Positions 1 through 64,000 of a DNA stretch of 64,000 bases are shown here, in pieces (the stretch's first letter is position 1; each line of letters starts with the position of its first letter). This stretch comes from Nitrospirota bacterium (GTDB lineage Bacteria > Nitrospirota > Nitrospiria > 2-01-FULL-66-17). Position numbers and translations under genes: made by a program. The notes under the pieces are model-generated. The model was not told where the DNA came from, did not search any database, and worked only from the letters and a program-made list of their open reading frames with translations. The stretch lies in NCBI GenBank assembly GCA_049325335.1, contig JBMOMC010000001.1, positions 64,001 to 128,000 on the forward strand, in the 5' to 3' direction.

Positions 1-3
1 CTC

Positions 4-810
4 GTGTTAGCCCCCACGCTGTGGAATCAGGGCGCGCGGCGGATCGACTACCTCGTGGCCACGCACCCGCAGCTTGACCACATCGGCGGGCTGGCGTTCG
101 TGGCGGATCGCTTTCCGATCGGCGAGGCCTGGATCAACGGCCGCCGACCCGACACCCGGGCGGCCCAGGCGTTCGACGCGGCCCTCACCGGACGCGGCGT
201 GCCGACGTCCGTTGTTCCCCGCGCACAACCCCTCTGGATCGACGCGGTCCGCGTCTGGCGCGTGAATCCCTTGGCCGAGGCGCCGTTCACCCCGTTGCCC
301 CATCGCGCGAGCGACAATGATCGGTCGATCGTCGTGCGCGTGGAATACGGCCGCGCCTCATTTCTGTTGACCGGCGACGTGGAATCCGAGGGCGAGCGCC
401 TCATGGCGGCCGCTGACCCGCGGTGGCATCTGCTGCGCAGCACCGTGTTGAAGATCCCCCACCACGGCAGCCGGGGCGCGCTAGACCCCGACTTCCTCCG
501 GGCGGTGGCGCCCAAAGTTGGCGTGATCTCGGTCGGCGCCACGAACACCTACGGTCACCCAGACCCGAAAACGCTCAAAGCGTATTCGCGCCTCAAGACC
601 GCGCTGTTTCGAACCGACGTGGACGGCGCGATCACGATGGTCACCGACGGCACGCGGCTCCACGTGTTCCGCTACGAAGATCTGACCGCGGCGAACGTGG
701 CCTGGGACCGCGGCATGGCGGAGGCGGAATGGCGCAACATCCGCACCGCGCTCGGTTCACCGACTCCGGCGTTGTCGCTGGATCTGACGAAGACCGAACC
801 GCCGCTGTAG
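4..810 (+). CDS. comEC: ComEC/Rec2 competence protein, C-terminal metallo-beta-lactamase domain (5' truncated by window edge)
   Basis: THPQLDHIGG, ND.SIV, LLTGD and KIPHHGS...N.YGHP motifs of the ComEC MBL domain. Confidence 0.9.
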   Translation: MLAPTLWNQGARRIDYLVATHPQLDHIGGLAFVADRFPIGEAWINGRRPDTRAAQAFDAALTGRGVPTSVVPRAQPLWIDAVRVWRVNPLAEAPFTPLPHRASDNDRSIVVRVEYGRASFLLTGDVESEGERLMAAADPRWHLLRSTVLKIPHHGSRGALDPDFLRAVAPKVGVISVGATNTYGHPDPKTLKAYSRLKTALFRTDVDGAITMVTDGTRLHVFRYEDLTAANVAWDRGMAEAEWRNIRTALGSPTPALSLDLTKTEPPL

Positions 811-838
811 GTCGGGGCACGGCATGTCTTGCCCCGAC
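807..838 (+). repeat. GTAG-led REP-like hairpin between convergent genes
   Basis: GTAG followed by gtcggggca...tgccccgac (9-bp arms); the GTAG contains the comEC stop codon. Confidence 0.55.
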
Positions 839-845
839 AGATGTG

Positions 846-1640
846 TTACCGGGGCTGGGACTGGTAGATCTTCAGCGCCTCGGGCATCCAGCCCTCGATC
901 CGCGCGATGCGGGTCCGATCGCTGGGGTGGGTGGAGAGGAACTCCGGCGGCGCGCCGTCCTTGCCTTGCTCCATGCGCGTCCAAAATTCGATGGACTGGC
1001 GCGGGTCGTAGCCGGCCTTGGCCATCAACAACAAACCGATTTCATCGGCTTCGGACTCCTGGTGTCGGCTGAACGGCAGGAGTACGCCCACCCCGCTGCC
1101 GATGCCGAACGCTTGTTCGACCTGTTTCTCGGTCTCCGGATTCCCGCCGCCGAAGATGATCCCCGCGGTCTTGCCGGCGACATCAGCCAACTGCCCCGTG
1201 GACATCCGCTCCGCGCCGTGACGCGCCAGCGCGTGCGCGATCTCGTGCCCCATCACCACGGCTAAGCCCGCCTCGTCTTTGGTGAACGGTAGAATGCCGG
1301 TGTAGACCACCACCTTGCCGCCTGGCAGGCAGAACGCGTTGGGCGTCTTGTCCTCAACCAGGTTGAACTCCCATTGATAGTTTGGTCGATCCGCCGCCTT
1401 GGCGATCCGGTCGCCCACACGCCGAACCATCGCGGCCGCCGCGACGTCGGCGCTGAGTGTGGATGACTTGAGGGTTTTCTTATACGCCTCCGCGCCGAGA
1501 CCCAGTTCTTGCTCGTCGGAGATCAGAATCAATTGATGTCGCCCCGTGAGCGGGACGGTTTGGCAGGCGGCCAACAATAGCGCCAACGCGCACGCCACGG
1601 TCACCCACCAGCGGTCGATCGCGGTCATACCCGACTCCAT
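846..1640 (-). CDS. M48 family Zn metallopeptidase, lipoprotein
   Basis: LAAC lipobox, NAFCLPGG, HEIAH, FSRHQESEAD, FLSTHP. Confidence 0.93.
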   Translation of the reverse strand: MESGMTAIDRWWVTVACALALLLAACQTVPLTGRHQLILISDEQELGLGAEAYKKTLKSSTLSADVAAAAMVRRVGDRIAKAADRPNYQWEFNLVEDKTPNAFCLPGGKVVVYTGILPFTKDEAGLAVVMGHEIAHALARHGAERMSTGQLADVAGKTAGIIFGGGNPETEKQVEQAFGIGSGVGVLLPFSRHQESEADEIGLLLMAKAGYDPRQSIEFWTRMEQGKDGAPPEFLSTHPSDRTRIARIEGWMPEALKIYQSQPR

Positions 1641-1719
1641 TCGGTTGGCGGATTATGGCACAGGGGGATGGATCGTCTCAACCCCAAGGCGCAGGAATCC
1701 TGCGTCAACGACGGACCGC
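1591..1719. repeat. 129-bp direct repeat, copy 1 (M48 5' end plus upstream region)
   Basis: Aligns without gaps to 4092-4220; 3 mismatches in the first 80 nt. Confidence 0.92.
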
Positions 1720-1765
1720 TGCGAGAGGGACGGCAAACTGTCCAGTCAATGACCGGACCATCGCG

Positions 1766-2208
1766 TTACCCCGGAATCTCAGATTCGACCAGGTGCACAA
1801 GCAGAGAGAGAGATTCTTGCCAGCCGAACACGCCTCCGGTGAAATGGCGCCGGGTATGCCTTCGTGCACGATGTGCACCTCGGTTCCGCAGAACACCTTC
1901 TTCAACGAGGCCGTTGTCTGCAGTTCCCCGGGCATGTTCGGATCATCGAATGCGTCCGTGTGACGAATGCGTTCATTGGGTATCAATTCAAGATAGGTTC
2001 CACCGAACGAATGGCTGTGGCCGGTCGTGAAGTTGGTGAACGACATCTTGTAGGTTCCGACGACTTTGGCCTCGAGATGATGAACTCTTCCCGTGAAGCC
2101 GTTCGGAGGAAGCCATTTGGTCATGGCGTCGGCATCAAGGAACGCCCGATAAATTCTCTCCGGCGTCGCACGAAGAACTCGGTGGAGACGGATGGTGTTC
2201 GTAGGCAT
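1766..2208 (-). pseudogene. SRPBCC/AHSA1-like protein, frameshifted near the C-terminus
   Basis: Starts MPTNTIRLHRVLRATPER. After ...PEAC the family-typical tail GWQESLSLLVHLVESEIPG* continues in another frame and ends at TAA 1766-1768. Confidence 0.8.
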
Positions 2209-2228
2209 GATTACCACTCCTTTCGATG

Positions 2229-2837
2229 TCACCCTGGCCGTTTGAAACCTTTGCGTGCGCGCTCAACTTTGGCTCTGATCACACAATCCGCGACATGATC
2301 GTTGATCAGCCCCATGGCTTGCATGAAGGCATACACCGTGGTGGGACCGACGAATTTCCAGCCCAGTTTTTTCAGATCTTTCGACAACGCCAGCGATTCC
2401 GCCGAGGTCGAGACGGTCTGCGGTTCCGGAAGTTGTTTCATGTCAGGTTCGTAACGCCAGATGAAGGCGGCCAGCGAGCCTTCCCGTTTGACGAGTTCCC
2501 GGGTCTGCCGAGCATTATTGACGACGGCCTCGATCTTGCCGCGGTGGCGGACGATCCCTTCGTCTTTGAGCAGACGATCGAGGTCGCGCTGGGTGAAGCG
2601 CGCAATCCTGTCAAAATCGAGATCATGGAAGGCGGCGCGGAAATTCTCGCGCTTGGCGAGGATGGTGCGCCAACTCAGTCCGGATTGAAAACCCTCCAGA
2701 CTCAATTTCTCGAACAAACGATGATCATCGCTGACCGGAACCCCCCATTCAGCGTCATGATAGGCGAGAAACTCCGGTGCGGCACCGCACCAGCGGCAAC
2801 GTGACTTGCCGTCGGGACCGACGATCGTCGCGCTCAT
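2229..2837 (-). CDS. tag: DNA-3-methyladenine glycosylase I
   Basis: RCRWC, YHDAEWG, LEGFQSGLSW, FVGPTTVYAFMQAMG, NDH...C. Confidence 0.93.
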   Translation of the reverse strand: MSATIVGPDGKSRCRWCGAAPEFLAYHDAEWGVPVSDDHRLFEKLSLEGFQSGLSWRTILAKRENFRAAFHDLDFDRIARFTQRDLDRLLKDEGIVRHRGKIEAVVNNARQTRELVKREGSLAAFIWRYEPDMKQLPEPQTVSTSAESLALSKDLKKLGWKFVGPTTVYAFMQAMGLINDHVADCVIRAKVERARKGFKRPG

Positions 2838-2866
2838 GTGCTTGCTGTCCTCGGCTTGAAAGTGAC

Positions 2867-3152
2867 TCAGCTGAGCAGAAACTTCAGTCGTTTATCGGCT
2901 TTTGACGGCGTGATTTCAAGAATTTCCGCGCTGACCACATTTTCCGCGTCAAACGGATCGTCGCTCACCCTGTGTTGAAGATCTGACAGCGACGTATTGT
3001 GTACCGTAATCCCACCGCCCGAATGAGGCTCAAGACTACCGACCAACAAAAATACGCCGTCGTCAAAACCCCGTTTGATCCATTCTTGGTGGCCTTCCAT
3101 GAATTGGTCCGCTTGGCCTTTTGCCAGAAAATTTCAGAAGTGCGATAAACCT
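2867..3152 (-). pseudogene. YciI-like small protein, start codon lost and frameshifted
   Basis: Upstream frame reads (AGG)FIALLKFSG, then shifts into GQADQFMEGHQEWIKRGFDDGVFLLVGSL...DDPF. Confidence 0.65.
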
Positions 3153-3174
3153 AGGATTTATTCTCCGATCAAAT

Positions 3175-3444
3175 TTGAAGGCGCGCCCGCGTCATCATTC
3201 TGGTACGGCCCATCGAACGCGGAGAGGTCCACGTCGTGATCGATGAGATCGTTGAGGGTGTACTCGAAGATACCTGGGAGGAGATGGCGATCGAGGGGGG
3301 CGTGCGAGCAACTGACCTTGCTCGTAGGAGTAGTCCTTGCGTATCGCCATCCGAACCTTCTTCGCCGCCTGAGCGGTCTGCGGGGGGGCACTAGCCAGAT
3401 GCGGTATTATAGCGGATTATAGACTCTTTCTACAGACGCAAGGC
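3175..3444 (-). mobile_element. IS1182-family-like remnant: left end plus frameshifted transposase N-terminus
   Basis: ATG at 3350 reads MAIRKDYSYEQGQLLA, shifts into LDRHLLPGIFEYTLNDLIDHDVDLSAFDGPYQNDDAGAP, then is truncated; end-like TCTGTAGAAAGAGTC near 3422-3436. Confidence 0.65.
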
Positions 3445-3451
3445 TTAGGCA

Positions 3452-3916
3452 CTACTCGCCTCCTTGTTGGCTTTGCCTCTCCTTGAGAAGCCAATAAGTT
3501 GCTCCCAAGGCCAGTGTGGCGGCCGCGAGGCCAAATACCTGACCCTCAGTGACTGTATGCAAATCCAAAATTATAAACTTTCGCGCAAGGGCCAAAAGAG
3601 CAATAAGCAGCACAACAGAAGTTTGGATGAAGCTCTGCTGACGCGTGACCACGTACTGCAGCGTGTGGTTGAACTCCAACGCAATCAGGAGAGTCATGAT
3701 TTCGCCAAAGACGGTCTGAAATACATCGTGATCCAACGGGTCAAGGGCACCCAGAATGAGGCCGGAGACCACCGTAAAGGTGAGTCGGAAGAGCGCCACT
3801 ACGACAATTAGCCCGATGATCAGAGTCAAGATCAGGGCGACAACGCCCTCGAACTTCTGGTAGTAGGTCAGGAGCGGCCAGTCATCCTGCAGACGCCTGA
3901 ATCCAGATAATGACAT
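3452..3916 (-). CDS. PsiE-family membrane protein (cassette-like)
   Basis: Four hydrophobic helices, LLIALEF and ALARKFIILD motifs; flanked by GTAAGGCAC and GTGCCTAA. Confidence 0.8.
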   Translation of the reverse strand: MSLSGFRRLQDDWPLLTYYQKFEGVVALILTLIIGLIVVVALFRLTFTVVSGLILGALDPLDHDVFQTVFGEIMTLLIALEFNHTLQYVVTRQQSFIQTSVVLLIALLALARKFIILDLHTVTEGQVFGLAAATLALGATYWLLKERQSQQGGE

Positions 3917-3940
3917 GGTGATCTTCCCCTCTCGCCTGCG

Positions 3941-3979
3941 GTGCCTTACTACAATTCGACATCCGACTTATTTCGACAA
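3941..3979 (-). other. attI-like recombination site, copy A
   Basis: ttgtcgaaataagtcggatgtcgaattgta-GTAAGGCAC; 29/32 identical to 7299-7330; lies directly before the PsiE-like gene. Confidence 0.6.
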
Positions 3980-3984
3980 TCCAA

Positions 3985-4062
3985 GTGAAAAACAGGGTCA
4001 GAGTGCTTTTTCACGTCGTGCTGGATTCCGCCCTACCTAAAAAAAGTACCCTGAGCCACCCC
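3985..4062. repeat. Small inverted-repeat element (GGGTCAGAGTGCTTTTT ... AAAAAGTACCCTGAGCC)
   Basis: 17-nt arms at 3995-4011 and 4041-4057, 14/17 complementary; abuts the truncated M48 copy. Confidence 0.55.
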
Positions 4063-4091
4063 AGTTTCTCCCAAACAACAACGCCGCCGCA

Positions 4092-4220
4092 CACGCCACG
4101 GTCACCCACCAGCGGTCGATTGCGGTCATACCCGACTCCATTCGGTCAGCGGATTATGGCACAGGGGGATGGTTCGGCTCAAGCCCGAGACGGCGAAATC
4201 TCGCGTCAACGATAGACCGC
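4092..4220. repeat. 129-bp direct repeat, copy 2, containing a truncated M48 gene start
   Basis: Minus strand encodes MESGMTAIDRWWVTVACAAALL and then breaks off. Confidence 0.92.
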
Positions 4221-4459
4221 GTTGCGATGAGCGGCCGATGCGATCTCGACCCTTCGTTCGGCGTCGTCGATGACGTACAACATCCGATAATCACCCACTC
4301 GGACTCTATACCCTTCACGGCCTTGGAGTTTCTTCCCCGTCACGGGGCGCGGATTGAATTTCAAAGAAAGGAGCTGATCGACAACCTTGTCGTGGATTCT
4401 TCGAGGAAGTGTGTCGCGTCTTTTTCCGCCGTTCGCTTGAGAACAACGGCGTACGGCAT
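4206..4459 (-). pseudogene. RelE/ParE-family toxin, 1-nt frameshift
   Basis: MPYAVVLKRTAEK, shift near 4418, then DTLPRRIHDKVVDQLLSLKFNPRPVTGKKLQGREGYRVRVGDYRMLYVIDDAERRVEIASAAHRNAVYR*; span is 254 nt. Confidence 0.85.
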
Positions 4460-4668
4460 TAACGCGTCTTTCGAGGCCGGTGAGCGAGGGAGTCGTCGAG
4501 CAAGTGGGACCGCTCCTTCACCTGCTGATCGAGACTCGCCAGATCAATCAGGTCCTCTCGGAACTCCCGATCCGCGAGCATGCGTTCCATAGTCGCGGCG
4601 CGCTCCTTCTTAGACAGTGTGCGGAACGCGGTCTAAACAACCTCGGCGGTTGCGTCAACGGCAGTCAT
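4459..4668 (-). pseudogene. Antitoxin of the RelE pair, internal TAG
   Basis: MTAVDATAEVV*TAFRTLSKKERAATMERMLADREFREDLIDLA...; its stop overlaps the toxin start (TAATG); in-frame TAG at 4633-4635. Confidence 0.75.
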
Positions 4669-4879
4669 CGTCGTCATCCCGATTTTGTAAGAACCTCGCG
4701 GCCCACGGTCGGATTCCCGACGAACGGCACGATGTCCCACACACCTCGGACCGGATGGACACGGAGTGTCGCAACTCTCTAGCCCCATCCCGGTCGGCCC
4801 CGCTGCGTTCAGACTTCGACGTGGTGTCGCCTGTACAACCGCACGGCGACGAGAAACTACGCTCCGACCCCAATTTTCT

Positions 4880-5998
4880 TTACACCACCGCGACCTTCAC
4901 GCAGTGGATCGGCGGAAGCGAGTCGAACAGGCAGCCCCACTCCTCGCCGCCGTCTCGCCCCATCCAGAGCTGGCCGGTCGTGGTCCCGAAGTAGAGCGCG
5001 GGCGACTTGAGCTCGTCGATATCCATCGCGTCGCGCTGGACCGTGAAGAAGCTCTCTTTCTTGGGCAACCCCTTGGCGAGCCGCTTCCACGAGGCACCGC
5101 CATCCTCGCTGCGCCAGACCGCTGGTGCGCCGCTGGGACAGGTGCGCGTCGCCGGCTCGAGCGGCAGCACGTAGACCGTGTCGGCGTCGTGCGGGTGCAC
5201 CACGATCGGAAAGCCGAAGTCGGAGGGCAGCCCCTTGGCGATCGAGCGCCACGTCTTGCCGTAGTCGTCGCTGCGCAGGACCCCGATGTCCGGGCGCGGC
5301 CCACCGGGCCCATCCCACTCGGCCCAGCCGCCGTGGTTCTGCATGTAGAGCCGACCGGGCGCGTCCTTGTGGCGCGCGATCTTGTGCACGCACTGGCCAA
5401 ACTCGGGATAGGGATCAGGCGCGAAGCCGGCGCCGACGCCCTGGTTGGATGCCGTGAACGTCGTACCGCCGTCCTCGCTCAGGTAGTGGCCGCCGGTCGA
5501 AATGCCGAGGTGCACCCGATCCCCGTCGCGCAAGATCGTGTGCATGCAGAGCCCGCCGTTCCCGGGCTGCCACTTGCGGGCGTGGTCGTGGTTGCTGATG
5601 CCGGGAACCATCTCCCAGGAATCGCCGGCGTCGCTGCTCGTAAAGAGTGACGCCGGCTCGGTGCCGCACCACAGATCCTTCTTGTTGTCGCCCGCTTCGA
5701 GCGACCAAATGTTGGCGAGCGCGCGCCCGTCCTCCTTCGGAAAGGCGGGCGCCGACTTCGTCTCCTTGAACGTCTTCCCGAGATTGGTCGAGCGCAACAC
5801 CTTCATGCCGAAGAAGGGGTTGCAGCTCGAGGCGTAGAGGCGCGGTGTGCCGCGCGTGTCGATCAGCGCGGCGTAGACGGCCACCCCTGATCCGAACGGC
5901 CCACGCAGAGCGAACCGGCCCCGGGTCTTCGCCGACTCGGCGACGAACAGGCCCTTCTTGGTCCCGATGCAGAGAATGACGCGTTCCGACATGGTCAA
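4880..5998 (-). CDS. BNR/Asp-box repeat beta-propeller (sialidase-like/WD40-YVTN) protein
   Basis: Repeated S.D.G.TW boxes (SSDAGDSW, SEDGGTTF, SDDYGKTW, SEDGGASW); GTKKGLF start. Confidence 0.88.
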   Translation of the reverse strand: MTMSERVILCIGTKKGLFVAESAKTRGRFALRGPFGSGVAVYAALIDTRGTPRLYASSCNPFFGMKVLRSTNLGKTFKETKSAPAFPKEDGRALANIWSLEAGDNKKDLWCGTEPASLFTSSDAGDSWEMVPGISNHDHARKWQPGNGGLCMHTILRDGDRVHLGISTGGHYLSEDGGTTFTASNQGVGAGFAPDPYPEFGQCVHKIARHKDAPGRLYMQNHGGWAEWDGPGGPRPDIGVLRSDDYGKTWRSIAKGLPSDFGFPIVVHPHDADTVYVLPLEPATRTCPSGAPAVWRSEDGGASWKRLAKGLPKKESFFTVQRDAMDIDELKSPALYFGTTTGQLWMGRDGGEEWGCLFDSLPPIHCVKVAVV

Positions 5999-6282
5999 CC
6001 TCCTGAGATCGCGGGTAGTATCATGATAACGTCCCCTGGCGCCAACGCCGTATCGAGCCCTTCTAAGTCGCGCACGTGCGACGTGTTCACGAACAAGTTG
6101 ACGTGGCGCCGCACCGTCCCCGTCTCGTCGCAGACGCTCCGGTACAGCGATACGTGGCTCCGCTCGAGTTGCTCAAGAGCGGCACGCACGCTCGGGGCCG
6201 ACAGAACAAGCTCCGAGGCGCCCTCGCAGTAGGCACGCAGCGCCCCTGGAACATAGATCGTGATGGTCATAGCTCGATCCAT
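5995..6282 (-). CDS. MoaD/ThiS-family ubiquitin-like sulfur-carrier protein
   Basis: About 90 aa, VNLFVN, C-terminal ISGG; overlaps the start of the BNR gene. Confidence 0.9.
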   Translation of the reverse strand: MDRAMTITIYVPGALRAYCEGASELVLSAPSVRAALEQLERSHVSLYRSVCDETGTVRRHVNLFVNTSHVRDLEGLDTALAPGDVIMILPAISGG

Positions 6283-6387
6283 CGCGGAACAAAGCGCCGC
6301 CCGCTGACGGCGCTGCGGTCAATCGAGCAAAATGCCGCCATCCTCACGAATCAGACACCTTCCATATGTTCCAAGGGGGCATTGCCT

Positions 6388-6481
6388 TTCGAACGCTCGA
6401 CACTGAGCCGCCACGCATAGACAGAACGAGCGAAGCTAGTGGCCCTGCTGTCGAGAGGTCGGGTCCAGTGTGTTGTTATGC
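6388..6481 (-). other. Integron attC site (94 bp)
   Basis: R'' GCATAAC overlapping the stop codon, spacer AACAC, L'' ACTGGACC then CGAC; ...GCG, L' GCTCAGT, spacer, R' GTTCGAA. Confidence 0.8.
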
Positions 6482-7279
6482 CACAAGTTCACGAACATTT
6501 ACGTCAAACTCTCGTTCAAGGAAAGCAATGGTTTTTGGTTGGCCATCAAGAGACGCACGCACATGTGTGGTCGTGTAGATACCCGCCTTGGCCTTCCACT
6601 TAGCCTGACCGCGATCCACAGCGGCGACCCATTTTACTGGCGCAACATATTCACAGAGTGAATTTGACTCGGCATTATCGGACATCTTCTGACAGCGGAG
6701 GCCATGACCGAGTAGCGGCTTGCCCTTAATTGCTACCTCACGTATTGGTTTGGCACGATCAGTGAGAACGCCGATTCCGACAAAGCCGTGATTCTTCAGA
6801 TAGGCCGCCACAACATCGCCTTTTTGAAACCCGAGCATTGCATCGCGCCAACGGATGCCTTGACCGGCCGAGATAAAACCAAGCTCCCTGTAATCGTCCC
6901 AGTTTCGGTGTGACCCCTCACCAACGTTGTAGTAGTAGATCCCAGACTGATAATCAAACCCCGAAAGTTCGAGGTGCATTGTGTTGTGGGGTCTGAAATT
7001 CTCCGAATAGTGCCCGGAGGAAACATTTGTCAGTTGTCGTCCAAGCTTCCATAACAACGTCTTTTCTACCAGGAACGCATCGTGTTCGGAGAGATCACGA
7101 GCGATCACGCGGATGATCGGTTTGAGCCCGGCCTTGTGTATCGCCGCGATACGGCGAGCTTTTTCCGAGTCTGACGTATCTGACAGGTGTGTGTCTTTTC
7201 GGGAGCCTCTACCCTTGCCAAAATAAAACTCTTCAAGGTTGCGAGGATCAATGTAAACGTAGACGTAGAAATTGTTCAC
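6476..7279 (-). CDS. GIY-YIG (LEM-3-like) nuclease with a C-terminal EVE/PUA-like domain; gene cassette
   Basis: FYVYVYIDPR...FYFGKG.GSR N-terminus; C-terminal RNWDDY..LGFISAGQG...GDVVAAYLK..GFVGIG; codon usage visibly more A/T-rich than the core genes. Confidence 0.75.
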   Translation of the reverse strand: MNNFYVYVYIDPRNLEEFYFGKGRGSRKDTHLSDTSDSEKARRIAAIHKAGLKPIIRVIARDLSEHDAFLVEKTLLWKLGRQLTNVSSGHYSENFRPHNTMHLELSGFDYQSGIYYYNVGEGSHRNWDDYRELGFISAGQGIRWRDAMLGFQKGDVVAAYLKNHGFVGIGVLTDRAKPIREVAIKGKPLLGHGLRCQKMSDNAESNSLCEYVAPVKWVAAVDRGQAKWKAKAGIYTTTHVRASLDGQPKTIAFLEREFDVNVRELVA

Positions 7280-7292
7280 GGCTTCTTCTTAG

Positions 7293-7330
7293 GGCATAAC
7301 TACAATTCGACGTCCGAATGATTTCGACAA
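7293..7330 (-). other. attI-like recombination site, copy B
   Basis: ttgtcgaaatcattcggacgtcgaattgta-GTTATGCC; GTTATGCC is the exact complement of the cassette's R'' GGCATAAC. Confidence 0.7.
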
Positions 7331-7518
7331 ACCCAGCGCTCACAGCGTCCTAACCGCCCCGACGGTCCTGCGATGGGAAACATCACTCCCGTCAACAATA
7401 CAAAAATATTATTTTCATTCCGAGAGCTGGTCTACATGGGCACACGCCCGCCAGCATACCGATTTTGCTTGGCGTGATCAACCGCGATACGCGCGGCGGA
7501 ATACGGACGGGGTGGGGC

Positions 7519-8985
7519 TTACGGCCCGACGAGGCCGGCGAAAAGCGACGCGGAGGAAACCGCCCACTCGATGAACGGGCCGGGGTAGATGCCGAGGATC
7601 ACGGTGCCGGCGAGCGTGGCGAGGACCACGGCCTGCATGGACGCGGAGACCGGGATCGGGCGGCGGTCCGTGGGTTCGTTGATGTACATCTTCTTGACGA
7701 TGACGATGTAGTAGTACATCGAGATCACGATGTTGACCAACCCCACACACACCAACGCGATCAAACCTTGTTTCATGGCCGCGGCGAACACGTAGATCTT
7801 GGCGATAAAACCCGCGAACGGCGGCACGCCCGCCAGCGAGAGCAGAAAGACCAGCATCGCGGCGGCCAGGAACGGCGCGCGGCGGGCGAGACCACGATAG
7901 TCGTCGATCTTGTCGCTGCCGGTGAGGTTCGAGAAGACGATCACCACCGCGAACGCGCCCACGTTGGCCATCAGATACGCCAGCAGGTAAAAGAGCACCG
8001 CGTTGCCGCCCATTTGGCTCCCGGCGGCCAAGCCAATCAGGATATTGCCCATCTGCGCGATGCCGGAGTACGCAAGCATGCGCTTGATGTCAGTCTGCGC
8101 GATGGCCACGATGTTGCCGTAGGTCATGGACAGGGCCGCCATGCCGATCAACAACCACACCCACTCCGGCTTGAACTGCGCGAAGGTGGAGAAGAACACG
8201 CGCAGCACGATGGCCAGGGCCGCGGCCTTGGGCGCGATACCGAGGTACGCGGTGATCGGCGTGGGCGCGCCCTGATAAATGTCGGGAATCCAGTTGTGGA
8301 ACGGCACCGCGCCGAGCTTAAAGCCCAATCCCACGACCAGGCACAGAAAGCCGATGACCAGGCCGCCGGTCAGCACCGGCTTGGCCGCCGCGATCTCCGG
8401 GAAGATGATGGTCCCGGTTTCGCCGTAGATCAGGCTGATCCCGAAGACCATGATCGCGGCGGTGAACACGCTCAGCACGAAGAACTTCAGGCCCGCTTCG
8501 CTCGAGAACAGATTGTCTTCGCGCAGATACGCCACCAGGATATAGAACCCGAACGTGGAGAACTCGATGGTGATGAACATGGTCAGCAAATCGTTGGCGG
8601 AGGCCATGAACAACATGCCCAACGCAGACAGCAGGACCATGAGGTAATACTCGCCGCGGAACAGGACGATCCGCTTGATGTAGTCGAGCGAGGCCAGCAC
8701 GATCAGGATCGTGGACAGCACCACGATGATCTTGAAGAACACGGCGAACGGGTCGAGTACGAACGTCTGCTTGAACAACGCACCCTGCACGTCGTTGCCC
8801 CACATCCACGCCAGGCTCGCGAGCACGCCGCACAACCCGACCACGGTCACCCACGCGAGCGTGTTCTTGCTGACCTTGGGAAAACTGAAGTCCACGACCA
8901 GGACCACGCAGATCAGTCCCAGAAGGAGCAGCTCCGGAAGCAGGAACAGTAGGTCGCCCCATGTAAACGCGAGCGTAAATTCCAT
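7519..8985 (-). CDS. nuoN: NADH-quinone oxidoreductase subunit N
   Basis: EAGLKFF, FKLGAVPFH.W.PD.YQGAP, KRMLAYS, SLAGVPP. Confidence 0.96.
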   Translation of the reverse strand: MEFTLAFTWGDLLFLLPELLLLGLICVVLVVDFSFPKVSKNTLAWVTVVGLCGVLASLAWMWGNDVQGALFKQTFVLDPFAVFFKIIVVLSTILIVLASLDYIKRIVLFRGEYYLMVLLSALGMLFMASANDLLTMFITIEFSTFGFYILVAYLREDNLFSSEAGLKFFVLSVFTAAIMVFGISLIYGETGTIIFPEIAAAKPVLTGGLVIGFLCLVVGLGFKLGAVPFHNWIPDIYQGAPTPITAYLGIAPKAAALAIVLRVFFSTFAQFKPEWVWLLIGMAALSMTYGNIVAIAQTDIKRMLAYSGIAQMGNILIGLAAGSQMGGNAVLFYLLAYLMANVGAFAVVIVFSNLTGSDKIDDYRGLARRAPFLAAAMLVFLLSLAGVPPFAGFIAKIYVFAAAMKQGLIALVCVGLVNIVISMYYYIVIVKKMYINEPTDRRPIPVSASMQAVVLATLAGTVILGIYPGPFIEWAVSSASLFAGLVGP

Positions 8986-8986
8986 G

Positions 8987-10603
8987 CTATCCCCCGCCTC
9001 CCGCCGAGGCCACCGCCCCGGCGGAGTGGATCTGCTCCAAAATCGGCTGCATGCCCGCGCTGATCACGTGGATGAATTGGGTGGGGAAAAGGCCGAAAAA
9101 GATCGCGAAACTGATCATAATCAGGATCGGCACACGATCCACCAATTTGGCGTCATGGGCGTGCTCCCACTTGGGATCCATGCCGCCGAGAAACAGGCCG
9201 ATGAACATGCGCAGCAGGTATCCGAGCGTGATGGTGATGCCGACCACCGCGATCACCACCTGGACCGGGTACTGGTCCCAGCTCCCGACGAACACCATCA
9301 ACTCGCCGATGAAGTTGACCGTGCCCGGCAGCCCCACCGAGGCCATGAGCCCCACCACGAACGCGCCCATGATGAACGGCATCTTCTTGCCGAGCCCACC
9401 GAGCGACGGGATATCCCTGGTGTGCGTCTGGTCGTACACATAGCCGGCCATGGAGAAGAGCATGCCGGTGGCGAGCGCGTGCGCGAACATATAGAGCACG
9501 GCGCCGGTCATGCTGATCATGTTGAGCGCGGCCATGCCCAGGAAGATGTAGCCCATGTGGCTGGAGCTGGAATAGCCGATCACGTACTTGGTGTCGCGCT
9601 GGAAAAACGCGACCAGTCCGCCGTAGATGATCGAGAACACGCACAGGATCGCGATCAGCCACGCCCACTCGGCCGTGGTCTGGGGGAACAACCAGTACCC
9701 CACGCGGATGATCGAGAAATGCCCCAGCTTCATCAACACGCCCGCGTGCAGCATGGATACCGCGGCGGGCGCGGCCGCGTGGCCCACCGGCGACCACGAG
9801 TGCATGGGCCACAAGGGCGCGATCGACGCGAACCCGAAGAACAACATCAGCCAGATCGCGCTGCGCATCACCGGGGAGAACTTGTCTTCGTGGCCTTGCA
9901 GCTCGATCAGGTTGAACGTGTTCAGCCCGGTGCCTACGTAGGTCAGGAAGATGCCCAACAATGCCACCACGGCCCCGGCCGACAGGAACAACGTCAGCTT
10001 CATGGCCGCGTACTCTTTACTATTGGAGCCGAAGTTGAAGATAAAGCCCACGGAGTCGCGCTTGGCCGTGTCCTTCATCTCCAGGTAGCCCTTAGTGTGG
10101 CTGCCCCAGATACCCAGCAGCGGGTACATCGGCACCACGGACATTTCATAGAAGAAGTACAGGAAGAACAGATCGAGCGAGACATAGACGCCGATGGTGG
10201 CGGACGCGAGAATCAGCAGGAAGATGTAGAACTCGCGCGCGCGGTCCTCGATATGCCACGACACGAACACCCCGGCGAACAGCAATAATGACGAAGCCAG
10301 CACCAACGGCACGGACATGCCGTCCACGCCCAGGAAGAACGAGATTCCTATGTCCTTGGACCACTCGTACTGTTCGAGGAACTGAAACTGCGCCGACCCC
10401 GTCGCGTAGTTGAACGCGTACAGCAGGTAGATCGACGCGGCGAACGACACCCCGCTCGCGCCAGCCGCGATCCCGCGAATGGCCGCGAGGTTCTTGCCGT
10501 CCACGAACAGCAGCACCGCCGCGCCCACGAACGGTGCGAATAGAATGATCGACAACAGGTGCGGGTCGACGATCGACGCCAGATACTGGCTGATGGCGAG
10601 CAT
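8987..10603 (-). CDS. nuoM: NADH-quinone oxidoreductase subunit M, second copy with a loop insertion
   Basis: LGVDGMS, FYE, P.HSW.P.GHAAAP, KLG, GLPG..NFIGEL. Confidence 0.92.
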   Translation of the reverse strand: MLAISQYLASIVDPHLLSIILFAPFVGAAVLLFVDGKNLAAIRGIAAGASGVSFAASIYLLYAFNYATGSAQFQFLEQYEWSKDIGISFFLGVDGMSVPLVLASSLLLFAGVFVSWHIEDRAREFYIFLLILASATIGVYVSLDLFFLYFFYEMSVVPMYPLLGIWGSHTKGYLEMKDTAKRDSVGFIFNFGSNSKEYAAMKLTLFLSAGAVVALLGIFLTYVGTGLNTFNLIELQGHEDKFSPVMRSAIWLMLFFGFASIAPLWPMHSWSPVGHAAAPAAVSMLHAGVLMKLGHFSIIRVGYWLFPQTTAEWAWLIAILCVFSIIYGGLVAFFQRDTKYVIGYSSSSHMGYIFLGMAALNMISMTGAVLYMFAHALATGMLFSMAGYVYDQTHTRDIPSLGGLGKKMPFIMGAFVVGLMASVGLPGTVNFIGELMVFVGSWDQYPVQVVIAVVGITITLGYLLRMFIGLFLGGMDPKWEHAHDAKLVDRVPILIMISFAIFFGLFPTQFIHVISAGMQPILEQIHSAGAVASAGGGG

Positions 10604-12225
10604 CAGGGCGCTCCCTCACCATCGCCGTGCGCCGCGGGCACGGACTCGGGCGGCGCCTGGTGCGGGTTCAGGCTCGCGTCAAGCGGCATGGACATCTGTC
10701 CCGGGGGTTGGAGCCTCGCGTGCAATGCCTCGACCGAGCCGTTGATCCGGTGCAGGAACGGCGACGGATAGACCCCAATCCAGAACACCAACGCCACCAA
10801 CGGCAGCGTGATCGCCAGTTCCCGACGGTTCAGATCCGGCAGCCGCTCGTTGATCGGGTTGGTTACGGGCCCGAAGATCGCGCGCTCGTAAAACCACAAC
10901 ATGTACGCCGCGCCCAGGATCACCCCTAGCACGCCGACCGCGCCGTACACCCAGTGCGCCTTGAACGCGCCCAGCAGGATCAGGAACTCGCCGATAAACC
11001 CGTTGGTACCCGGCAGCCCGATCGACGAGAAGATCATGATCAAGAAGAACGTGGCCAACAACGGCATGGTCTTGGCCAGACCGCCGAACTCCGCAATAGT
11101 CAACGTTCGACGACGCGTATAGAGAAATCCCGCGAAGAAGAACAGGCCGGCGGTGCTGATCCCGAGGTTGATCATCTGGATCAACCCGCCCTGGATACCT
11201 TGGTACGTGAGCGCGAAGATGCCGACGGCCACGTATCCCAGGTGGCTGATCGACGAATACGCCAAAAGCTTTCGGAAATCGGCCTGCATGATCGCGATGT
11301 ACGCGCCGTACAGAATCCCGATTAGCCCCAGCCACATCATGATCGGCAGCGCGGCGCGGGCCGCGTCCGGCGCCAGCGGGATCGAGTAGCGCACGAACCC
11401 GAAGGTGCCGAGTTTGACCCCGGCCAGGATCACGCTCATGGCGATCGGTCCGGAGTACAACGCGTTGGGCATCCAGGTGTGGAACGGAATGATGGGCGTC
11501 TTGAACGCGAACCCGAAGAACAGAAACACAAAGACGGCGATCTGCACCTCGAGCGGCATGAAGGCGCGCGTGCGCATCAGGTCCAGCAGATCGAACGACA
11601 GCGCGGACCCCATGCCGTGGAACGACGCGAAGTTCCAGTGCTGGAGGTACAAGATCACGATGCCCACCAACATCAGCACGCTGCCGAGCAATGTGTAGAC
11701 CACGTATTTGACCGCCGCGTACTCGCGCCCTTCCGTGCCCCAAAGCCGGATCATGAAGTACGACGGGACCAGCATCAACTCCCAGAACACGAAGAACAAC
11801 ACCATGTCCAGCGACACGAATACGCCGAGCATGGTGGTTTGCAGCGCAAACAGGGCCATCAAGAACCCGCGGACCCGCTCCGTGATCACGCCGTAGGAGT
11901 AGCCCAGGATCAACAGGCCCAGCAACGTGGTCAACACCACGAACAACATACTGATGCCGTCCACGCCCACGTGGTAGCTGATGCCGATGCTGGGAATCCA
12001 CTGGTACTGTTCCACGAACTGCAGGGCCGAGGAATCGAGCGTGAACGCGGTAAACAACGGGATGCTGACCAGAAAATCCACGGCCGCCACCGCGAACCCC
12101 ACCTTCCACGCCAAGGCCTCGTCGCGCAATATCCAGATCACCAGCGCCCCCAGCAACGGGAGGAACGTGACGATGGTGAGGATCGGAAACCCGATCTGCT
12201 GATCCGCGAAGACCTGTTCCATCAT
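10603..12225 (-). CDS. nuoM: NADH-quinone oxidoreductase subunit M, first copy
   Basis: VGVDGIS, FWELM, FKTP..PFHTW, LLAYSSISH; ATG at 12225 overlaps the nuoL stop. Confidence 0.95.
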   Translation of the reverse strand: MMEQVFADQQIGFPILTIVTFLPLLGALVIWILRDEALAWKVGFAVAAVDFLVSIPLFTAFTLDSSALQFVEQYQWIPSIGISYHVGVDGISMLFVVLTTLLGLLILGYSYGVITERVRGFLMALFALQTTMLGVFVSLDMVLFFVFWELMLVPSYFMIRLWGTEGREYAAVKYVVYTLLGSVLMLVGIVILYLQHWNFASFHGMGSALSFDLLDLMRTRAFMPLEVQIAVFVFLFFGFAFKTPIIPFHTWMPNALYSGPIAMSVILAGVKLGTFGFVRYSIPLAPDAARAALPIMMWLGLIGILYGAYIAIMQADFRKLLAYSSISHLGYVAVGIFALTYQGIQGGLIQMINLGISTAGLFFFAGFLYTRRRTLTIAEFGGLAKTMPLLATFFLIMIFSSIGLPGTNGFIGEFLILLGAFKAHWVYGAVGVLGVILGAAYMLWFYERAIFGPVTNPINERLPDLNRRELAITLPLVALVFWIGVYPSPFLHRINGSVEALHARLQPPGQMSMPLDASLNPHQAPPESVPAAHGDGEGAP

Positions 12226-14213
12226 CGCTGCGCCATCAAACTGGACACGTCGCCCCCGGTCCACCACCAGAACACGTACGCCAAAATCGCGAGACCGATG
12301 ACGATGATCAGCGCGTAGTGGTGCACGAACCCGGTCTGGAGCCGGCGGAACGCGCGCGCGCCCAAGTGGTTCGAGTAGCCGATCACGTTCAAGAACGCGT
12401 ACAGCACGTATTTCTCGATCCAGGTGGAGAGCCACGCTCCACCCTGCGCGGTGGTAGCCACGCCCCGCACCAGGCCGTCGATCACCGTGTTGTCGAACCA
12501 GGCCCAGGCCTGGCTCACACGTTTGGACGGCTCGACCACCAACCAATCGTACAGTTCATCCACCCAGTACTTGTTGAGCAGCAGCCGGTGCGCGCTCCGA
12601 TACTTCTCGCCCCAGGCCTGAGCCATGTCTGGCCTGCGCACGTACATGCTGTACGCGAGCCACCACCCGGCGATCGCAATGAGCACCGACGCGCCCATCA
12701 ACACAATGTCCACCATGCCGAAATGGTGCGCTTCCCCGCCGTGCGGTGCGGCCACCGGCGCGAGGAAGTGGTGGAGCAGGCCGCTTTCCGGGGGCACCCC
12801 GAGGACCAGGCCGCCCAGCAGGGACAGGCCGGCGAGGATCATCAACGGCACGGTCATGACTTTTGGCGACTCGTGCACGTGGTGCGCCACGTGCGGATCC
12901 ATCCGCGTGGTGCCGGTGAACGTCAGGTAGAACAGACGGAACATGTAGAACGACGTCAGGAACGCGCCGGTCATGCCGATCAACCACAACACCTGATGAT
13001 CGCCCTTGTACGCCATGCCCAGAATTTCGTCCTTGCTCCAGAATCCCGCCAACGGCGGCAGGCCCGCGATCGCGACCGTGCCGACCAGGAACGTGGCCGT
13101 AGTGACCGGAATTTCGGCCTTCAACCCGCCCATCTTGCGAATGTCCTGCTCCCCACCCAGTGCGTGGATGACGCTGCCCGATCCGAGGAACAGGAGCGCC
13201 TTAAAAAATGCGTGCGTGACCAAGTGAAAGATCGCCGCGGTGTACGCGCCCACCCCGCAGCCCAGGAACATGTACCCGAGCTGACTGACCGTGGAGTATG
13301 CGAGCACGCGTTTGATGTCGGTCTGCACCAGGCCGATGGTGGCGGCAAAGATCGCGGTGATCCCGCCGATCACCCCCACCACCGCCAACGCGGTGGGCGC
13401 CAGGTCGTAGATCGCGTGGTTGCGGACGACCATGTACACGCCCGCCGTAACCATGGTGGCGGCGTGGATGAGCGCGCTGACCGGCGTGGGACCTTCCATC
13501 GCGTCCGGCAACCATGTGTACAACGGAATCTGCGCGGATTTGCCGATCGCGCCGATGAACAGGCACAGGGCAATCGCGGTAGCCATGCCCTCGGAGAGTT
13601 CGTGCGCACGGTCGAAAACTTCCACATAATTGAGCGTGCCGAATTCCTGGATGACCAGGAAGATCGCGATCAAAAACCCCGCATCCCCGATTCGGTTCAC
13701 CACGAACGCCTTGGTGCCCGCTTTGACGGCCGAGGGCTTGTCGAAGTAGTATGCGATCAACAGGTACGAACACAGGCCCACGCCCTCCCACCCGATGAAC
13801 AGGACCAGGAAGTTGTCCCCCATCACCAGCAGGAGCATGGAGACCATGAACAGGTTCAGGTACGTGAAGAACCGGTAGTACCCCGGGTCCCCGTGCATGT
13901 AGCCGATCGAATAGATGTGGATCAGCAACCCCACGCCCGTCACCACCATCAGCATCACGGCCGAAAGCGGGTCGATCAGAAATCCGAGATGGATGTCCAA
14001 TCCGCCGCCGAAGATCCACGAATACACCGGCACGGAAATCGGCGAGTCGCCGCCCATGACGCGCAGCAACAACGAGATCGACAACACGAACGCGATCGCC
14101 ACCGACCCGACCGCGAAATAGTGTGACGCCTCTTTGAGGTACTTGCGGCCGAACAGGCTGTTGACCAGAACGGCCAACAACGGAAGCAAGGGAATGAGAA
14201 CGACAGAAAGCAT
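12222..14213 (-). CDS. nuoL: NADH-quinone oxidoreductase subunit L with an extended lateral helix
   Basis: GWEGVGLCSY, KSAQ.PL.TWLPDAMEGPTPVSALIHAATM, FKALLFL. Confidence 0.97.
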   Translation of the reverse strand: MLSVVLIPLLPLLAVLVNSLFGRKYLKEASHYFAVGSVAIAFVLSISLLLRVMGGDSPISVPVYSWIFGGGLDIHLGFLIDPLSAVMLMVVTGVGLLIHIYSIGYMHGDPGYYRFFTYLNLFMVSMLLLVMGDNFLVLFIGWEGVGLCSYLLIAYYFDKPSAVKAGTKAFVVNRIGDAGFLIAIFLVIQEFGTLNYVEVFDRAHELSEGMATAIALCLFIGAIGKSAQIPLYTWLPDAMEGPTPVSALIHAATMVTAGVYMVVRNHAIYDLAPTALAVVGVIGGITAIFAATIGLVQTDIKRVLAYSTVSQLGYMFLGCGVGAYTAAIFHLVTHAFFKALLFLGSGSVIHALGGEQDIRKMGGLKAEIPVTTATFLVGTVAIAGLPPLAGFWSKDEILGMAYKGDHQVLWLIGMTGAFLTSFYMFRLFYLTFTGTTRMDPHVAHHVHESPKVMTVPLMILAGLSLLGGLVLGVPPESGLLHHFLAPVAAPHGGEAHHFGMVDIVLMGASVLIAIAGWWLAYSMYVRRPDMAQAWGEKYRSAHRLLLNKYWVDELYDWLVVEPSKRVSQAWAWFDNTVIDGLVRGVATTAQGGAWLSTWIEKYVLYAFLNVIGYSNHLGARAFRRLQTGFVHHYALIIVIGLAILAYVFWWWTGGDVSSLMAQR

Positions 14214-14236
14214 CTAAGTGCGGGGGCGGACGGACA

Positions 14237-14542
14237 TCACCATTTCAATAGATTGATTTGATCGACATTCGTGGCGATCTTGCCGCGGAAAATGACCACG
14301 ATAATCGCGAGTCCCACCGCGGCTTCGCCCGCCGCGATCGCGATCGTGAACAAGGCCACCATCTGGCCGGTGAGCGAGTGCAGGTGGTGCGAGAACGCCA
14401 CCAGGTTCAGGTTCGCGGCGTTGAGCATCATTTCCACGGCCATGAGCACGATGATGAAGTTGCGTCGGATCAACACGCCCAGCAGTCCGAGGGAGAAGAT
14501 GATCGTGCTGACCACGAGGTAATGAGTGAGCGTGATCTCCAT
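14237..14542 (-). CDS. nuoK: NADH-quinone oxidoreductase subunit K
   Basis: RRN...LMAVEMMLNA, AAGEAAVGLAI. Confidence 0.97.
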   Translation of the reverse strand: MEITLTHYLVVSTIIFSLGLLGVLIRRNFIIVLMAVEMMLNAANLNLVAFSHHLHSLTGQMVALFTIAIAAGEAAVGLAIIVVIFRGKIATNVDQINLLKW

Positions 14543-15162
14543 CAGTGGCCGTGGCCTCCGTGGTGCGCCCCCACGGTTTCCACCGGCGCCTCGGGCTCGG
14601 GACCCGGCGCGCCGTTGCCATTGCCCGCGTCGGTCGCGGAAGGCTCAGCCGGGCGGCCCGCCATCGCGGGCGTCTTGGCGAGCACGATCGCGCCCACGAT
14701 CGCGGCCAACAAATAGATGCCGATCAACTCGAACGGCAACAGGTAGTCCCGGAACATCACGATGCCGATGGCCTTGGTCTGGCCCACGCCCAACACCACT
14801 TCGGGCGTGGCCTCGCCGGTCAGCCCGGCGTACGGCGAGCGTAATAGGAGCACGGCCGCCTGCGCGATGATGGCGATCGTGATCAAGCCGATCCCGATGT
14901 AGCGCTTGTGAAAGACGCGCTCGTCGGTCTTGAGGTTCAATAGCATGATCACGAACAGGTACAGGACCAGGATCGCGCCCGCGTACACGATCACCTGCAC
15001 CGCGGCGATGAACTCCGCGTTGAGCAACACGAAGAACCCGGCCATATGCACGAGCATCGCCACCAGCGCCAGCCCGCAGTGCACGGGGCTGCGCAGCGTA
15101 ATGGTCAACACGCCGGACACGATGGTCACCGCGGCAAGGTAATAAAACGCGAGCGCGGTCAC
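14542..15162 (-). CDS. nuoJ: NADH-quinone oxidoreductase subunit J
   Basis: AEF.AAVQVIVYAGAILVLYLFVIMLL, YLLPFE. Confidence 0.96.
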   Translation of the reverse strand: MTALAFYYLAAVTIVSGVLTITLRSPVHCGLALVAMLVHMAGFFVLLNAEFIAAVQVIVYAGAILVLYLFVIMLLNLKTDERVFHKRYIGIGLITIAIIAQAAVLLLRSPYAGLTGEATPEVVLGVGQTKAIGIVMFRDYLLPFELIGIYLLAAIVGAIVLAKTPAMAGRPAEPSATDAGNGNGAPGPEPEAPVETVGAHHGGHGH

Positions 15163-15167
15163 TCCGA

Positions 15168-15719
15168 TCAGCCCTTCCTCGACGGCGCGTGGGGGAATTT
15201 ATAGCGATACTGCCGGGCGGCCTCGTCGCTCTCCTCCTGGTGATGGGACACCAGGTAGCTCTTGGCCTCGGCGTGGAGTTGATCGCCGATCTGATAGAGC
15301 CGGTCCTTATCGAACATCAAATCGCGCTTGTTCATGGTGGAGAACTCGTACATCTTGGTCATGGCCAACGCGTTGACCGGACAAGCCTCCACACAAAATC
15401 CGCAAAACACGCACTTGGTGATGTCGATGTAAAATTCGGTCGCGATCCGGGTCAGCGGGGTCACGGGGTCTTCCTCGCTCACGACCTTAATGCAACGCGA
15501 GGGACACGCTGCTTCGCACAGATCGCACCCCACGCAGCGATCCTTGCCGTCCTCGTACCGCAACAGGCACAACGCGCCACGATGGGTGTCCGGGATCGCG
15601 CGCTTCTCGTGCGGGTACTGGAACGTCACGGGCTTGACGAACATGTGCTTGAACGTGGTCTTCATCCCGTCCAAAATTTCGCGCAGCACCGCCTTATCGA
15701 ACAGTTCCTTGAGCGTCAT
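15168..15719 (-). CDS. nuoI: NADH-quinone oxidoreductase subunit I
   Basis: Two CxxCxxCxxxCP motifs; T.QYP.EK. Confidence 0.96.
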   Translation of the reverse strand: MTLKELFDKAVLREILDGMKTTFKHMFVKPVTFQYPHEKRAIPDTHRGALCLLRYEDGKDRCVGCDLCEAACPSRCIKVVSEEDPVTPLTRIATEFYIDITKCVFCGFCVEACPVNALAMTKMYEFSTMNKRDLMFDKDRLYQIGDQLHAEAKSYLVSHHQEESDEAARQYRYKFPHAPSRKG

Positions 15720-15753
15720 GCGTTCTCTATCGGTTGACCGATCTTCCGCCTTC

Positions 15754-15780
15754 GTAGGGGCGTATGGCCATACGCCCGCC
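15754..15780 (+). repeat. GTAG-type REP palindrome
   Basis: gtaggggcgtatggccatacgccc; same family as 30409, 38203 and 50080. Confidence 0.8.
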
Positions 15781-15797
15781 TTGGTCCGACCACGTCC

Positions 15798-18467
15798 TTA
15801 CCCGACCTTCACGATCTTCACCCGCCCCGCCTTGAACACCGGGGACTTCGTGACCGGATCCACCGCCATCGCCAACACGTCTTTGACCGCCGGATTATTG
15901 AAATGCTCGGGGAACCGGCACGAGCCAGCCGGCAGATCGAGATTGATCTCCACGCCGACTTCGACCGATCCCAACGGTGACGTGACCTTCACGCGACCGT
16001 CGTTGCCCACGCCCAATGCCTCGGCGTCCTTGGGCGAAATCTGGAGGAGTTTCTTGGCGTTGATCTCAAGCAAGCCCTTGTCGCGGGTGGACATCTTGCC
16101 CGAGTGATAGAGCACTTGATACAGCGACAGTTCGAACGGGGATTCCGCGCTCGCCGGGCCAGCCGCCACCGCGGGTCGCGCGTACCGCGCAGCCGCGTCG
16201 GCGGTCAGTCCGGCCGCGGGATGGGTCGCGCCCGGCAACTCGAACGCCGCGGGCGCCACTTGCAACAACTCGCGACGAATCTCTTCCGCCTCGGTGTAAT
16301 CGAATGACGCGCCCAACAGTTGCCCCAGCTCGGAGAAAATCTCCCAGTCAATCCGCGCTTCGCCCGGGGGATCGAGCGCGCGCACCACCGGCTGCAACGA
16401 GCCCTGACCGTCCAGGAACGTCCCGGACTTTTCCGCGGCCAGGGCCGCGGGCAACACCACGTGCGCGGCCGCGCCCATCTCGGTGAGGAACGCGTCTTGA
16501 ACGATCAACAGATCCAGTTTGGCCAACGCCTCGCGCACGCCCGCGCTCGCCGGCAAGGTCCCCAAGGGGTTCTCGCCCACCGCGTACAAGGCTTTGATGC
16601 GGCCCGCGCGGATGCCGTCGAGCATCTCGGTCAGCGTGGCGCCGTTGGTCGGCAGCGTCGCGCCCCAGGCGGATTCGATCCGCGCACGCGCCGCGGGATC
16701 GTCGTATCGGAACCCGCCAGGCAACCGGCCCGCCAGCGTACCGGTTGCCATGGCACCGCGTTCGTTGTTCTCTTCGCACGTGCGCACCACGCCGGACCCG
16801 GGCTGCCCCACCATGCCGCTGACCAGCATCAAGTCCGCGATCCGCAACACGTTCGCGTACCCGTCCGGCCGGTTCACGATCTGCTCGCCGAGCACGATCG
16901 CCCGCGTGTCGCCGGATAGAAACACCGACGCAGCCTCGGCAAACTGCTCGCGCGACAGCCCGGTGGCGGCGCGGAGCGCATCCCACGACAGGCCGGCCAA
17001 CGCGGATGTCAGCGCTGAAACGGTCGTACCTTGCTCCGACGTGACGCGGGCCGGCACCAAACCGCCTTCGACAATCGCCTTGGTGAGCCCTTGCACGAAC
17101 GCGCCCTCTGAGCCGACCGCGACCTGATATGGGTACGGTGCGAGTTTGGCCAGGTTCGTGCGCATGGAATGCGTCACGATCAACTGCGCGTGGAAGTTGC
17201 TGAACGCATCCTTGACGCGCAACGCGAGAATCGGATTGGTCTCGGTTAGGTCAGACCCGACGACCAGGATCGACCGCGCCATCGTCAAATCACGGAACGA
17301 GAGCGTGGGCTGGACCACGCCCAACGCACGCTCCATGGCTTCCACGTACACCGCGTGGCCGTACCGCGCGCTCGAATCGATATTATTGGTCCCCACCGCC
17401 TGGCGCATGAACCGCTGGAACGCGTAGAGATCTTCATTCGTGCAGCGGGCCGTGATCAACCCCGCGATGGCATCCGGGCCGTGTTCGTTCTTGATGGCTC
17501 GCAGGCGTTTTGCGATGTCAGCCGTGGCTTCGAACCAGGACGATTCCACCAGCTTGCCGCCCTTGCGCATCAATGGCTTCTTCAACCGATCCGGGCTGTT
17601 CACGTATGCAAAGCCGAAGCGACCCTTCACGCACAACCCGCCGTGCCCGTCAACCGTGGAGGTGTGGTCGTCCCACTTATCCTTCCACGACAACTGCGAC
17701 GTGACCCGCACCACCGCGTCGTCCTTGACCTCCACGCGCATCTGGCAGCCGTCCGCGCAGTAGTTGCAGGCGGTCACAGTACGGTTGAGCTGCCACGGCT
17801 TGTACAGGTACTTGGAGAACTTGTTGGTGATCGCGCCCACCGGGCAGACCGCCAGGCAATCCCCGCAGAATTCGCAATCCAGCGCGTTGTCGCCCTTGGC
17901 CACCACGTGGGTGAACCCGCCCTTCTTGAAAAACTGCAGGGCGTCCACCATCACCACTTCCTTGCAGATGTTGATGCACTGCGCGCACAGGATGCAGCGG
18001 TTCATGTTGAAGTCGAGCACGGTGCTGCGCCGATCCTCGGGCAGGCCCTTTTGCTTGACCTCGCCGATCTGCACGATCCCGAAGTTAAAACTCATGTCCT
18101 GCAGCTCGCAGTGCCCGTCCGCGTCGCACACCGGGCAATCCAACGGGTGCGTCTGTAGGTGTTTTTCGACCGCCTTCTTGCGCGCATCGAACATGGCCTT
18201 GTTGTCCACGCGCACAATCATGCCCGCCGCCACCGGCGAGGTGCACGAGCGCACCGGCGCCTTCTTGCCCTCGACCTCGACCAAGCACACGCCGCACGAC
18301 CCGAAGGGGTTGAACGTGTAGTGGTAACACATGCTCGGAATGGTCTTGCCCATCCCCACGATCGCGTCATAGATCGACGTGCCTTCCGGCACGTTCACGA
18401 CCTCGTCGTCGATCGTGAGCTGCACGTTCGCCTTGTCGGTTGTTATAGATATCAGTTCTTGACTCAT
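15798..18467 (-). CDS. nuoG: NuoG-like / formate-dehydrogenase-alpha-like Fe-S subunit
   Basis: 2Fe-2S motif (C...CGVC...C), HPLDCPVC...C, CILCAQC, CEFCGDC...CP, CNYCADGC...C; molybdopterin-oxidoreductase body; position inside the nuo cluster. Confidence 0.85.
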   Translation of the reverse strand: MSQELISITTDKANVQLTIDDEVVNVPEGTSIYDAIVGMGKTIPSMCYHYTFNPFGSCGVCLVEVEGKKAPVRSCTSPVAAGMIVRVDNKAMFDARKKAVEKHLQTHPLDCPVCDADGHCELQDMSFNFGIVQIGEVKQKGLPEDRRSTVLDFNMNRCILCAQCINICKEVVMVDALQFFKKGGFTHVVAKGDNALDCEFCGDCLAVCPVGAITNKFSKYLYKPWQLNRTVTACNYCADGCQMRVEVKDDAVVRVTSQLSWKDKWDDHTSTVDGHGGLCVKGRFGFAYVNSPDRLKKPLMRKGGKLVESSWFEATADIAKRLRAIKNEHGPDAIAGLITARCTNEDLYAFQRFMRQAVGTNNIDSSARYGHAVYVEAMERALGVVQPTLSFRDLTMARSILVVGSDLTETNPILALRVKDAFSNFHAQLIVTHSMRTNLAKLAPYPYQVAVGSEGAFVQGLTKAIVEGGLVPARVTSEQGTTVSALTSALAGLSWDALRAATGLSREQFAEAASVFLSGDTRAIVLGEQIVNRPDGYANVLRIADLMLVSGMVGQPGSGVVRTCEENNERGAMATGTLAGRLPGGFRYDDPAARARIESAWGATLPTNGATLTEMLDGIRAGRIKALYAVGENPLGTLPASAGVREALAKLDLLIVQDAFLTEMGAAAHVVLPAALAAEKSGTFLDGQGSLQPVVRALDPPGEARIDWEIFSELGQLLGASFDYTEAEEIRRELLQVAPAAFELPGATHPAAGLTADAAARYARPAVAAGPASAESPFELSLYQVLYHSGKMSTRDKGLLEINAKKLLQISPKDAEALGVGNDGRVKVTSPLGSVEVGVEINLDLPAGSCRFPEHFNNPAVKDVLAMAVDPVTKSPVFKAGRVKIVKVG

Positions 18468-18490
18468 TGTTCCCACCTACCCCGCGTAGC

Positions 18491-18616
18491 GGAGCCTGTT
18501 CAGCAACGCGCCAGATGCAAGGCGGAGCGAGCGCCCGCACCGCAACGTACTAAGTCGTACGTGAGGAGCGGAAGCGCAGCGGCAACGCCGCAGATGGCCC
18601 TTCATCGACAGGCTCC
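18491..18616 (+). mobile_element. ~126-bp MITE-like repeat, copy 1
   Basis: Terminal inverted repeat GGAGCCTGT...ACAGGCTCC; core agatgcaaggcggag...cgtac..gtacgtgag...caacgccgcagatg shared with three other copies. Confidence 0.8.
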
Positions 18617-18618
18617 CC

Positions 18619-19836
18619 TCACCGATCGCACTCCCCCATCACAATATCGTACGTTCCGAAAATGGTAATCACGTCGGCGATCATATACCCCCGCGCCATC
18701 TGATCAAACGCGCCCATATGGATAAATGACGGGGAGCGAATCTTCAGCCGATAGGGTTTGCCCTCGCCGCTGCTCACGATGTAAAAACCCAATTCGCCCT
18801 TATGCGCCTCGGTGCCGCAGTAGATCTCCCCCTTGGGCGTGGGAAAGCCCACGGAGAAGAATTTGAACTGCATGATCATGCTCTCCAGGTTCGTGAACAC
18901 GCGATCCTTGGTGGGCGCGACCACCTGCGGCACGTCGGCCATAATCGGGCCGTCGGGCAATTTATCCAGGCACTGCCGGACGATTCTGCTGCTCTCCTTG
19001 AGCTCTTCGATGCGAATCCAGTACCGGTCGTAGGTGTCGCCGTTGGTGCCGATCGGCACGCTCCACTCCACGTCCGCATACGCGCCGTACGGTTCGGCCT
19101 TGCGCAGGTCGTACTCCACACCCGAGCCGCGCAACGTGGGACCGGACAACCCGAAGCTCAACGCGTCTTCGGCCGAAATCACCGCGATGCCCTTGGTGCG
19201 CGCGATCCAAATCCGATTCTTCTCGAGGAGCACGTTGTACTCTTCGACTTTGCCCGGAAAATCTTTGATGAACGCGTTGAGCCCATCGATAATATCCGGC
19301 GTGAAGTCCCGCTCCACGCCGCCGATCCGATACCAGCTCGTGGTTAGGCGCGCGCCGCACAGCTTGTCGAACAGGTCCAACAGCACCTCGCGCTCACGGA
19401 ACGTGTAGAAGAACACGGTCATGGCACCGATGTCGAGCGCCTGCGTGCCCAGCCAGAACAGGTGCCCGATGATGCGTTGCACCTCGGCCACGATCGTGCG
19501 CAGGTACTCGGACCGCGGGGGCACCGTGATGCCCATGAGTTTTTCCACGGCACGGACGTACGCGAAGTTGTTGTACATCGCGCAGACGTAATCCAGGCGG
19601 TCCGTGTGGGGAATGAACTGGTGGTACGTCCCGTCCTCGGCGAGTTTCTCCACCCCGCGGTGCAGAAAGCCCATGACCGGCGTGGACTTCATGATCCGCT
19701 CACCTTCCAACTCAAGGACGACCTTCAACACGCCGTGCGTGCTGGGGTGCTGCGGCCCCATGTTGAGCATCAACTCCTCGGTGCGCAGGAGCGGCAGCTT
19801 CTTTTGCGAATACGGGGTGTGAACCGGCCTGGTCAT
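18619..19836 (-). CDS. nuoD: NADH-quinone oxidoreductase subunit D
   Basis: NMGPQHPSTHGVL, LHRG.EK, DRLDY, DIVMGECDR. Confidence 0.97.
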   Translation of the reverse strand: MTRPVHTPYSQKKLPLLRTEELMLNMGPQHPSTHGVLKVVLELEGERIMKSTPVMGFLHRGVEKLAEDGTYHQFIPHTDRLDYVCAMYNNFAYVRAVEKLMGITVPPRSEYLRTIVAEVQRIIGHLFWLGTQALDIGAMTVFFYTFREREVLLDLFDKLCGARLTTSWYRIGGVERDFTPDIIDGLNAFIKDFPGKVEEYNVLLEKNRIWIARTKGIAVISAEDALSFGLSGPTLRGSGVEYDLRKAEPYGAYADVEWSVPIGTNGDTYDRYWIRIEELKESSRIVRQCLDKLPDGPIMADVPQVVAPTKDRVFTNLESMIMQFKFFSVGFPTPKGEIYCGTEAHKGELGFYIVSSGEGKPYRLKIRSPSFIHMGAFDQMARGYMIADVITIFGTYDIVMGECDR

Positions 19837-19839
19837 GAC

Positions 19840-20358
19840 TTAGGAGGACCTAGGCGGAACGGGCGGCGCGGGCGTGTCGAGAAACTCGAACGTGTCGCGC
19901 CAACCTTTGCCCACCATGGGGAAATCCTTGCGCAGCGGGAAACCTTCGGTGTAGTCGTCCGGCATCAGGATGCGACGCAGGTCGGGATGGTGCAGAAAGC
20001 GGATGCCCATCATGTCGTAGACCTCGCGCTCCATGAAGTCGCATCCCTTCCAGAACGGGGTGAGCGACTCCACGACCGGTTCGGACTCCGGTACGCGCGT
20101 CTTGAGGCGCAGGCGGTGGCGACGGCGCACCGAATACACCTCCCACACGACCTCGAAGCGAACCGGCTCGCCGAGCCAATCCACCGAGCTCACGTGTACG
20201 ATGTAGTCGTAATCCATCTCCGGGTCCTCGCGCAAAAACCGCGCGACATCGAGGACCGCGTCGGGCCGAACTTCCACCGCCACATCCCCGCGAAACTCCG
20301 CAGCCCGGAGGAATGCATCCGGGAACCGCGCTTTAATTTGTTCGGCGACCGGATGCAT
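19840..20358 (-). CDS. nuoC: NADH-quinone oxidoreductase subunit C
   Basis: ERE.YDMMGI.F..HPDLRRILM...FPLRKDFP. Confidence 0.97.
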   Translation of the reverse strand: MHPVAEQIKARFPDAFLRAAEFRGDVAVEVRPDAVLDVARFLREDPEMDYDYIVHVSSVDWLGEPVRFEVVWEVYSVRRRHRLRLKTRVPESEPVVESLTPFWKGCDFMEREVYDMMGIRFLHHPDLRRILMPDDYTEGFPLRKDFPMVGKGWRDTFEFLDTPAPPVPPRSS

Positions 20359-20888
20359 CAGGCTTTAATTCCGCCAAAAGACTCTCGTTGGACGAACACC
20401 CGTTGTTGCATGATCTTTTCTTGAAGTCTCAAAATGCCGTCGAACAATGCTTCCGGCGTGGGCGGACAACCGGGCACGTAGATATCGACCGGCACGAACC
20501 GATCCACGCCTTGAACGACCGGGTAGCTATTGTAAATGTTGCCGGACGTGGCGCAGGACCCCATCGCGATCACGAAGCGCGGCTCCGGCATCTGGTCGTA
20601 GACCTTGCGGATGACCGGCGCCATGCGGCGGCAGACCGTGCCCGCCACGATCATCAGATCGGACTGGCGCGGCGAGGCGCGAAACACCCCCGCGCCGTAG
20701 CGGTCCATGTCGTAGCGAGAGGACACCGCCGCGATCATTTCGATGGCGCAACAGGCCAACCCGAACGTCATGGGCCAGAGCGAGCCCTTGCGCGCCCAGT
20801 TCACGGCCTGTTCGAGCTTCAACGTCACGAAGCCCACATCCCCGGTCTTGCCGTCCCCGGAGCGTGGGCTGATATTGATCAATCCCAT
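20358..20888 (-). CDS. nuoB: NADH-quinone oxidoreductase subunit B
   Basis: [26 protein letters not shown]. Confidence 0.97.
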
Positions 20889-21262
20889 TCGAGCGCTCCC
20901 TTGCGCCACGCGTACGCGTACGCGGCCACGAACAAGAGGATGAAAATGATCATCTCGATCAAGCCGAACAGTCCGATTTTGTCGAACGCCACGGCCCAGG
21001 GATAGAGGAAGATCAATTCCACGTCGAAGATCACGAACAACATGGCGATGATGTAGTACCGGACCGGGAACGGCATCCGCGCGTCGGAAATCGGCTCGCT
21101 ACCGCACTCGTAGGCGGAGAGTTTTTCCGACGAATCGATGCGCGGCTGGATGACGTAGCTGAAGATCAGAGTCCCGGCGCCGAATGCCGCCGCGATCGCC
21201 ATGAAAATGACGACCGGCCCATAGTTGGACAGATACGCCGTGAGTACGGAATCGAGACCCAT
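20879..21262 (-). CDS. nuoA: NADH-quinone oxidoreductase subunit A
   Basis: [27 protein letters not shown]. Confidence 0.97.
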
Positions 21263-21303
21263 AACCCCTTCAATGGACTCCGATTTCACTGATCAGAAGG
21301 CAG

Positions 21304-21333
21304 GTTGTAGCACGCCCCATTTTAGGCAGTCAA
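21304..21333 (-). promoter_or_regulatory. Candidate sigma70 promoter of the nuo operon
   Basis: TTGACT-18nt-TACAAC with a TG extended -10. Confidence 0.5.
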
Positions 21334-21446
21334 GCGGCTAAAGGACCTAACCCCCGACTTGGGGCAAAGGGCCTAGAAGGGCCGAGGGGGGATGGGGAGA
21401 GGGGGGAAGGAACGAACCGGGGAGCCGGGGAACTGGGGAAAGGGCG

Positions 21447-22136
21447 TTACTCCAGCTTCGAGAGGCGATCCAGATCCTCCTCCTTGCCCACGATCACCAT
21501 GACGTCGCCCTTCTGGAGGATGTCGTCGGCATCAGGGTTCACGTTCATCTCCTCCACGCTCTTCCACTCCCCGCGCACGAGTTTGGTCACGCGGCGTTTG
21601 ATGGCGATGACGTTGATGCCGTAATTGGTGCGGATGGACGCTTCTTTCAACGGCCGGCCCACGAACTGGCCCGGCACTTCGATCTCCTCGATGCTGTAGC
21701 CCTGGGCCAACTCCAGGTATTCCAGCACATTCGGCGCGATCAAACGGTGCGCCAGGCGGATCGCGGCGTCGCGCTCCGGGTAGATCACTTCGGTGACGCC
21801 CATGTTCGCGAGGATTTTGCCGTGCAGCGGAGTGACCGCCTTCGCGATAATCTCCTTGACGCCCAGCTCCTTGAGCGTCATGACGATGAGGATGCTCGCT
21901 TCGATGTTCTCGCCGATGCTCACCACCGCCACGTCCACGTTCTGGATGCTCACGGCCTTGAGCGCGCGCTCGTCCGTGGCGTCGCACTGCACCGCGTACG
22001 TCGCGAAATCGCTGACGGCCTCGATCTGCGCCTCGTTGCTGTCGATGGCCAGCACTTCGTAGCCTTTTTTAATGAGCGTCTCGGCCACGCTGTAGCCGAA
22101 GCGACCCAGACCAATTACCGCAAACTGGCGCGCCAT
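21447..22136 (-). CDS. trkA: TrkA/KtrA K+ uptake regulatory subunit
   Basis: VIGLGRFG RCK_N domain plus TrkA_C domain. Confidence 0.93.
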   Translation of the reverse strand: MARQFAVIGLGRFGYSVAETLIKKGYEVLAIDSNEAQIEAVSDFATYAVQCDATDERALKAVSIQNVDVAVVSIGENIEASILIVMTLKELGVKEIIAKAVTPLHGKILANMGVTEVIYPERDAAIRLAHRLIAPNVLEYLELAQGYSIEEIEVPGQFVGRPLKEASIRTNYGINVIAIKRRVTKLVRGEWKSVEEMNVNPDADDILQKGDVMVIVGKEEDLDRLSKLE

Positions 22137-22144
22137 GTGTGCTC

Positions 22145-23521
22145 CTAGCCGATGAGAACGCGTTCCGGAGGATACCGAAACCGTCGCGTTTCTTCCAATC
22201 GGACCAATGCGACGCTGACCGTCAGCGGGCCCACGCGGCCAATGACCATTGTCAGCATGATCATAAACTTCCCGAAATCGGAAAACAGCGCGGAATAACT
22301 CAGCACGCCTCCGTCCCCGGTCGACATCCCCACGGTGCCAAACGCCGACGTGACTTCGAACAGGGTGCGAAGAAAATCTTGCCGTTCACTGACCTGAAGC
22401 ACCAACGTCATGCCCGTAGTCAACGCGAACGCCACCAACGCCAGGGAAAACGCCCGGATTACGGTTTCTTGAGGAATCCGCCGGTGGAACGCGGTCACGT
22501 CGCTTCGTCCCCGAATGCCGGCCCAGATCCCCACCAACATGGTCCCGAACGTCGACGTCTTGATCCCGCCGCCGGTGCCGCCCGGTGACGCGCCCACGAA
22601 CATGAGCAGCACCAGGATATACAACGTGGCGGCGGTGGCGCCCCCCAAATCCACGGAGTTGAAGCCGCCGGACCGCGCGGCCACGGAGTGAAAATACGAC
22701 ACCATCAGTTGGTCGGCCAACGGCAGCGACCCCACGGTCTTGGGGTTACCCGCCTCGAACGCCCAGAACACCAACGTGCCCACCACAATCAGCGCGGCCG
22801 TCAGACTCAACACCATCCACGTATGCACGGTCAGCCGAAACGTCTCGCGCTTCGCGAGTCGAATGAGGTCCCGATACACGATGAAACCGATACCGCCCGA
22901 GATGATCAGGACCGTGATCACGATGTTCACGAGCACGTCGCTTTGGTACGCGATCAGGTTGGTGGGAAACAGCGAGAACCCCGCGTTGTTGAATGCCATC
23001 ACGGAATGGAACACCCCCAGGTAGATCGCCTCTGGACCCGGCACGTCAAAGGAGAAACGAATCGCCAGCAGCACGGCGCCGATGCCTTCCATCACTAATG
23101 TCATCCACAAGATGCCCTTGAGTAGTCCGATCAACCCCTCGACGGTCAACACGTTGAGCGCCTCCTGCATCACCAGGCGCTGCTTGATCCCGATCTTCTT
23201 CCCCAGCAAGATGATGATGACCGTGGACAGGACCATGTATCCCAGCCCGCCCAACTGCGCCAACACGAGAATGATGACCTGGCCCGTAGTACTGAAGTCG
23301 GTCGCCAGGTCCTTGACCGCCAGACCGGTAACGCAGACGGCGGAGGCGGCCATGAACAAGGCGTCGATAAATCGGATCGAGTGATCCGGGGCTGACGCCA
23401 CTGGAAGCGACAGTGCGATCGTCCCGATGGCGATCGCCCCCGAGAACCACAACACGAGAATCTGCGAGGGCGTCAGGCGGTAGACGCCGATGCGGCCTTG
23501 GTGGGTGGCGACGGGTTCCAT
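22145..23521 (-). CDS. trkH: TrkH/KtrB K+ uptake membrane subunit
   Basis: SAVCVTGL, FNNAGF, GASPGGTGGGIKT, SAFGTVG. Confidence 0.93.
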   Translation of the reverse strand: MEPVATHQGRIGVYRLTPSQILVLWFSGAIAIGTIALSLPVASAPDHSIRFIDALFMAASAVCVTGLAVKDLATDFSTTGQVIILVLAQLGGLGYMVLSTVIIILLGKKIGIKQRLVMQEALNVLTVEGLIGLLKGILWMTLVMEGIGAVLLAIRFSFDVPGPEAIYLGVFHSVMAFNNAGFSLFPTNLIAYQSDVLVNIVITVLIISGGIGFIVYRDLIRLAKRETFRLTVHTWMVLSLTAALIVVGTLVFWAFEAGNPKTVGSLPLADQLMVSYFHSVAARSGGFNSVDLGGATAATLYILVLLMFVGASPGGTGGGIKTSTFGTMLVGIWAGIRGRSDVTAFHRRIPQETVIRAFSLALVAFALTTGMTLVLQVSERQDFLRTLFEVTSAFGTVGMSTGDGGVLSYSALFSDFGKFMIMLTMVIGRVGPLTVSVALVRLEETRRFRYPPERVLIG

Positions 23522-23522
23522 C

Positions 23523-24146
23523 TCACGCCGTCTCCAACATGCCCATCACCCCGCGGCGGATCATACTGACGGCAATCGCCGCCAGCAACAAATAAAACAC
23601 CTTGGCGATTGCGGTTGCGCCGTTCACGCCCAACACCCCAATCACGCGGTCCGCGTAGCGGACGACGACCCACGCCAGCAGCAAATTGAGCGCCAGCGAG
23701 AGCACCACCAGCCCGATCCCGTACGTGCCCATCAGCATCAGCGACGTGGTGAGCGTGGCCGGTCCCGCGATAATCGGCGTGCCCAACGGCACCACGCCCA
23801 GCGTCTGTTGCGACTTGGGCGAGGCCGCGCGCGTGCCGTCGCGCAACAGGTCCCAAATCGCAAACACCAACAGCAGCACGCCGCCGGCGATCATGAAGTC
23901 CTCGACCCGCACACCCAAGATCGAAAACGTGGCCTTGCCCAACAGGATGAACGACACCGTCACGGAAAACGCCGTGACCACCGACTGCCGCGCGATGCGC
24001 GGCTTGTCCGCGGCCGGGAGCGGCTGCGTGAGCGAATAATACGTGGGCAACACGCCGATCACGTCGATCGCCACAAAGATCGGCAGGAACACCAACACGA
24101 ATCGTTCGAGCGCGTCGGGACTTTGGAGGAACGTGAGCGCGTCCAT
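23523..24146 (-). CDS. MarC-family membrane protein
   Basis: F.IAGG.LL, VPLGTP.IAGPA. Confidence 0.9.
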   Translation of the reverse strand: MDALTFLQSPDALERFVLVFLPIFVAIDVIGVLPTYYSLTQPLPAADKPRIARQSVVTAFSVTVSFILLGKATFSILGVRVEDFMIAGGVLLLVFAIWDLLRDGTRAASPKSQQTLGVVPLGTPIIAGPATLTTSLMLMGTYGIGLVVLSLALNLLLAWVVVRYADRVIGVLGVNGATAIAKVFYLLLAAIAVSMIRRGVMGMLETA

Positions 24147-24368
24147 GTGTGCGTGGGCCGCGGCCGCTCATCTCCCTATCCGGCCGACACCGACCCCTCG
24201 CGATACGGCGGGGATCATAGGCCCGCCGGTCTATGCTGTCAAGGAATCTCGATGTCGTGGTTCCACGGCAGGGCTGACGGGAGCGCAGATTTGACACGTT
24301 GCCGCCCGCTGGGGTCCAATACGGCAAACGTGTGTCGGCAACACGAAAACCAACAGGAGCATGTGACG

Positions 24369-24701
24369 ATGAACTATTACGAATCCAAAGACCTCGGTCG
24401 TTTCACGGAAGTCGGGAAATTTTCCGGCGACCTCATGAAGAAGTTTTTCGACTACTACACCGAGGCCACCGGCAAAGACGGCGCGCTGACCAAACGCGAA
24501 AAAGCGCTGATCGCGTTGGCGGTCTCGCACGTCAAACAGTGTCCCTACTGCATCGACGCCTACACCACCCAGTGTTTGGAAGCGGGCTCGAATCCCGAGG
24601 AGATGACCGAAGCCGTGCACGTGGCCGCGGCGATGGAAGCCGGGATGACATTGGTGCACGTGGTGCAAATGCACAATTGCCTCGAACGCCAGGGAGGGTA
24701 G
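24369..24701 (+). CDS. AhpD/carboxymuconolactone decarboxylase family protein (type found beside ArsS)
   Basis: GALT.REKALIALAV, QCPYCIDAY. Confidence 0.88.
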   Translation: MNYYESKDLGRFTEVGKFSGDLMKKFFDYYTEATGKDGALTKREKALIALAVSHVKQCPYCIDAYTTQCLEAGSNPEEMTEAVHVAAAMEAGMTLVHVVQMHNCLERQGG

Positions 24702-24706
24702 GCCCG

Positions 24707-25696
24707 ATGCCGACCGAGGCCAAATTTTCGTTCGAGAGCACCCTAGAGCAACACTGCATCGACCTCGCGCCGTTGGCCATCGACACATTGCAGGTCAATA
24801 CCGGCAAGTTCTGCAACCAGGCGTGCCACCACTGCCACGTGGACGCATCGCCGTACCGCACCGAAGAAATGGACCGGCGGACCATGGAGCAGTGCGTGAC
24901 CATCCTCCGAACGCACGCGTCGATCACCACCCTCGACATCACGGGCGGCGCGCCGGAGATCCATCCCCATTTTGAATACCTGGCGACCGAAGCCCGCGGG
25001 CTCGGCAAACACGTCATGGTCCGCCACAATCTGACGGTGACCCTGGACGGCAACCCCAAGACCCACGAGGCCAAACGCCATCTGCCGGAATTTTTCGCCG
25101 CCAATCACATGGAGGTGGTGTGCTCGCTCCCGTATTACCAGGAGTATTTCACCGACAAACAGCGCGGCAAAGGCGTCTTTGCCAAGAGCATCGACAGCCT
25201 GAGACTCCTCAACGCCCAAGGATACGGCCAGGACGGTACGGGCCTCGTCATCAACCTCGTGTACAACCCGGTGGGGGCCTTTCTCCCGGCCGCGCAGCCG
25301 AGCCTCGAAGCGGAATTCAGGCGGCACCTGGCGCAGCACGGCGTGGTCTTCAACAAACTCTACACGATCACGAACATGCCCATTCACCGATTCCGCACCC
25401 AACTGGAGCGGCTCGGCGTCTACGACGACTACATGGGCAAACTGGTCACGGCGTTTAATCCCGCGGCGGCCGAAGGCGTCATGTGCCGCTCGTTGATCAG
25501 CGTGGGATACGACGGCAAGTTGTACGACTGCGACTTCAATCAGATGCTGGAGATGCAGATCGAACAGAGCGAACCCATGACCGTCTTTAACTTCGACCTG
25601 GCCAAACTCGCGAACCGCCGCATTCGATTCGACTCCCACTGCTTCGGCTGCACCGCGGGCGCGGGCAGCAGTTGCGGAGGCGCAACAGCGTTGTAA
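24707..25696 (+). CDS. arsS: ArsS-type radical SAM protein with a Cys-rich C-terminus
   Basis: LQVN.G..CNQAC.HCHV, DITGGAPE, MCR..ISV..DG.LYDCDFNQML, HCFGCTAGAGSSCGG. Confidence 0.88.
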   Translation: MPTEAKFSFESTLEQHCIDLAPLAIDTLQVNTGKFCNQACHHCHVDASPYRTEEMDRRTMEQCVTILRTHASITTLDITGGAPEIHPHFEYLATEARGLGKHVMVRHNLTVTLDGNPKTHEAKRHLPEFFAANHMEVVCSLPYYQEYFTDKQRGKGVFAKSIDSLRLLNAQGYGQDGTGLVINLVYNPVGAFLPAAQPSLEAEFRRHLAQHGVVFNKLYTITNMPIHRFRTQLERLGVYDDYMGKLVTAFNPAAAEGVMCRSLISVGYDGKLYDCDFNQMLEMQIEQSEPMTVFNFDLAKLANRRIRFDSHCFGCTAGAGSSCGGATAL

Positions 25697-25707
25697 GGTC
25701 AACCGCG

Positions 25708-26256
25708 ATGGGAAGAGTCCACGATCACATCGACGATGCCCTCGCGGCCTGGATCGACCAGCAACGCGTGTTCTTCGTCGCCACCGCGCCGCTTTCAGGT
25801 GACGGGCACGTCAACTGCTCGCCCAAAGGCGGCGACGCCTTCCGGGTCCTCGCCCCCCGGACCGTCGCGTACCAGGACGTGACCGGCAGCGGGGTCGAAA
25901 CCATCGCGCACCTCAAAGAAAACGGGCGCATCGTGATCATGTTCTGCGCGTTCGACGGCTCACCCACTATCCTGCGACTGTACGGCCGGGGCGAGGTCAT
26001 CGCCCCGGGACACCCGGAGTTTACCGCGTTGCTGGCTCGTTTTTCGGACCGGACCGGCACCCGCGCCCTCATCAGGGTTCACGTCACCCGCGTGTCCGAC
26101 TCATGCGGCTTTGGCGTGCCATTGTTCGACTACCGCGGCGACCGGGACGGACTCGACCAATGGGCGCAGTCAAAAGGGCTGGCCAAACTCCAAGAATACC
26201 GCGGAGAGAAAAACGCGCGCAGCATCGACGGCTTGCCGGGGCTGGATCGGACCTGA
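25708..26256 (+). CDS. Pyridoxamine 5'-phosphate oxidase-like FMN-binding protein
   Basis: FFVATAP...VNCSPKG, TGSG.ET.AH..ENGR..IMFCAF, SCGFGVP. Confidence 0.88.
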   Translation: MGRVHDHIDDALAAWIDQQRVFFVATAPLSGDGHVNCSPKGGDAFRVLAPRTVAYQDVTGSGVETIAHLKENGRIVIMFCAFDGSPTILRLYGRGEVIAPGHPEFTALLARFSDRTGTRALIRVHVTRVSDSCGFGVPLFDYRGDRDGLDQWAQSKGLAKLQEYRGEKNARSIDGLPGLDRT

Positions 26257-26730
26257 GTGCGCGCGCAAACCGTGACACACACGCGGTACGCGCTGACCTT
26301 AGGTGCCCTGACCGGGCTGTTCACCCTGCGTGTCGCCGGGCAAGGCCTTGTCGCGTTTCTCGGCGTCGAATTCCTGCCGCCGATGGAACAGTGGTATTCG
26401 GGCGTGATGCCCTACCCCATCCTGCTGCCGACCCAACTGGCGATGATCGTGGTCATGGTCGTCATCGTGGGTGATGTCGCGCGCGGCAGCGGAACGTTCG
26501 CGATGCCGCGGCGCTGGGCCGGCCCCGTGCTGCTGTGGTGTAGTTACGCATACGCCGCGGCGATGGCGGTCCGGTACGTGGTGAACATGACGCTCCACCC
26601 TGAGCGCCGTTGGTTCAGCCACACCATCCCGATCTGGTTTCACGTCGTGCTCGCCGCCTTTCTCTACACGTTGGGGCGCTACCACGTAAATTTCGCGACC
26701 CGCCCCTCCGAGTCGGGGCGGCGGCCATGA
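26257..26730 (+). CDS. Hypothetical membrane protein
   Basis: Four hydrophobic segments; tightly coupled to its neighbours. Confidence 0.7.
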   Translation: MRAQTVTHTRYALTLGALTGLFTLRVAGQGLVAFLGVEFLPPMEQWYSGVMPYPILLPTQLAMIVVMVVIVGDVARGSGTFAMPRRWAGPVLLWCSYAYAAAMAVRYVVNMTLHPERRWFSHTIPIWFHVVLAAFLYTLGRYHVNFATRPSESGRRP

Positions 26731-27383
26731 GCGTGCTGGAACCGGACGTCACGTTCACGGACTACGGGTTGGCGGTGGAATGCGCGGTGCTCTCCGCTTG
26801 GGTCGTCCGTCGTGGGTCGCCGGGCGATCCGCTCCGCATCTGGCTGACCATTTTCTTCGTCACGCTCGGGCTCGCGGCCCTGACCGGCGGCACGGTCCAT
26901 GGTTTCTTCCCCGAGGAGCGGTCCCTCGGGTTTCGGATCCTGTGGTCGGTCACCTTGCTGGCGATCGGAGGCGCCGCGGTGTCGGCCTGGGCCATTGGCG
27001 CGGGGCTCGTCCTGCGGGACCGCGCGACGGCTCGGGTGATCGCGACGGCCACGGCCGTGTTTGCCGGCTACGCCGTATTGGTCCTGTTCGTCACGCAGTC
27101 CTTCGCTCTGGCCATTGCGCATTACGCGCCGTCCGCGCTCTTTCTCCTGGGCGCGTTCGCGGTCCGCTACGCGCGAACCCGCGTCCCGCACCTCGGACTC
27201 GGCATCGCAGCCGTGGCGCTCATGGTGATCGCAGCCGCGGTACAACGGCTCGGCGTGGCCCCGCATCCGGTGTATTTCAATCACAACGCGCTGTACCACG
27301 CGATCCAGGCCCTTGCATTGCTTCTGCTCTATCACGGCGTCAGGCCGCTCATTCATCCGAACATGCCGAACATGGGAGGTTGA
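26727..27383 (+). CDS. Multi-pass membrane protein with conserved His motifs
   Basis: EP..TFTDY, GG.VHGFF, FNHNALYH; ATGA overlap with the upstream gene. Confidence 0.75.
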   Translation: MSVLEPDVTFTDYGLAVECAVLSAWVVRRGSPGDPLRIWLTIFFVTLGLAALTGGTVHGFFPEERSLGFRILWSVTLLAIGGAAVSAWAIGAGLVLRDRATARVIATATAVFAGYAVLVLFVTQSFALAIAHYAPSALFLLGAFAVRYARTRVPHLGLGIAAVALMVIAAAVQRLGVAPHPVYFNHNALYHAIQALALLLLYHGVRPLIHPNMPNMGG

Positions 27384-27384
27384 C

Positions 27385-28938
27385 ATGCTCACGCGACGGA
27401 CATTCCTGGGAGTCATGGCGCACGGCGGCGCCGGACTCGCGCTGCTTCCGACCGGCTGTTCGTGGCCCGTCCGCCGCGACCGCGGCGTCTTAGTCAACGA
27501 CGTGCACGCGCAACTCAACCCTACGCGCGTGGCGCGGGTGGTCCCGGTCAATTCGCTCTCGGCGCTTCAAGGCGCCTTGGCTACGGCGCGGCAGTACGGC
27601 AAGGCCGTGAGCGTTGCCGGCGGACGACACGCCATGGGCGGGCAACAATTTGGGACCGACACCGTGCTCATCGACACGCGCCCCATGAACCGCGTCCTGG
27701 GTCTGGACATGGCCCGCGGTATCGTGGAAGTCGAAGCCGGGATTCAGTGGCCCGAGCTGGTCAACGCGTTGCTCGCTCTCCAAACCGGGGACGCGAAGCC
27801 GTGGGGCATTATCCAAAAACAGACCGGCGCCGACCGTCTCACCATCGGCGGGGCGTTGGGCGCCAACATCCACGGTCGCGGCTTGCGCCTCCGGCCCATG
27901 ATCGGCGACGTGGAATCGTTCGACCTGGTGGATGCCGGTAGCCGCGTGCTGACGTGCAGCCGCACCGAGAACGCGGAGCTGTTTCGCCTGGCCATCGGCG
28001 GATACGGCAACTTCGGAGTCATCGCGCGCGTGCGTCTCCGCCTGATGCCCCGCACCAGGCTGGAACGCGTGGTACAAGTCATCGACATCGACGAGCTCAT
28101 GCCGGCGTTGGACCACCGCATTGCCGAGGGTTTCTTGTACGGCGACTGTCAGTTCTCGATCGACACCCCGTCCGACACGTTCCTCAAGTCCGGCGTGTTT
28201 TCCTGCTACCGCCCGCTGCCGGATGACGCGTCCATGCCCGACGTGGAAAAAGAACTCGCTCCCAACGACTGGCGGGAGTTGTATTACCTCGCTCACACCG
28301 ACACGAAAAAGGCTTTCGAGCGGTACTCGTCCTACTATCTCACCACCTCGGGCCAGCGCTACTGGTCGGATACCCACCAGCTCAGCGTCTACATCGACGA
28401 CTATCACTCGGAAGTGGATCGCCGCCTGGGCGCTGCCGCCGCCGGCACCGAGATGATCACCGAGGTGTACGTCCCGCGGCCCCAACTGGGATCATTTCTC
28501 GCGGCCCTCCGGGAGGATTTCCGCCGGCACGGTGTCCAGGTCATCTACGGCACGATCCGACTGATCGAACCCGATGACGAGTCCTTTCTCGCGTGGGCCA
28601 GCGAGGCGTGGGCCTGTACCGTGATGAACCTGCATGTGACACACACCCCGGAAGGGCTGGCGCGCGCCGAAGCCGACTTTCGACGGATTATTGCCCGCGC
28701 CGTTGAACGCGGGGGCAAGTATTTCTTGACCTACCACCGGTGGGCCACCCGCGAGCAGGTCGAGGCGTGTTACCCTCAGATGCCGGAGTTCCTCCGGCTC
28801 AAACGCGAATACGACCCCGAAGAACGGTTCCAAAGCGACTGGTACCGGCACTACCGGACCATGTTCGCGTACCGCCTGTCGAGGCGCCGAACACCGACGC
28901 CGAAACCACTCGCGTCTCGTGCGTCAGAGCCGGTCTAA
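27385..28938 (+). CDS. Tat-exported FAD-binding oxidoreductase (VAO/PCMH family)
   Basis: TRRTFL signal, GGRHAMGGQ, TIGGALGANIHG, GGYG.FG, K..YDP..F. Confidence 0.88.
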   Translation: MLTRRTFLGVMAHGGAGLALLPTGCSWPVRRDRGVLVNDVHAQLNPTRVARVVPVNSLSALQGALATARQYGKAVSVAGGRHAMGGQQFGTDTVLIDTRPMNRVLGLDMARGIVEVEAGIQWPELVNALLALQTGDAKPWGIIQKQTGADRLTIGGALGANIHGRGLRLRPMIGDVESFDLVDAGSRVLTCSRTENAELFRLAIGGYGNFGVIARVRLRLMPRTRLERVVQVIDIDELMPALDHRIAEGFLYGDCQFSIDTPSDTFLKSGVFSCYRPLPDDASMPDVEKELAPNDWRELYYLAHTDTKKAFERYSSYYLTTSGQRYWSDTHQLSVYIDDYHSEVDRRLGAAAAGTEMITEVYVPRPQLGSFLAALREDFRRHGVQVIYGTIRLIEPDDESFLAWASEAWACTVMNLHVTHTPEGLARAEADFRRIIARAVERGGKYFLTYHRWATREQVEACYPQMPEFLRLKREYDPEERFQSDWYRHYRTMFAYRLSRRRTPTPKPLASRASEPV

Positions 28939-29469
28939 GCGCTTTTTTGTCTTCCGATCGGACTTGGACAGCCGTCGCGGGTTGCCGCGTTTGTCGTGTG
29001 GATCATGTGGCCCGTCATCACCATCGCGGTCTTTGTCGGGCACGGCCCGGAGGCCGCCAGATACGTTCCCTTCGCCGGCCAGGGCATCCGCTAATCGCTG
29101 ATCAAACACCTGCGCGCCCAGCACCACGCCGCCGGACGATCGGCAGGCGTCGCGCACTTCCCGGTCGGACGACACGATCGTCCCCTGCTCGCGAAGGCGT
29201 TGCGCCAACCGGATGATCACGTCGTCGGCGCGTTCGTGCTCGGCGAACAGGACGCGCAGCCCGGCCGGAGACGCGGCGATGCCCGACGCCCGGCCCGCTG
29301 CGGTGGCGACGCCCGGCGGGAAGCCGTCGAACACCACAGTGACCGCGTGGCCTTTGAGGCGCGCGTAGCGGGCCAGTTCCGCGATGAACGCGTCGCGTTT
29401 GGCCGCCACGTCGCCGTACAGTCCGCCGCGACTCCCGATCACGTTATACCCGTCGATCACGATCTCCAC
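28924..29469 (-). CDS. NYN/YacP-like PIN-fold RNase
   Basis: IVIDGYNV, VVFDG, ADD.I, VSSDREV. Confidence 0.85.
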   Translation of the reverse strand: MEIVIDGYNVIGSRGGLYGDVAAKRDAFIAELARYARLKGHAVTVVFDGFPPGVATAAGRASGIAASPAGLRVLFAEHERADDVIIRLAQRLREQGTIVSSDREVRDACRSSGGVVLGAQVFDQRLADALAGEGNVSGGLRAVPDKDRDGDDGPHDPHDKRGNPRRLSKSDRKTKKRLDRL

Positions 29470-29551
29470 GCGCGCCCCCACGCCGGCCCCATTGATCGGC
29501 GATGAGGCCTCATGGTACAGAAGCGCAACCGTTCCTGTCACGGAGGCTCCG

Positions 29552-30244
29552 ATGCCCAAACGCCCGCTCACACCCAGTCGCACGCCGCCCGCCACCATCG
29601 AACCCGTTCACCCCAAGATCTTCGCGTATCTGGCCGGCCTGCATCAACGCCACGACGAGCCGGTGCTGATCGAGATGGAAGCCGAGGCCGAGACGCGCGG
29701 GTTTCCCATTGTGGGCCGGGTCGTGGGGGCGTTCCTTGAAGTGATGGCGCTCAGCGTGGGCGCGAAGCGCATCTTTGAGTTCGGCAGCGGATACGGCTAC
29801 TCCGCCTATTGGTTCTCACGCGCGGTCGGCCCAGACGGCGCAGTCATCTGCACCGACGGCAAGGCCGAGAACGCCCGTCACGCCCGCTCCTACCTGGAAC
29901 GCACAGGCCGGTGGGACCGCATCGACTTTCGGGTAGGCTGGGCGCAAGACGTGTTTCAAGCCACCGACGGACAATTCGACGTGATCTACAACGACGTGGA
30001 CAAGGACGCCTATCCCGAGGTCTGGCGCCTGGCGCGCGAACGCGTCCGCCCCGGCGGGCTCTATATCGCGGACAACACGCTCTGGTATGGTCGCGTGGTG
30101 CAACAACGGGTGGTCAACGACGTGGCGCCCGGTTGGACCGAAGCGATCCGGGAACATAATCGGTTGATCGCGTCCGATCCGGACTACGACTGCTTTCTCA
30201 ATCCGATCCGTGACGGCGTGATGGTGGCAAGACGCAAAACGTGA
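29552..30244 (+). CDS. SAM-dependent O-methyltransferase
   Basis: EFGSGYGYS, DVDK..YP, ADNTLWYG. Confidence 0.9.
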   Translation: MPKRPLTPSRTPPATIEPVHPKIFAYLAGLHQRHDEPVLIEMEAEAETRGFPIVGRVVGAFLEVMALSVGAKRIFEFGSGYGYSAYWFSRAVGPDGAVICTDGKAENARHARSYLERTGRWDRIDFRVGWAQDVFQATDGQFDVIYNDVDKDAYPEVWRLARERVRPGGLYIADNTLWYGRVVQQRVVNDVAPGWTEAIREHNRLIASDPDYDCFLNPIRDGVMVARRKT

Positions 30245-30312
30245 ACGCGCGTACTTCGACAAGCTCAGCACGAACGGGAAGTATAAGCTTTAGGTTTTCC
30301 GACCGCGGAGCG

Positions 30313-30497
30313 GAGCCTGTTCAGGGAAGGTCAGATGCCCCCTTCGGGGACTTCCAATAATTCGATTTTATAACGGTGGGTCGCAAGGCGGAGCGAGCGC
30401 CCGCACCGGTAGGGGCGTATGGCTATACGCCCCTACGAAACCGTGAGGAGCGGATGCGCAGCGGCAACGTAACAGATGGTCTTTCATGGACAGGCTC
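30313..30497 (+). mobile_element. MITE-like repeat, copy 2, expanded by internal insertions
   Basis: GAGCCTGT...ACAGGCTC ends; extra ~45 nt inside agatg|caagg and a REP at 30409-30436. Confidence 0.8.
30409..30436 (+). repeat. GTAG-type REP palindrome
   Basis: gtaggggcgtatggctatacgcccctac. Confidence 0.85.
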
Positions 30498-31123
30498 TAA
30501 AACACGCCGAGGCGTGTAAGGCCCGCCTCGCCTAACAGCCACAACGACGCAATATACGTCCACGCCGCCCCAGCCATCATATACCCCAGAAGGATCACCG
30601 CGCCGTCTTCCTCCATCATGCCCAAGGCGAGCAGGAGGATCGACCACGCCGGAATGGTGTTGGAAAACGGGATCGGCAACGGCAACATGAGCAGGAACGC
30701 GCTCGAAGCGATCGCCAAACCGTTGACCGCGTTGAAGCTCCACCAGTGTTTCATGAACCGCAGTCGCGGATGGATCAGTTTTTCCAAACGTTTGGCCACC
30801 GCCACCGCGCCGTTCACGATCTTGGCGAGCGTCTCGTGCGAGATTTCCCGCCGCAGCAGCCAGTCGGGCAACCACGGCCGCTGGCGCAACGCGATGCGGA
30901 AACCGAAGAACATCAGGGCGAGCCCGAACGGCGTGGACAAGCCGGGCAACGGGATCGGCTGGCAAAACGGCAACACCAAGACGATCACCAGCACGTCGAA
31001 TCCGCGGCCGTGAAGGATTTCAACGATCCGCCGCAGCGTCAACGCGTTACCCGCGGCGCGATCGAGGATGGTGCGGAGATCGTCCGACAGCTTGGTAGGG
31101 CGGTGGTCGGCTCCCGGCGTCAT
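30497..31123 (-). CDS. exoD: ExoD-family membrane protein
   Basis: LP...PIPLPG.S, PWLP, LPLPIPFSNTIPA, E.DG. Confidence 0.88.
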   Translation of the reverse strand: MTPGADHRPTKLSDDLRTILDRAAGNALTLRRIVEILHGRGFDVLVIVLVLPFCQPIPLPGLSTPFGLALMFFGFRIALRQRPWLPDWLLRREISHETLAKIVNGAVAVAKRLEKLIHPRLRFMKHWWSFNAVNGLAIASSAFLLMLPLPIPFSNTIPAWSILLLALGMMEEDGAVILLGYMMAGAAWTYIASLWLLGEAGLTRLGVF

Positions 31124-31181
31124 GGAACAGGCGTGCGGTGGGGCGCCCGGTTCGAGCGCCCCACACGTGGAACGCCCCTCG

Positions 31182-31883
31182 TTATTTTTTGATCGTCAAC
31201 AACTCCACGTCGAAGATCAGCGTGGCATTGGGACCGATCGTCGGGCCGGCGCCCTGCCCTCCATACGCCAGGTCGGACGGGATGAACAGTTGCCACTTGG
31301 ACCCGACCGGCATGAGTTGCAGCGCCTCGGTCCAGCCTTTGATGACCTGGTTGACCGGGAATTCGGTCGGCTCGCCGCGTTTGATCGAACTGTCGAACTC
31401 GGTGCCGTCGATCAGCGTGCCGCGGTAGTGGACGGACACCGTATCGGTCGCCTTGGGTTTGGCGCCCTTGCCCTCCTTGACCACCTTGTACTGCAACCCG
31501 CTCGGCAACGTCACCACACCCTTTTGTTTTTTGTTGTCCGCAAGAAACGCGTCGCCCTTTTTCTTGTTGTCGTCCGCGGCCTGCTGCGCGGCCGCGGCCA
31601 TACGGTTGCGTATCTCTTGTTGGAAATCCGCCAAGACTTTTCGGACCTCGTCTTCGGACAACGCGGGTTTGGCCCCGGATAATCCGTCGTTGATTCCGGC
31701 GGCCAGCGCCTTCGCGTCGAGTTCGACCGACTGTCGTTTAAAATTGGTGCCGATGTCCAACCCGATGCTGTAACTGACTTTCTCGTTATCGGTTTTCAAC
31801 GACGGTTTGCTTTGCGCCTGAGCCGCGCCCGCAAACGCCCCGACCAGAATCGCCGCCGCCACCGCCGTCCATCGCATCCGCAT
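31182..31883 (-). CDS. FKBP-type peptidyl-prolyl isomerase (Mip/FkpA-like)
   Basis: Signal peptide, SYSIG, SGLQY, HYRGTLIDG.EFDSS, VIKGW.EAL. Confidence 0.95.
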   Translation of the reverse strand: MRMRWTAVAAAILVGAFAGAAQAQSKPSLKTDNEKVSYSIGLDIGTNFKRQSVELDAKALAAGINDGLSGAKPALSEDEVRKVLADFQQEIRNRMAAAAQQAADDNKKKGDAFLADNKKQKGVVTLPSGLQYKVVKEGKGAKPKATDTVSVHYRGTLIDGTEFDSSIKRGEPTEFPVNQVIKGWTEALQLMPVGSKWQLFIPSDLAYGGQGAGPTIGPNATLIFDVELLTIKK

Positions 31884-32085
31884 CCGTTCTCCTTTCATTC
31901 GTCTTCTTCGTCGTTCGCCGCCCAACGCGGCGATCAAACCGCTCGTTGGCCATCCGTGTCGGCATCTGGCCGCCGAAGGCCCGCGTAATCGGGCACCACA
32001 ATACGCCGCCGTGCCCCCGACTGCAAGTCATGGATATGGATCGTGAGAAAAAAGAGGCGTGTCGGCCGTGCGTGGGCGGAGCGAG

Positions 32086-32607
32086 CTATAACTTCTTCAC
32101 AACCGCCCACGCCAGATCGGTCAACTGCTCGGTCGTAAAATAACTCTCGCGCACGCGGCGGGTCGTGGGGTCGAATCGCTTGGCGCTCTGGACTACCACC
32201 ACCACGCGCCCCGTGTGCACCACCACCGCGCGGTCCGCCCCGCCGCCGTAGGCGGAACAGGCCAAGGCTTCGTCGCCCAGTCCCGCGATGGGTGTGCTCG
32301 GCTCGGTGTAGCCGCAATTGCGTCGGTAGCTTTCGTAGAACTCGGACTTGGCCAAGGGATTGATCGCCACCGAGAGGATGACGTCTTTCCCGTTGATCGT
32401 ATAGTTACACGTCCCGTGCGCCCCGTGTCGAGAATCGCGCGGCACCAGCTCCACCCCGGAGCGCCCGGACACGGATTGGACCACGCGAGGCGGCAGCGCG
32501 CGCTCGCAGGCGGGGTCCACTTGGGTGAGGAACGCGGACTGTCCCGACGTGGTCGGTGTTGCACTGAAGAACCCTAAGAAGGACGCCAGGACCGGAATCG
32601 CGACCAT
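32086..32607 (-). CDS. Hypothetical exported protein
   Basis: GGAGG RBS, hydrophobic N-terminus, GLGDEA motif, four Cys. Confidence 0.6.
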   Translation of the reverse strand: MVAIPVLASFLGFFSATPTTSGQSAFLTQVDPACERALPPRVVQSVSGRSGVELVPRDSRHGAHGTCNYTINGKDVILSVAINPLAKSEFYESYRRNCGYTEPSTPIAGLGDEALACSAYGGGADRAVVVHTGRVVVVVQSAKRFDPTTRRVRESYFTTEQLTDLAWAVVKKL

Positions 32608-32713
32608 CGTCGTTCCTCCGAAACGAGGGGACGACTTCAGTCTACCGGAACCCCCGTGATTCGGCAACCGCAGGACTGATCGGAGCGGATGTCCGGGGGA
32701 GGAGCAGACCGCG

Positions 32714-33166
32714 TTACGCCGTGGCTTCTTTGACCACCGACACCGACACTTCGCCGGTCACGTCGGACGCCAACTTGATCGGCACCGTGAACGTGCCCAA
32801 TGCCTTGATGGGCTTATCCAAGACGATCTTGCGCTTGTCCACCGTGAATTCCTTGGCGGCCAACGCGTCGGCAATGTCCTTGCTGGTGACCGAGCCGAAC
32901 AACTTATCGTCCTCGCCCGCCTGCATCGGGAACGTCAACGGCAACGCCGCAAGCCGCTTGACCAAATCCTCGGCCGCCACGCGCTCCTTCTTGCGCTTGG
33001 CCTCGATCACGCGCTTCTGGTGCTCCAGCGCACGCACGTTGCGCTCGGTCGCCGGCGCCGCCATCGACCGCGGAAGCAGATAGTTTCTGGCGTACCCGTC
33101 CTTCACAATCACCAGGTCGCCCATTTTGCCGACATGATCCACGTCTTCGCGAAGAATGATCCTCAT
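32714..33166 (-). CDS. rplI: 50S ribosomal protein L9
   Basis: VKDGYARNYLLP, KLFGSVT..DI. Confidence 0.97.
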   Translation of the reverse strand: MRIILREDVDHVGKMGDLVIVKDGYARNYLLPRSMAAPATERNVRALEHQKRVIEAKRKKERVAAEDLVKRLAALPLTFPMQAGEDDKLFGSVTSKDIADALAAKEFTVDKRKIVLDKPIKALGTFTVPIKLASDVTGEVSVSVVKEATA

Positions 33167-33200
33167 CGAACTACCCTCCATCTCAACAAATGAACGGCGA

Positions 33201-33230
33201 ATGATACAGAACCCGCCTGAAAGATGTCAA
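33201..33230 (-). promoter_or_regulatory. Candidate sigma70 promoter of rplI
   Basis: TTGACA-18nt-TATCAT. Confidence 0.55.
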
Positions 33231-33381
33231 CGCGGCGACTATCCGCACAAACCGACATAGTGATGTCGCAGATCATATGTTCCGACATATGGGACCGTCT
33301 CTCGTGAACTCGGCCCCTTGATGATGAGACGCAGTGGTGCTAAAGTGCGTTGGTGATCTTCAGAGTACGGAGGGCTCCGCG

Positions 33382-33642
33382 GTGGCACGATTGACCATTA
33401 CTCTACCCAAACCACGACACATGGCGCTCAAGGAAGCGGCGGCTCGGCGAGGCAAGACGATCGGACAGCTTATCGAAGAGAGTCTCGACTTTTATGGAAT
33501 TACATCGAGTGAGCACGCATGGGCGTTGGTCGAAAAGGCCAGGGCCCGATCGGGCCTGAACGAACGTGAGGCGATGGATCTGGCGGTCGCCGAAACCCGG
33601 CGCGCGCGCCAGACGACGAGGAAAGCCCGACGCCGTAAATGA
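33382..33642 (+). CDS. Ribbon-helix-helix (CopG-like) antitoxin
   Basis: RLTITLP...ALKEAAARRGKTIGQLIEESL; overlaps the start of the PIN gene. Confidence 0.78.
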   Translation: MARLTITLPKPRHMALKEAAARRGKTIGQLIEESLDFYGITSSEHAWALVEKARARSGLNEREAMDLAVAETRRARQTTRKARRRK

Positions 33643-34076
33643 GCGCCCGCTTCGCGGTCGTGGACACGAACGTGGTCGTCAGCGGCTTACTGACCCGAGA
33701 CGCCCACGGCCCGACCGGACGCATCCTAGACGGCATGTTGCGCGGCGCGTTTCCGTTCTTGTTGTCAGCCGATCTGCTCGCCGAATATCGGACCGTCCTC
33801 TTGCGGCCGAAAGTCCGCTCGGCCCACGGATTGTCTCCCCCGCAGATCGACGAACTGTTGGCCGCGATCGCCGGGAACGCGACGCTCCGAGAACCCGACC
33901 CGCTCCCCGCGCCGACTGCCTATCACGGAGACGAACACCTGTGGCGCCTCACGGCCCTCTACCCCGGCACCACCCTCATCACCGGCGACCTCGCCCTCTT
34001 TGACACCGCGCCACAAGGGACCACCGTCCTATCGCCACGACGCTTCCTCGCGCTCATCGAGCGAACAACCCGCTGA
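33639..34076 (+). CDS. PIN-domain toxin
   Basis: VVDTNVVVSG, LLAEY, LITGD. Confidence 0.88.
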   Translation: MSARFAVVDTNVVVSGLLTRDAHGPTGRILDGMLRGAFPFLLSADLLAEYRTVLLRPKVRSAHGLSPPQIDELLAAIAGNATLREPDPLPAPTAYHGDEHLWRLTALYPGTTLITGDLALFDTAPQGTTVLSPRRFLALIERTTR

Positions 34077-34089
34077 CCATAAAATCAAT

Positions 34090-35310
34090 TCAAGAGACTT
34101 GGCCCGTTACTTCTTGGACAATTGTAAGCGTTAGGCCTCGAACCTGGACAGGGCTAGAGCTGTCCGTGGTTGTTCCATCCCCAAGCTGTCCGCTGCGGTT
34201 TGCGCCCCACGCCCAAACGGTCCCATCCCGTTTAATCGCGAGGGTGTGGCTACGGCCGGAGCCAACCGCTACGACCTCGGCGAGACTCGTTACCATGCCT
34301 GGAGTGTTTCGGTCCGTTAGCGTAGGCGGCTCCCCCAACTCGCCGCTATTGTTCCATCCCCAGGTCCAGACGGTTCCATCCCGCTTCAGTGCCACAGAAT
34401 GATCACCGCCAGCAGCAATAGCAACTACATCACTCAACCCAACTACCCGTACTGGGCGGTAACTCGTTGTGTTCGTACCATCCCCCAGCTGACTTGCCTG
34501 ATTTCGCCCCCATGCCCAGATGGTTCCATCTTGCAGAAGAACGATGGTATGACTCCCACCAACAGCCACTGACTTGATATCTGAGAGCTCTACCACTCTG
34601 CGCGGCTCGGGTTGAAATCGGTCTGCATGGCCGAAGTCATGTCCGCCCCATGCCCACAATGAACCATCACGACTCATACCAGTAATGTACCCGCCGCCAG
34701 CACTGATCCCCACTATATCATTGAGGCCTCGGACTGGCCTCGGCAAACCAGGTGGCCGTGAAAGCCCGACCAATGCTGCCATGGGAGAGTAGTCTCCCCA
34801 TAGCCACACGCCCCCATCGACAGTAACAACCGCGTTGATGAAGTCGCCCGCCGTAACAGTTGCTGCGCGAGCTACTCCCTTCAAAGCTGCTGGACGTGCG
34901 CGTTTTGTCCTAGTTCCATCACCCAGTTCTCCATATCGATTGCCACCCCACGACCACACCCTGCCGTCAGCTCCGACTGCAAGGGAATAACTTCCAGCGG
35001 CGGTAATCGCTCTGATGCCGGTGGGAAACCCGATTCGCACAGGAGCTAATACGTGCGATTCACCCTCCCGCCCAAGTTGACCAGTTTCATTACCTCCCCA
35101 ACCCCACACGACCCCGGCACTGTCCAACACCATGCTATGCCAGCCGCCAGCTGCAAGCACTGGGGCCTGTTGGACGGGGAGAGACGAGAAGTCAGCGGAA
35201 CGCTCGGTTGTTTCTTGAGCAGCACAGGATGCTAGGAAACACGTGGCCAATAGAACGTTCAGACACCTGGTCCGTGGGCTTCTAGTCATTGTTCGCTCTC
35301 CCCCCGCCAT
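34090..35310 (-). CDS. RCC1/BLIP-II repeat lipoprotein
   Basis: LASC lipobox; repeated HSxAxxxDG.VW.WG.N..GQLG; atypical codon usage. Confidence 0.9.
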
Positions 35311-35351
35311 GATATATTGGCGCCACCTCCGTCCACTCGCTGGTTACTAAC

Positions 35352-36269
35352 TCAATTCGACTGCAATACCATCACCGTGTCCGTCGGCGTCTTCCCGCCC
35401 GCATCCCGGCCGCCGATCAGATAGATCGTTTCACCTAACGTGACCGCGGTAGCCGCGGCGCGAGGCTCTGGCATTGGCGGCAGCATGGTCCACCTGCTCT
35501 CGCGCGTGTAGCGCGCGGCTTTGGGTTGGATGCCGTGGCCGTCGTTGCCCCCGAACGCGTGGATGGCGCCATCCACGACGAGCGCGGCCACGCCTGCGGT
35601 GGGCCATGGCAATGGGCCGACGTCTGATTTTTCCCAGGCGCCCTTTGCGGGGTTGTACGCTTCGATCACGTCGAAATTGCGAAACGCGTTGTCGCGAAAC
35701 GCGCCGCCGCCCATGGCGAGCAGCTTGCCCTCCCACGGGACCGCGGCGAGGGAGAAGCGCGGGGTGGGCATGGGGGAGAGTTCCAGCCAGCGACTTTGGA
35801 ACACGTCAAACACTTCGGCGAAGCTGAACGCGGGGTCGGTCAATGGCCCGCCCTGGGTGTCGGGTAAATGGCCGCCGACCAGGTAGATGCGGCCGCCCAT
35901 AACCGTTGCTGCAGGCGCGTCGTGGCGGCGGAGCAAGTCCGGACCTTTCGTCCATGAATCTTTTTCAGGATCATAGATCTCGACCACGGTGAGGAATTGA
36001 AACGTGCCGTCGGGCTTTTTGAAGCCCCCGCCCATCACGTAGATCTTGTTCTGGAATGGAACGGCCACGATGCCGGATCGCGCGGTGGGCATGGTGGCGA
36101 TCGGCGACCAGCGATCGGTCTTGGGGTCGTAGCATTCCGCGCTGTTGAGCGCGGCAAAGGCGTGCCCTCCCCCTCCGAACACGTAGATGCGATTCTGATG
36201 GACGGCCGCGGCGCAGTGCGACCGGACCGTGGACATGGGTCGCGCGAGCGTCCAGCCCGGATTATTCAT
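35352..36269 (-). CDS. Kelch-repeat beta-propeller protein
   Basis: Six repeats of IY..GG...YDP..D.W...MP.PR. Confidence 0.9.
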   Translation of the reverse strand: MNNPGWTLARPMSTVRSHCAAAVHQNRIYVFGGGGHAFAALNSAECYDPKTDRWSPIATMPTARSGIVAVPFQNKIYVMGGGFKKPDGTFQFLTVVEIYDPEKDSWTKGPDLLRRHDAPAATVMGGRIYLVGGHLPDTQGGPLTDPAFSFAEVFDVFQSRWLELSPMPTPRFSLAAVPWEGKLLAMGGGAFRDNAFRNFDVIEAYNPAKGAWEKSDVGPLPWPTAGVAALVVDGAIHAFGGNDGHGIQPKAARYTRESRWTMLPPMPEPRAAATAVTLGETIYLIGGRDAGGKTPTDTVMVLQSN

Positions 36270-36322
36270 GAACGTTCGTTGCGAAACCGCGCAAACGCCA
36301 GCGGAATGTGCGGGGCGCCGCG

Positions 36323-36451
36323 AGGAGCCTGTTCAGGGAAGGCTAGATGCAAGGCGGAGGGAGAGCCTTGCGCGCGGAGCGTACTGGGTCGTACGTGAGC
36401 ACGCAAGGCCGACCGACAACGCCGCAGATGGCCTTTCATGGACAGGCTCCT
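36323..36451 (+). mobile_element. MITE-like repeat, copy 3
   Basis: AGGAGCCTGT...ACAGGCTCCT with the shared core. Confidence 0.8.
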
Positions 36452-36466
36452 AGCCCGCGCGCGTGG

Positions 36467-38185
36467 TCATTGCGACGCGTTGGCCCAGGCGATGATAGCG
36501 CCGGCCGCGTCGTCGAGTTTAATCTTGCGGACGTTACCGGTTCGGCGCTCTTTGAATTCCACCTCGCCCTGGGCAAGCGATTTGTCGCCGAGCACCACGT
36601 GCAGCGAGATGCCGAGCAGGTCCGCGTCGTTGAACTTTACGCCGGGCCGCTCGGACCGATCGTCAATCAGCACTTCAATGCCGGCCTTGGCTAATTCGGC
36701 TCCGATGCGCGCCGTGGCTTCCACCACCGCGGGCTTGTCGCTCAGCGGAATAATGTGCGCGGCATAGGGCGAGAGCGGCGCGGGCCAGATGATGCCTTTG
36801 GCGTCGTGGTTCTGCTCCACGGCCGCGGCCATGATGCGGCTCACGCCGATGCCGTAACAGCCCATGATGATCGTCTGTTCCTTGCCGTCCTGATCCAGGA
36901 ACACGGCCTTCATCTTCTCCGTGTACTTGGTGCCGAGGCGGAACACGTGGCCCACTTCGATCCCTCGCGAGACGGTCAAATGGCCGTCGGCGCAGCGCGG
37001 GCACGGGTCGCCCGTGACCACGTTACGCAGGTCCGCGATTGTGTCGATTTGGAAATCCCGGAACGGCTCCACGTGCGACAGGTGGGTGCCAGCCTTGTTC
37101 GCGCCCACCACCGCGTCGCTCACCGCGGCCGCGGCATGGTCCGCGACGATCTTCACGTCCTTAAGTCCGACCGGCCCGGAAAAGCCCTTGGGCCCGCCCG
37201 TGACGCGCGAGATGGCGGCGTCAGACGCCAACGCCACGTGATCGACTTTCAAATACCGTTTGAGTTTGACCTCGTTGGCCTCGTGGTCCCCGCGAATCAG
37301 CACCGCCACCACATCGTCGCCCGCCTGATACAACATCGTCTTGATCAGGCGTGAGGCTGGCACGCCGAGACGCTCCGCCACCTCCGCCACCGTATGTTGG
37401 CGCGGCGTGCTGACTTCCTCGGCGGGCGGGACGTTGGACCGACTCCCCGACTCGGCCGCGGGCGCCTTGGCTTCCGCGCGTTCCACGTTCGCGCCGTAAC
37501 CGCAACGATCGCACGCCGCGATCGCGTCTTCCCCGGTCTCGGCCAACACCATGAACTCGTGAGAAAAGTTCCCGCCGATCAATCCCGCGTCCGCCTCCAC
37601 GGGCCGGAACGTCAGGCCGCAGCGCTCGAAGATCCGAGAGTACGTGTGGTACATGATTTCGTAACTCTTCTCGCTCCCAGCGTCGTCCCGATCAAAGCTG
37701 TACGCGTCCTTCATCAAAAATTCGCGGCCGCGCATCAAGCCGAACCGCGGACGGATCTCGTCGCGGAATTTCGATTGAATCTGATACAGCGTGACCGGCA
37801 ACTGACGGTAGGACTTGACCTCGCGGCGCACCAGGTCCGTCACCACCTCTTCATGCGTGGGGCCCAGGCAGAATTCGCGGTCGTGCCGGTCCTTGAGCCG
37901 CGCAAGCTCCTTGCCGTACTGGCCCCATCGCTCGGTCTCCTGCCACAACTCCGCGGGTTGGACGAACGGCATCAGGATCTCTTGCGCGCCGGCACGGTCC
38001 ATCTCCTCGCGCACGATGCGCTCCACGCGTTTGAGCACGCGATAGCCGAGCGGGAGAAAGTTGTAGATTCCGGCCGCGACTTTACGAATCATGCCCGCGC
38101 GAAACAGCAGCCGATGGCTGACGGTTTCGGCTTCGCCGGGATCTTCGCGGAGCGTGGGAATTAAGAGTTGGGAATATCTGGCCAC
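36467..38185 (-). CDS. proS: Proline--tRNA ligase
   Basis: PTLRE.P.EAE..SH.LL, LGPTHEE, FRDEIRPRFGLMR, MGCYGIGVSR; GTG start inferred. Confidence 0.96.
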   Translation of the reverse strand: MARYSQLLIPTLREDPGEAETVSHRLLFRAGMIRKVAAGIYNFLPLGYRVLKRVERIVREEMDRAGAQEILMPFVQPAELWQETERWGQYGKELARLKDRHDREFCLGPTHEEVVTDLVRREVKSYRQLPVTLYQIQSKFRDEIRPRFGLMRGREFLMKDAYSFDRDDAGSEKSYEIMYHTYSRIFERCGLTFRPVEADAGLIGGNFSHEFMVLAETGEDAIAACDRCGYGANVERAEAKAPAAESGSRSNVPPAEEVSTPRQHTVAEVAERLGVPASRLIKTMLYQAGDDVVAVLIRGDHEANEVKLKRYLKVDHVALASDAAISRVTGGPKGFSGPVGLKDVKIVADHAAAAVSDAVVGANKAGTHLSHVEPFRDFQIDTIADLRNVVTGDPCPRCADGHLTVSRGIEVGHVFRLGTKYTEKMKAVFLDQDGKEQTIIMGCYGIGVSRIMAAAVEQNHDAKGIIWPAPLSPYAAHIIPLSDKPAVVEATARIGAELAKAGIEVLIDDRSERPGVKFNDADLLGISLHVVLGDKSLAQGEVEFKERRTGNVRKIKLDDAAGAIIAWANASQ

Positions 38186-38202
38186 GAATGTGCTCTGTGG
38201 TC

Positions 38203-38230
38203 GTAGGGGCGTACGGCCGTACGCCCCTAC
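38203..38230. repeat. GTAG-type REP, perfect 28-bp palindrome
   Basis: gtaggggcgtacggccgtacgcccctac; supplies the TAG stop of ispG. Confidence 0.88.
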
Positions 38231-39336
38231 ACGTCGGTGACGAGGGGTAAGAGCGGCTCCGGGGTCACGCCCCGTTCCGCGAGCATGAGGTCGATTTCTT
38301 TCAGCAACACGTCCATCAACTCGGTCTCGGGGACTCTGCGCACGATCTCGCCGTGTTTGAACAGCAGGCCCACGCCGCGGCCGCCCGCAATACCGATGTC
38401 GGCTTCCTTGCCCTCGCCGATGCCGTTGACCACGCAACCGAGAATCGACACGGTCAGCGGCTCCTTGAGGTGCGCGAGGCGGCGTTCCACCTCGTTGGCC
38501 ATGCGGATCACGTCGATCTCCAACCGGCCGCACGTCGGGCACGCGACCACGTTCACGCCGCGGCGACGCAGATCCAATGCCTTGAGGACTTCAAAACCGG
38601 TCTTGACCTCCTCGACCGGATCAGCCGCCAGCGACACGCGGATGGTGTCGCCGATGCCTTCGGCCAAGAGGATGCCCAAGCCCACCGCGGATTTGATGCC
38701 GCCCGAGAATGCGGTGCCGGCCTCTGTGATCCCCAAGTGCAGCGGGTAGTCGCTGACCGCGGAAAACGCGCGGTACGCGGCGACGGCCAGGCCCACGTGT
38801 GAGGCTTTGAGCGAGACTTTGATGTCGTGAAAGTCCAGATCTTCCAGGATACGAATGTGGCTGAGCGCGGACTCCACCATGGCCTCTGGCGTGGGATAGC
38901 CGTACTTTTCGAGCAACTCGCGCTCCAGTGATCCCGCGTTCACGCCGATCCGAATCGGCGTCCCGCGCTCCTTGGCCGCCTTGACCACGCGCTCGACCTT
39001 GTCGCGATCCCCGATGTTGCCGGGGTTGATGCGCAGGCAATCCACGCCCGCGTCCAACGCGTTGAGCGCGAGTTTGTAGTCGAAATGCACGTCCGCGATC
39101 AACGGTAAGGTGGTCTGCCGGCGAATCTCCGGCAACGCCTCGGCCGCGGGCACGTCCGGCACCGCTACGCGCACGATCTCGCACCCCGCGCGCTCCAATT
39201 CCGCGATCTGCGCCACGGTCTTGTCGATCTGCGACGTGTCGGTGGTGGTCATGGATTGCACCGAAATCGGCGCATCGCCGCCGATGGCCACGTTGCCGAC
39301 TTTAATTTGTTTTGTGTGTCGTCTCGTAATATTCAT
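38227..39336 (-). CDS. ispG: HMBPP synthase
   Basis: [36 protein letters not shown]. Confidence 0.97.
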
Positions 39337-39348
39337 TGAACCTTCGCG

Positions 39349-40650
39349 CTACCCAATAATTCTCATGATGTCGTTGTACGAGACAACTAATGCCAGCGTG
39401 ATCAGAAGGACCATCCCTACCGTCTGCGCGATTTCCAGACCCCGGCGGCTCAACGGATGCCCGATCACGGCTTCAATCAAAAAGAACACCAGCCATCCGC
39501 CGTCCAACACCGGGATGGGCAGCAGGTTCATGATCCCCAGTTGCAAACTGATAAACGCCACCAGCCGCACCACGTCGGAGAATCCGGAGTCCGCGGCTTC
39601 GCCGGTGACCTGCGCAATCATGATCGGCCCGCCCAGGGCCTTGATCGACAAATTCCCGGTGAAGAGTTGCCCCAACACCTGGAACGTCAGGGTCGTCAGC
39701 TCCCACATCTTCTTGGTGCCCTGCACCACCGCGTCCGTGAACCCGTACGATCGGACCACGGTGGAATCCTTGCCCCCCACACCGATCACCCAGCGTTTGG
39801 ACGCATCGTCCATGGCGGGAATCACTTCCACGGTCGACTCCGCGCCGTCACGAAGGTATCGGATGGTCAACGCCGCGCCTTGGTTCGACTGAATGGCTTC
39901 GGACATCTGGAACCAATTCCGAATCGGCGCGTCGTTGAGCGCCACGATTTCATCCCCGGGCTTCAACCCGGCCATGGCCGCCGGCATGCCGGAGTTCACC
40001 GCGCCCACGACCGCCGGTTTTTCGGGAAGGAGGCCCAACCCCGCGCCGCCCTTCTCCAACTGCGCCGGAACCGTGATCGGCATGGTCAGAGTGCGCTCGC
40101 CCCGCCGCACAACGACTTCGACGGTGCGGTCGGGAATGGCGGCCAGTTGCGTCACCGCGCTCTCCCACGTGGCCACCTCGGTCCCGCCCACGGAGACCAA
40201 CCGATCCCCGGGTTCAAAACCCGCGCCCTTGGCGGACGAGTTCGCCTCGACCCACCCCACCACGGGCGGCTGCTCCAAAAACGCGGGCAACGTGGTGCCC
40301 AGCATGAACACCACCGGCATCAACACGAACGCGACGATAATGTTCATCGCCGGACCGGCCAACACGATCCGCGCGCGTTCCCCCAACGTCCGCGAGGAGA
40401 ACTCGTCGGGCGCCCGCGTGCCTTCCTGCGTGGGGTCGTCGCCCGCCATCTTGACGTAGCCGCCCAACGGGATCGCCGAGACCATGTATTCGGTGTCGCC
40501 GACCTGTTTACTAAACACCTTGGGGCCGAATCCCAGGGAAAAGCGCAACACGCGAACGCCCGTCCACCGGGCTACCATGAAGTGGCCCAGTTCGTGGACG
40601 AAAATCAGGAATCCCAATACGATCAAAAATACTATTACGGTATGAATCAT
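39349..40650 (-). CDS. rseP: Intramembrane metalloprotease RseP
   Basis: HELGH, two PDZ domains, NLLPIPVLDGG. Confidence 0.96.
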   Translation of the reverse strand: MIHTVIVFLIVLGFLIFVHELGHFMVARWTGVRVLRFSLGFGPKVFSKQVGDTEYMVSAIPLGGYVKMAGDDPTQEGTRAPDEFSSRTLGERARIVLAGPAMNIIVAFVLMPVVFMLGTTLPAFLEQPPVVGWVEANSSAKGAGFEPGDRLVSVGGTEVATWESAVTQLAAIPDRTVEVVVRRGERTLTMPITVPAQLEKGGAGLGLLPEKPAVVGAVNSGMPAAMAGLKPGDEIVALNDAPIRNWFQMSEAIQSNQGAALTIRYLRDGAESTVEVIPAMDDASKRWVIGVGGKDSTVVRSYGFTDAVVQGTKKMWELTTLTFQVLGQLFTGNLSIKALGGPIMIAQVTGEAADSGFSDVVRLVAFISLQLGIMNLLPIPVLDGGWLVFFLIEAVIGHPLSRRGLEIAQTVGMVLLITLALVVSYNDIMRIIG

Positions 40651-41858
40651 GCCCTCACCTCGCGAAGCCCCGGTCCACGCGGGAACGGCGCGGTCCCTGA
40701 TCGCTCGTCAAGAAAGCGTCGCGCCGCGCGACGCGCCGCCGCGTCGGCTCCCAATATATCATCCACCGTGGACGCCGTCCCCGCCTTGGTTTCATGTAAC
40801 ACACGCTCGATCGTCTCGGCAATGGCGAGAAACCCGACGCGGCCGTCGAGAAACGCCCCCACCGCTTCTTCGTTGGCCGCGTTGAGCGCGGCCGGCACGG
40901 TACCGCCGGCGCGCAGCGCGGCGTAGCCGTACTCCAAACACGGGAACCGGGACGTATCCGGCGCCTCAAACGTCAACGCCCCGCGCCCGACCACGTCCAG
41001 CGGCGCCATCGGCAACGGCAATCGACGGGGGTGACTCATTGCGTACGCGATGGGTCCGCGCATGTCCGCAACGCCCATTTGGGCGAGGACCGAGCCGTCG
41101 CAAAATTCCACCATGGAGTGCACCACGCTCTGGCGATGGATCACCACGTCGATCCGCTCCGTCGGAATCCCGAACAACCAGTGCGCTTCAATGACCTCCA
41201 ACCCCTTATTCATGAGCGTGGCCGAGTCAATCGTGATCTTCGGTCCCATGGACCAGTTGGGATGGCGCAACGCGTCTTCGCGGGTCACGCGCGCCAGGCG
41301 GTCACTCGGCGCGTCCCAAAACGGTCCGCCCGAGGCGGTGAGGATCAGCCGACGGACGTCCTGCCCGCGCTGCCCCGCCAACGCCTGGAAAATGGCGCTG
41401 TGTTCGCTGTCCACGGGCAGGATCACCGCGCCGCGGCGCGCGACCTCGGCGGTCACCAACGCCCCGGCCATCACCATGGTTTCCTTGTTGGCCAACGCCA
41501 CGGTTTTGCCCGCGCGAATCGCCGCGAGCGTGGGCAGCAGGCCCGCCGCGCCCACGATGGCGGACACCACCAGATCGCCGTCCGCGCCGCCCGCCACGTC
41601 GGCCGCCGCGTCCGGCCCGCCGATGATCTCCGTGGGCACGCCCGCGCACCGCTCGCGCAACCGCGCGGCCTCGATCGGAGACGCCACGGAGGCCAGTTTC
41701 GGCTTGACGGCTTTGATTTGGCGTTCAAAGGCGTCGCCGCCCCGACCCGCCGACAACGCCGCGACCTCGAATTCCTGCGGGAACGCCGCGGCCACGTCGA
41801 GCGCGGCGCGGCCGATCGATCCGGTGGCCCCGAGAATAATCAGGCGTTTGCGAGCCAT
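40647..41858 (-). CDS. dxr: 1-deoxy-D-xylulose-5-phosphate reductoisomerase
   Basis: LGATGSIG, LANKE, PVDSEHSA, HPNWSMG.KIT. Confidence 0.97.
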   Translation of the reverse strand: MARKRLIILGATGSIGRAALDVAAAFPQEFEVAALSAGRGGDAFERQIKAVKPKLASVASPIEAARLRERCAGVPTEIIGGPDAAADVAGGADGDLVVSAIVGAAGLLPTLAAIRAGKTVALANKETMVMAGALVTAEVARRGAVILPVDSEHSAIFQALAGQRGQDVRRLILTASGGPFWDAPSDRLARVTREDALRHPNWSMGPKITIDSATLMNKGLEVIEAHWLFGIPTERIDVVIHRQSVVHSMVEFCDGSVLAQMGVADMRGPIAYAMSHPRRLPLPMAPLDVVGRGALTFEAPDTSRFPCLEYGYAALRAGGTVPAALNAANEEAVGAFLDGRVGFLAIAETIERVLHETKAGTASTVDDILGADAAARRAARRFLDERSGTAPFPRGPGLREVRA

Positions 41859-41865
41859 CCGCTCC

Positions 41866-42711
41866 CTACGCCCCGTACCCCTTGACCCACGCCATGTAAT
41901 AGTAGATCAGCGGCGCGGTAAACAGCAGCCCGTCGATTTTGTCGAGCACGCCGCCGTGCGACGGAATCAAGCCGCCGGAATCCTTGACCCCGGCTCCCCG
42001 CTTGATCAGCGACTCGAACAAATCCCCCGCGATCCCCACCACCGCAGCCACGGCACCCAGCGCCGCGGCCTCTCCCCACGATAAGGCGTCCACGAACCAG
42101 GCGGCCGCGGTCAGCGCCGCGATCGTCCCGCCCGCCACGGCCGCCACCGCGCCTTCCACCGTTTTCTTGGGGCTGATCGAGGGGGCCAGCGCGGTGCGGC
42201 CCCAGGTGCGGCCCCCGTAGTAGGCCGCCGCGTCCGCGAGCCACGTCACCCACAAGGCAAAGGCCACCAACCACGGCCCCTGCGGAAACCGCCGGAGCAG
42301 TACAAGATGTTCCAACAACCACGCCACGTACCACACCCCAAACAAGGCGAACGCCGCGTCCGCGCCAGCCAGGCGAAGGTCGCGTCCCGCCGCCAGCGCC
42401 GCCGTCGCGATACCGAGCACCACGATCGTCACCGTCGCGGAGACTCCAGATCCCCACGCGGGCGACGTGGACACCGCCAGCACGAGCAACGCGCCGCCGA
42501 TGACGCCGGCGGCGAATACCGGAACCCGCCCGCCGGACCAGGTTCGGGCCGAACCGGTCGGCATCGCCATCCCGTACAATTCGAGTTGAGCGAGCGCGGT
42601 GACCGCTACAATGAGCATGACGAACAGCGACGGGGGCAGCCACACCACGGCCGCGTACAGGAGCGGGAGCGCCACCAACGCGGTGACGACCCGCCCCGCG
42701 TGTTCCTTCAC
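41866..42711 (-). CDS. cdsA: Phosphatidate cytidylyltransferase
   Basis: ISPKKTVEG, GDLFES.IKR..GVKDSG..IP.HGG.LD. Confidence 0.95.
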   Translation of the reverse strand: MKEHAGRVVTALVALPLLYAAVVWLPPSLFVMLIVAVTALAQLELYGMAMPTGSARTWSGGRVPVFAAGVIGGALLVLAVSTSPAWGSGVSATVTIVVLGIATAALAAGRDLRLAGADAAFALFGVWYVAWLLEHLVLLRRFPQGPWLVAFALWVTWLADAAAYYGGRTWGRTALAPSISPKKTVEGAVAAVAGGTIAALTAAAWFVDALSWGEAAALGAVAAVVGIAGDLFESLIKRGAGVKDSGGLIPSHGGVLDKIDGLLFTAPLIYYYMAWVKGYGA

Positions 42712-43499
42712 CCGGGGCTCCCCTGAAGTTGCTCCCCGGTTCGGCCGAAGCGGCGTTCGCGGCGTTGGTAATCCAAGAGCGCGGTCAGGAGATCCCGCCG
42801 GCGAAAGTCCGGCCACAAGGTCTTGGTAAAGTACAACTCCGCGTACGCGATTTGCCACAAGAGGAAATTGCTGATGCGGCATTCGCCGCTCGTGCGGATG
42901 ACCAGGTCGGGATCTTCAAGGTCCCGGGTATCCAGATACCGGGACACGACCTCCTCATCGATCCCGGAAGGGGCCAATGCGCCGCTTCGGGCATCCTCCG
43001 CCATGCGGCGCGCCGCGTCCACGATTTCGTTCCGGCCGCTGTAACTGAGCGCCAACGTGAGGGTCATTTCGCGCCCTCCGGTGGTGTCGCGTTCCACCCG
43101 GCGAATCCAATCCACCACGGTCGCGGGCAACCGCTCGATACGTCCGATGGTGCGAAATCGAATATCCTTCTCCAGCAGCGTGTTCAATTCCCGCTGCAAA
43201 TACAACTCCAACAGCATCATGAGTTCGCGCACTTCGAACTCCGGACGGCGCCAATTCTCCGTGGAGAACGCGTAAATGGTGAGCCCCGCGATCCCGAGTT
43301 CGCGGCACGCGGTCACGGTCTCCCGAACCGACTTGATCCCTTCTCGGTGACCCGCGACGCGCGGAAGGCTGCGCGCGGACGCCCAGCGCCCGTTCCCGTC
43401 CATAATAATGGCGACGTGACGGGGCAACGGGCCTCGCAACACTCGCGCCTGCAGTTCTTCGTCGGATTCGTGCCTGACCACGGAAATGGGCATCGTCAT
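42708..43499 (-). CDS. uppS: Undecaprenyl diphosphate synthase
   Basis: HVAIIMDGNGRWA, FSTENW.RP, RTSGE.RISNFLLWQ. Confidence 0.97.
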   Translation of the reverse strand: MTMPISVVRHESDEELQARVLRGPLPRHVAIIMDGNGRWASARSLPRVAGHREGIKSVRETVTACRELGIAGLTIYAFSTENWRRPEFEVRELMMLLELYLQRELNTLLEKDIRFRTIGRIERLPATVVDWIRRVERDTTGGREMTLTLALSYSGRNEIVDAARRMAEDARSGALAPSGIDEEVVSRYLDTRDLEDPDLVIRTSGECRISNFLLWQIAYAELYFTKTLWPDFRRRDLLTALLDYQRRERRFGRTGEQLQGSPG

Positions 43500-43523
43500 T
43501 AGGGGGTAATCATGAACGGCGGT

Positions 43524-43552
43524 AGTGTAACGTGCGCCAAAATCGAAGTCAA
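43524..43552 (-). promoter_or_regulatory. Candidate sigma70 promoter of the uppS operon
   Basis: TTGACT-17nt-TACACT. Confidence 0.55.
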
Positions 43553-43590
43553 ACTTCTACGGTGTGCTGGTCGGCGGCGGCACGCGCCGG

Positions 43591-43618
43591 TTGACAGGCG
43601 TTCCCACGGCGCTATACT
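43591..43618 (+). promoter_or_regulatory. Candidate sigma70 promoter for the small ORF
   Basis: TTGACA-16nt-TATACT. Confidence 0.5.
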
Positions 43619-43647
43619 CTCGCGCACCATTTCGCCGCGGATCACCC

Positions 43648-43761
43648 ATGAAACGCACTGAAGTCGTTCGCCAAAGCTCTCCCGCCAACGTGGAACGCGG
43701 GTTAGGGTTCGTCATCCTCGCGCTCAGCCTCGTCGGCCTGCTGATCAACTTCCTGCAATAA
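43648..43761 (+). CDS. 37-aa single-pass membrane microprotein
   Basis: MKRTEVVRQSSPANVERGLGFVILALSLVGLLINFLQ; near-consensus promoter upstream. Confidence 0.5.
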   Translation: MKRTEVVRQSSPANVERGLGFVILALSLVGLLINFLQ

Positions 43762-43842
43762 GGCGCTCGCGCGGGCACCGCACGCCGGTTGCACGGGCGG
43801 ACCCGACACGGTAGAATGCCGGTCCGGTTTGGACCCGTTGCG

Positions 43843-44781
43843 ATGCGACGCCGACTCCTCATTGTTGTGTGCGCCCTGACCGCCGCGTTGTTGACCGCGT
43901 GTATTACGGTCAATATGCGGCCCGCCACCGAACCGTTTCAGGAAACTCGAATCAGCGGCGAAGGCCGGGATAAGCTGCTGCTCATCGACATCGCGGGGTT
44001 TCTCTCGGGCGAACCGCGCGGCAACCGAGTGCTCGGGGAGGGCCAACCCAGCCTGGTATCCGATGTCGCGGAAATCGTCCGCAAGGCCGAACGCGACCCG
44101 CGGATCAAGGGGGTGATTCTTCGCATCAACAGTCCCGGCGGCACGGTCACCGCGTCCGACACGATGTACCACGATCTGCTCCGCTACAAACAACGCGCGA
44201 AGCTGCCGATGGCGGCTCACATGCTCGATCTCGGCACCTCCGGGGCCTATTACATCGCGCAGGCCGCGGATCGGATCACGGCGCAACCTACCACCGTGAC
44301 CGGCAGCATCGGCGTGATCATGGTGCGACCGTCCGTGTCCGGGCTGCTCGGCAAGATCGGGGTGCAGACCGAGGAAATTACCTCCGGGCCGCATAAGGCC
44401 ATGGGCTCGCCGTTTCGTCCGCTCGACGCCGAGGACCGCGCGTTGTTTCAGGGCGTGATCGACGACCTCTACGGACGCTTCGTGGACGCGGTCGCGGCCG
44501 GACGTCCCCAACTCGCGCGTGAGCGCATCGCGGCCCTAGCCGACGGCCGCATCTACACGGCGGAGCAGGCCCGAGCCGCGGGGCTGGTAGACGGCATCGG
44601 CTACCTCAGCGACGCGATCGATGCGTTGCGGAACGCGGCCGGCCTCGCGTCCGCGACGGTCGTCACGTACACCAGACCCGGCCAGTACAAGGGCAGCATC
44701 TACACCGCGCCGGTGGTCAACGTCGACCTCGATCTGTGGCCGACCAACGAACCCGGATTTCTCTATCTGTGGAGGCCCTAA
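43843..44781 (+). CDS. sppA: Signal peptide peptidase SppA (S49)
   Basis: LTAC lipobox, INSPGG, SGAYYIA, TGSIGV. Confidence 0.93.
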   Translation: MRRRLLIVVCALTAALLTACITVNMRPATEPFQETRISGEGRDKLLLIDIAGFLSGEPRGNRVLGEGQPSLVSDVAEIVRKAERDPRIKGVILRINSPGGTVTASDTMYHDLLRYKQRAKLPMAAHMLDLGTSGAYYIAQAADRITAQPTTVTGSIGVIMVRPSVSGLLGKIGVQTEEITSGPHKAMGSPFRPLDAEDRALFQGVIDDLYGRFVDAVAAGRPQLARERIAALADGRIYTAEQARAAGLVDGIGYLSDAIDALRNAAGLASATVVTYTRPGQYKGSIYTAPVVNVDLDLWPTNEPGFLYLWRP

Positions 44782-45260
44782 TGGACCAACATGACGTACC
44801 GACAACCACTCCGCCCTCCACCCCTCTGGAAAAACCGCGGGGCCCCGCGCGAAAACGCGTGTGGATCTTGGCGGGCGCGGTCGTGGCGGTGGCCGCGGCC
44901 ATTTGGGCCTACTCCACGTTCTCGCGACCGTCCTTGGTCGGCGCGTGGTCGAATCGGGCGCCGCAAAACACCGTGGCCTTTCTCTTCAAGGAAGACGGCT
45001 CCGGCGCCATGTCCATCGGCGACGCGCAGTTGCCGTACCAGTATCGATTCGACCGCACCCATAATCCCGCGTGGCTCGATCTTGAGGCACGTCCCAACGG
45101 AAGACCCGTCACGATCCGCGCCATCGCGAAGTTCGCGCGGGGGGGCAAGCTCATCATCCGCATGCCGCACACCCGCTCACCGGGCGACCGGCCGGCCGAG
45201 TTCATCCCCGACGACGTAGAAAACACGATCTTGTTGACCCGCGTCGAGTCCGACTCATGA
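44781..45260 (+). CDS. Hypothetical membrane-anchored protein
   Basis: One TM segment then LVGAW; translationally coupled on both sides. Confidence 0.65.
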   Translation: MDQHDVPTTTPPSTPLEKPRGPARKRVWILAGAVVAVAAAIWAYSTFSRPSLVGAWSNRAPQNTVAFLFKEDGSGAMSIGDAQLPYQYRFDRTHNPAWLDLEARPNGRPVTIRAIAKFARGGKLIIRMPHTRSPGDRPAEFIPDDVENTILLTRVESDS

Positions 45261-46180
45261 GGCAGCCCGGGCCGTTGCCCTGGGCGTTGATCGTCCTCGC
45301 TACGCTACTGACCATCGGCCGTCCCGCGTCCGGCGAACCGCTCCGGGTCGTGGCAACTCTTCCTGTCCTCGCCGACTTCGTCCGAGCCGTGGGCGGCGAC
45401 GCCGTGACGGTCACGAGCCTCATCACCGGGCTCGAAAGCGAACACACCTATACGCCGAAACCAAGCGACGTCGAAACCGTGCGACGGGCCGCGGTGCTGG
45501 TCAAGGTGGGATTGGGGCTTGAAGTCTGGGTCAACGGACTGATCGCGAACGCCGAAAACTCACGGCTAATCGTGGTGGACACCTCGCAAGGCATCGGCCT
45601 CATGCGGGGCGGCGAGCACGACCACCCCGACGACAAAGACGCGCTGCCCCGCGCCGAGGAACGCCGCAGCGGCGGCAACCCCCACGTATGGCTGGACCCG
45701 GAGAACGCCCAGACCATGGTGCGTCACGTCACCGACGGGTTGATCAAAGCGGACCCGGCGCGCAAAAAAGCCTACTTGGTCAACCAGGCCGATTACTTAA
45801 AACAGCTCGACGAGTTGACCCGAACGCTCAAGGCGCGGTTCGAGGCGCTTCCCAACCGCAAGATCATCACGCACCATGCAGCGTGGCCCTATTTCGCGCG
45901 GCGGTTCGACCTGCGCATCCGCGGAGAAATTTTCAGCCAGATCGGCGCGGAACCCTCGGCCAAACGCCTCGCGGACCTGATCCGATTGATCAGGAAGGAG
46001 AACATCCGCGTGATCGTGTCCGAACCGCAGCTCTCGCCGAAAATTCCCGACTCCTTGGCCCAGGAAACCGGCGCCAAGGTCGTGATCCTCACCCCGCTGC
46101 CGGGCGCGCTGCCGGGAACCGATGACTACCTCTCCATGATGCGGTACAACGCGTCGGCCCTGCTGGAGGCCCTGCGGTGA
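45257..46180 (+). CDS. Zn/Mn ABC transporter substrate-binding protein
   Basis: HTY.PKPSD, NPHVWLDP, H.AW.YF. Confidence 0.93.
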   Translation: MRQPGPLPWALIVLATLLTIGRPASGEPLRVVATLPVLADFVRAVGGDAVTVTSLITGLESEHTYTPKPSDVETVRRAAVLVKVGLGLEVWVNGLIANAENSRLIVVDTSQGIGLMRGGEHDHPDDKDALPRAEERRSGGNPHVWLDPENAQTMVRHVTDGLIKADPARKKAYLVNQADYLKQLDELTRTLKARFEALPNRKIITHHAAWPYFARRFDLRIRGEIFSQIGAEPSAKRLADLIRLIRKENIRVIVSEPQLSPKIPDSLAQETGAKVVILTPLPGALPGTDDYLSMMRYNASALLEALR

Positions 46181-46965
46181 CGGCGTCGGACGTCATCACC
46201 TTCGACCACGCGACCCTCGATTACCGCGCCCGTCCGGCGCTGGAAGACATCACCCTCGGCATCCGCGCGGGAGAGTTCCTGGGAGTGATCGGGCCCAATG
46301 GATCGGGCAAAACCACCTTCCTCAAGGCTATTCTCGGGTTGATCACCCCCACCGCAGGATCGGTCCGCGTTTTCGACTGCGTGTGCCATCAGCTCCGATG
46401 CGAACACCGGGCCCGAATCGGCTACCTCCCGCAACACGAACACGTGGACCCGCACTTTCCCATCACGGTGGCCGAAGCCGTGATGATGGGGCGGTACAGC
46501 ACCATCGGGTTGTTCCGGTATCCGGGACGCGCCGACCAGGCGATCGTGCGTGAAGCCCTTGAAGCCGTGGATATGCTCCCATTGGCCGACGCGGCGGTGG
46601 GCGAGTTATCCGGCGGACAACAACAGCGCGTCATGATCGCGCGCGCGCTTGCGCAGCGGCCCGCGATCTTGTTGCTCGACGAGCCCACCACCGGCATCGA
46701 CGCGCCCACGCAGCACGCGATCATGGACCTCATCACCAAGCTGCACCGCGAGATGCGGTTGACCATTCTTTTCGTCACCCACGACATCAACCTGATCAGC
46801 CGGGTCGCGGACCGGCTGGTACTCCTCAAAACCCGTCTGTTCGCGGCGGGCCCTCCCGCCGAGGTGCTACGGCGCGACACCTTGGCCCAGGTCTACGGGC
46901 AGGACATCGTGGTCACCGATCACGGTGCCGCGCCGTATGTAATCGTGGCGGATCATCATGCGTGA
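46177..46965 (+). CDS. Zn/Mn ABC transporter ATPase
   Basis: GPNGSGKTT, LSGGQQQR, LLLDEP. Confidence 0.93.
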   Translation: MTASDVITFDHATLDYRARPALEDITLGIRAGEFLGVIGPNGSGKTTFLKAILGLITPTAGSVRVFDCVCHQLRCEHRARIGYLPQHEHVDPHFPITVAEAVMMGRYSTIGLFRYPGRADQAIVREALEAVDMLPLADAAVGELSGGQQQRVMIARALAQRPAILLLDEPTTGIDAPTQHAIMDLITKLHREMRLTILFVTHDINLISRVADRLVLLKTRLFAAGPPAEVLRRDTLAQVYGQDIVVTDHGAAPYVIVADHHA

Positions 46966-46973
46966 AAAGCCGC

Positions 46974-47021
46974 GGATCGGACCGATCAGCCCGATCCGAC
47001 CGATCGGTCCAATATGACCTA
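46974..47021 (+). repeat. Degenerate 9-nt tandem repeat
   Basis: gatcggacc gatcagccc gatccgacc gatcggtcc aatatgacc. Confidence 0.65.
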
Positions 47022-47838
47022 TGAACTGCTCTCGTTCGGTTTCATGCAGCGCGCCCTGGCCGCGTCGGTCATCATCGGGGTATTGTGCGCGGTCATCGGC
47101 GTGTTCGTGGTGTTGCGCGGGCTGTCGTTCATCGGTGCGGGCACGTCCCACGCCGCGTTCGCGGGGGTAACATTCGGCTACCTGACCGGCGTGTCGCCGC
47201 TGGCCATGGCGATCGCGTTCGGACTGGGCACGGTGTGGATCGTGCACGCGTTGTATCAACGCGGGGTCATGAAGCTCGACGCGTCGATCGGGATTTTTTA
47301 CACCTTCACCATGGCACTGGCGATCCTGTTCCTCGGACTGATGGGCACCTACAACGCGGAAGTGTACGGTTTTCTGTTCGGCAGCGTGCTCTCGGTCACC
47401 ACCGAGGACATCACGGTGATGTTGTGGCTGGCGGGCGCGGTGTTGGCGCTGGTGGTCCTGTTTTATAAGGAGTTCCATTTCATCACGTTCGACCCCAGTA
47501 TGGCCGAAGCCACGGGTATCGCGTCGGCGCGGCTGTTTTTCCTGCTGTTGAACCTCATCGCGCTGACCGTGGTGATCTCGCTCAAGACGGTCGGCGCCTT
47601 GTTGGTCTTTGCCATGATCGTGATTCCGGCGGCCGCGGCCTACCAGCTCGGACGGACCATGCTGGGCATGATGGCCTACGCGGTCGCGCTGGGCGTGGGC
47701 TCCTCGGTCGGCGGCGTGCTCATCTCCTACCGCTTTGACGTGCCCTCGGGCGCGACCATCGTCCTCTTGGCCACGGCGCTCTTTTTTGTCGCGGTTGTCC
47801 TGTCTCCGAAGCGGCGACGGCTGCGGGCCTCACCGTAG
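47014..47838 (+). CDS. Zn/Mn ABC transporter permease
   Basis: FMQRAL, SHAAFAG, FLFGSVL, VGALLV, PSGATIV. Confidence 0.93.
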   Translation: MTYELLSFGFMQRALAASVIIGVLCAVIGVFVVLRGLSFIGAGTSHAAFAGVTFGYLTGVSPLAMAIAFGLGTVWIVHALYQRGVMKLDASIGIFYTFTMALAILFLGLMGTYNAEVYGFLFGSVLSVTTEDITVMLWLAGAVLALVVLFYKEFHFITFDPSMAEATGIASARLFFLLLNLIALTVVISLKTVGALLVFAMIVIPAAAAYQLGRTMLGMMAYAVALGVGSSVGGVLISYRFDVPSGATIVLLATALFFVAVVLSPKRRRLRASP

Positions 47839-48007
47839 GACGTCCGCGAACCACATCCGGCGTCCGGTGGGTCCTTTGTGCCATTGCATTCACCAACCCA
47901 CCGATCTATAATGTGCCGTTTTTCGCACAAACGACCCTCGGCTGATCTAGCCGGTTGCGCGACCCGTCCCGTACGCTGAAACGGAATGCGTCGTAGAGGA
48001 GAATTTG

Positions 48008-50050
48008 ATGTACAAGACGATTTACGTCCCCGTCGACAATTCGGATCACTCCAACCGCGCAATCGAGCTGGCGGTCAAACTCGCCCAGCAGTTCGGCGCC
48101 ACCGTGGTCGGCAGCCACGCCTACGCGGCCAAGATGCACGACAAACGCTTCAAACAGATGGAAGCGGGTTTGCCCGAGGAATATCATGACGAAAAGGAAC
48201 TCGAACGCCAACGCCGCATCCACGATTCGCTGATCACCCGCGGCCTGGAAATCATCACCGACTGTTACCTGGACGTGGTCGATCAGCAGTGCAAGAGCGC
48301 CAACGTAGGCTTTGAGCGGCGTTTTCTGGAGGGCAAGAACTTCCAGGTCCTGGTCGACGACATCAAGACCAACAAGTACGACCTGGTGGTCATGGGCGCC
48401 CTGGGCGTGGGCGCGGTGCGCGACAGCGTGATCGGCAGCGTGGTAGAGCGCACGGTGCGCCGGGTCCACGGGTCGGACTTTCTGATCATCAAGAATCCCA
48501 AGTCGATCGAACCCGACGGGCCGATCGTGGCCGCGCTCGACGGCAGCCCGCACTCCTACGGCGGTCTAATGACTGCGCTCGCCCTCGGCAAGGCCCTCAA
48601 CGCGCCGGTGGAAGCCATCTCCGCGTTCGATCCCTACTTTCATTACGCAATGTTCAACAGCATCGCCGACGTGTTGTCCGAGGAAGCCGGGCAGGTGTTC
48701 CGGTTCAAGGAACAGGAGAAACTGCACGAGGAGATTATCGACTCCGGGCTCGCCAAGATCTACCAGGCGCACCTGGACATCGGCAAACAGATCGCGGACG
48801 CCGAGGGGGTCAAACTCAAGACCACGTTGCTCGACGGCAAGGCCTTTGAGCGCTGCCTGCAATACGTGAAGAAGAACAAGCCGTGGCTCCTGATCATGGG
48901 CCGCATCGGCGTACACTCGGACGACACCATGGACATCGGGAGCAATTCCGAAAACCTGATGCGCCTGGCGGGCTGCAATATCCTGATCTCCAACCGCACC
49001 TACGTACCCCCGATCGACACCATGGCGCAGTACACCATTGCGTGGACCGAGGAAGCGGCCAAACGCATGGAAAAGGTCCCGGTGTTCGCGCGCGGCGTGG
49101 CCCGCACCGCGATCTATCGCTACGCGATCGAGAAGGGCCACACCATCATCTCCAACGAAGTCGTAGACGCGGCCATGGGCCACTTGTTGCCGCCGGACGC
49201 CGTGGCCGCCATGAAGGGGCTCGGCAAGACGTTGGACGCCGCGGGCGTGGACCGCAATAAAATGGAAGCCAGCGACGAGGTCGTCAAAGACCTGATGGGC
49301 GCGCAGGGCGCGCAGATCATGGGTCTGATGGGCGACACCGCCGCAGCCAGCGCGGGACAGAACGTGTTGAACTACGAGGAACGCCGCGAGTTGGATTACT
49401 GGGTGTGCAGCGACTGCGGGTATTTGGCTAAGGGTAGCCAGCCGGTCAAGTGCCCGATCTGCCCGGCCGACGGCGCCAAGTTCAAATTGATCGACAAGTC
49501 CCTCATCGTGGCCGCGGCCAAGGCCGAGGGCAACATCGAGGTGGAAATCGCGTACGACGACGTGGTGATCCAGTGGACCGCGGAAGCCAAAGAGCGGCTC
49601 AAGGCCGTGCCCTCCGGTTACATGCGCCGGCGCGCCAAGGCCATCATCGACAAGTCGGCGCGCAAGATGGGCCTCAAGACCATCACCACCGAATTCGCGA
49701 GCAAGGTCATCATGGAGTACGCCTCCGAAGTGAGCTGGAAGGACGAATTGCTGGCGGGCGATGCGGAAGAGAAACTTTCGGCCCCGGCGCCGGAATTCGA
49801 GTGGACTCGCGACGCCAATCAACGCATCGAGCGCGTGCCGCCTGGCTACATGCGCGACTGCACCAAGGGCATGGTCGAGACTCACGCGCGAGAAAAAGGC
49901 GTGCGCGCCATCACCCTGGAGATCTGCAACGAGGGCATTGAAAAAGCCAAGGCCGCGATGGAAGATGCCATGAAGAATCCGGCGAAGATGGAAGAGATCT
50001 TGGCGAAGTTCATGCCGAAGAAGCCGGAAACCGCGCAGCCGACGGCGTAA
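48008..50050 (+). CDS. Multidomain protein: 2x universal stress domain, 3x PCP_red-like helical domain, rubredoxin-like motif
   Basis: I.VPVDNS.HS..A and ALDGS.HS; DLVVMG..G.G...IGSV; three W-T/S-x-E/D-A-x-x-R-x-x-x-VP units; CSDC...CPIC. Confidence 0.85.
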   Translation: MYKTIYVPVDNSDHSNRAIELAVKLAQQFGATVVGSHAYAAKMHDKRFKQMEAGLPEEYHDEKELERQRRIHDSLITRGLEIITDCYLDVVDQQCKSANVGFERRFLEGKNFQVLVDDIKTNKYDLVVMGALGVGAVRDSVIGSVVERTVRRVHGSDFLIIKNPKSIEPDGPIVAALDGSPHSYGGLMTALALGKALNAPVEAISAFDPYFHYAMFNSIADVLSEEAGQVFRFKEQEKLHEEIIDSGLAKIYQAHLDIGKQIADAEGVKLKTTLLDGKAFERCLQYVKKNKPWLLIMGRIGVHSDDTMDIGSNSENLMRLAGCNILISNRTYVPPIDTMAQYTIAWTEEAAKRMEKVPVFARGVARTAIYRYAIEKGHTIISNEVVDAAMGHLLPPDAVAAMKGLGKTLDAAGVDRNKMEASDEVVKDLMGAQGAQIMGLMGDTAAASAGQNVLNYEERRELDYWVCSDCGYLAKGSQPVKCPICPADGAKFKLIDKSLIVAAAKAEGNIEVEIAYDDVVIQWTAEAKERLKAVPSGYMRRRAKAIIDKSARKMGLKTITTEFASKVIMEYASEVSWKDELLAGDAEEKLSAPAPEFEWTRDANQRIERVPPGYMRDCTKGMVETHAREKGVRAITLEICNEGIEKAKAAMEDAMKNPAKMEEILAKFMPKKPETAQPTA

Positions 50051-50079
50051 AGATCGCTATGTGATGTATTGGACGTATT

Positions 50080-50107
50080 GTAGGGGTGCACGGCCGTGCG
50101 CCCCTAC
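50080..50107 (+). repeat. GTAG-type REP palindrome
   Basis: gtaggggtgcacggccgtgcgcccctac. Confidence 0.85.
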
Positions 50108-50143
50108 GTGAGACGGCCTACCAGAGAACGAACAGCGAAATTC

Positions 50144-51526
50144 ATGACCGTAGATCTGAAACTCCCCCTATATTCGTTGCCCCAGGAAGACTTCAAACCC
50201 TTTCTGATCGCGTGGAACCTCACCAAACGCTGCAACCTGCGCTGCGCGCACTGCTATCTCTCCGCGGGCGAGCGGGACGCGGGGTCGATCGACGAGTTGA
50301 CCACGGAGGAGTGTTACCGGACCATCGACGACATAGTCCGGGTGAACCCCGCGTCGATCCTGGTGTTGACCGGCGGCGAGCCTTTGCTGCGCCGCGACAT
50401 CCCCCAGATTGCGCGCTACGCCACGTCAAAGGGCATGATGGTGGTGGTCGGCACCAACGGGACCCTGCTCACCGACGAGAAGATCAAAGAGCTCCTGGCC
50501 GCCGGCGTGATGGGCGTGTCGATTTCGGTCGATTCGCTGGACCAACACAACCACGACACGTTCCGCCGTTTGCCCGGCGCGCTCCAGGGGTCACTCGACG
50601 GCATCGCAGCGTGCCGCCGCAACGGCCTGCAGTTTCAGGTCCACACCACCGCCAGCTCGATGAATTACGCCGAGATCCCCGCGATCATGGAGTACGCCTA
50701 CAAGGCGGGCGCGCGCGTGTACAACCTGTTCTTCCTGGTGTGCACGGGCCGCGGCGAGGAGATGTCCGACATCACGCCCGAGCAATACGAGCAGGTGTTG
50801 AACTATCTCGTCGATATTCAGACCAAGTTTCCCGGCATGCTCGTGCGCTCGCGCTGTGCGCCGCACTTCAAACGCATCGCGTACGAGAAGAACCCGGAAT
50901 CCCCGATCACGAAAGCGCAAGGATACGAAGGCGGCGGATGCCTCGCTGGCACGCACTACGCGCGCATCACGCCGGAAGGGGATCTGACCCCCTGCCCGTT
51001 CATGCCGATCTCGGTGGGCAACCTGCGCGAGACCGGGTTCGACGCGCTCTGGAACGACTCCCCAGTGTTTCACCAGCTCCGCGCGCCCCGACTCAAAGGC
51101 AAGTGCGGAGATTGCGAGTACAGCGAGTTGTGCGGCGGGTGCCGTGCGCGACCGTTCGCGTCGCATGGGGATTTCTTGGACGAAGACCTGTGGTGCAACT
51201 ATACGCCCAAGGGCGGCGCGAAGGTCCTCCCGCTGGTTGAGGCCTTCGACGGCCCCCCGCCCCCATGGAGCGAAGCCGCGTTGGAACGGCTGAACCGTTT
51301 GCCGTTTTTTCTCCAAAAAATGGTCAAACAACGCGTGGAGAAGTATGCGCGCGAACAGAGCGCGGTTGTCATCACGCCGGAATTGATGGAAGCGTTGCGC
51401 AAACGCACGTTCGGCAACGAGACCCCGGTCTTCGACATGGGGCGGTTCCAGGGGTTGATGCCGGAGGACGGTTGGCCGGGCACAGACGCGGTACCCGCGC
51501 CGAGCCAGGAGATCCGCGGGCGGTGA
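50144..51526 (+). CDS. Radical SAM/SPASM protein (NirJ/Ahb-like) with a C-terminal PCP_red-like domain
   Basis: WNLT.RCNLRC.HCY, LTGGEPL, GC.AG...PC...KC..C...CGGCRAR...C; tail WSEAALERLNRLPFF. Confidence 0.87.
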   Translation: MTVDLKLPLYSLPQEDFKPFLIAWNLTKRCNLRCAHCYLSAGERDAGSIDELTTEECYRTIDDIVRVNPASILVLTGGEPLLRRDIPQIARYATSKGMMVVVGTNGTLLTDEKIKELLAAGVMGVSISVDSLDQHNHDTFRRLPGALQGSLDGIAACRRNGLQFQVHTTASSMNYAEIPAIMEYAYKAGARVYNLFFLVCTGRGEEMSDITPEQYEQVLNYLVDIQTKFPGMLVRSRCAPHFKRIAYEKNPESPITKAQGYEGGGCLAGTHYARITPEGDLTPCPFMPISVGNLRETGFDALWNDSPVFHQLRAPRLKGKCGDCEYSELCGGCRARPFASHGDFLDEDLWCNYTPKGGAKVLPLVEAFDGPPPPWSEAALERLNRLPFFLQKMVKQRVEKYAREQSAVVITPELMEALRKRTFGNETPVFDMGRFQGLMPEDGWPGTDAVPAPSQEIRGR

Positions 51527-51969
51527 TCGCGTCGGGCCAACTGTTCAAGATTCTCAACTTCTGGGTCCACTTGGTCTCCGCCTTTATTTGGATCGGCGGA
51601 GTCCTGTTTTCCAGCTTAATTCTCCTGCCCGCCGCGCAGAAGCACCTCAACAAAGACGTCCGCGGGGACTTCCTGCGTCGAGTTCACGCGCGCTTCCAAA
51701 AGATCTCGGGCGCGTTCGTGGGTCTGCTGCTCGTCACCGGGGGCATCAACATCCACTTCGCCAAACAATACCGCGGCGCGCTCACCGGCCTGTACTTCAA
51801 CGCGCTGATGCTCAAGATTCTCTTCTTTACCATTATCCTGACGTTCTATCTGTTACACCTCAAAGAACTGGGTGATAAGAAACCCATGCAGTACTTCCCC
51901 TATCAGGAAGCCACGTTGGTCCTCGGCGTGTTGATCATCCTGATGGCCGCCGTCCTTAAACACAGTTAA
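51523..51969 (+). CDS. CopD-like four-helix membrane protein
   Basis: VHL.S..IWIGG..F, L..TG, LMLK; GTGA overlap with the radical SAM gene. Confidence 0.75.
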   Translation: MIASGQLFKILNFWVHLVSAFIWIGGVLFSSLILLPAAQKHLNKDVRGDFLRRVHARFQKISGAFVGLLLVTGGINIHFAKQYRGALTGLYFNALMLKILFFTIILTFYLLHLKELGDKKPMQYFPYQEATLVLGVLIILMAAVLKHS

Positions 51970-52078
51970 CCCGGTTCGCCCGAGTTCCACCCGCTTCCGC
52001 TGGAACAAGCGGCCCAGACCGTGTATAAAGGTTTTGATACTCCGTTTGGATTACCTTCTCTCGCGGTGAGGCATCGTC

Positions 52079-53260
52079 GTGAATAGACGCATGATCGTGA
52101 TGTTGGTCTCAACCGGCTTGGTATTGGGCGGCATTTTCGGCTTCAAGTGGTTCGGCAACAAGATGATGAACCAGTTCTTCGACAACATGCCGATGCCGCC
52201 GGTCGCGATCACGGCTACGGACGCTCAGGAGCAAACGTGGGCCGCGACCATCGAGGCGGTGGGCACGGTCACGGCGGTCAACGGTATTGCGGTGAGCGCC
52301 GAAGTCGCCGGCGTGGTCCGGTCCATCCACTTTCAGTCCGGTGATCGCGTGGCGGCCGGCGCGGTCTTGATGATGCTCGATTCCGTGGTGGACCAGGCCG
52401 AGTTGCGAACGCTCGAAGCCCAGCGGGATCTGGCCGAAGCGGATTTGGCGCGTGGGCGCGACCTGTTCGGCTCCGAGGTGATGGCCAAGTCCCAGTTCGA
52501 TCGGGTCGAGAGCGCGGCGGCGCAAGCCGCGGCTCGCGTGGAAGCGCAACGCGCGCTCATCGCCAAAAAGACCATCCGGGCGCCGTTCTCGGGCGTGCTC
52601 GGAATTCGGCGGGCAAACCTCGGACAGTACGTGAGCCCAGGCACGCCGTTGGTCACCCTCCAATCGCTCGATCCGATCTACGTGAACTTTGCGTTGCCCG
52701 AACAACGACTGGGCCTGTTGGCCGTGGGCCAGCCCGTCGCGGCCGTCGTGGACGCGTTCTCAGACGCCGCGTTCGAGGGACGCATCACCGCAATCGAGCC
52801 GCGCGTGGACGAGAACACGCGCAACTTCGACCTCCAAGCCACCTTCCGCAACGCGGACCGGCGTCTGCAACCGGGACTGTTCGCGCGTGTTCGTATTGCG
52901 TTGCCCACGTCGGAGCGTTATGTGGTCGTACCGCAAACTTCGGTCAGCTACAACCCCTACGGCAACTCGGTGTATGTGATTCAAGAAGCCGCGCACAGCC
53001 CATCAGACGCCACGAACACGAACCCGGCCGAGGGCGCGCACGCCACGCCCACCGGGCAAGGGCCGACGCTGACGGTGACGCGCCGGTTGATCAAGACCGG
53101 TCCAACCCGCGGCGACTTCGTGGCGGTGGTCGAGGGACTCAAACCCGGCGAACGCGTGGCGACGTCCGGCCTCCTCAAACTTCGCAATGACGCGGTGGTG
53201 GTGATCAACAACGCGGTGACGCCGGCCGCGAATCTCCAACCCACGCCCCCCGAAAGTTAG
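52079..53260 (+). CDS. RND efflux membrane fusion protein
   Basis: IRAPFSG.LG, LQSLDPIYVNF, GLKPGE.V.TSG. Confidence 0.93.
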   Translation: MNRRMIVMLVSTGLVLGGIFGFKWFGNKMMNQFFDNMPMPPVAITATDAQEQTWAATIEAVGTVTAVNGIAVSAEVAGVVRSIHFQSGDRVAAGAVLMMLDSVVDQAELRTLEAQRDLAEADLARGRDLFGSEVMAKSQFDRVESAAAQAAARVEAQRALIAKKTIRAPFSGVLGIRRANLGQYVSPGTPLVTLQSLDPIYVNFALPEQRLGLLAVGQPVAAVVDAFSDAAFEGRITAIEPRVDENTRNFDLQATFRNADRRLQPGLFARVRIALPTSERYVVVPQTSVSYNPYGNSVYVIQEAAHSPSDATNTNPAEGAHATPTGQGPTLTVTRRLIKTGPTRGDFVAVVEGLKPGERVATSGLLKLRNDAVVVINNAVTPAANLQPTPPES

Positions 53261-53385
53261 ACGCCTGTCCATGAATGGTCATCTGCGGCGTTGTCGCTTC
53301 GGAATCGCTCCTCACGTACGACCCAGTACGCTCCGGGGGGATTCCTCACTCCGCCTTGCATCTGACCCATTCCTGAACAGGCGTC
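53260..53385 (-). mobile_element. MITE-like repeat, copy 4 (inverted)
   Basis: GACGCCTGT...ACAGGCGTC ends; reverse-complemented shared core. Confidence 0.8.
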
Positions 53386-53419
53386 CACACACTGGTACTC
53401 GGACAGGATACTAGAGGCC

Positions 53420-56400
53420 ATGGGCTTCACGGATATCTTCATCAAGCGGCCGGTGTTGGCCGCGGTGGTCAGTTTAATGATCCTGCTACTGGGCCTGCGC
53501 GCGTGGACCGAATTGAACGTGCGCCAATACCCGGAGATGAAAAACGCCGTGGTCACGGTTGCGACCACGTTTATCGGCGCCGACTCCGAATTAATCCAGG
53601 GATTCATCACCTCGCCGCTCGAGCGCGAAATATCGAGCGCGCAAGGCATCGACTATATCCAGTCCACTAGTCTTCCCGGGGTGAGCTCGATCCAAATCTT
53701 TCTTCGCTTAGACTACGATCCGAACGAAGCCTTGACCCAAATCGCGGCGAAGGTGAACAAGGTTCGGCGCGAGCTGCCCGAAGGCAGCGAAGACCCGGTC
53801 ATCGAACTGTCCGTCGGCGAGACCATCGCCGCGATGTATTTGAGCTTTTACAGCACCATCCTCGACAACAATCAAATCACCGACTACCTGGTCCGCGTCA
53901 TCGAACCCAGGTTGTCCACGCTCCCGGGCGTGCAACGGGCGCTGATCATCGGCGATCGCACCTTTGCCATGCGGATCTGGCTCAAGCCGGAACGGCTGGC
54001 CGCGCTCAACCTCACCGCGAGCGACATCCAAACCGCGCTCCAGGCCAACAACGTGCAGGCGGCTGTGGGCGCCACCAAGGGCGCGATGGTCTCGGTGGAT
54101 CTCAAAGCCAACACCGACCTCCAGACGGCGGAGCAGTTTCGCAATCTGGTGATTCGCTCCGAGGGCGACGCGATCGTTCGTCTGGGCGACGTCGCCGACG
54201 TGGTGCTGGGCGCAGAAACCTACAACACCGCGGTCTCGTTCAACGGCCTGAGCGCCACGTTCATCGGCGTCGAAGTGGCGCCGGACGCGAACGCGCTCGA
54301 CGTGGTCGAGCGGGTACGTCACGAGTGGCCCGATATCCTGCGCCAACTGCCGCAGGGTCTGGAAGCGAATATCCCGTACGACAGCACGCGATATATTCGC
54401 AACGCCATCAACGAAGTCGTGTTCACGCTCGGCGAGGCGGTCCTGATCGTGATCGTGGTGATCTTCCTGTTCCTCGGGTCGCTGCGCTCCGTAATCATTC
54501 CCGCGGTCACGGTGCCGCTGTCGATCATCGGCGCCTTGTTCCTGATGTGGGTCATGGGTTTCTCCATCAACCTGCTGACGTTGTTGGCCATGGTGCTGGC
54601 CATCGGCATGGTGGTGGACGACGCGATCATCGTGTTGGAGAACATCCATCGCCACATCGAAGACGGCATGAAACCGTTCGACGCCGCGATCAAAGGGGCG
54701 CGCGAATTGGGCCTGCCCGTCATCGCCATGACCGTCACCCTGGTCGCGGTGTACCTGCCCATCGGCTTTATCGGCGGATTGACCGGCGCGTTGTTCGTAG
54801 AGTTCGCTTTCGCGCTCGCGGGCGCGGTGCTGCTCTCCGGCGTGATCGCGTTAACGCTCTCGCCCATGATGTGCGCCCGGCTGCTCCGCCCGCGCAACAA
54901 AGGCGGCGGGCACCGTCTGGAACTGTGGCTGGATCGCCAATTCGACCGGCTGCGGCGCGGGTATCAACAACGTCTGCACGGCGCGCTCGACGACAAACAC
55001 GTCATCGCCGTGTTCGGCGTGATCGTGCTGGCGAGCACGTATTTCTTGTACCAGACCTCGCCGCGGGAGCTGGCGCCGGAAGAGGACCAGGGTATCGTCC
55101 TCATTTTTTCGCAGAGCGACCCCTACTCCTCGCTGGACTATCTGACCCAATTCACCAACGAGTTAACCACGATCGCCAACGCCATTCCGGAAAAGGAAAA
55201 CTACTTCCTGATGAACGGCGTGGGAGGCAGCGGGTCCGCGGTCGGTACCAACACCGCGATCTCCGGCATCGTGTTCAAACCGTGGGACGAACGCGACCGC
55301 ACCACCAAGGACGTCCTACAGGAGGTCCAACAAAAGGCCGGAGAGGTCGCGGGGTTGATGAACGCGGTGTTCGCCCCGCCCCCGTTGCCCACCGGCGGCA
55401 TGGGATTCCCGGTGGAATTCGTGATCGCCAGCACCCAGCCGGTGCAAGCGTTACACGACGCCAGCAACGAGATTCTCCAGCGCGGCATGGCGAGCAAACA
55501 ATTCATCTTTATGGACACGGACCTCAAAATCGACAAACCGCAGATCCACATCGACATTGATCGCGATAAGGCCGCGTTGCTCGGCATCGACATGCGCCAA
55601 CTGGGGAGCGAACTCGCGGCCATGATGTCCGGAGGCTACGTGAACCGGTTTTCCATGGAAAGCCGCAGCTACAAGGTCATTCCGCAGGTCCAACGCACGG
55701 ACCGGCTCAACCCCGACCAACTCACCCAGTACTACACGCGCACCCGGTCCGGGGACCTGGTGCCGCTCTCCACCCTCGTGACCTTGCGCGAATCCGTGGA
55801 ACCGCAACAACTCAAACGCTTCCAACAGTTAAACGCCGTGGTCATCTCGGGCGTGCCGCGCCCCGGCGTCACATTGGGCGACGCCCTGAGCGTGCTGGAG
55901 CAAGCCGCGGCCGAGGTGCTGCCACCTGGTTACGCCGTGGACTACGCGGGCCAGTCCCGCCAGTACAAGACCGAGGGCGCGGCATTGGTGCTGACCTTCT
56001 TCTTCGCGCTGATCATCATTTACCTGGTCCTCGCCGCGCAGTTCGAGAGTTTCCGCGACCCCATCATCATGCTGGTCACGGTGCCCATGTCCATCTGCGG
56101 CGCGCTGATCTTTGTGAGCCTCGGCCTCACCACCGTGAACATCTACACCCAGGTGGGCCTGGTCACCCTCATCGGCGTGATCAGCAAACACGGCATCCTG
56201 ATCGTGGAGTTCGCCAACCGGCTCCAGGAACAGGGCCGAGCCAAACGCGAAGCTATCGAAGAAGCCGCCTCCATTCGCCTGCGCCCGGTCCTGATGACCA
56301 CCGCGGCCCTCGTGCTCGCCGTGGTCCCGTTGCTGACCGCCACCGGCCCCGGCGCCGCCGCGCGCTTTGCCATCGGCCTGGTCATCGCCACCGGCATGAC

Positions 56401-56527
56401 CATCGGCACCGCGTTCACGCTGTTCGTGGTGCCCGCGGTCTATCTGTACTTGGGAAGAGACTACGCGGCACAGCGCGCCGGAGAAACTGCTTCGGTTATG
56501 CCAACATCGGGCCGGGCAACCGCGTAG
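53420..56527 (+). CDS. RND efflux permease (AcrB family, MexI/MexW-like)
   Basis: FIKRPV.A, GMVVDDAI.V.ENI, K.GILIVEFA, RLRPVLMT. Confidence 0.95.
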   Translation: MGFTDIFIKRPVLAAVVSLMILLLGLRAWTELNVRQYPEMKNAVVTVATTFIGADSELIQGFITSPLEREISSAQGIDYIQSTSLPGVSSIQIFLRLDYDPNEALTQIAAKVNKVRRELPEGSEDPVIELSVGETIAAMYLSFYSTILDNNQITDYLVRVIEPRLSTLPGVQRALIIGDRTFAMRIWLKPERLAALNLTASDIQTALQANNVQAAVGATKGAMVSVDLKANTDLQTAEQFRNLVIRSEGDAIVRLGDVADVVLGAETYNTAVSFNGLSATFIGVEVAPDANALDVVERVRHEWPDILRQLPQGLEANIPYDSTRYIRNAINEVVFTLGEAVLIVIVVIFLFLGSLRSVIIPAVTVPLSIIGALFLMWVMGFSINLLTLLAMVLAIGMVVDDAIIVLENIHRHIEDGMKPFDAAIKGARELGLPVIAMTVTLVAVYLPIGFIGGLTGALFVEFAFALAGAVLLSGVIALTLSPMMCARLLRPRNKGGGHRLELWLDRQFDRLRRGYQQRLHGALDDKHVIAVFGVIVLASTYFLYQTSPRELAPEEDQGIVLIFSQSDPYSSLDYLTQFTNELTTIANAIPEKENYFLMNGVGGSGSAVGTNTAISGIVFKPWDERDRTTKDVLQEVQQKAGEVAGLMNAVFAPPPLPTGGMGFPVEFVIASTQPVQALHDASNEILQRGMASKQFIFMDTDLKIDKPQIHIDIDRDKAALLGIDMRQLGSELAAMMSGGYVNRFSMESRSYKVIPQVQRTDRLNPDQLTQYYTRTRSGDLVPLSTLVTLRESVEPQQLKRFQQLNAVVISGVPRPGVTLGDALSVLEQAAAEVLPPGYAVDYAGQSRQYKTEGAALVLTFFFALIIIYLVLAAQFESFRDPIIMLVTVPMSICGALIFVSLGLTTVNIYTQVGLVTLIGVISKHGILIVEFANRLQEQGRAKREAIEEAASIRLRPVLMTTAALVLAVVPLLTATGPGAAARFAIGLVIATGMTIGTAFTLFVVPAVYLYLGRDYAAQRAGETASVMPTSGRATA

Positions 56528-56530
56528 GCC

Positions 56531-56562
56531 CAGCCGATACCCGGGTTGTCGGGTATCGGCTG
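56531..56562. terminator. Perfect 13-bp hairpin after the RND permease
   Basis: cagccgatacccg-ggttgt-cgggtatcggctg; no U-tract, so it may instead be a REP-like element. Confidence 0.45.
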
Positions 56563-56582
56563 CATGTCATATACTGCACTCC

Positions 56583-57083
56583 ATGAAGCGAGTCGCGGAC
56601 CTCGACATCTTTGCCATCTATACCGGCGCGCGGTTCCATGGATCGAGGTCTGAGATCGTGGCCCGGGCGTTGACAAGTCGGCGAACGCGGGACCTCGTGT
56701 GGTTGTTCTTGGCGGTCAACGAGATTCCCTGGAAACGCCTCGCCGTTCCCGCTCGTCTCAAAAAACCACTGCGCCAACAGGGCGAGAAATCCTCTCGCCT
56801 ATCCGCTATATGGCGCACGGCAACTGGTTACTGGCTTGGCCGTCCCTTCCGGATATGGTATGCCGGAGACACGCGGAGCACCGAGACTGCGGTCACTCGA
56901 TCAGAGGAGCAACGATGGCGCGAGAGTATCTGGCTGCGGAAGACGCAATTGACGTCCTCATCACGCATATCGAGTCGATCAGTCGGAAACCGGTTACCGT
57001 TATCCTCCTCGGCGGCCTCGCAATGGCCTGGTACGGCTCATCGCGCCAGACACGGGACCTCGACGCCGAAGTCTCGTCGCTGA
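56583..57083 (+). CDS. Hypothetical protein upstream of the nucleotidyltransferase (3' end uncertain)
   Basis: ATG-started ORF overlapping the next gene by 169 nt. Confidence 0.4.
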   Translation: MKRVADLDIFAIYTGARFHGSRSEIVARALTSRRTRDLVWLFLAVNEIPWKRLAVPARLKKPLRQQGEKSSRLSAIWRTATGYWLGRPFRIWYAGDTRSTETAVTRSEEQRWRESIWLRKTQLTSSSRISSRSVGNRLPLSSSAASQWPGTAHRARHGTSTPKSRR

Positions 57084-57445
57084 CAAAACCACAACTCACA
57101 CGCCTCTGGAAGGCGCTGGACTTTCCCGCCGACCTCAGCGCGGACGTGTCGCATTGGGGCATGATCGACCTGATTCCGGGTTACCGCAAGCGGGCCAAGA
57201 CGATCAGAAAACGGGGCCGAGTCACGGTTCGAATCCTGTCGCCGCTCGACCTAGCCATGTCTAAGCTCCGTGTCATGCGGGACTCCGACATCCAAGACGC
57301 GCGGTTTTTGATCCGCCGATTCAAGATCACGAAGCTGCAGATCCGACGCGCGATGAATCGCATGATCCGGTCCTCCATCCCTTCGACCGACCTATTCTTC
57401 TTCCAGCGGTTCGTTGAAGGGTTTTTGAATGGGCGGTTCCGGTAA
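56915..57445 (+). CDS. Minimal nucleotidyltransferase (DUF6036/AbiEii-like)
   Basis: GAGGAG RBS; LLGG.AM..Y...R.T.DLD, DL..SKL...R.SD..D. Confidence 0.78.
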   Translation: MAREYLAAEDAIDVLITHIESISRKPVTVILLGGLAMAWYGSSRQTRDLDAEVSSLTKPQLTRLWKALDFPADLSADVSHWGMIDLIPGYRKRAKTIRKRGRVTVRILSPLDLAMSKLRVMRDSDIQDARFLIRRFKITKLQIRRAMNRMIRSSIPSTDLFFFQRFVEGFLNGRFR

Positions 57446-57513
57446 CACGAGATCTTTAGTCGGTCATGTACGCGGTCAAGACTTAACTCCAGCACGACTG
57501 GACCGACACGCTC

Positions 57514-58050
57514 ATGAAGCGAAATATCCAGATCTGTCACGAAGGCACCCCAGATGGACCAATCCCCAAAACACTACGCGAGGTCGGGATCTCACGGATT
57601 CTCAACAGACCGATTATAGGATGGTCACATAGTCTCGGTTCGTATGGCATGGGAGGTCCAGGCTTCTGGGGATTCCAATTGGGGAAGACAGGAAACTATC
57701 CAGAAGAGTGGTTAATTCTCACACTTTGGCATTCCGGAGCCTGGCTACGGCTCGATGGTAACAGGCCCGAAACCGTTCCCGAATTCGTCCCCGATTCCGA
57801 CGCTAAGCTTATTGAGTTTCACCGACAAATCGACGAAAGGCTTGAAGAGCTCAAGAGCCTTTTTGTGGGGGCCGTAATAGACGATGCAGAAGTCGCCGAT
57901 ACGTTCTCGAAATTCCATCTCCGCGTTGGGGAGAGCCGACATGTACTCGAAATCCCCAAGACACCACCGGACCAGTGGCGTGCCTGGAGTCCAGAAGAGA
58001 GTCACTGGGACGTATGGGTGGTGTCTCAACACAGTCGCATATTGGTGTGA
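57514..58050 (+). CDS. Hypothetical protein with foreign-looking codon usage
   Basis: 178-aa ORF, GSYGMGGPGFWG motif, more A/T-ending codons. Confidence 0.7.
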   Translation: MKRNIQICHEGTPDGPIPKTLREVGISRILNRPIIGWSHSLGSYGMGGPGFWGFQLGKTGNYPEEWLILTLWHSGAWLRLDGNRPETVPEFVPDSDAKLIEFHRQIDERLEELKSLFVGAVIDDAEVADTFSKFHLRVGESRHVLEIPKTPPDQWRAWSPEESHWDVWVVSQHSRILV

Positions 58051-58087
58051 TCGCGGTCCGACACCCCAACCTCACCCTGGACGAAGA

Positions 58088-58657
58088 ATGAGGGACCTCG
58101 TTAGCGGCTGTCGATGTTGGGAAACGGATGACCCTTTGTTCATCATCTACCGCGACGAATGGGGCGTGCCGGTGCGGGATGATCGGCTGTTGTTCGAGCA
58201 GTTGGTGTTGAGCGGATTTCAGGCCGGGTTGTCGTGGCGGACGATTCTGTATAAGCGCGAGAGTTTTCGGCGCGCGTTCCACAACTTCGAGGCGGATCGA
58301 GTGGCCACCTACGGTATGCGCGATCGCAAACGACTCTTGGCCGATGCGGGCATTATCCGTAATCGGCAGAAGATCGATGCCGCCATCAAGAACGCCAAGG
58401 CCGTACTCACTGTTCGAGAGGAGTTCGGGGCTTTCTCGGACTACTTATGGGATTTTGTCGGCGGACGGCCGATTCGGCGACGACACCCGGGCGGCCAGCA
58501 TCCGGCCCGCTCACCCGAGTCCGACGCATTGTCCAAGGACCTTCAAGTCCGCGGCTTCAGCTTCGTGGGCACGACGATCGTGTATGCGTTCATGCAGGGC
58601 GTCGGGCTGGTGAACGACCACCGGCCGCGATGTCCGCGGGCCAGAGTCCGCCTCTGA
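58088..58657 (+). CDS. tag: Second, divergent DNA-3-methyladenine glycosylase I
   Basis: EWGVPV.DD..LFE, GFQAGLSW, IIRNRQKI, FVG.TIVYAFMQ..G.VNDH...C. Confidence 0.85.
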   Translation: MRDLVSGCRCWETDDPLFIIYRDEWGVPVRDDRLLFEQLVLSGFQAGLSWRTILYKRESFRRAFHNFEADRVATYGMRDRKRLLADAGIIRNRQKIDAAIKNAKAVLTVREEFGAFSDYLWDFVGGRPIRRRHPGGQHPARSPESDALSKDLQVRGFSFVGTTIVYAFMQGVGLVNDHRPRCPRARVRL

Positions 58658-58665
58658 TGACGGGC

Positions 58666-59970
58666 TTAGAGCGCGAAGTCGAATGCCAACAGGACGCGCA
58701 CTTCCCGGAGATCCAATCCTCCGTCCTGCTTCGTCCGTTGCTCGGAGACCTCCGCGTGGAGGAAGACTTCATTTCGCGTGTTGATGGTGAGCGCCTTGCG
58801 CACGGCCGCCACGACCTGGTCGATATCGCCGTCGGATTTTGACACTGTAGGGTCGGGTTGCTGTGTGTTGCGGACCACGTCGTAGCGAGCGATCAGGACC
58901 AGTTCCGGCGACACGTGCCAGTTGGCCTCGACCAACCCGCCGTAAAACTTTCCGTCCTGCGCGGCGGGCTGAATGTCCGCGGTGACGGTGTCGCTGTCGA
59001 TGACGGCGCTCGGGTCGCGTCCCGCCATTCCCATGACCAGGAAATTCACGGATCGCACCGTCAGATTGAAATCGACGCCGTAGCGATAAAACGTCTTGGG
59101 ATTGCGGCCCGTTCCCGGAATCGGCTCGCCCGACAGATCATGTAGGTACGCACTGGCTTCACGGCCGAGGTAACTGAACGCGCCCACGCGTTGCCCGTGC
59201 AGGCGATACGTCACGTGACCGTAGAGATCCGGGCTGAACGGCTCTTTGTTGCCCAGCGCGGTATTATCCCCTTCCACCAGGTCGAGCGTGTACCGCAGTG
59301 AGTCGTCGGCACTGTGCCCCATGAGTTCCACCCCGGTTTGGTTCTCGCTCAGACTCATCTCCACCATGCTTCCGGCCGGTCGATGGTCGTAGATAGGATA
59401 TCCCGCGCCCAGGGTGAGGATCCGCTTCGTACTGAACGGCACATCCATCTCAAAAATCCCGGCTTTGACGTTCAGCCACGGACTCTTGTTGAGATCGTTG
59501 AAACGGATCCAAGCGGACTCCAAACTCAGCCCGGCTTCCGGCGTTCCCACATCCGCCAACACGAACACCAGGTGATAGGAGATCGAGTCCGTCAAGGTGC
59601 CGACGCTTAACACGTCCAGCCCGAAGTCCTGAAAACTTCCTGACCGGATGGTCGCATCAGGGTCCTCCAGCGTGGGCTGGTGCGTCTGGATCGTGTATTC
59701 GAATCCGACCGGGGTTCGGAACGCGATCGGGAAATACGCGCCGGGGAGGTTCACCGGGTTGTCGCGGTCGGTGCCCAGCCGGTAGCCATTGTCACGGAAC
59801 GTGCTGCCGAAATCATTGAGTTTGGGGAACGCCGCGTGGCACAACGTACATGCCGCATCGTATTTCCTGGCGAACGCCGGAATCGCTTGAGACGGCGTCG
59901 CGGTGGCCACGATGACCAGCACGGAGAGCAGACCCGCCAATACATGTATGAACGCCCGTTGTTTCGTCAT
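58666..59970 (-). CDS. Outer-membrane beta-barrel with an N-terminal CxxCH motif
   Basis: Signal peptide, AIPAFARKY..ACTLCH..FPKLN.FG..F..NGY, followed by amphipathic beta-strands. Confidence 0.78.
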   Translation of the reverse strand: MTKQRAFIHVLAGLLSVLVIVATATPSQAIPAFARKYDAACTLCHAAFPKLNDFGSTFRDNGYRLGTDRDNPVNLPGAYFPIAFRTPVGFEYTIQTHQPTLEDPDATIRSGSFQDFGLDVLSVGTLTDSISYHLVFVLADVGTPEAGLSLESAWIRFNDLNKSPWLNVKAGIFEMDVPFSTKRILTLGAGYPIYDHRPAGSMVEMSLSENQTGVELMGHSADDSLRYTLDLVEGDNTALGNKEPFSPDLYGHVTYRLHGQRVGAFSYLGREASAYLHDLSGEPIPGTGRNPKTFYRYGVDFNLTVRSVNFLVMGMAGRDPSAVIDSDTVTADIQPAAQDGKFYGGLVEANWHVSPELVLIARYDVVRNTQQPDPTVSKSDGDIDQVVAAVRKALTINTRNEVFLHAEVSEQRTKQDGGLDLREVRVLLAFDFAL

Positions 59971-60181
59971 GACCGACTTGCCTCCTTGGCTCAGAAGTGC
60001 GTCATGCATTCGTCGGAACCGAGAAAAACTGTAGCAGATCTCTCGTGATCTGGCCACGACGTGAGCGGATGATTGGAAACAAATACGCTCGCGGTGATGC
60101 CCCGCGACTGTTAGACTGTTTGCTCATGTGTGCTCGGCCGGCTCAGGGAAAAAACTTCCTCCGTGGTTTCGTTAACATCGC

Positions 60182-60784
60182 GTGAATCTTCTCTTTCGAA
60201 TGGTCCGGATTCTCTTGGCCGCGGTGTTCGGGGCGCGCCTGGCTCCGCTTGCCGAGTCGGTGGTACGGTTTCGTGTGTGGCCCAACGATCTGGACACCAA
60301 TCTGCACATGAACAACGGCCGGTACCTAACGTTAATGGACTTGGGACGCTTGGACCTGATGTTCCGTACCGGGATCGGCCGCGTGATCGTGACGCAGCGA
60401 TGGCGACCCATGGTGGGCACGGCCGTGATCCGGTTTCGCCGCGGGTTGGCCCCGTTCGAGCGGTATGTTCTCAAGACCAGAATCGTGTCATGGGACGACA
60501 AATGGTTCTGGATCGAGCAACGATTTGAACGAAGCGGCGAGGTAGTGGCGGTCGGCGCGATCAAGGGGCTGTTCAGGGACTCGCGCGGGAATGTCCCGAC
60601 CGCCGAGGTGTTGTCGCTCCTTGGGATGACCGACCCGCCGCAAATTCCGGATTGGCTGCTCGCGTGGCAGCGGGCCGAAGCGGACGCCGCCCGATCGGCG
60701 TCCGCCAAACCCGCGTCACGGGGAGCCACGGGGGAGGACGCATTCCTCACCTCCGCCAGGGCTCTTGACCCTCCGTCACGTTAG
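60182..60784 (+). CDS. Hotdog-fold thioesterase
   Basis: RVWPNDLD.N.HMNNGRYL..MDLGR. Confidence 0.88.
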   Translation: MNLLFRMVRILLAAVFGARLAPLAESVVRFRVWPNDLDTNLHMNNGRYLTLMDLGRLDLMFRTGIGRVIVTQRWRPMVGTAVIRFRRGLAPFERYVLKTRIVSWDDKWFWIEQRFERSGEVVAVGAIKGLFRDSRGNVPTAEVLSLLGMTDPPQIPDWLLAWQRAEADAARSASAKPASRGATGEDAFLTSARALDPPSR

Positions 60785-60877
60785 CCGACCTCCGACAGAT
60801 TTCGCCAACCCTGAGTCGGACCTTGCGACAGCCACCCGTTGTGTGGGACAACAAGCAGTGACTCCGGAGAGCCGTCC

Positions 60878-61579
60878 ATGGCGTCTGAACCATCAGGAAA
60901 CCCCGGCCGGATATCACGTCGCGCGATGTTAATTGCCGCCGGGACCGGCGTTGCCGCGGTTGCGACCGGGTTGTATATGATGCCTCGCTTGGTCAACGGC
61001 GCGCCGGCCACTCGACTGGACTACCCATTTCCCGAGGCGCTGACGGAAAGCGGGTTGCAGCTTGCCCCGACCCCGGCCTGCGCCGACGGTCAGGACGATC
61101 GAACCATTACCCAAACCGAGGGGCCGTACTACACGCCGCGGACGCCCGAACGCACGTCACTGATCGAGCCGGGCATGAAGGGCATTCCGTTGGTGGTCGT
61201 CGGCCGCGTCCTCACTACTGACTGCCAACCGATCCCCGGCGCGGTCTTGGATTTCTGGCAGGCGGACGCCCGAGGCGAGTACGACAACGACGGATACCGA
61301 TTGAGGGGCCATCAGTTCGCGGATCGCTACGGGCAGTTTCGGTTGGAGACCATCAGGCCCGGAGCCTACGGCGACATGATGTTCCGCCGCACGCCCCACA
61401 TCCACGTGAAAGTCCAGGGCAGACGCACTTCTTTGCTCACCACGCAACTGTATTTCCCGAATGAACCGCTCAACACCCAGGACGGCATCTTCGACGAACG
61501 ACTCATGATGAACATCCAACCGAATGGCGATCGACTCGAAGCCCGGTTCGACTTTGTCTTGCAGTCAAGCCGCATCTGA
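60878..61579 (+). CDS. Tat-exported intradiol dioxygenase-like protein
   Basis: SRRAML, EGPYY, WQAD..GEYD, PG.Y, R.PHIH.KV, TQLYF. Confidence 0.87.
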   Translation: MASEPSGNPGRISRRAMLIAAGTGVAAVATGLYMMPRLVNGAPATRLDYPFPEALTESGLQLAPTPACADGQDDRTITQTEGPYYTPRTPERTSLIEPGMKGIPLVVVGRVLTTDCQPIPGAVLDFWQADARGEYDNDGYRLRGHQFADRYGQFRLETIRPGAYGDMMFRRTPHIHVKVQGRRTSLLTTQLYFPNEPLNTQDGIFDERLMMNIQPNGDRLEARFDFVLQSSRI

Positions 61580-61625
61580 CCCGATGCGGCCGGATCATCC
61601 ATCACACGATCACGGCGCGCCTTGC

Positions 61626-62336
61626 ATGACGCGCCTCGTCGCTCTCTGGCTCGGTCTGGTTCTGTTGAGCGTGACGGTCGTTGAGCCGTCCGCCGCGTCC
61701 GACCCGCCACGTCCAGTTGTGGTCTTTGCCGCGGCGAGCTTGAAAGAAGTCGTCACCGAGATCGCGGAGGAGTGGTCGCGGCGACACGCGCGTCCGGTCA
61801 CCCTGTCGTTCGACGCGACATCGATCCTGGCTCGTCAGATCCATGCCGGCGCTCCGGCGGACGTGTTCGTGGCCGCGGCGCCGGAGTGGCTCGACGAGGT
61901 CAACCCCATCACGCGCGAGGACTGGCTGTCCAATCGCCTGGTGTGCGTGGTGCTCAAGAACGTCGCCTCGTTCGATTTAGCGACTGCAGATAGCTTGGCC
62001 TTGGCCAATGAGCAAGTGCCAGCCGGGAAATACGCGCGCGCGGCCCTGAAGTATTTAGGGATCGCGCTCCCCAAGCGCGCGATCTACGGCGCCAACGCGC
62101 GCGACGTGCTCTCCACGGTTGTGGCCGGGGGCGCGCAGGCCGGCATCGTTTACGCCACGGACGCGGCCGTCGAGCCCTCGGTTCGGATCGCCTTGACGCT
62201 CCCCGCCGACAGTCATCCCATGATCGTGTACGCGGCGGGGCTACTGACGACCGAAGGTCAAGGCGTGTTCGACGCATTGCGGGAACCTTGGGCCCTGGCG
62301 ATCGCCCGCCGGCACGGTTTTCTCGAATTCGAATGA
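61626..62336 (+). CDS. modA: Molybdate ABC transporter substrate-binding protein
   Basis: VFAAASL, LA.QI.AGAPADVF, VPAG.YA, GIVY.TDA. Confidence 0.93.
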   Translation: MTRLVALWLGLVLLSVTVVEPSAASDPPRPVVVFAAASLKEVVTEIAEEWSRRHARPVTLSFDATSILARQIHAGAPADVFVAAAPEWLDEVNPITREDWLSNRLVCVVLKNVASFDLATADSLALANEQVPAGKYARAALKYLGIALPKRAIYGANARDVLSTVVAGGAQAGIVYATDAAVEPSVRIALTLPADSHPMIVYAAGLLTTEGQGVFDALREPWALAIARRHGFLEFE

Positions 62337-63004
62337 CGCCGGTCACGCTCTCGCTGCTTGTGGCGGTGACGGCGACGCTCGTCAGCCTGCCCTTCGCCGT
62401 GGCCTCGTCGTGGTTTCTGGAACGCACGCGCGCGCCCGGTCGCGGGGTCTTTCAGACCCTCGTCATGCTCCCGCTCGTTCTCCCGCCCGTGGTGATCGGC
62501 TATTTGCTGTTAAAGCTGTTCTCCCCACGGGGCTGGTTGGGACGCGCGCTAGAAGGCTTCGGGACGCCGGTCGCGTTTCACTGGTTGGGAGCGGTCGTGG
62601 CCGCAGCGGTGGTCGGATTCCCGCTCCTGGTGATGATGACCGGGCTCGCCATGAACGCGATCGACCCCAGACTGGAAACCGTGTCGCGCACATTGGGCCG
62701 GTCGTCCTGGCAGACGTTCTGGCGCGTCACGCTTCCCCTCTCGTGGCCCGGTATGTTGTCCGGAGCCGCGTTGGCCTTCGCGCGCGGGCTGGGCGAGTTC
62801 GGCGCCACCATTGTCTTGGCCGGTCGAATCCCGGGCGAAACCGAGACCATCCCGCTCAAGATCTACGCGGAACTGGACGCGCCGGGCGGCGAGGCTCGCG
62901 TCATGGGCCTAGTCGTGATCTCTGTCGCGATCTGTTTTTTCTGCGTGCTGGGCGCGCGCGCGTTGGACACGCGTTATCGCAAACGTCTGGAACTGGAGCG
63001 ATGA
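62333..63004 (+). CDS. modB: Molybdate ABC transporter permease
   Basis: LPLVLPPVV.G, FAR.LGEFGAT. Confidence 0.94.
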   Translation: MTPVTLSLLVAVTATLVSLPFAVASSWFLERTRAPGRGVFQTLVMLPLVLPPVVIGYLLLKLFSPRGWLGRALEGFGTPVAFHWLGAVVAAAVVGFPLLVMMTGLAMNAIDPRLETVSRTLGRSSWQTFWRVTLPLSWPGMLSGAALAFARGLGEFGATIVLAGRIPGETETIPLKIYAELDAPGGEARVMGLVVISVAICFFCVLGARALDTRYRKRLELER

Positions 63005-63993
63005 AGTTCGAGGTCGAGGCGCGCGTGCGACGTCCGGGCGGATTCACGGTGGAGGCGTCCTTGCGCTGTGACGCCGACGCCATCGGCTTGGTCGGGCCAA
63101 GCGGCAGCGGGAAAACCACGCTCCTGGAAGCCGTGGCGGGCATCGAACCCGGCGCGCGCGTGGTGCTGGACGGCGTGGATTGCTCCTCGCTGCCGATCCA
63201 TCGACGCGACGTAGGATACGTCACGCAGGACGCCTTGCTGTTCCCCCACCTGAGCGTCAGGGACAACCTTTCCTACAGTCCGCGTGCCGTCGCGCTGGGC
63301 GACGTGCCGGCGGCACTGGGCATCGAGCGCCTGTTGGACCGGATGCCGCGGCATCTGAGCGGGGGCGAACGACGCCGCGTCGCGCTGGCGCGGGCGATTC
63401 TGAGCCGCCCCCGCATCCTGCTCCTCGACGAGCCGTTTGCCGGGCTGGACGAGCCCCGGCGCCGCGACGCGCTTTCACTGCTGAACGACGTGCGTGCGAG
63501 GTATCGGGTCCCGGTCATCCTGGTGAGCCACCTCGCGGACGAAGTGATCGGGCTCACGGATTGGGCGGTTCGCTTGGAAGACGGCCGCGTGGCGGCGATG
63601 GGCCCCAGCGCCTCGGTCCTGCGCTCGAGCGAGACGCGTATCGACAACTACTTCACCGGAACCGTGATCGGCCCGCACCATGTCTCGGTCGGCCCGTGGG
63701 AACTCTCCGTCCTCCTTCCGGAGTCCCTGACCGGAGATGTTCGCCTAGCCTGTTACGCGCACGATATCTTGTTGGCCGCCAAAATCCCCGACGGCATTTC
63801 GGCTCGGAATTGTTTTCCCGCCCGAGTCGCCACGATCCTCCCCGCGGGCTCGGCGGTGCTCGTCACCCTGGAGGCGCCCCCGCTGCGCGTGCTGGTCACG
63901 GACGAGGCGGTTACTTCCCTCAGCCTGAAACAAGGATCGCACGTGGTCGCTATCATCAAGGCCACGTCGATCGCGGTATTGGGCGCGCAATGA
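63001..63993 (+). CDS. modC: Molybdate ABC transporter ATPase with TOBE domain
   Basis: GPSGSGKTT, LFPHLSV, LSGGE..RVA, S.RN.F, IKA tail. Confidence 0.93.
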   Translation: MKFEVEARVRRPGGFTVEASLRCDADAIGLVGPSGSGKTTLLEAVAGIEPGARVVLDGVDCSSLPIHRRDVGYVTQDALLFPHLSVRDNLSYSPRAVALGDVPAALGIERLLDRMPRHLSGGERRRVALARAILSRPRILLLDEPFAGLDEPRRRDALSLLNDVRARYRVPVILVSHLADEVIGLTDWAVRLEDGRVAAMGPSASVLRSSETRIDNYFTGTVIGPHHVSVGPWELSVLLPESLTGDVRLACYAHDILLAAKIPDGISARNCFPARVATILPAGSAVLVTLEAPPLRVLVTDEAVTSLSLKQGSHVVAIIKATSIAVLGAQ

Positions 63994-64000
63994 CCGTCCG

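Follow-up and report, generated by a model that had tools for sequence, protein, structure and literature searches.

Dispersed, mostly integrase-less copies of a reverse-integron attI site in a lineage of Nitrospirota

Integrons and cassettes without a nearby integrase

Integrons in which intI is transcribed towards the cassettes (reverse or inverted-integrase integrons) have been described in Treponema, and their layout is the same as that of the parent platform discussed here (PMC3607928, PMC7691350). In the available part of the Treponema report, each integron has one attI, and an array lacking intI is called static (PMC3607928); in contrast, one attI type stands here at six places in one genome, mostly without intI. 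Our sites also resemble SALINs and CALINs in having one or few attC sites and no intI nearby (10.1101/2022.09.11.507474; PMC4889954). SALINs, in the section of Loot et al. that was accessible, are by definition free of other att sites in their surroundings and are explained by insertion at attG (10.1101/2022.09.11.507474), whereas here a true attI heads the cassette. For CALINs, Cury et al. listed four routes of origin and placed intI pseudogenes near only 5% of them; according to the portion of that paper available, IntegronFinder matches only class 1-3 attI and pseudogenes were counted only above 50% profile coverage, so that attI sites such as these and short intI remnants would be missed (PMC4889954). 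Frequent frameshift, truncation or deletion of intI is likewise described for Xanthomonas, but mostly at one locus (ilvD) and with arrays usually identical per lesion, whereas here many loci are involved and loci with a common lesion differ in their first cassette (10.1101/2025.06.18.660453, as far as its accessible text goes). Cassettes of the delta-attI type in class 1 and class 2 integrons also contain truncated, displaced attI copies, which are described as still recombinable by IntI there. In that type, however, attI replaces attC inside a mobile array, whereas the present sites lie upstream of the gene and are chromosomal (PMC12901181, in the part available). Reverse integrons, intI loss, SALINs and CALINs, and truncated attI in cassettes are thus already known as parts; in the open literature, subscription journals and supplements being outside its scope, no paper was found that deals with solo attI sites scattered over a genome or with the Nitrospirota attI described here. 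The lineage offers an attI that can be read directly and most copies of which lack a usable intI, which bears on the origin of cassettes far from integrases. If the sites are active in trans, the working unit would be the genome rather than the locus, and standard software would miss it.

The DNA analysed is a 64,000-nucleotide stretch, referred to below as the window. G000 denotes its genome and G001-G005 its relatives; contigs are numbered with C, metagenome loci with L (for example, L218) and sequencing runs with X. The two sites studied are site A (7299-7403, minus strand; "site 7299") and site B (3948-3986, minus strand; "site 3948").

Identity and dispersal of the attI motif

A sequence-only reading of the window had reported a 32-bp repeat, 29/32 identical, at 3948-3979 and 7299-7330. 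Both the coordinates and the identity were reproduced (minus strand, three mismatches in 32), and none of 100 shuffles gave a match. The homology extends beyond 32 bp, reaching 105 bp at site A (to 7403) and about 39-43 bp at site B. The same reading took the 32-mer for an attI, and its surroundings bear this out: the motif occurs 143-167 bp downstream of intI, at the head of attC arrays, in G000 and its relatives. In particular, it stands next to an integron integrase, with an attC array behind it, at C40, C11, G001:C43, G004:C53 and G005:C313. Because it stands behind a co-oriented intI in G000, G001, G004 and G005, the motif is, by its position, identified as the reverse-integron attI of a lineage within Nitrospirota, intI being transcribed in the direction of the cassettes. 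It follows an uninterrupted co-oriented intI frame in G001 and G004 and a 5'-truncated intI in G005; TIGR02249 scored above its cut-off at C40, G001:C43 and G004:C53. Conservation stops at the G|TT crossover, with variable cassettes beyond it, and GTT was found in 96 of the 98 distinct sites among the metagenome loci listed; this crossover is present at site A and absent at site B (GTA). Within the class, 20/301 genomes contained the motif (reversed control, 0), and the titled genome matches carrying it were from Nitrospirota (21/24), Acidobacteria (two) and Zixibacteria (one). An Rfam search with five loci returned nothing on att sites.

A genome-wide search for the 32-mer, which the earlier reading had proposed, yielded six dispersed copies in G000, all confirmed with a profile built from metagenome loci. 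Each copy ends at the core and is followed by a different gene; judged by these six copies, the motif does not look like an IS or MITE terminus. Two of the six copies do adjoin intI, both behind broken co-oriented genes with attC arrays (C40; C6/C11); the other four, at C44, C39 and the two window sites, are without intI. At C40, about 165 bp separate the motif from the co-oriented intI pseudogene before it, and eight attC sites were scored in the array that follows; the second copy spans the ends of C6 and C11, with two attC sites. A 126-bp deletion of the HxxR-LGH stretch, which holds catalytic motifs, is common to the two intI genes, and their arrays differ, the pairing of left and right sides being uncertain since the deletion falls within an assembly repeat. 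As had been claimed, no tyrosine recombinase is encoded in the 64 kb: all nine PF00589 matches of the genome lie elsewhere, and no intI adjoins attI in the window as it would in a complete integron. The sole intact IntI of G000 is that of C38 (TIGR02249, 495 bits), which belongs to another, divergent integron. The divergent-type attI also has solo sites (2/6 copies), so reverse orientation is not required for this state. The L-to-R spacing is 4 nt in reverse-type attI and 5-6 nt in the divergent type, a difference that was not relied on.

The two window sites at the nuoN-M48 locus

The distance from nuoN to the M48 peptidase gene is 80-130 bp in G002, G003 and G004 and 5.8 kb in G000. G001 carries here what we take to be a two-gene antitoxin/PIN-like pair. 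Both sites are absent from this locus in the four relatives. The features of the G000 insert are as follows.

7299..7403, minus strand: site A, what is left of a reverse-integron platform, with no integrase gene (core of attI, 7357-7299; crossover G|TT, 7300/7299)
6476..7279, minus strand: GIY-YIG nuclease cassette gene, candidate anti-phage (PF22945, E 6e-8; 50% GC)
6388..6481, minus strand: attC of the nuclease cassette (R'' GCATAAC ... R' GTTCGAA; score 40.9)
4880..6282, minus strand: ThiS-family and BNR-repeat genes, passengers and not cassettes (Pfam; no attC; GC3 0.74 and 0.90)
4206..4680, minus strand: broken antitoxin/RelE-type toxin pair (TIGR02385, E 4e-4, below cut-off; stops and frameshifts)
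4074..4235, minus strand: duplicate of the promoter and start of the M48 peptidase gene (162-bp direct repeat, 83%, with 1573-1734)
3990..4073, no strand assigned: small repeated element abutting and truncating site B, presumably MITE/REP-like (84% over 68 bp to C37:13231-13296)
3948..3986, minus strand: site B, attI core only, crossover G|TA (profile E 3e-7)
3444..3916, minus strand: decayed PsiE-family cassette (gene 3916-3452, PF06146; altered inverse core GCCTAAG, 3450-3444)
3161..3440, minus strand: N-terminal transposase fragment where the PsiE attC is expected, without Pfam or NCBIfam match and presumably IS1182-like (annotated transposase, E 3e-5; 61-67% to a fragment in L097)
1705..3156, minus strand: small ORF, methyladenine glycosylase gene and truncated AHSA1 gene, carried as passengers in the block around site B (Pfam; 80% paralogue at C1:527840-528770)

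Site A is 90.7% identical over 107 bp to L218 and was recovered with E 1e-14 by a profile from independent loci; no intI trace was found at it. Its core, GTTATGCC, and the inverse core GGCATAAC (6482-6475, which includes the nuclease stop codon) are exact complements. The GTT-like crossover and complementary gene end that had been attributed to both copies are therefore exact at site A; at site B they are only partial. The attC scan used a home-made scorer trained on 15-16 sites of this family with a threshold of 33 (control: three matches above 33 in 4.1 Mb of reversed DNA). With an earlier threshold of 27, 50 matches were obtained (control, 26) and the attC in the window escaped detection, after which the right-arm filter was loosened. 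In window 1-8000, minus strand, the sole call is a full attC after the nuclease gene, which the sequence-only reading had not described. The organisation is that of a cassette, with R'' complementary to the upstream core and the L boxes and R' after the gene. No inverse core was found in 1500-6400, that is, no second cassette behind the nuclease attC, and the claim of a single cassette holds at site A. The nuclease gene has a GC3 of 0.53, versus 0.90 for nuoN, and matched PDC-S11 (E 1.6e-30) and PD-T4-3 (E 1.8e-12) in PADLOC; one homologue was found on a plasmid. No sigma-70 promoter-like site was found upstream of site A, which we count against the reading preferred below, and a promoter and terminator scan stayed at chance level. 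With one attC in window 1-8000, minus strand, the cassette is not a CALIN, which has at least two. Site A is probably a still usable landing site.

At site B the core is GTAAGGC instead of a GTT core, and the inverse core GCCTAAG is complementary to it at 7/9 positions over GTAAGGCAC. The same scan called no attC for the PsiE cassette in window 1-8000, minus strand, and the altered R'' is followed by the transposase fragment. Among the PsiE homologues, 54/119 end in GA, with a length fitting a stop inside R'', and the copy in the window ends two residues early in another frame, suggesting decay of the cassette at its gene end. A search for homologues that could give context found none in 300 other genomes of the phylum (E 1e-35), in plasmids or in viral contigs. 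Site B thus looks like a dead, decayed relic.

Site B lies in a block bracketed by the repeats at 1573-1734 and 4074-4235. In run X4, one contig passes directly from 1687 to 4202 without this block, pointing to a relative with the BNR and RelE part and without the site-B block; the G000 insert is, on this comparison of sequences, layered. A second contig of this run, with about 91% identity in nuoN, matches 7298-7403 as well and not the nuclease. From these match intervals it is read as the same solo attI with other cargo, although uncovered stretches in runs X2-X4 are by themselves no proof of absence. The joints listed for the run that is probably the source (contigs only) include no excised or empty form of either site, which counts against the reading preferred below.

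Platform erosion and differing first cassettes

A metagenome scan for the attI core returned at least 120 loci, 80 of them with long flanks, and removal of 22 with the same first cassette left 98 distinct sites among the loci listed. Seven had a near-full co-oriented intI (two of them split matches), 21 a 5'-truncated intI present as a 3' remnant, and three were cut by the locus end; 31 had no intI in at least 600 bp, and 36 were too short. A near-full intI is therefore present in only 7/62 classifiable sites among the loci listed, and the integrase-less state is the usual one for this attI. Where intI could be oriented in these 98 sites, it was co-oriented in 31 and divergent in none. The idea that nuoN stands where a divergent intI would be expected must accordingly be dropped, since a co-oriented parent integron gives no reason to expect one there. 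The 5' ends of platform homology are spread from -727 to +4, which fits stepwise erosion. Of the multiplied solo landing pads proposed in the sequence-only reading, the dispersal was upheld, but the pads are not uniform and instead form an erosion series of whole platforms. An element-end motif was found near 6/31 solo breakpoints versus 23/647 tiles (p 0.001), the motif having been chosen after other loci had been seen.

First cassettes were compared among 175 loci, duplicates kept, which formed 28 groups sharing upstream DNA; not all of these are orthologous loci, since in some the common DNA reaches just 60-100 bp past the platform. Several first cassettes were present in 15/28 groups, and of the 13 uniform groups, 12 were at least 98% identical and the remaining one 92%. 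Loci L166 and L169 are 98.9% alike over the 542 bp up to attI and diverge right after it. Different first cassettes were also seen most clearly in the pairs L146/L217 (97.5%), L125/L195 (95.7%), and L087/L101 and L063/L142 (over 1.4 kb). In addition, the first cassette of L144 stands 1.39 kb further down in L168, and the extra L168 DNA ends in attC. Differing first cassettes behind the same intI loss are suggestive of service by IntI in trans, which may also have occurred at the two sites in the window. Recombination by IntI1 of attI1 on a separate plasmid is described in the accessible parts of two reports (PMC9668308; 10.64898/2026.03.17.712381).

These results are probably best explained by platforms that were copied or re-acquired, lost intI by erosion, and kept an attI that was reloaded by IntI from elsewhere. 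The parent layout would have been intI, a spacer of about 150 bp (perhaps containing a promoter), attI and cassettes, all on one strand. Platforms would have been duplicated or re-acquired at new chromosomal places, duplication being the presumed copying route, and worn down from their 5' ends through deletions and IS/MITE insertions; the position of attI behind intI allows it to outlast the loss of that gene. Where the core is intact, a site would remain a substrate for IntI encoded elsewhere, so that the first cassette would keep changing. Site B would have arrived later, in the 2.5-kb block. An ORF-less cassette common to divergent and reverse arrays (94%) counts for this explanation. Against it stand the intact C38 IntI, whose identity to the reverse type is 58% and whose attI differs, the poor fold of the nuclease attC (see below), and the IntI search in five genomes picked for their solo sites, which gave a match in none.

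That last result would also be expected if each site were dead once its own intI was lost, the cassette differences arising from independent intI losses or from changes before the loss. We regard such frozen relics as rather unlikely, even though site B has decayed, 11 of the 24 solo sites whose flanks are long enough have no attC (one was present in the 1.6 kb downstream of 13 sites, and in the upstream DNA of a single site), and the R-box-paired recombinogenic fold of the nuclease attC is possible but weak (-10.7 versus an MFE of -13.8 kcal/mol; z -0.09, no better than shuffles). A divergent-type solo site whose first cassette does not differ between G000 and G001 points the same way, as do the Xanthomonas strains with the same intI lesion, whose arrays, in the text available, are usually identical (10.1101/2025.06.18.660453). 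However, pairs with the same intI remnant and 95-99% identity differ exactly at G|TT, the extra L168 DNA ending in attC precedes the first cassette of L144, and GTT is retained in 29/31 solo sites, a retention that is partly built in since every survey was seeded on the attI core. It is improbable that the window sites were never beside intI and belong to a mobile integrase-free attI module moving as a unit. In six intI-less loci with five unrelated flanks, homology does begin abruptly at a common point, about 246 bp upstream of the motif, and both the short nuoN-M48 distance in G002-G004 and the missing intI trace at site A would suit such a module. Yet this -246 head was not detected in the window, the scattered breakpoints show no common crossover, and many sites have 3' intI remnants of varying length. 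The same scatter ruled out composite cassettes made by IntI through a fixed crossover on the upstream side of attI. Insertion of cassettes at ordinary genomic secondary sites (attG), as proposed for SALINs, is very improbable: the nuclease cassette, with a single attC and no intI nearby, is a SALIN by the definition in the accessible text of 10.1101/2022.09.11.507474, but it is headed by an attI, its insertion site being 87% identical over 61 bp to the intI-linked attI on C40 and absent from the empty locus in the four relatives.

Beyond copying, erosion and reloading, a wider arrangement is possible but doubtful, namely a distributed integron in which integrase-free attI sites stand among core genes throughout the lineage, spread partly as a module of about 270 bp, and are reloaded, often with defence genes, by any IntI at hand, including a non-cognate one. 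If true, it would account for a share of SALINs and small CALINs. Three of the four first-position proteins tested in G000 match defence systems (PDC-S11/PD-T4-3, HEC-05 and LmuA), in agreement with reported integron-borne phage defence (10.1101/2024.07.02.601719).

Insertions between nuoN and the M48 peptidase gene

The gap between nuoN and the M48 peptidase gene (window 1685-7514 and its orthologues) is an insertion hot spot. No insert was present in this gap in three relatives, and toxin-antitoxin-like pairs were detected there in both the source genome (G000) and the related genome G001, differing between the two. We take window 1-810 to be a ComEC-like gene. The double attI arrangement of the window was resembled by that of locus L100, where a tandem pair of attI copies was found at a spacing of 562 bp.

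attI sites and their surroundings at other loci

An integrase-free attI module was found at L098, L120, L124, L132, L187, and L203, with five unrelated flanks. The left end of this module was sharp, lying ~246 bp upstream of the motif, and the left half of an attC seems to precede it in L120 and L111. The 100-bp head of the module gave no Rfam match. IS-like or intron-like insertions were located at attI or shortly upstream (L098:121-145, L065, and L074); the L065 site was directly adjoined by an internal intI fragment. A group I intron match above the Rfam cut-off was obtained at L132:2705-2949. In G000, a 25-bp attI core (C39:6702-6726, L077) was immediately followed by a Lamassu-like operon (LmuA match, E 1.5e-63), and no attC was called within 1.5 kb of this core.

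Reverse and divergent integrons

The IntI of reverse integrons, in which intI is co-oriented with and upstream of attI, carried an N-terminal extension of ~100 residues (L010:1852-2150; L041), whereas divergent IntI lacked it. The gene ahead of reverse-type IntI in G000 and G001 is presumably pyruvate phosphate dikinase-like.

The attI of the divergent integron also occurred without an adjacent intI, at G000 C1:699064-703796 (L229) and on G001 C24 (L231), preceded in both cases by a 5' intI remnant of 41-46 codons. At L229, this solo attI headed 8 attC sites, and the first ORF-less cassette behind it was found again downstream (99.6%).
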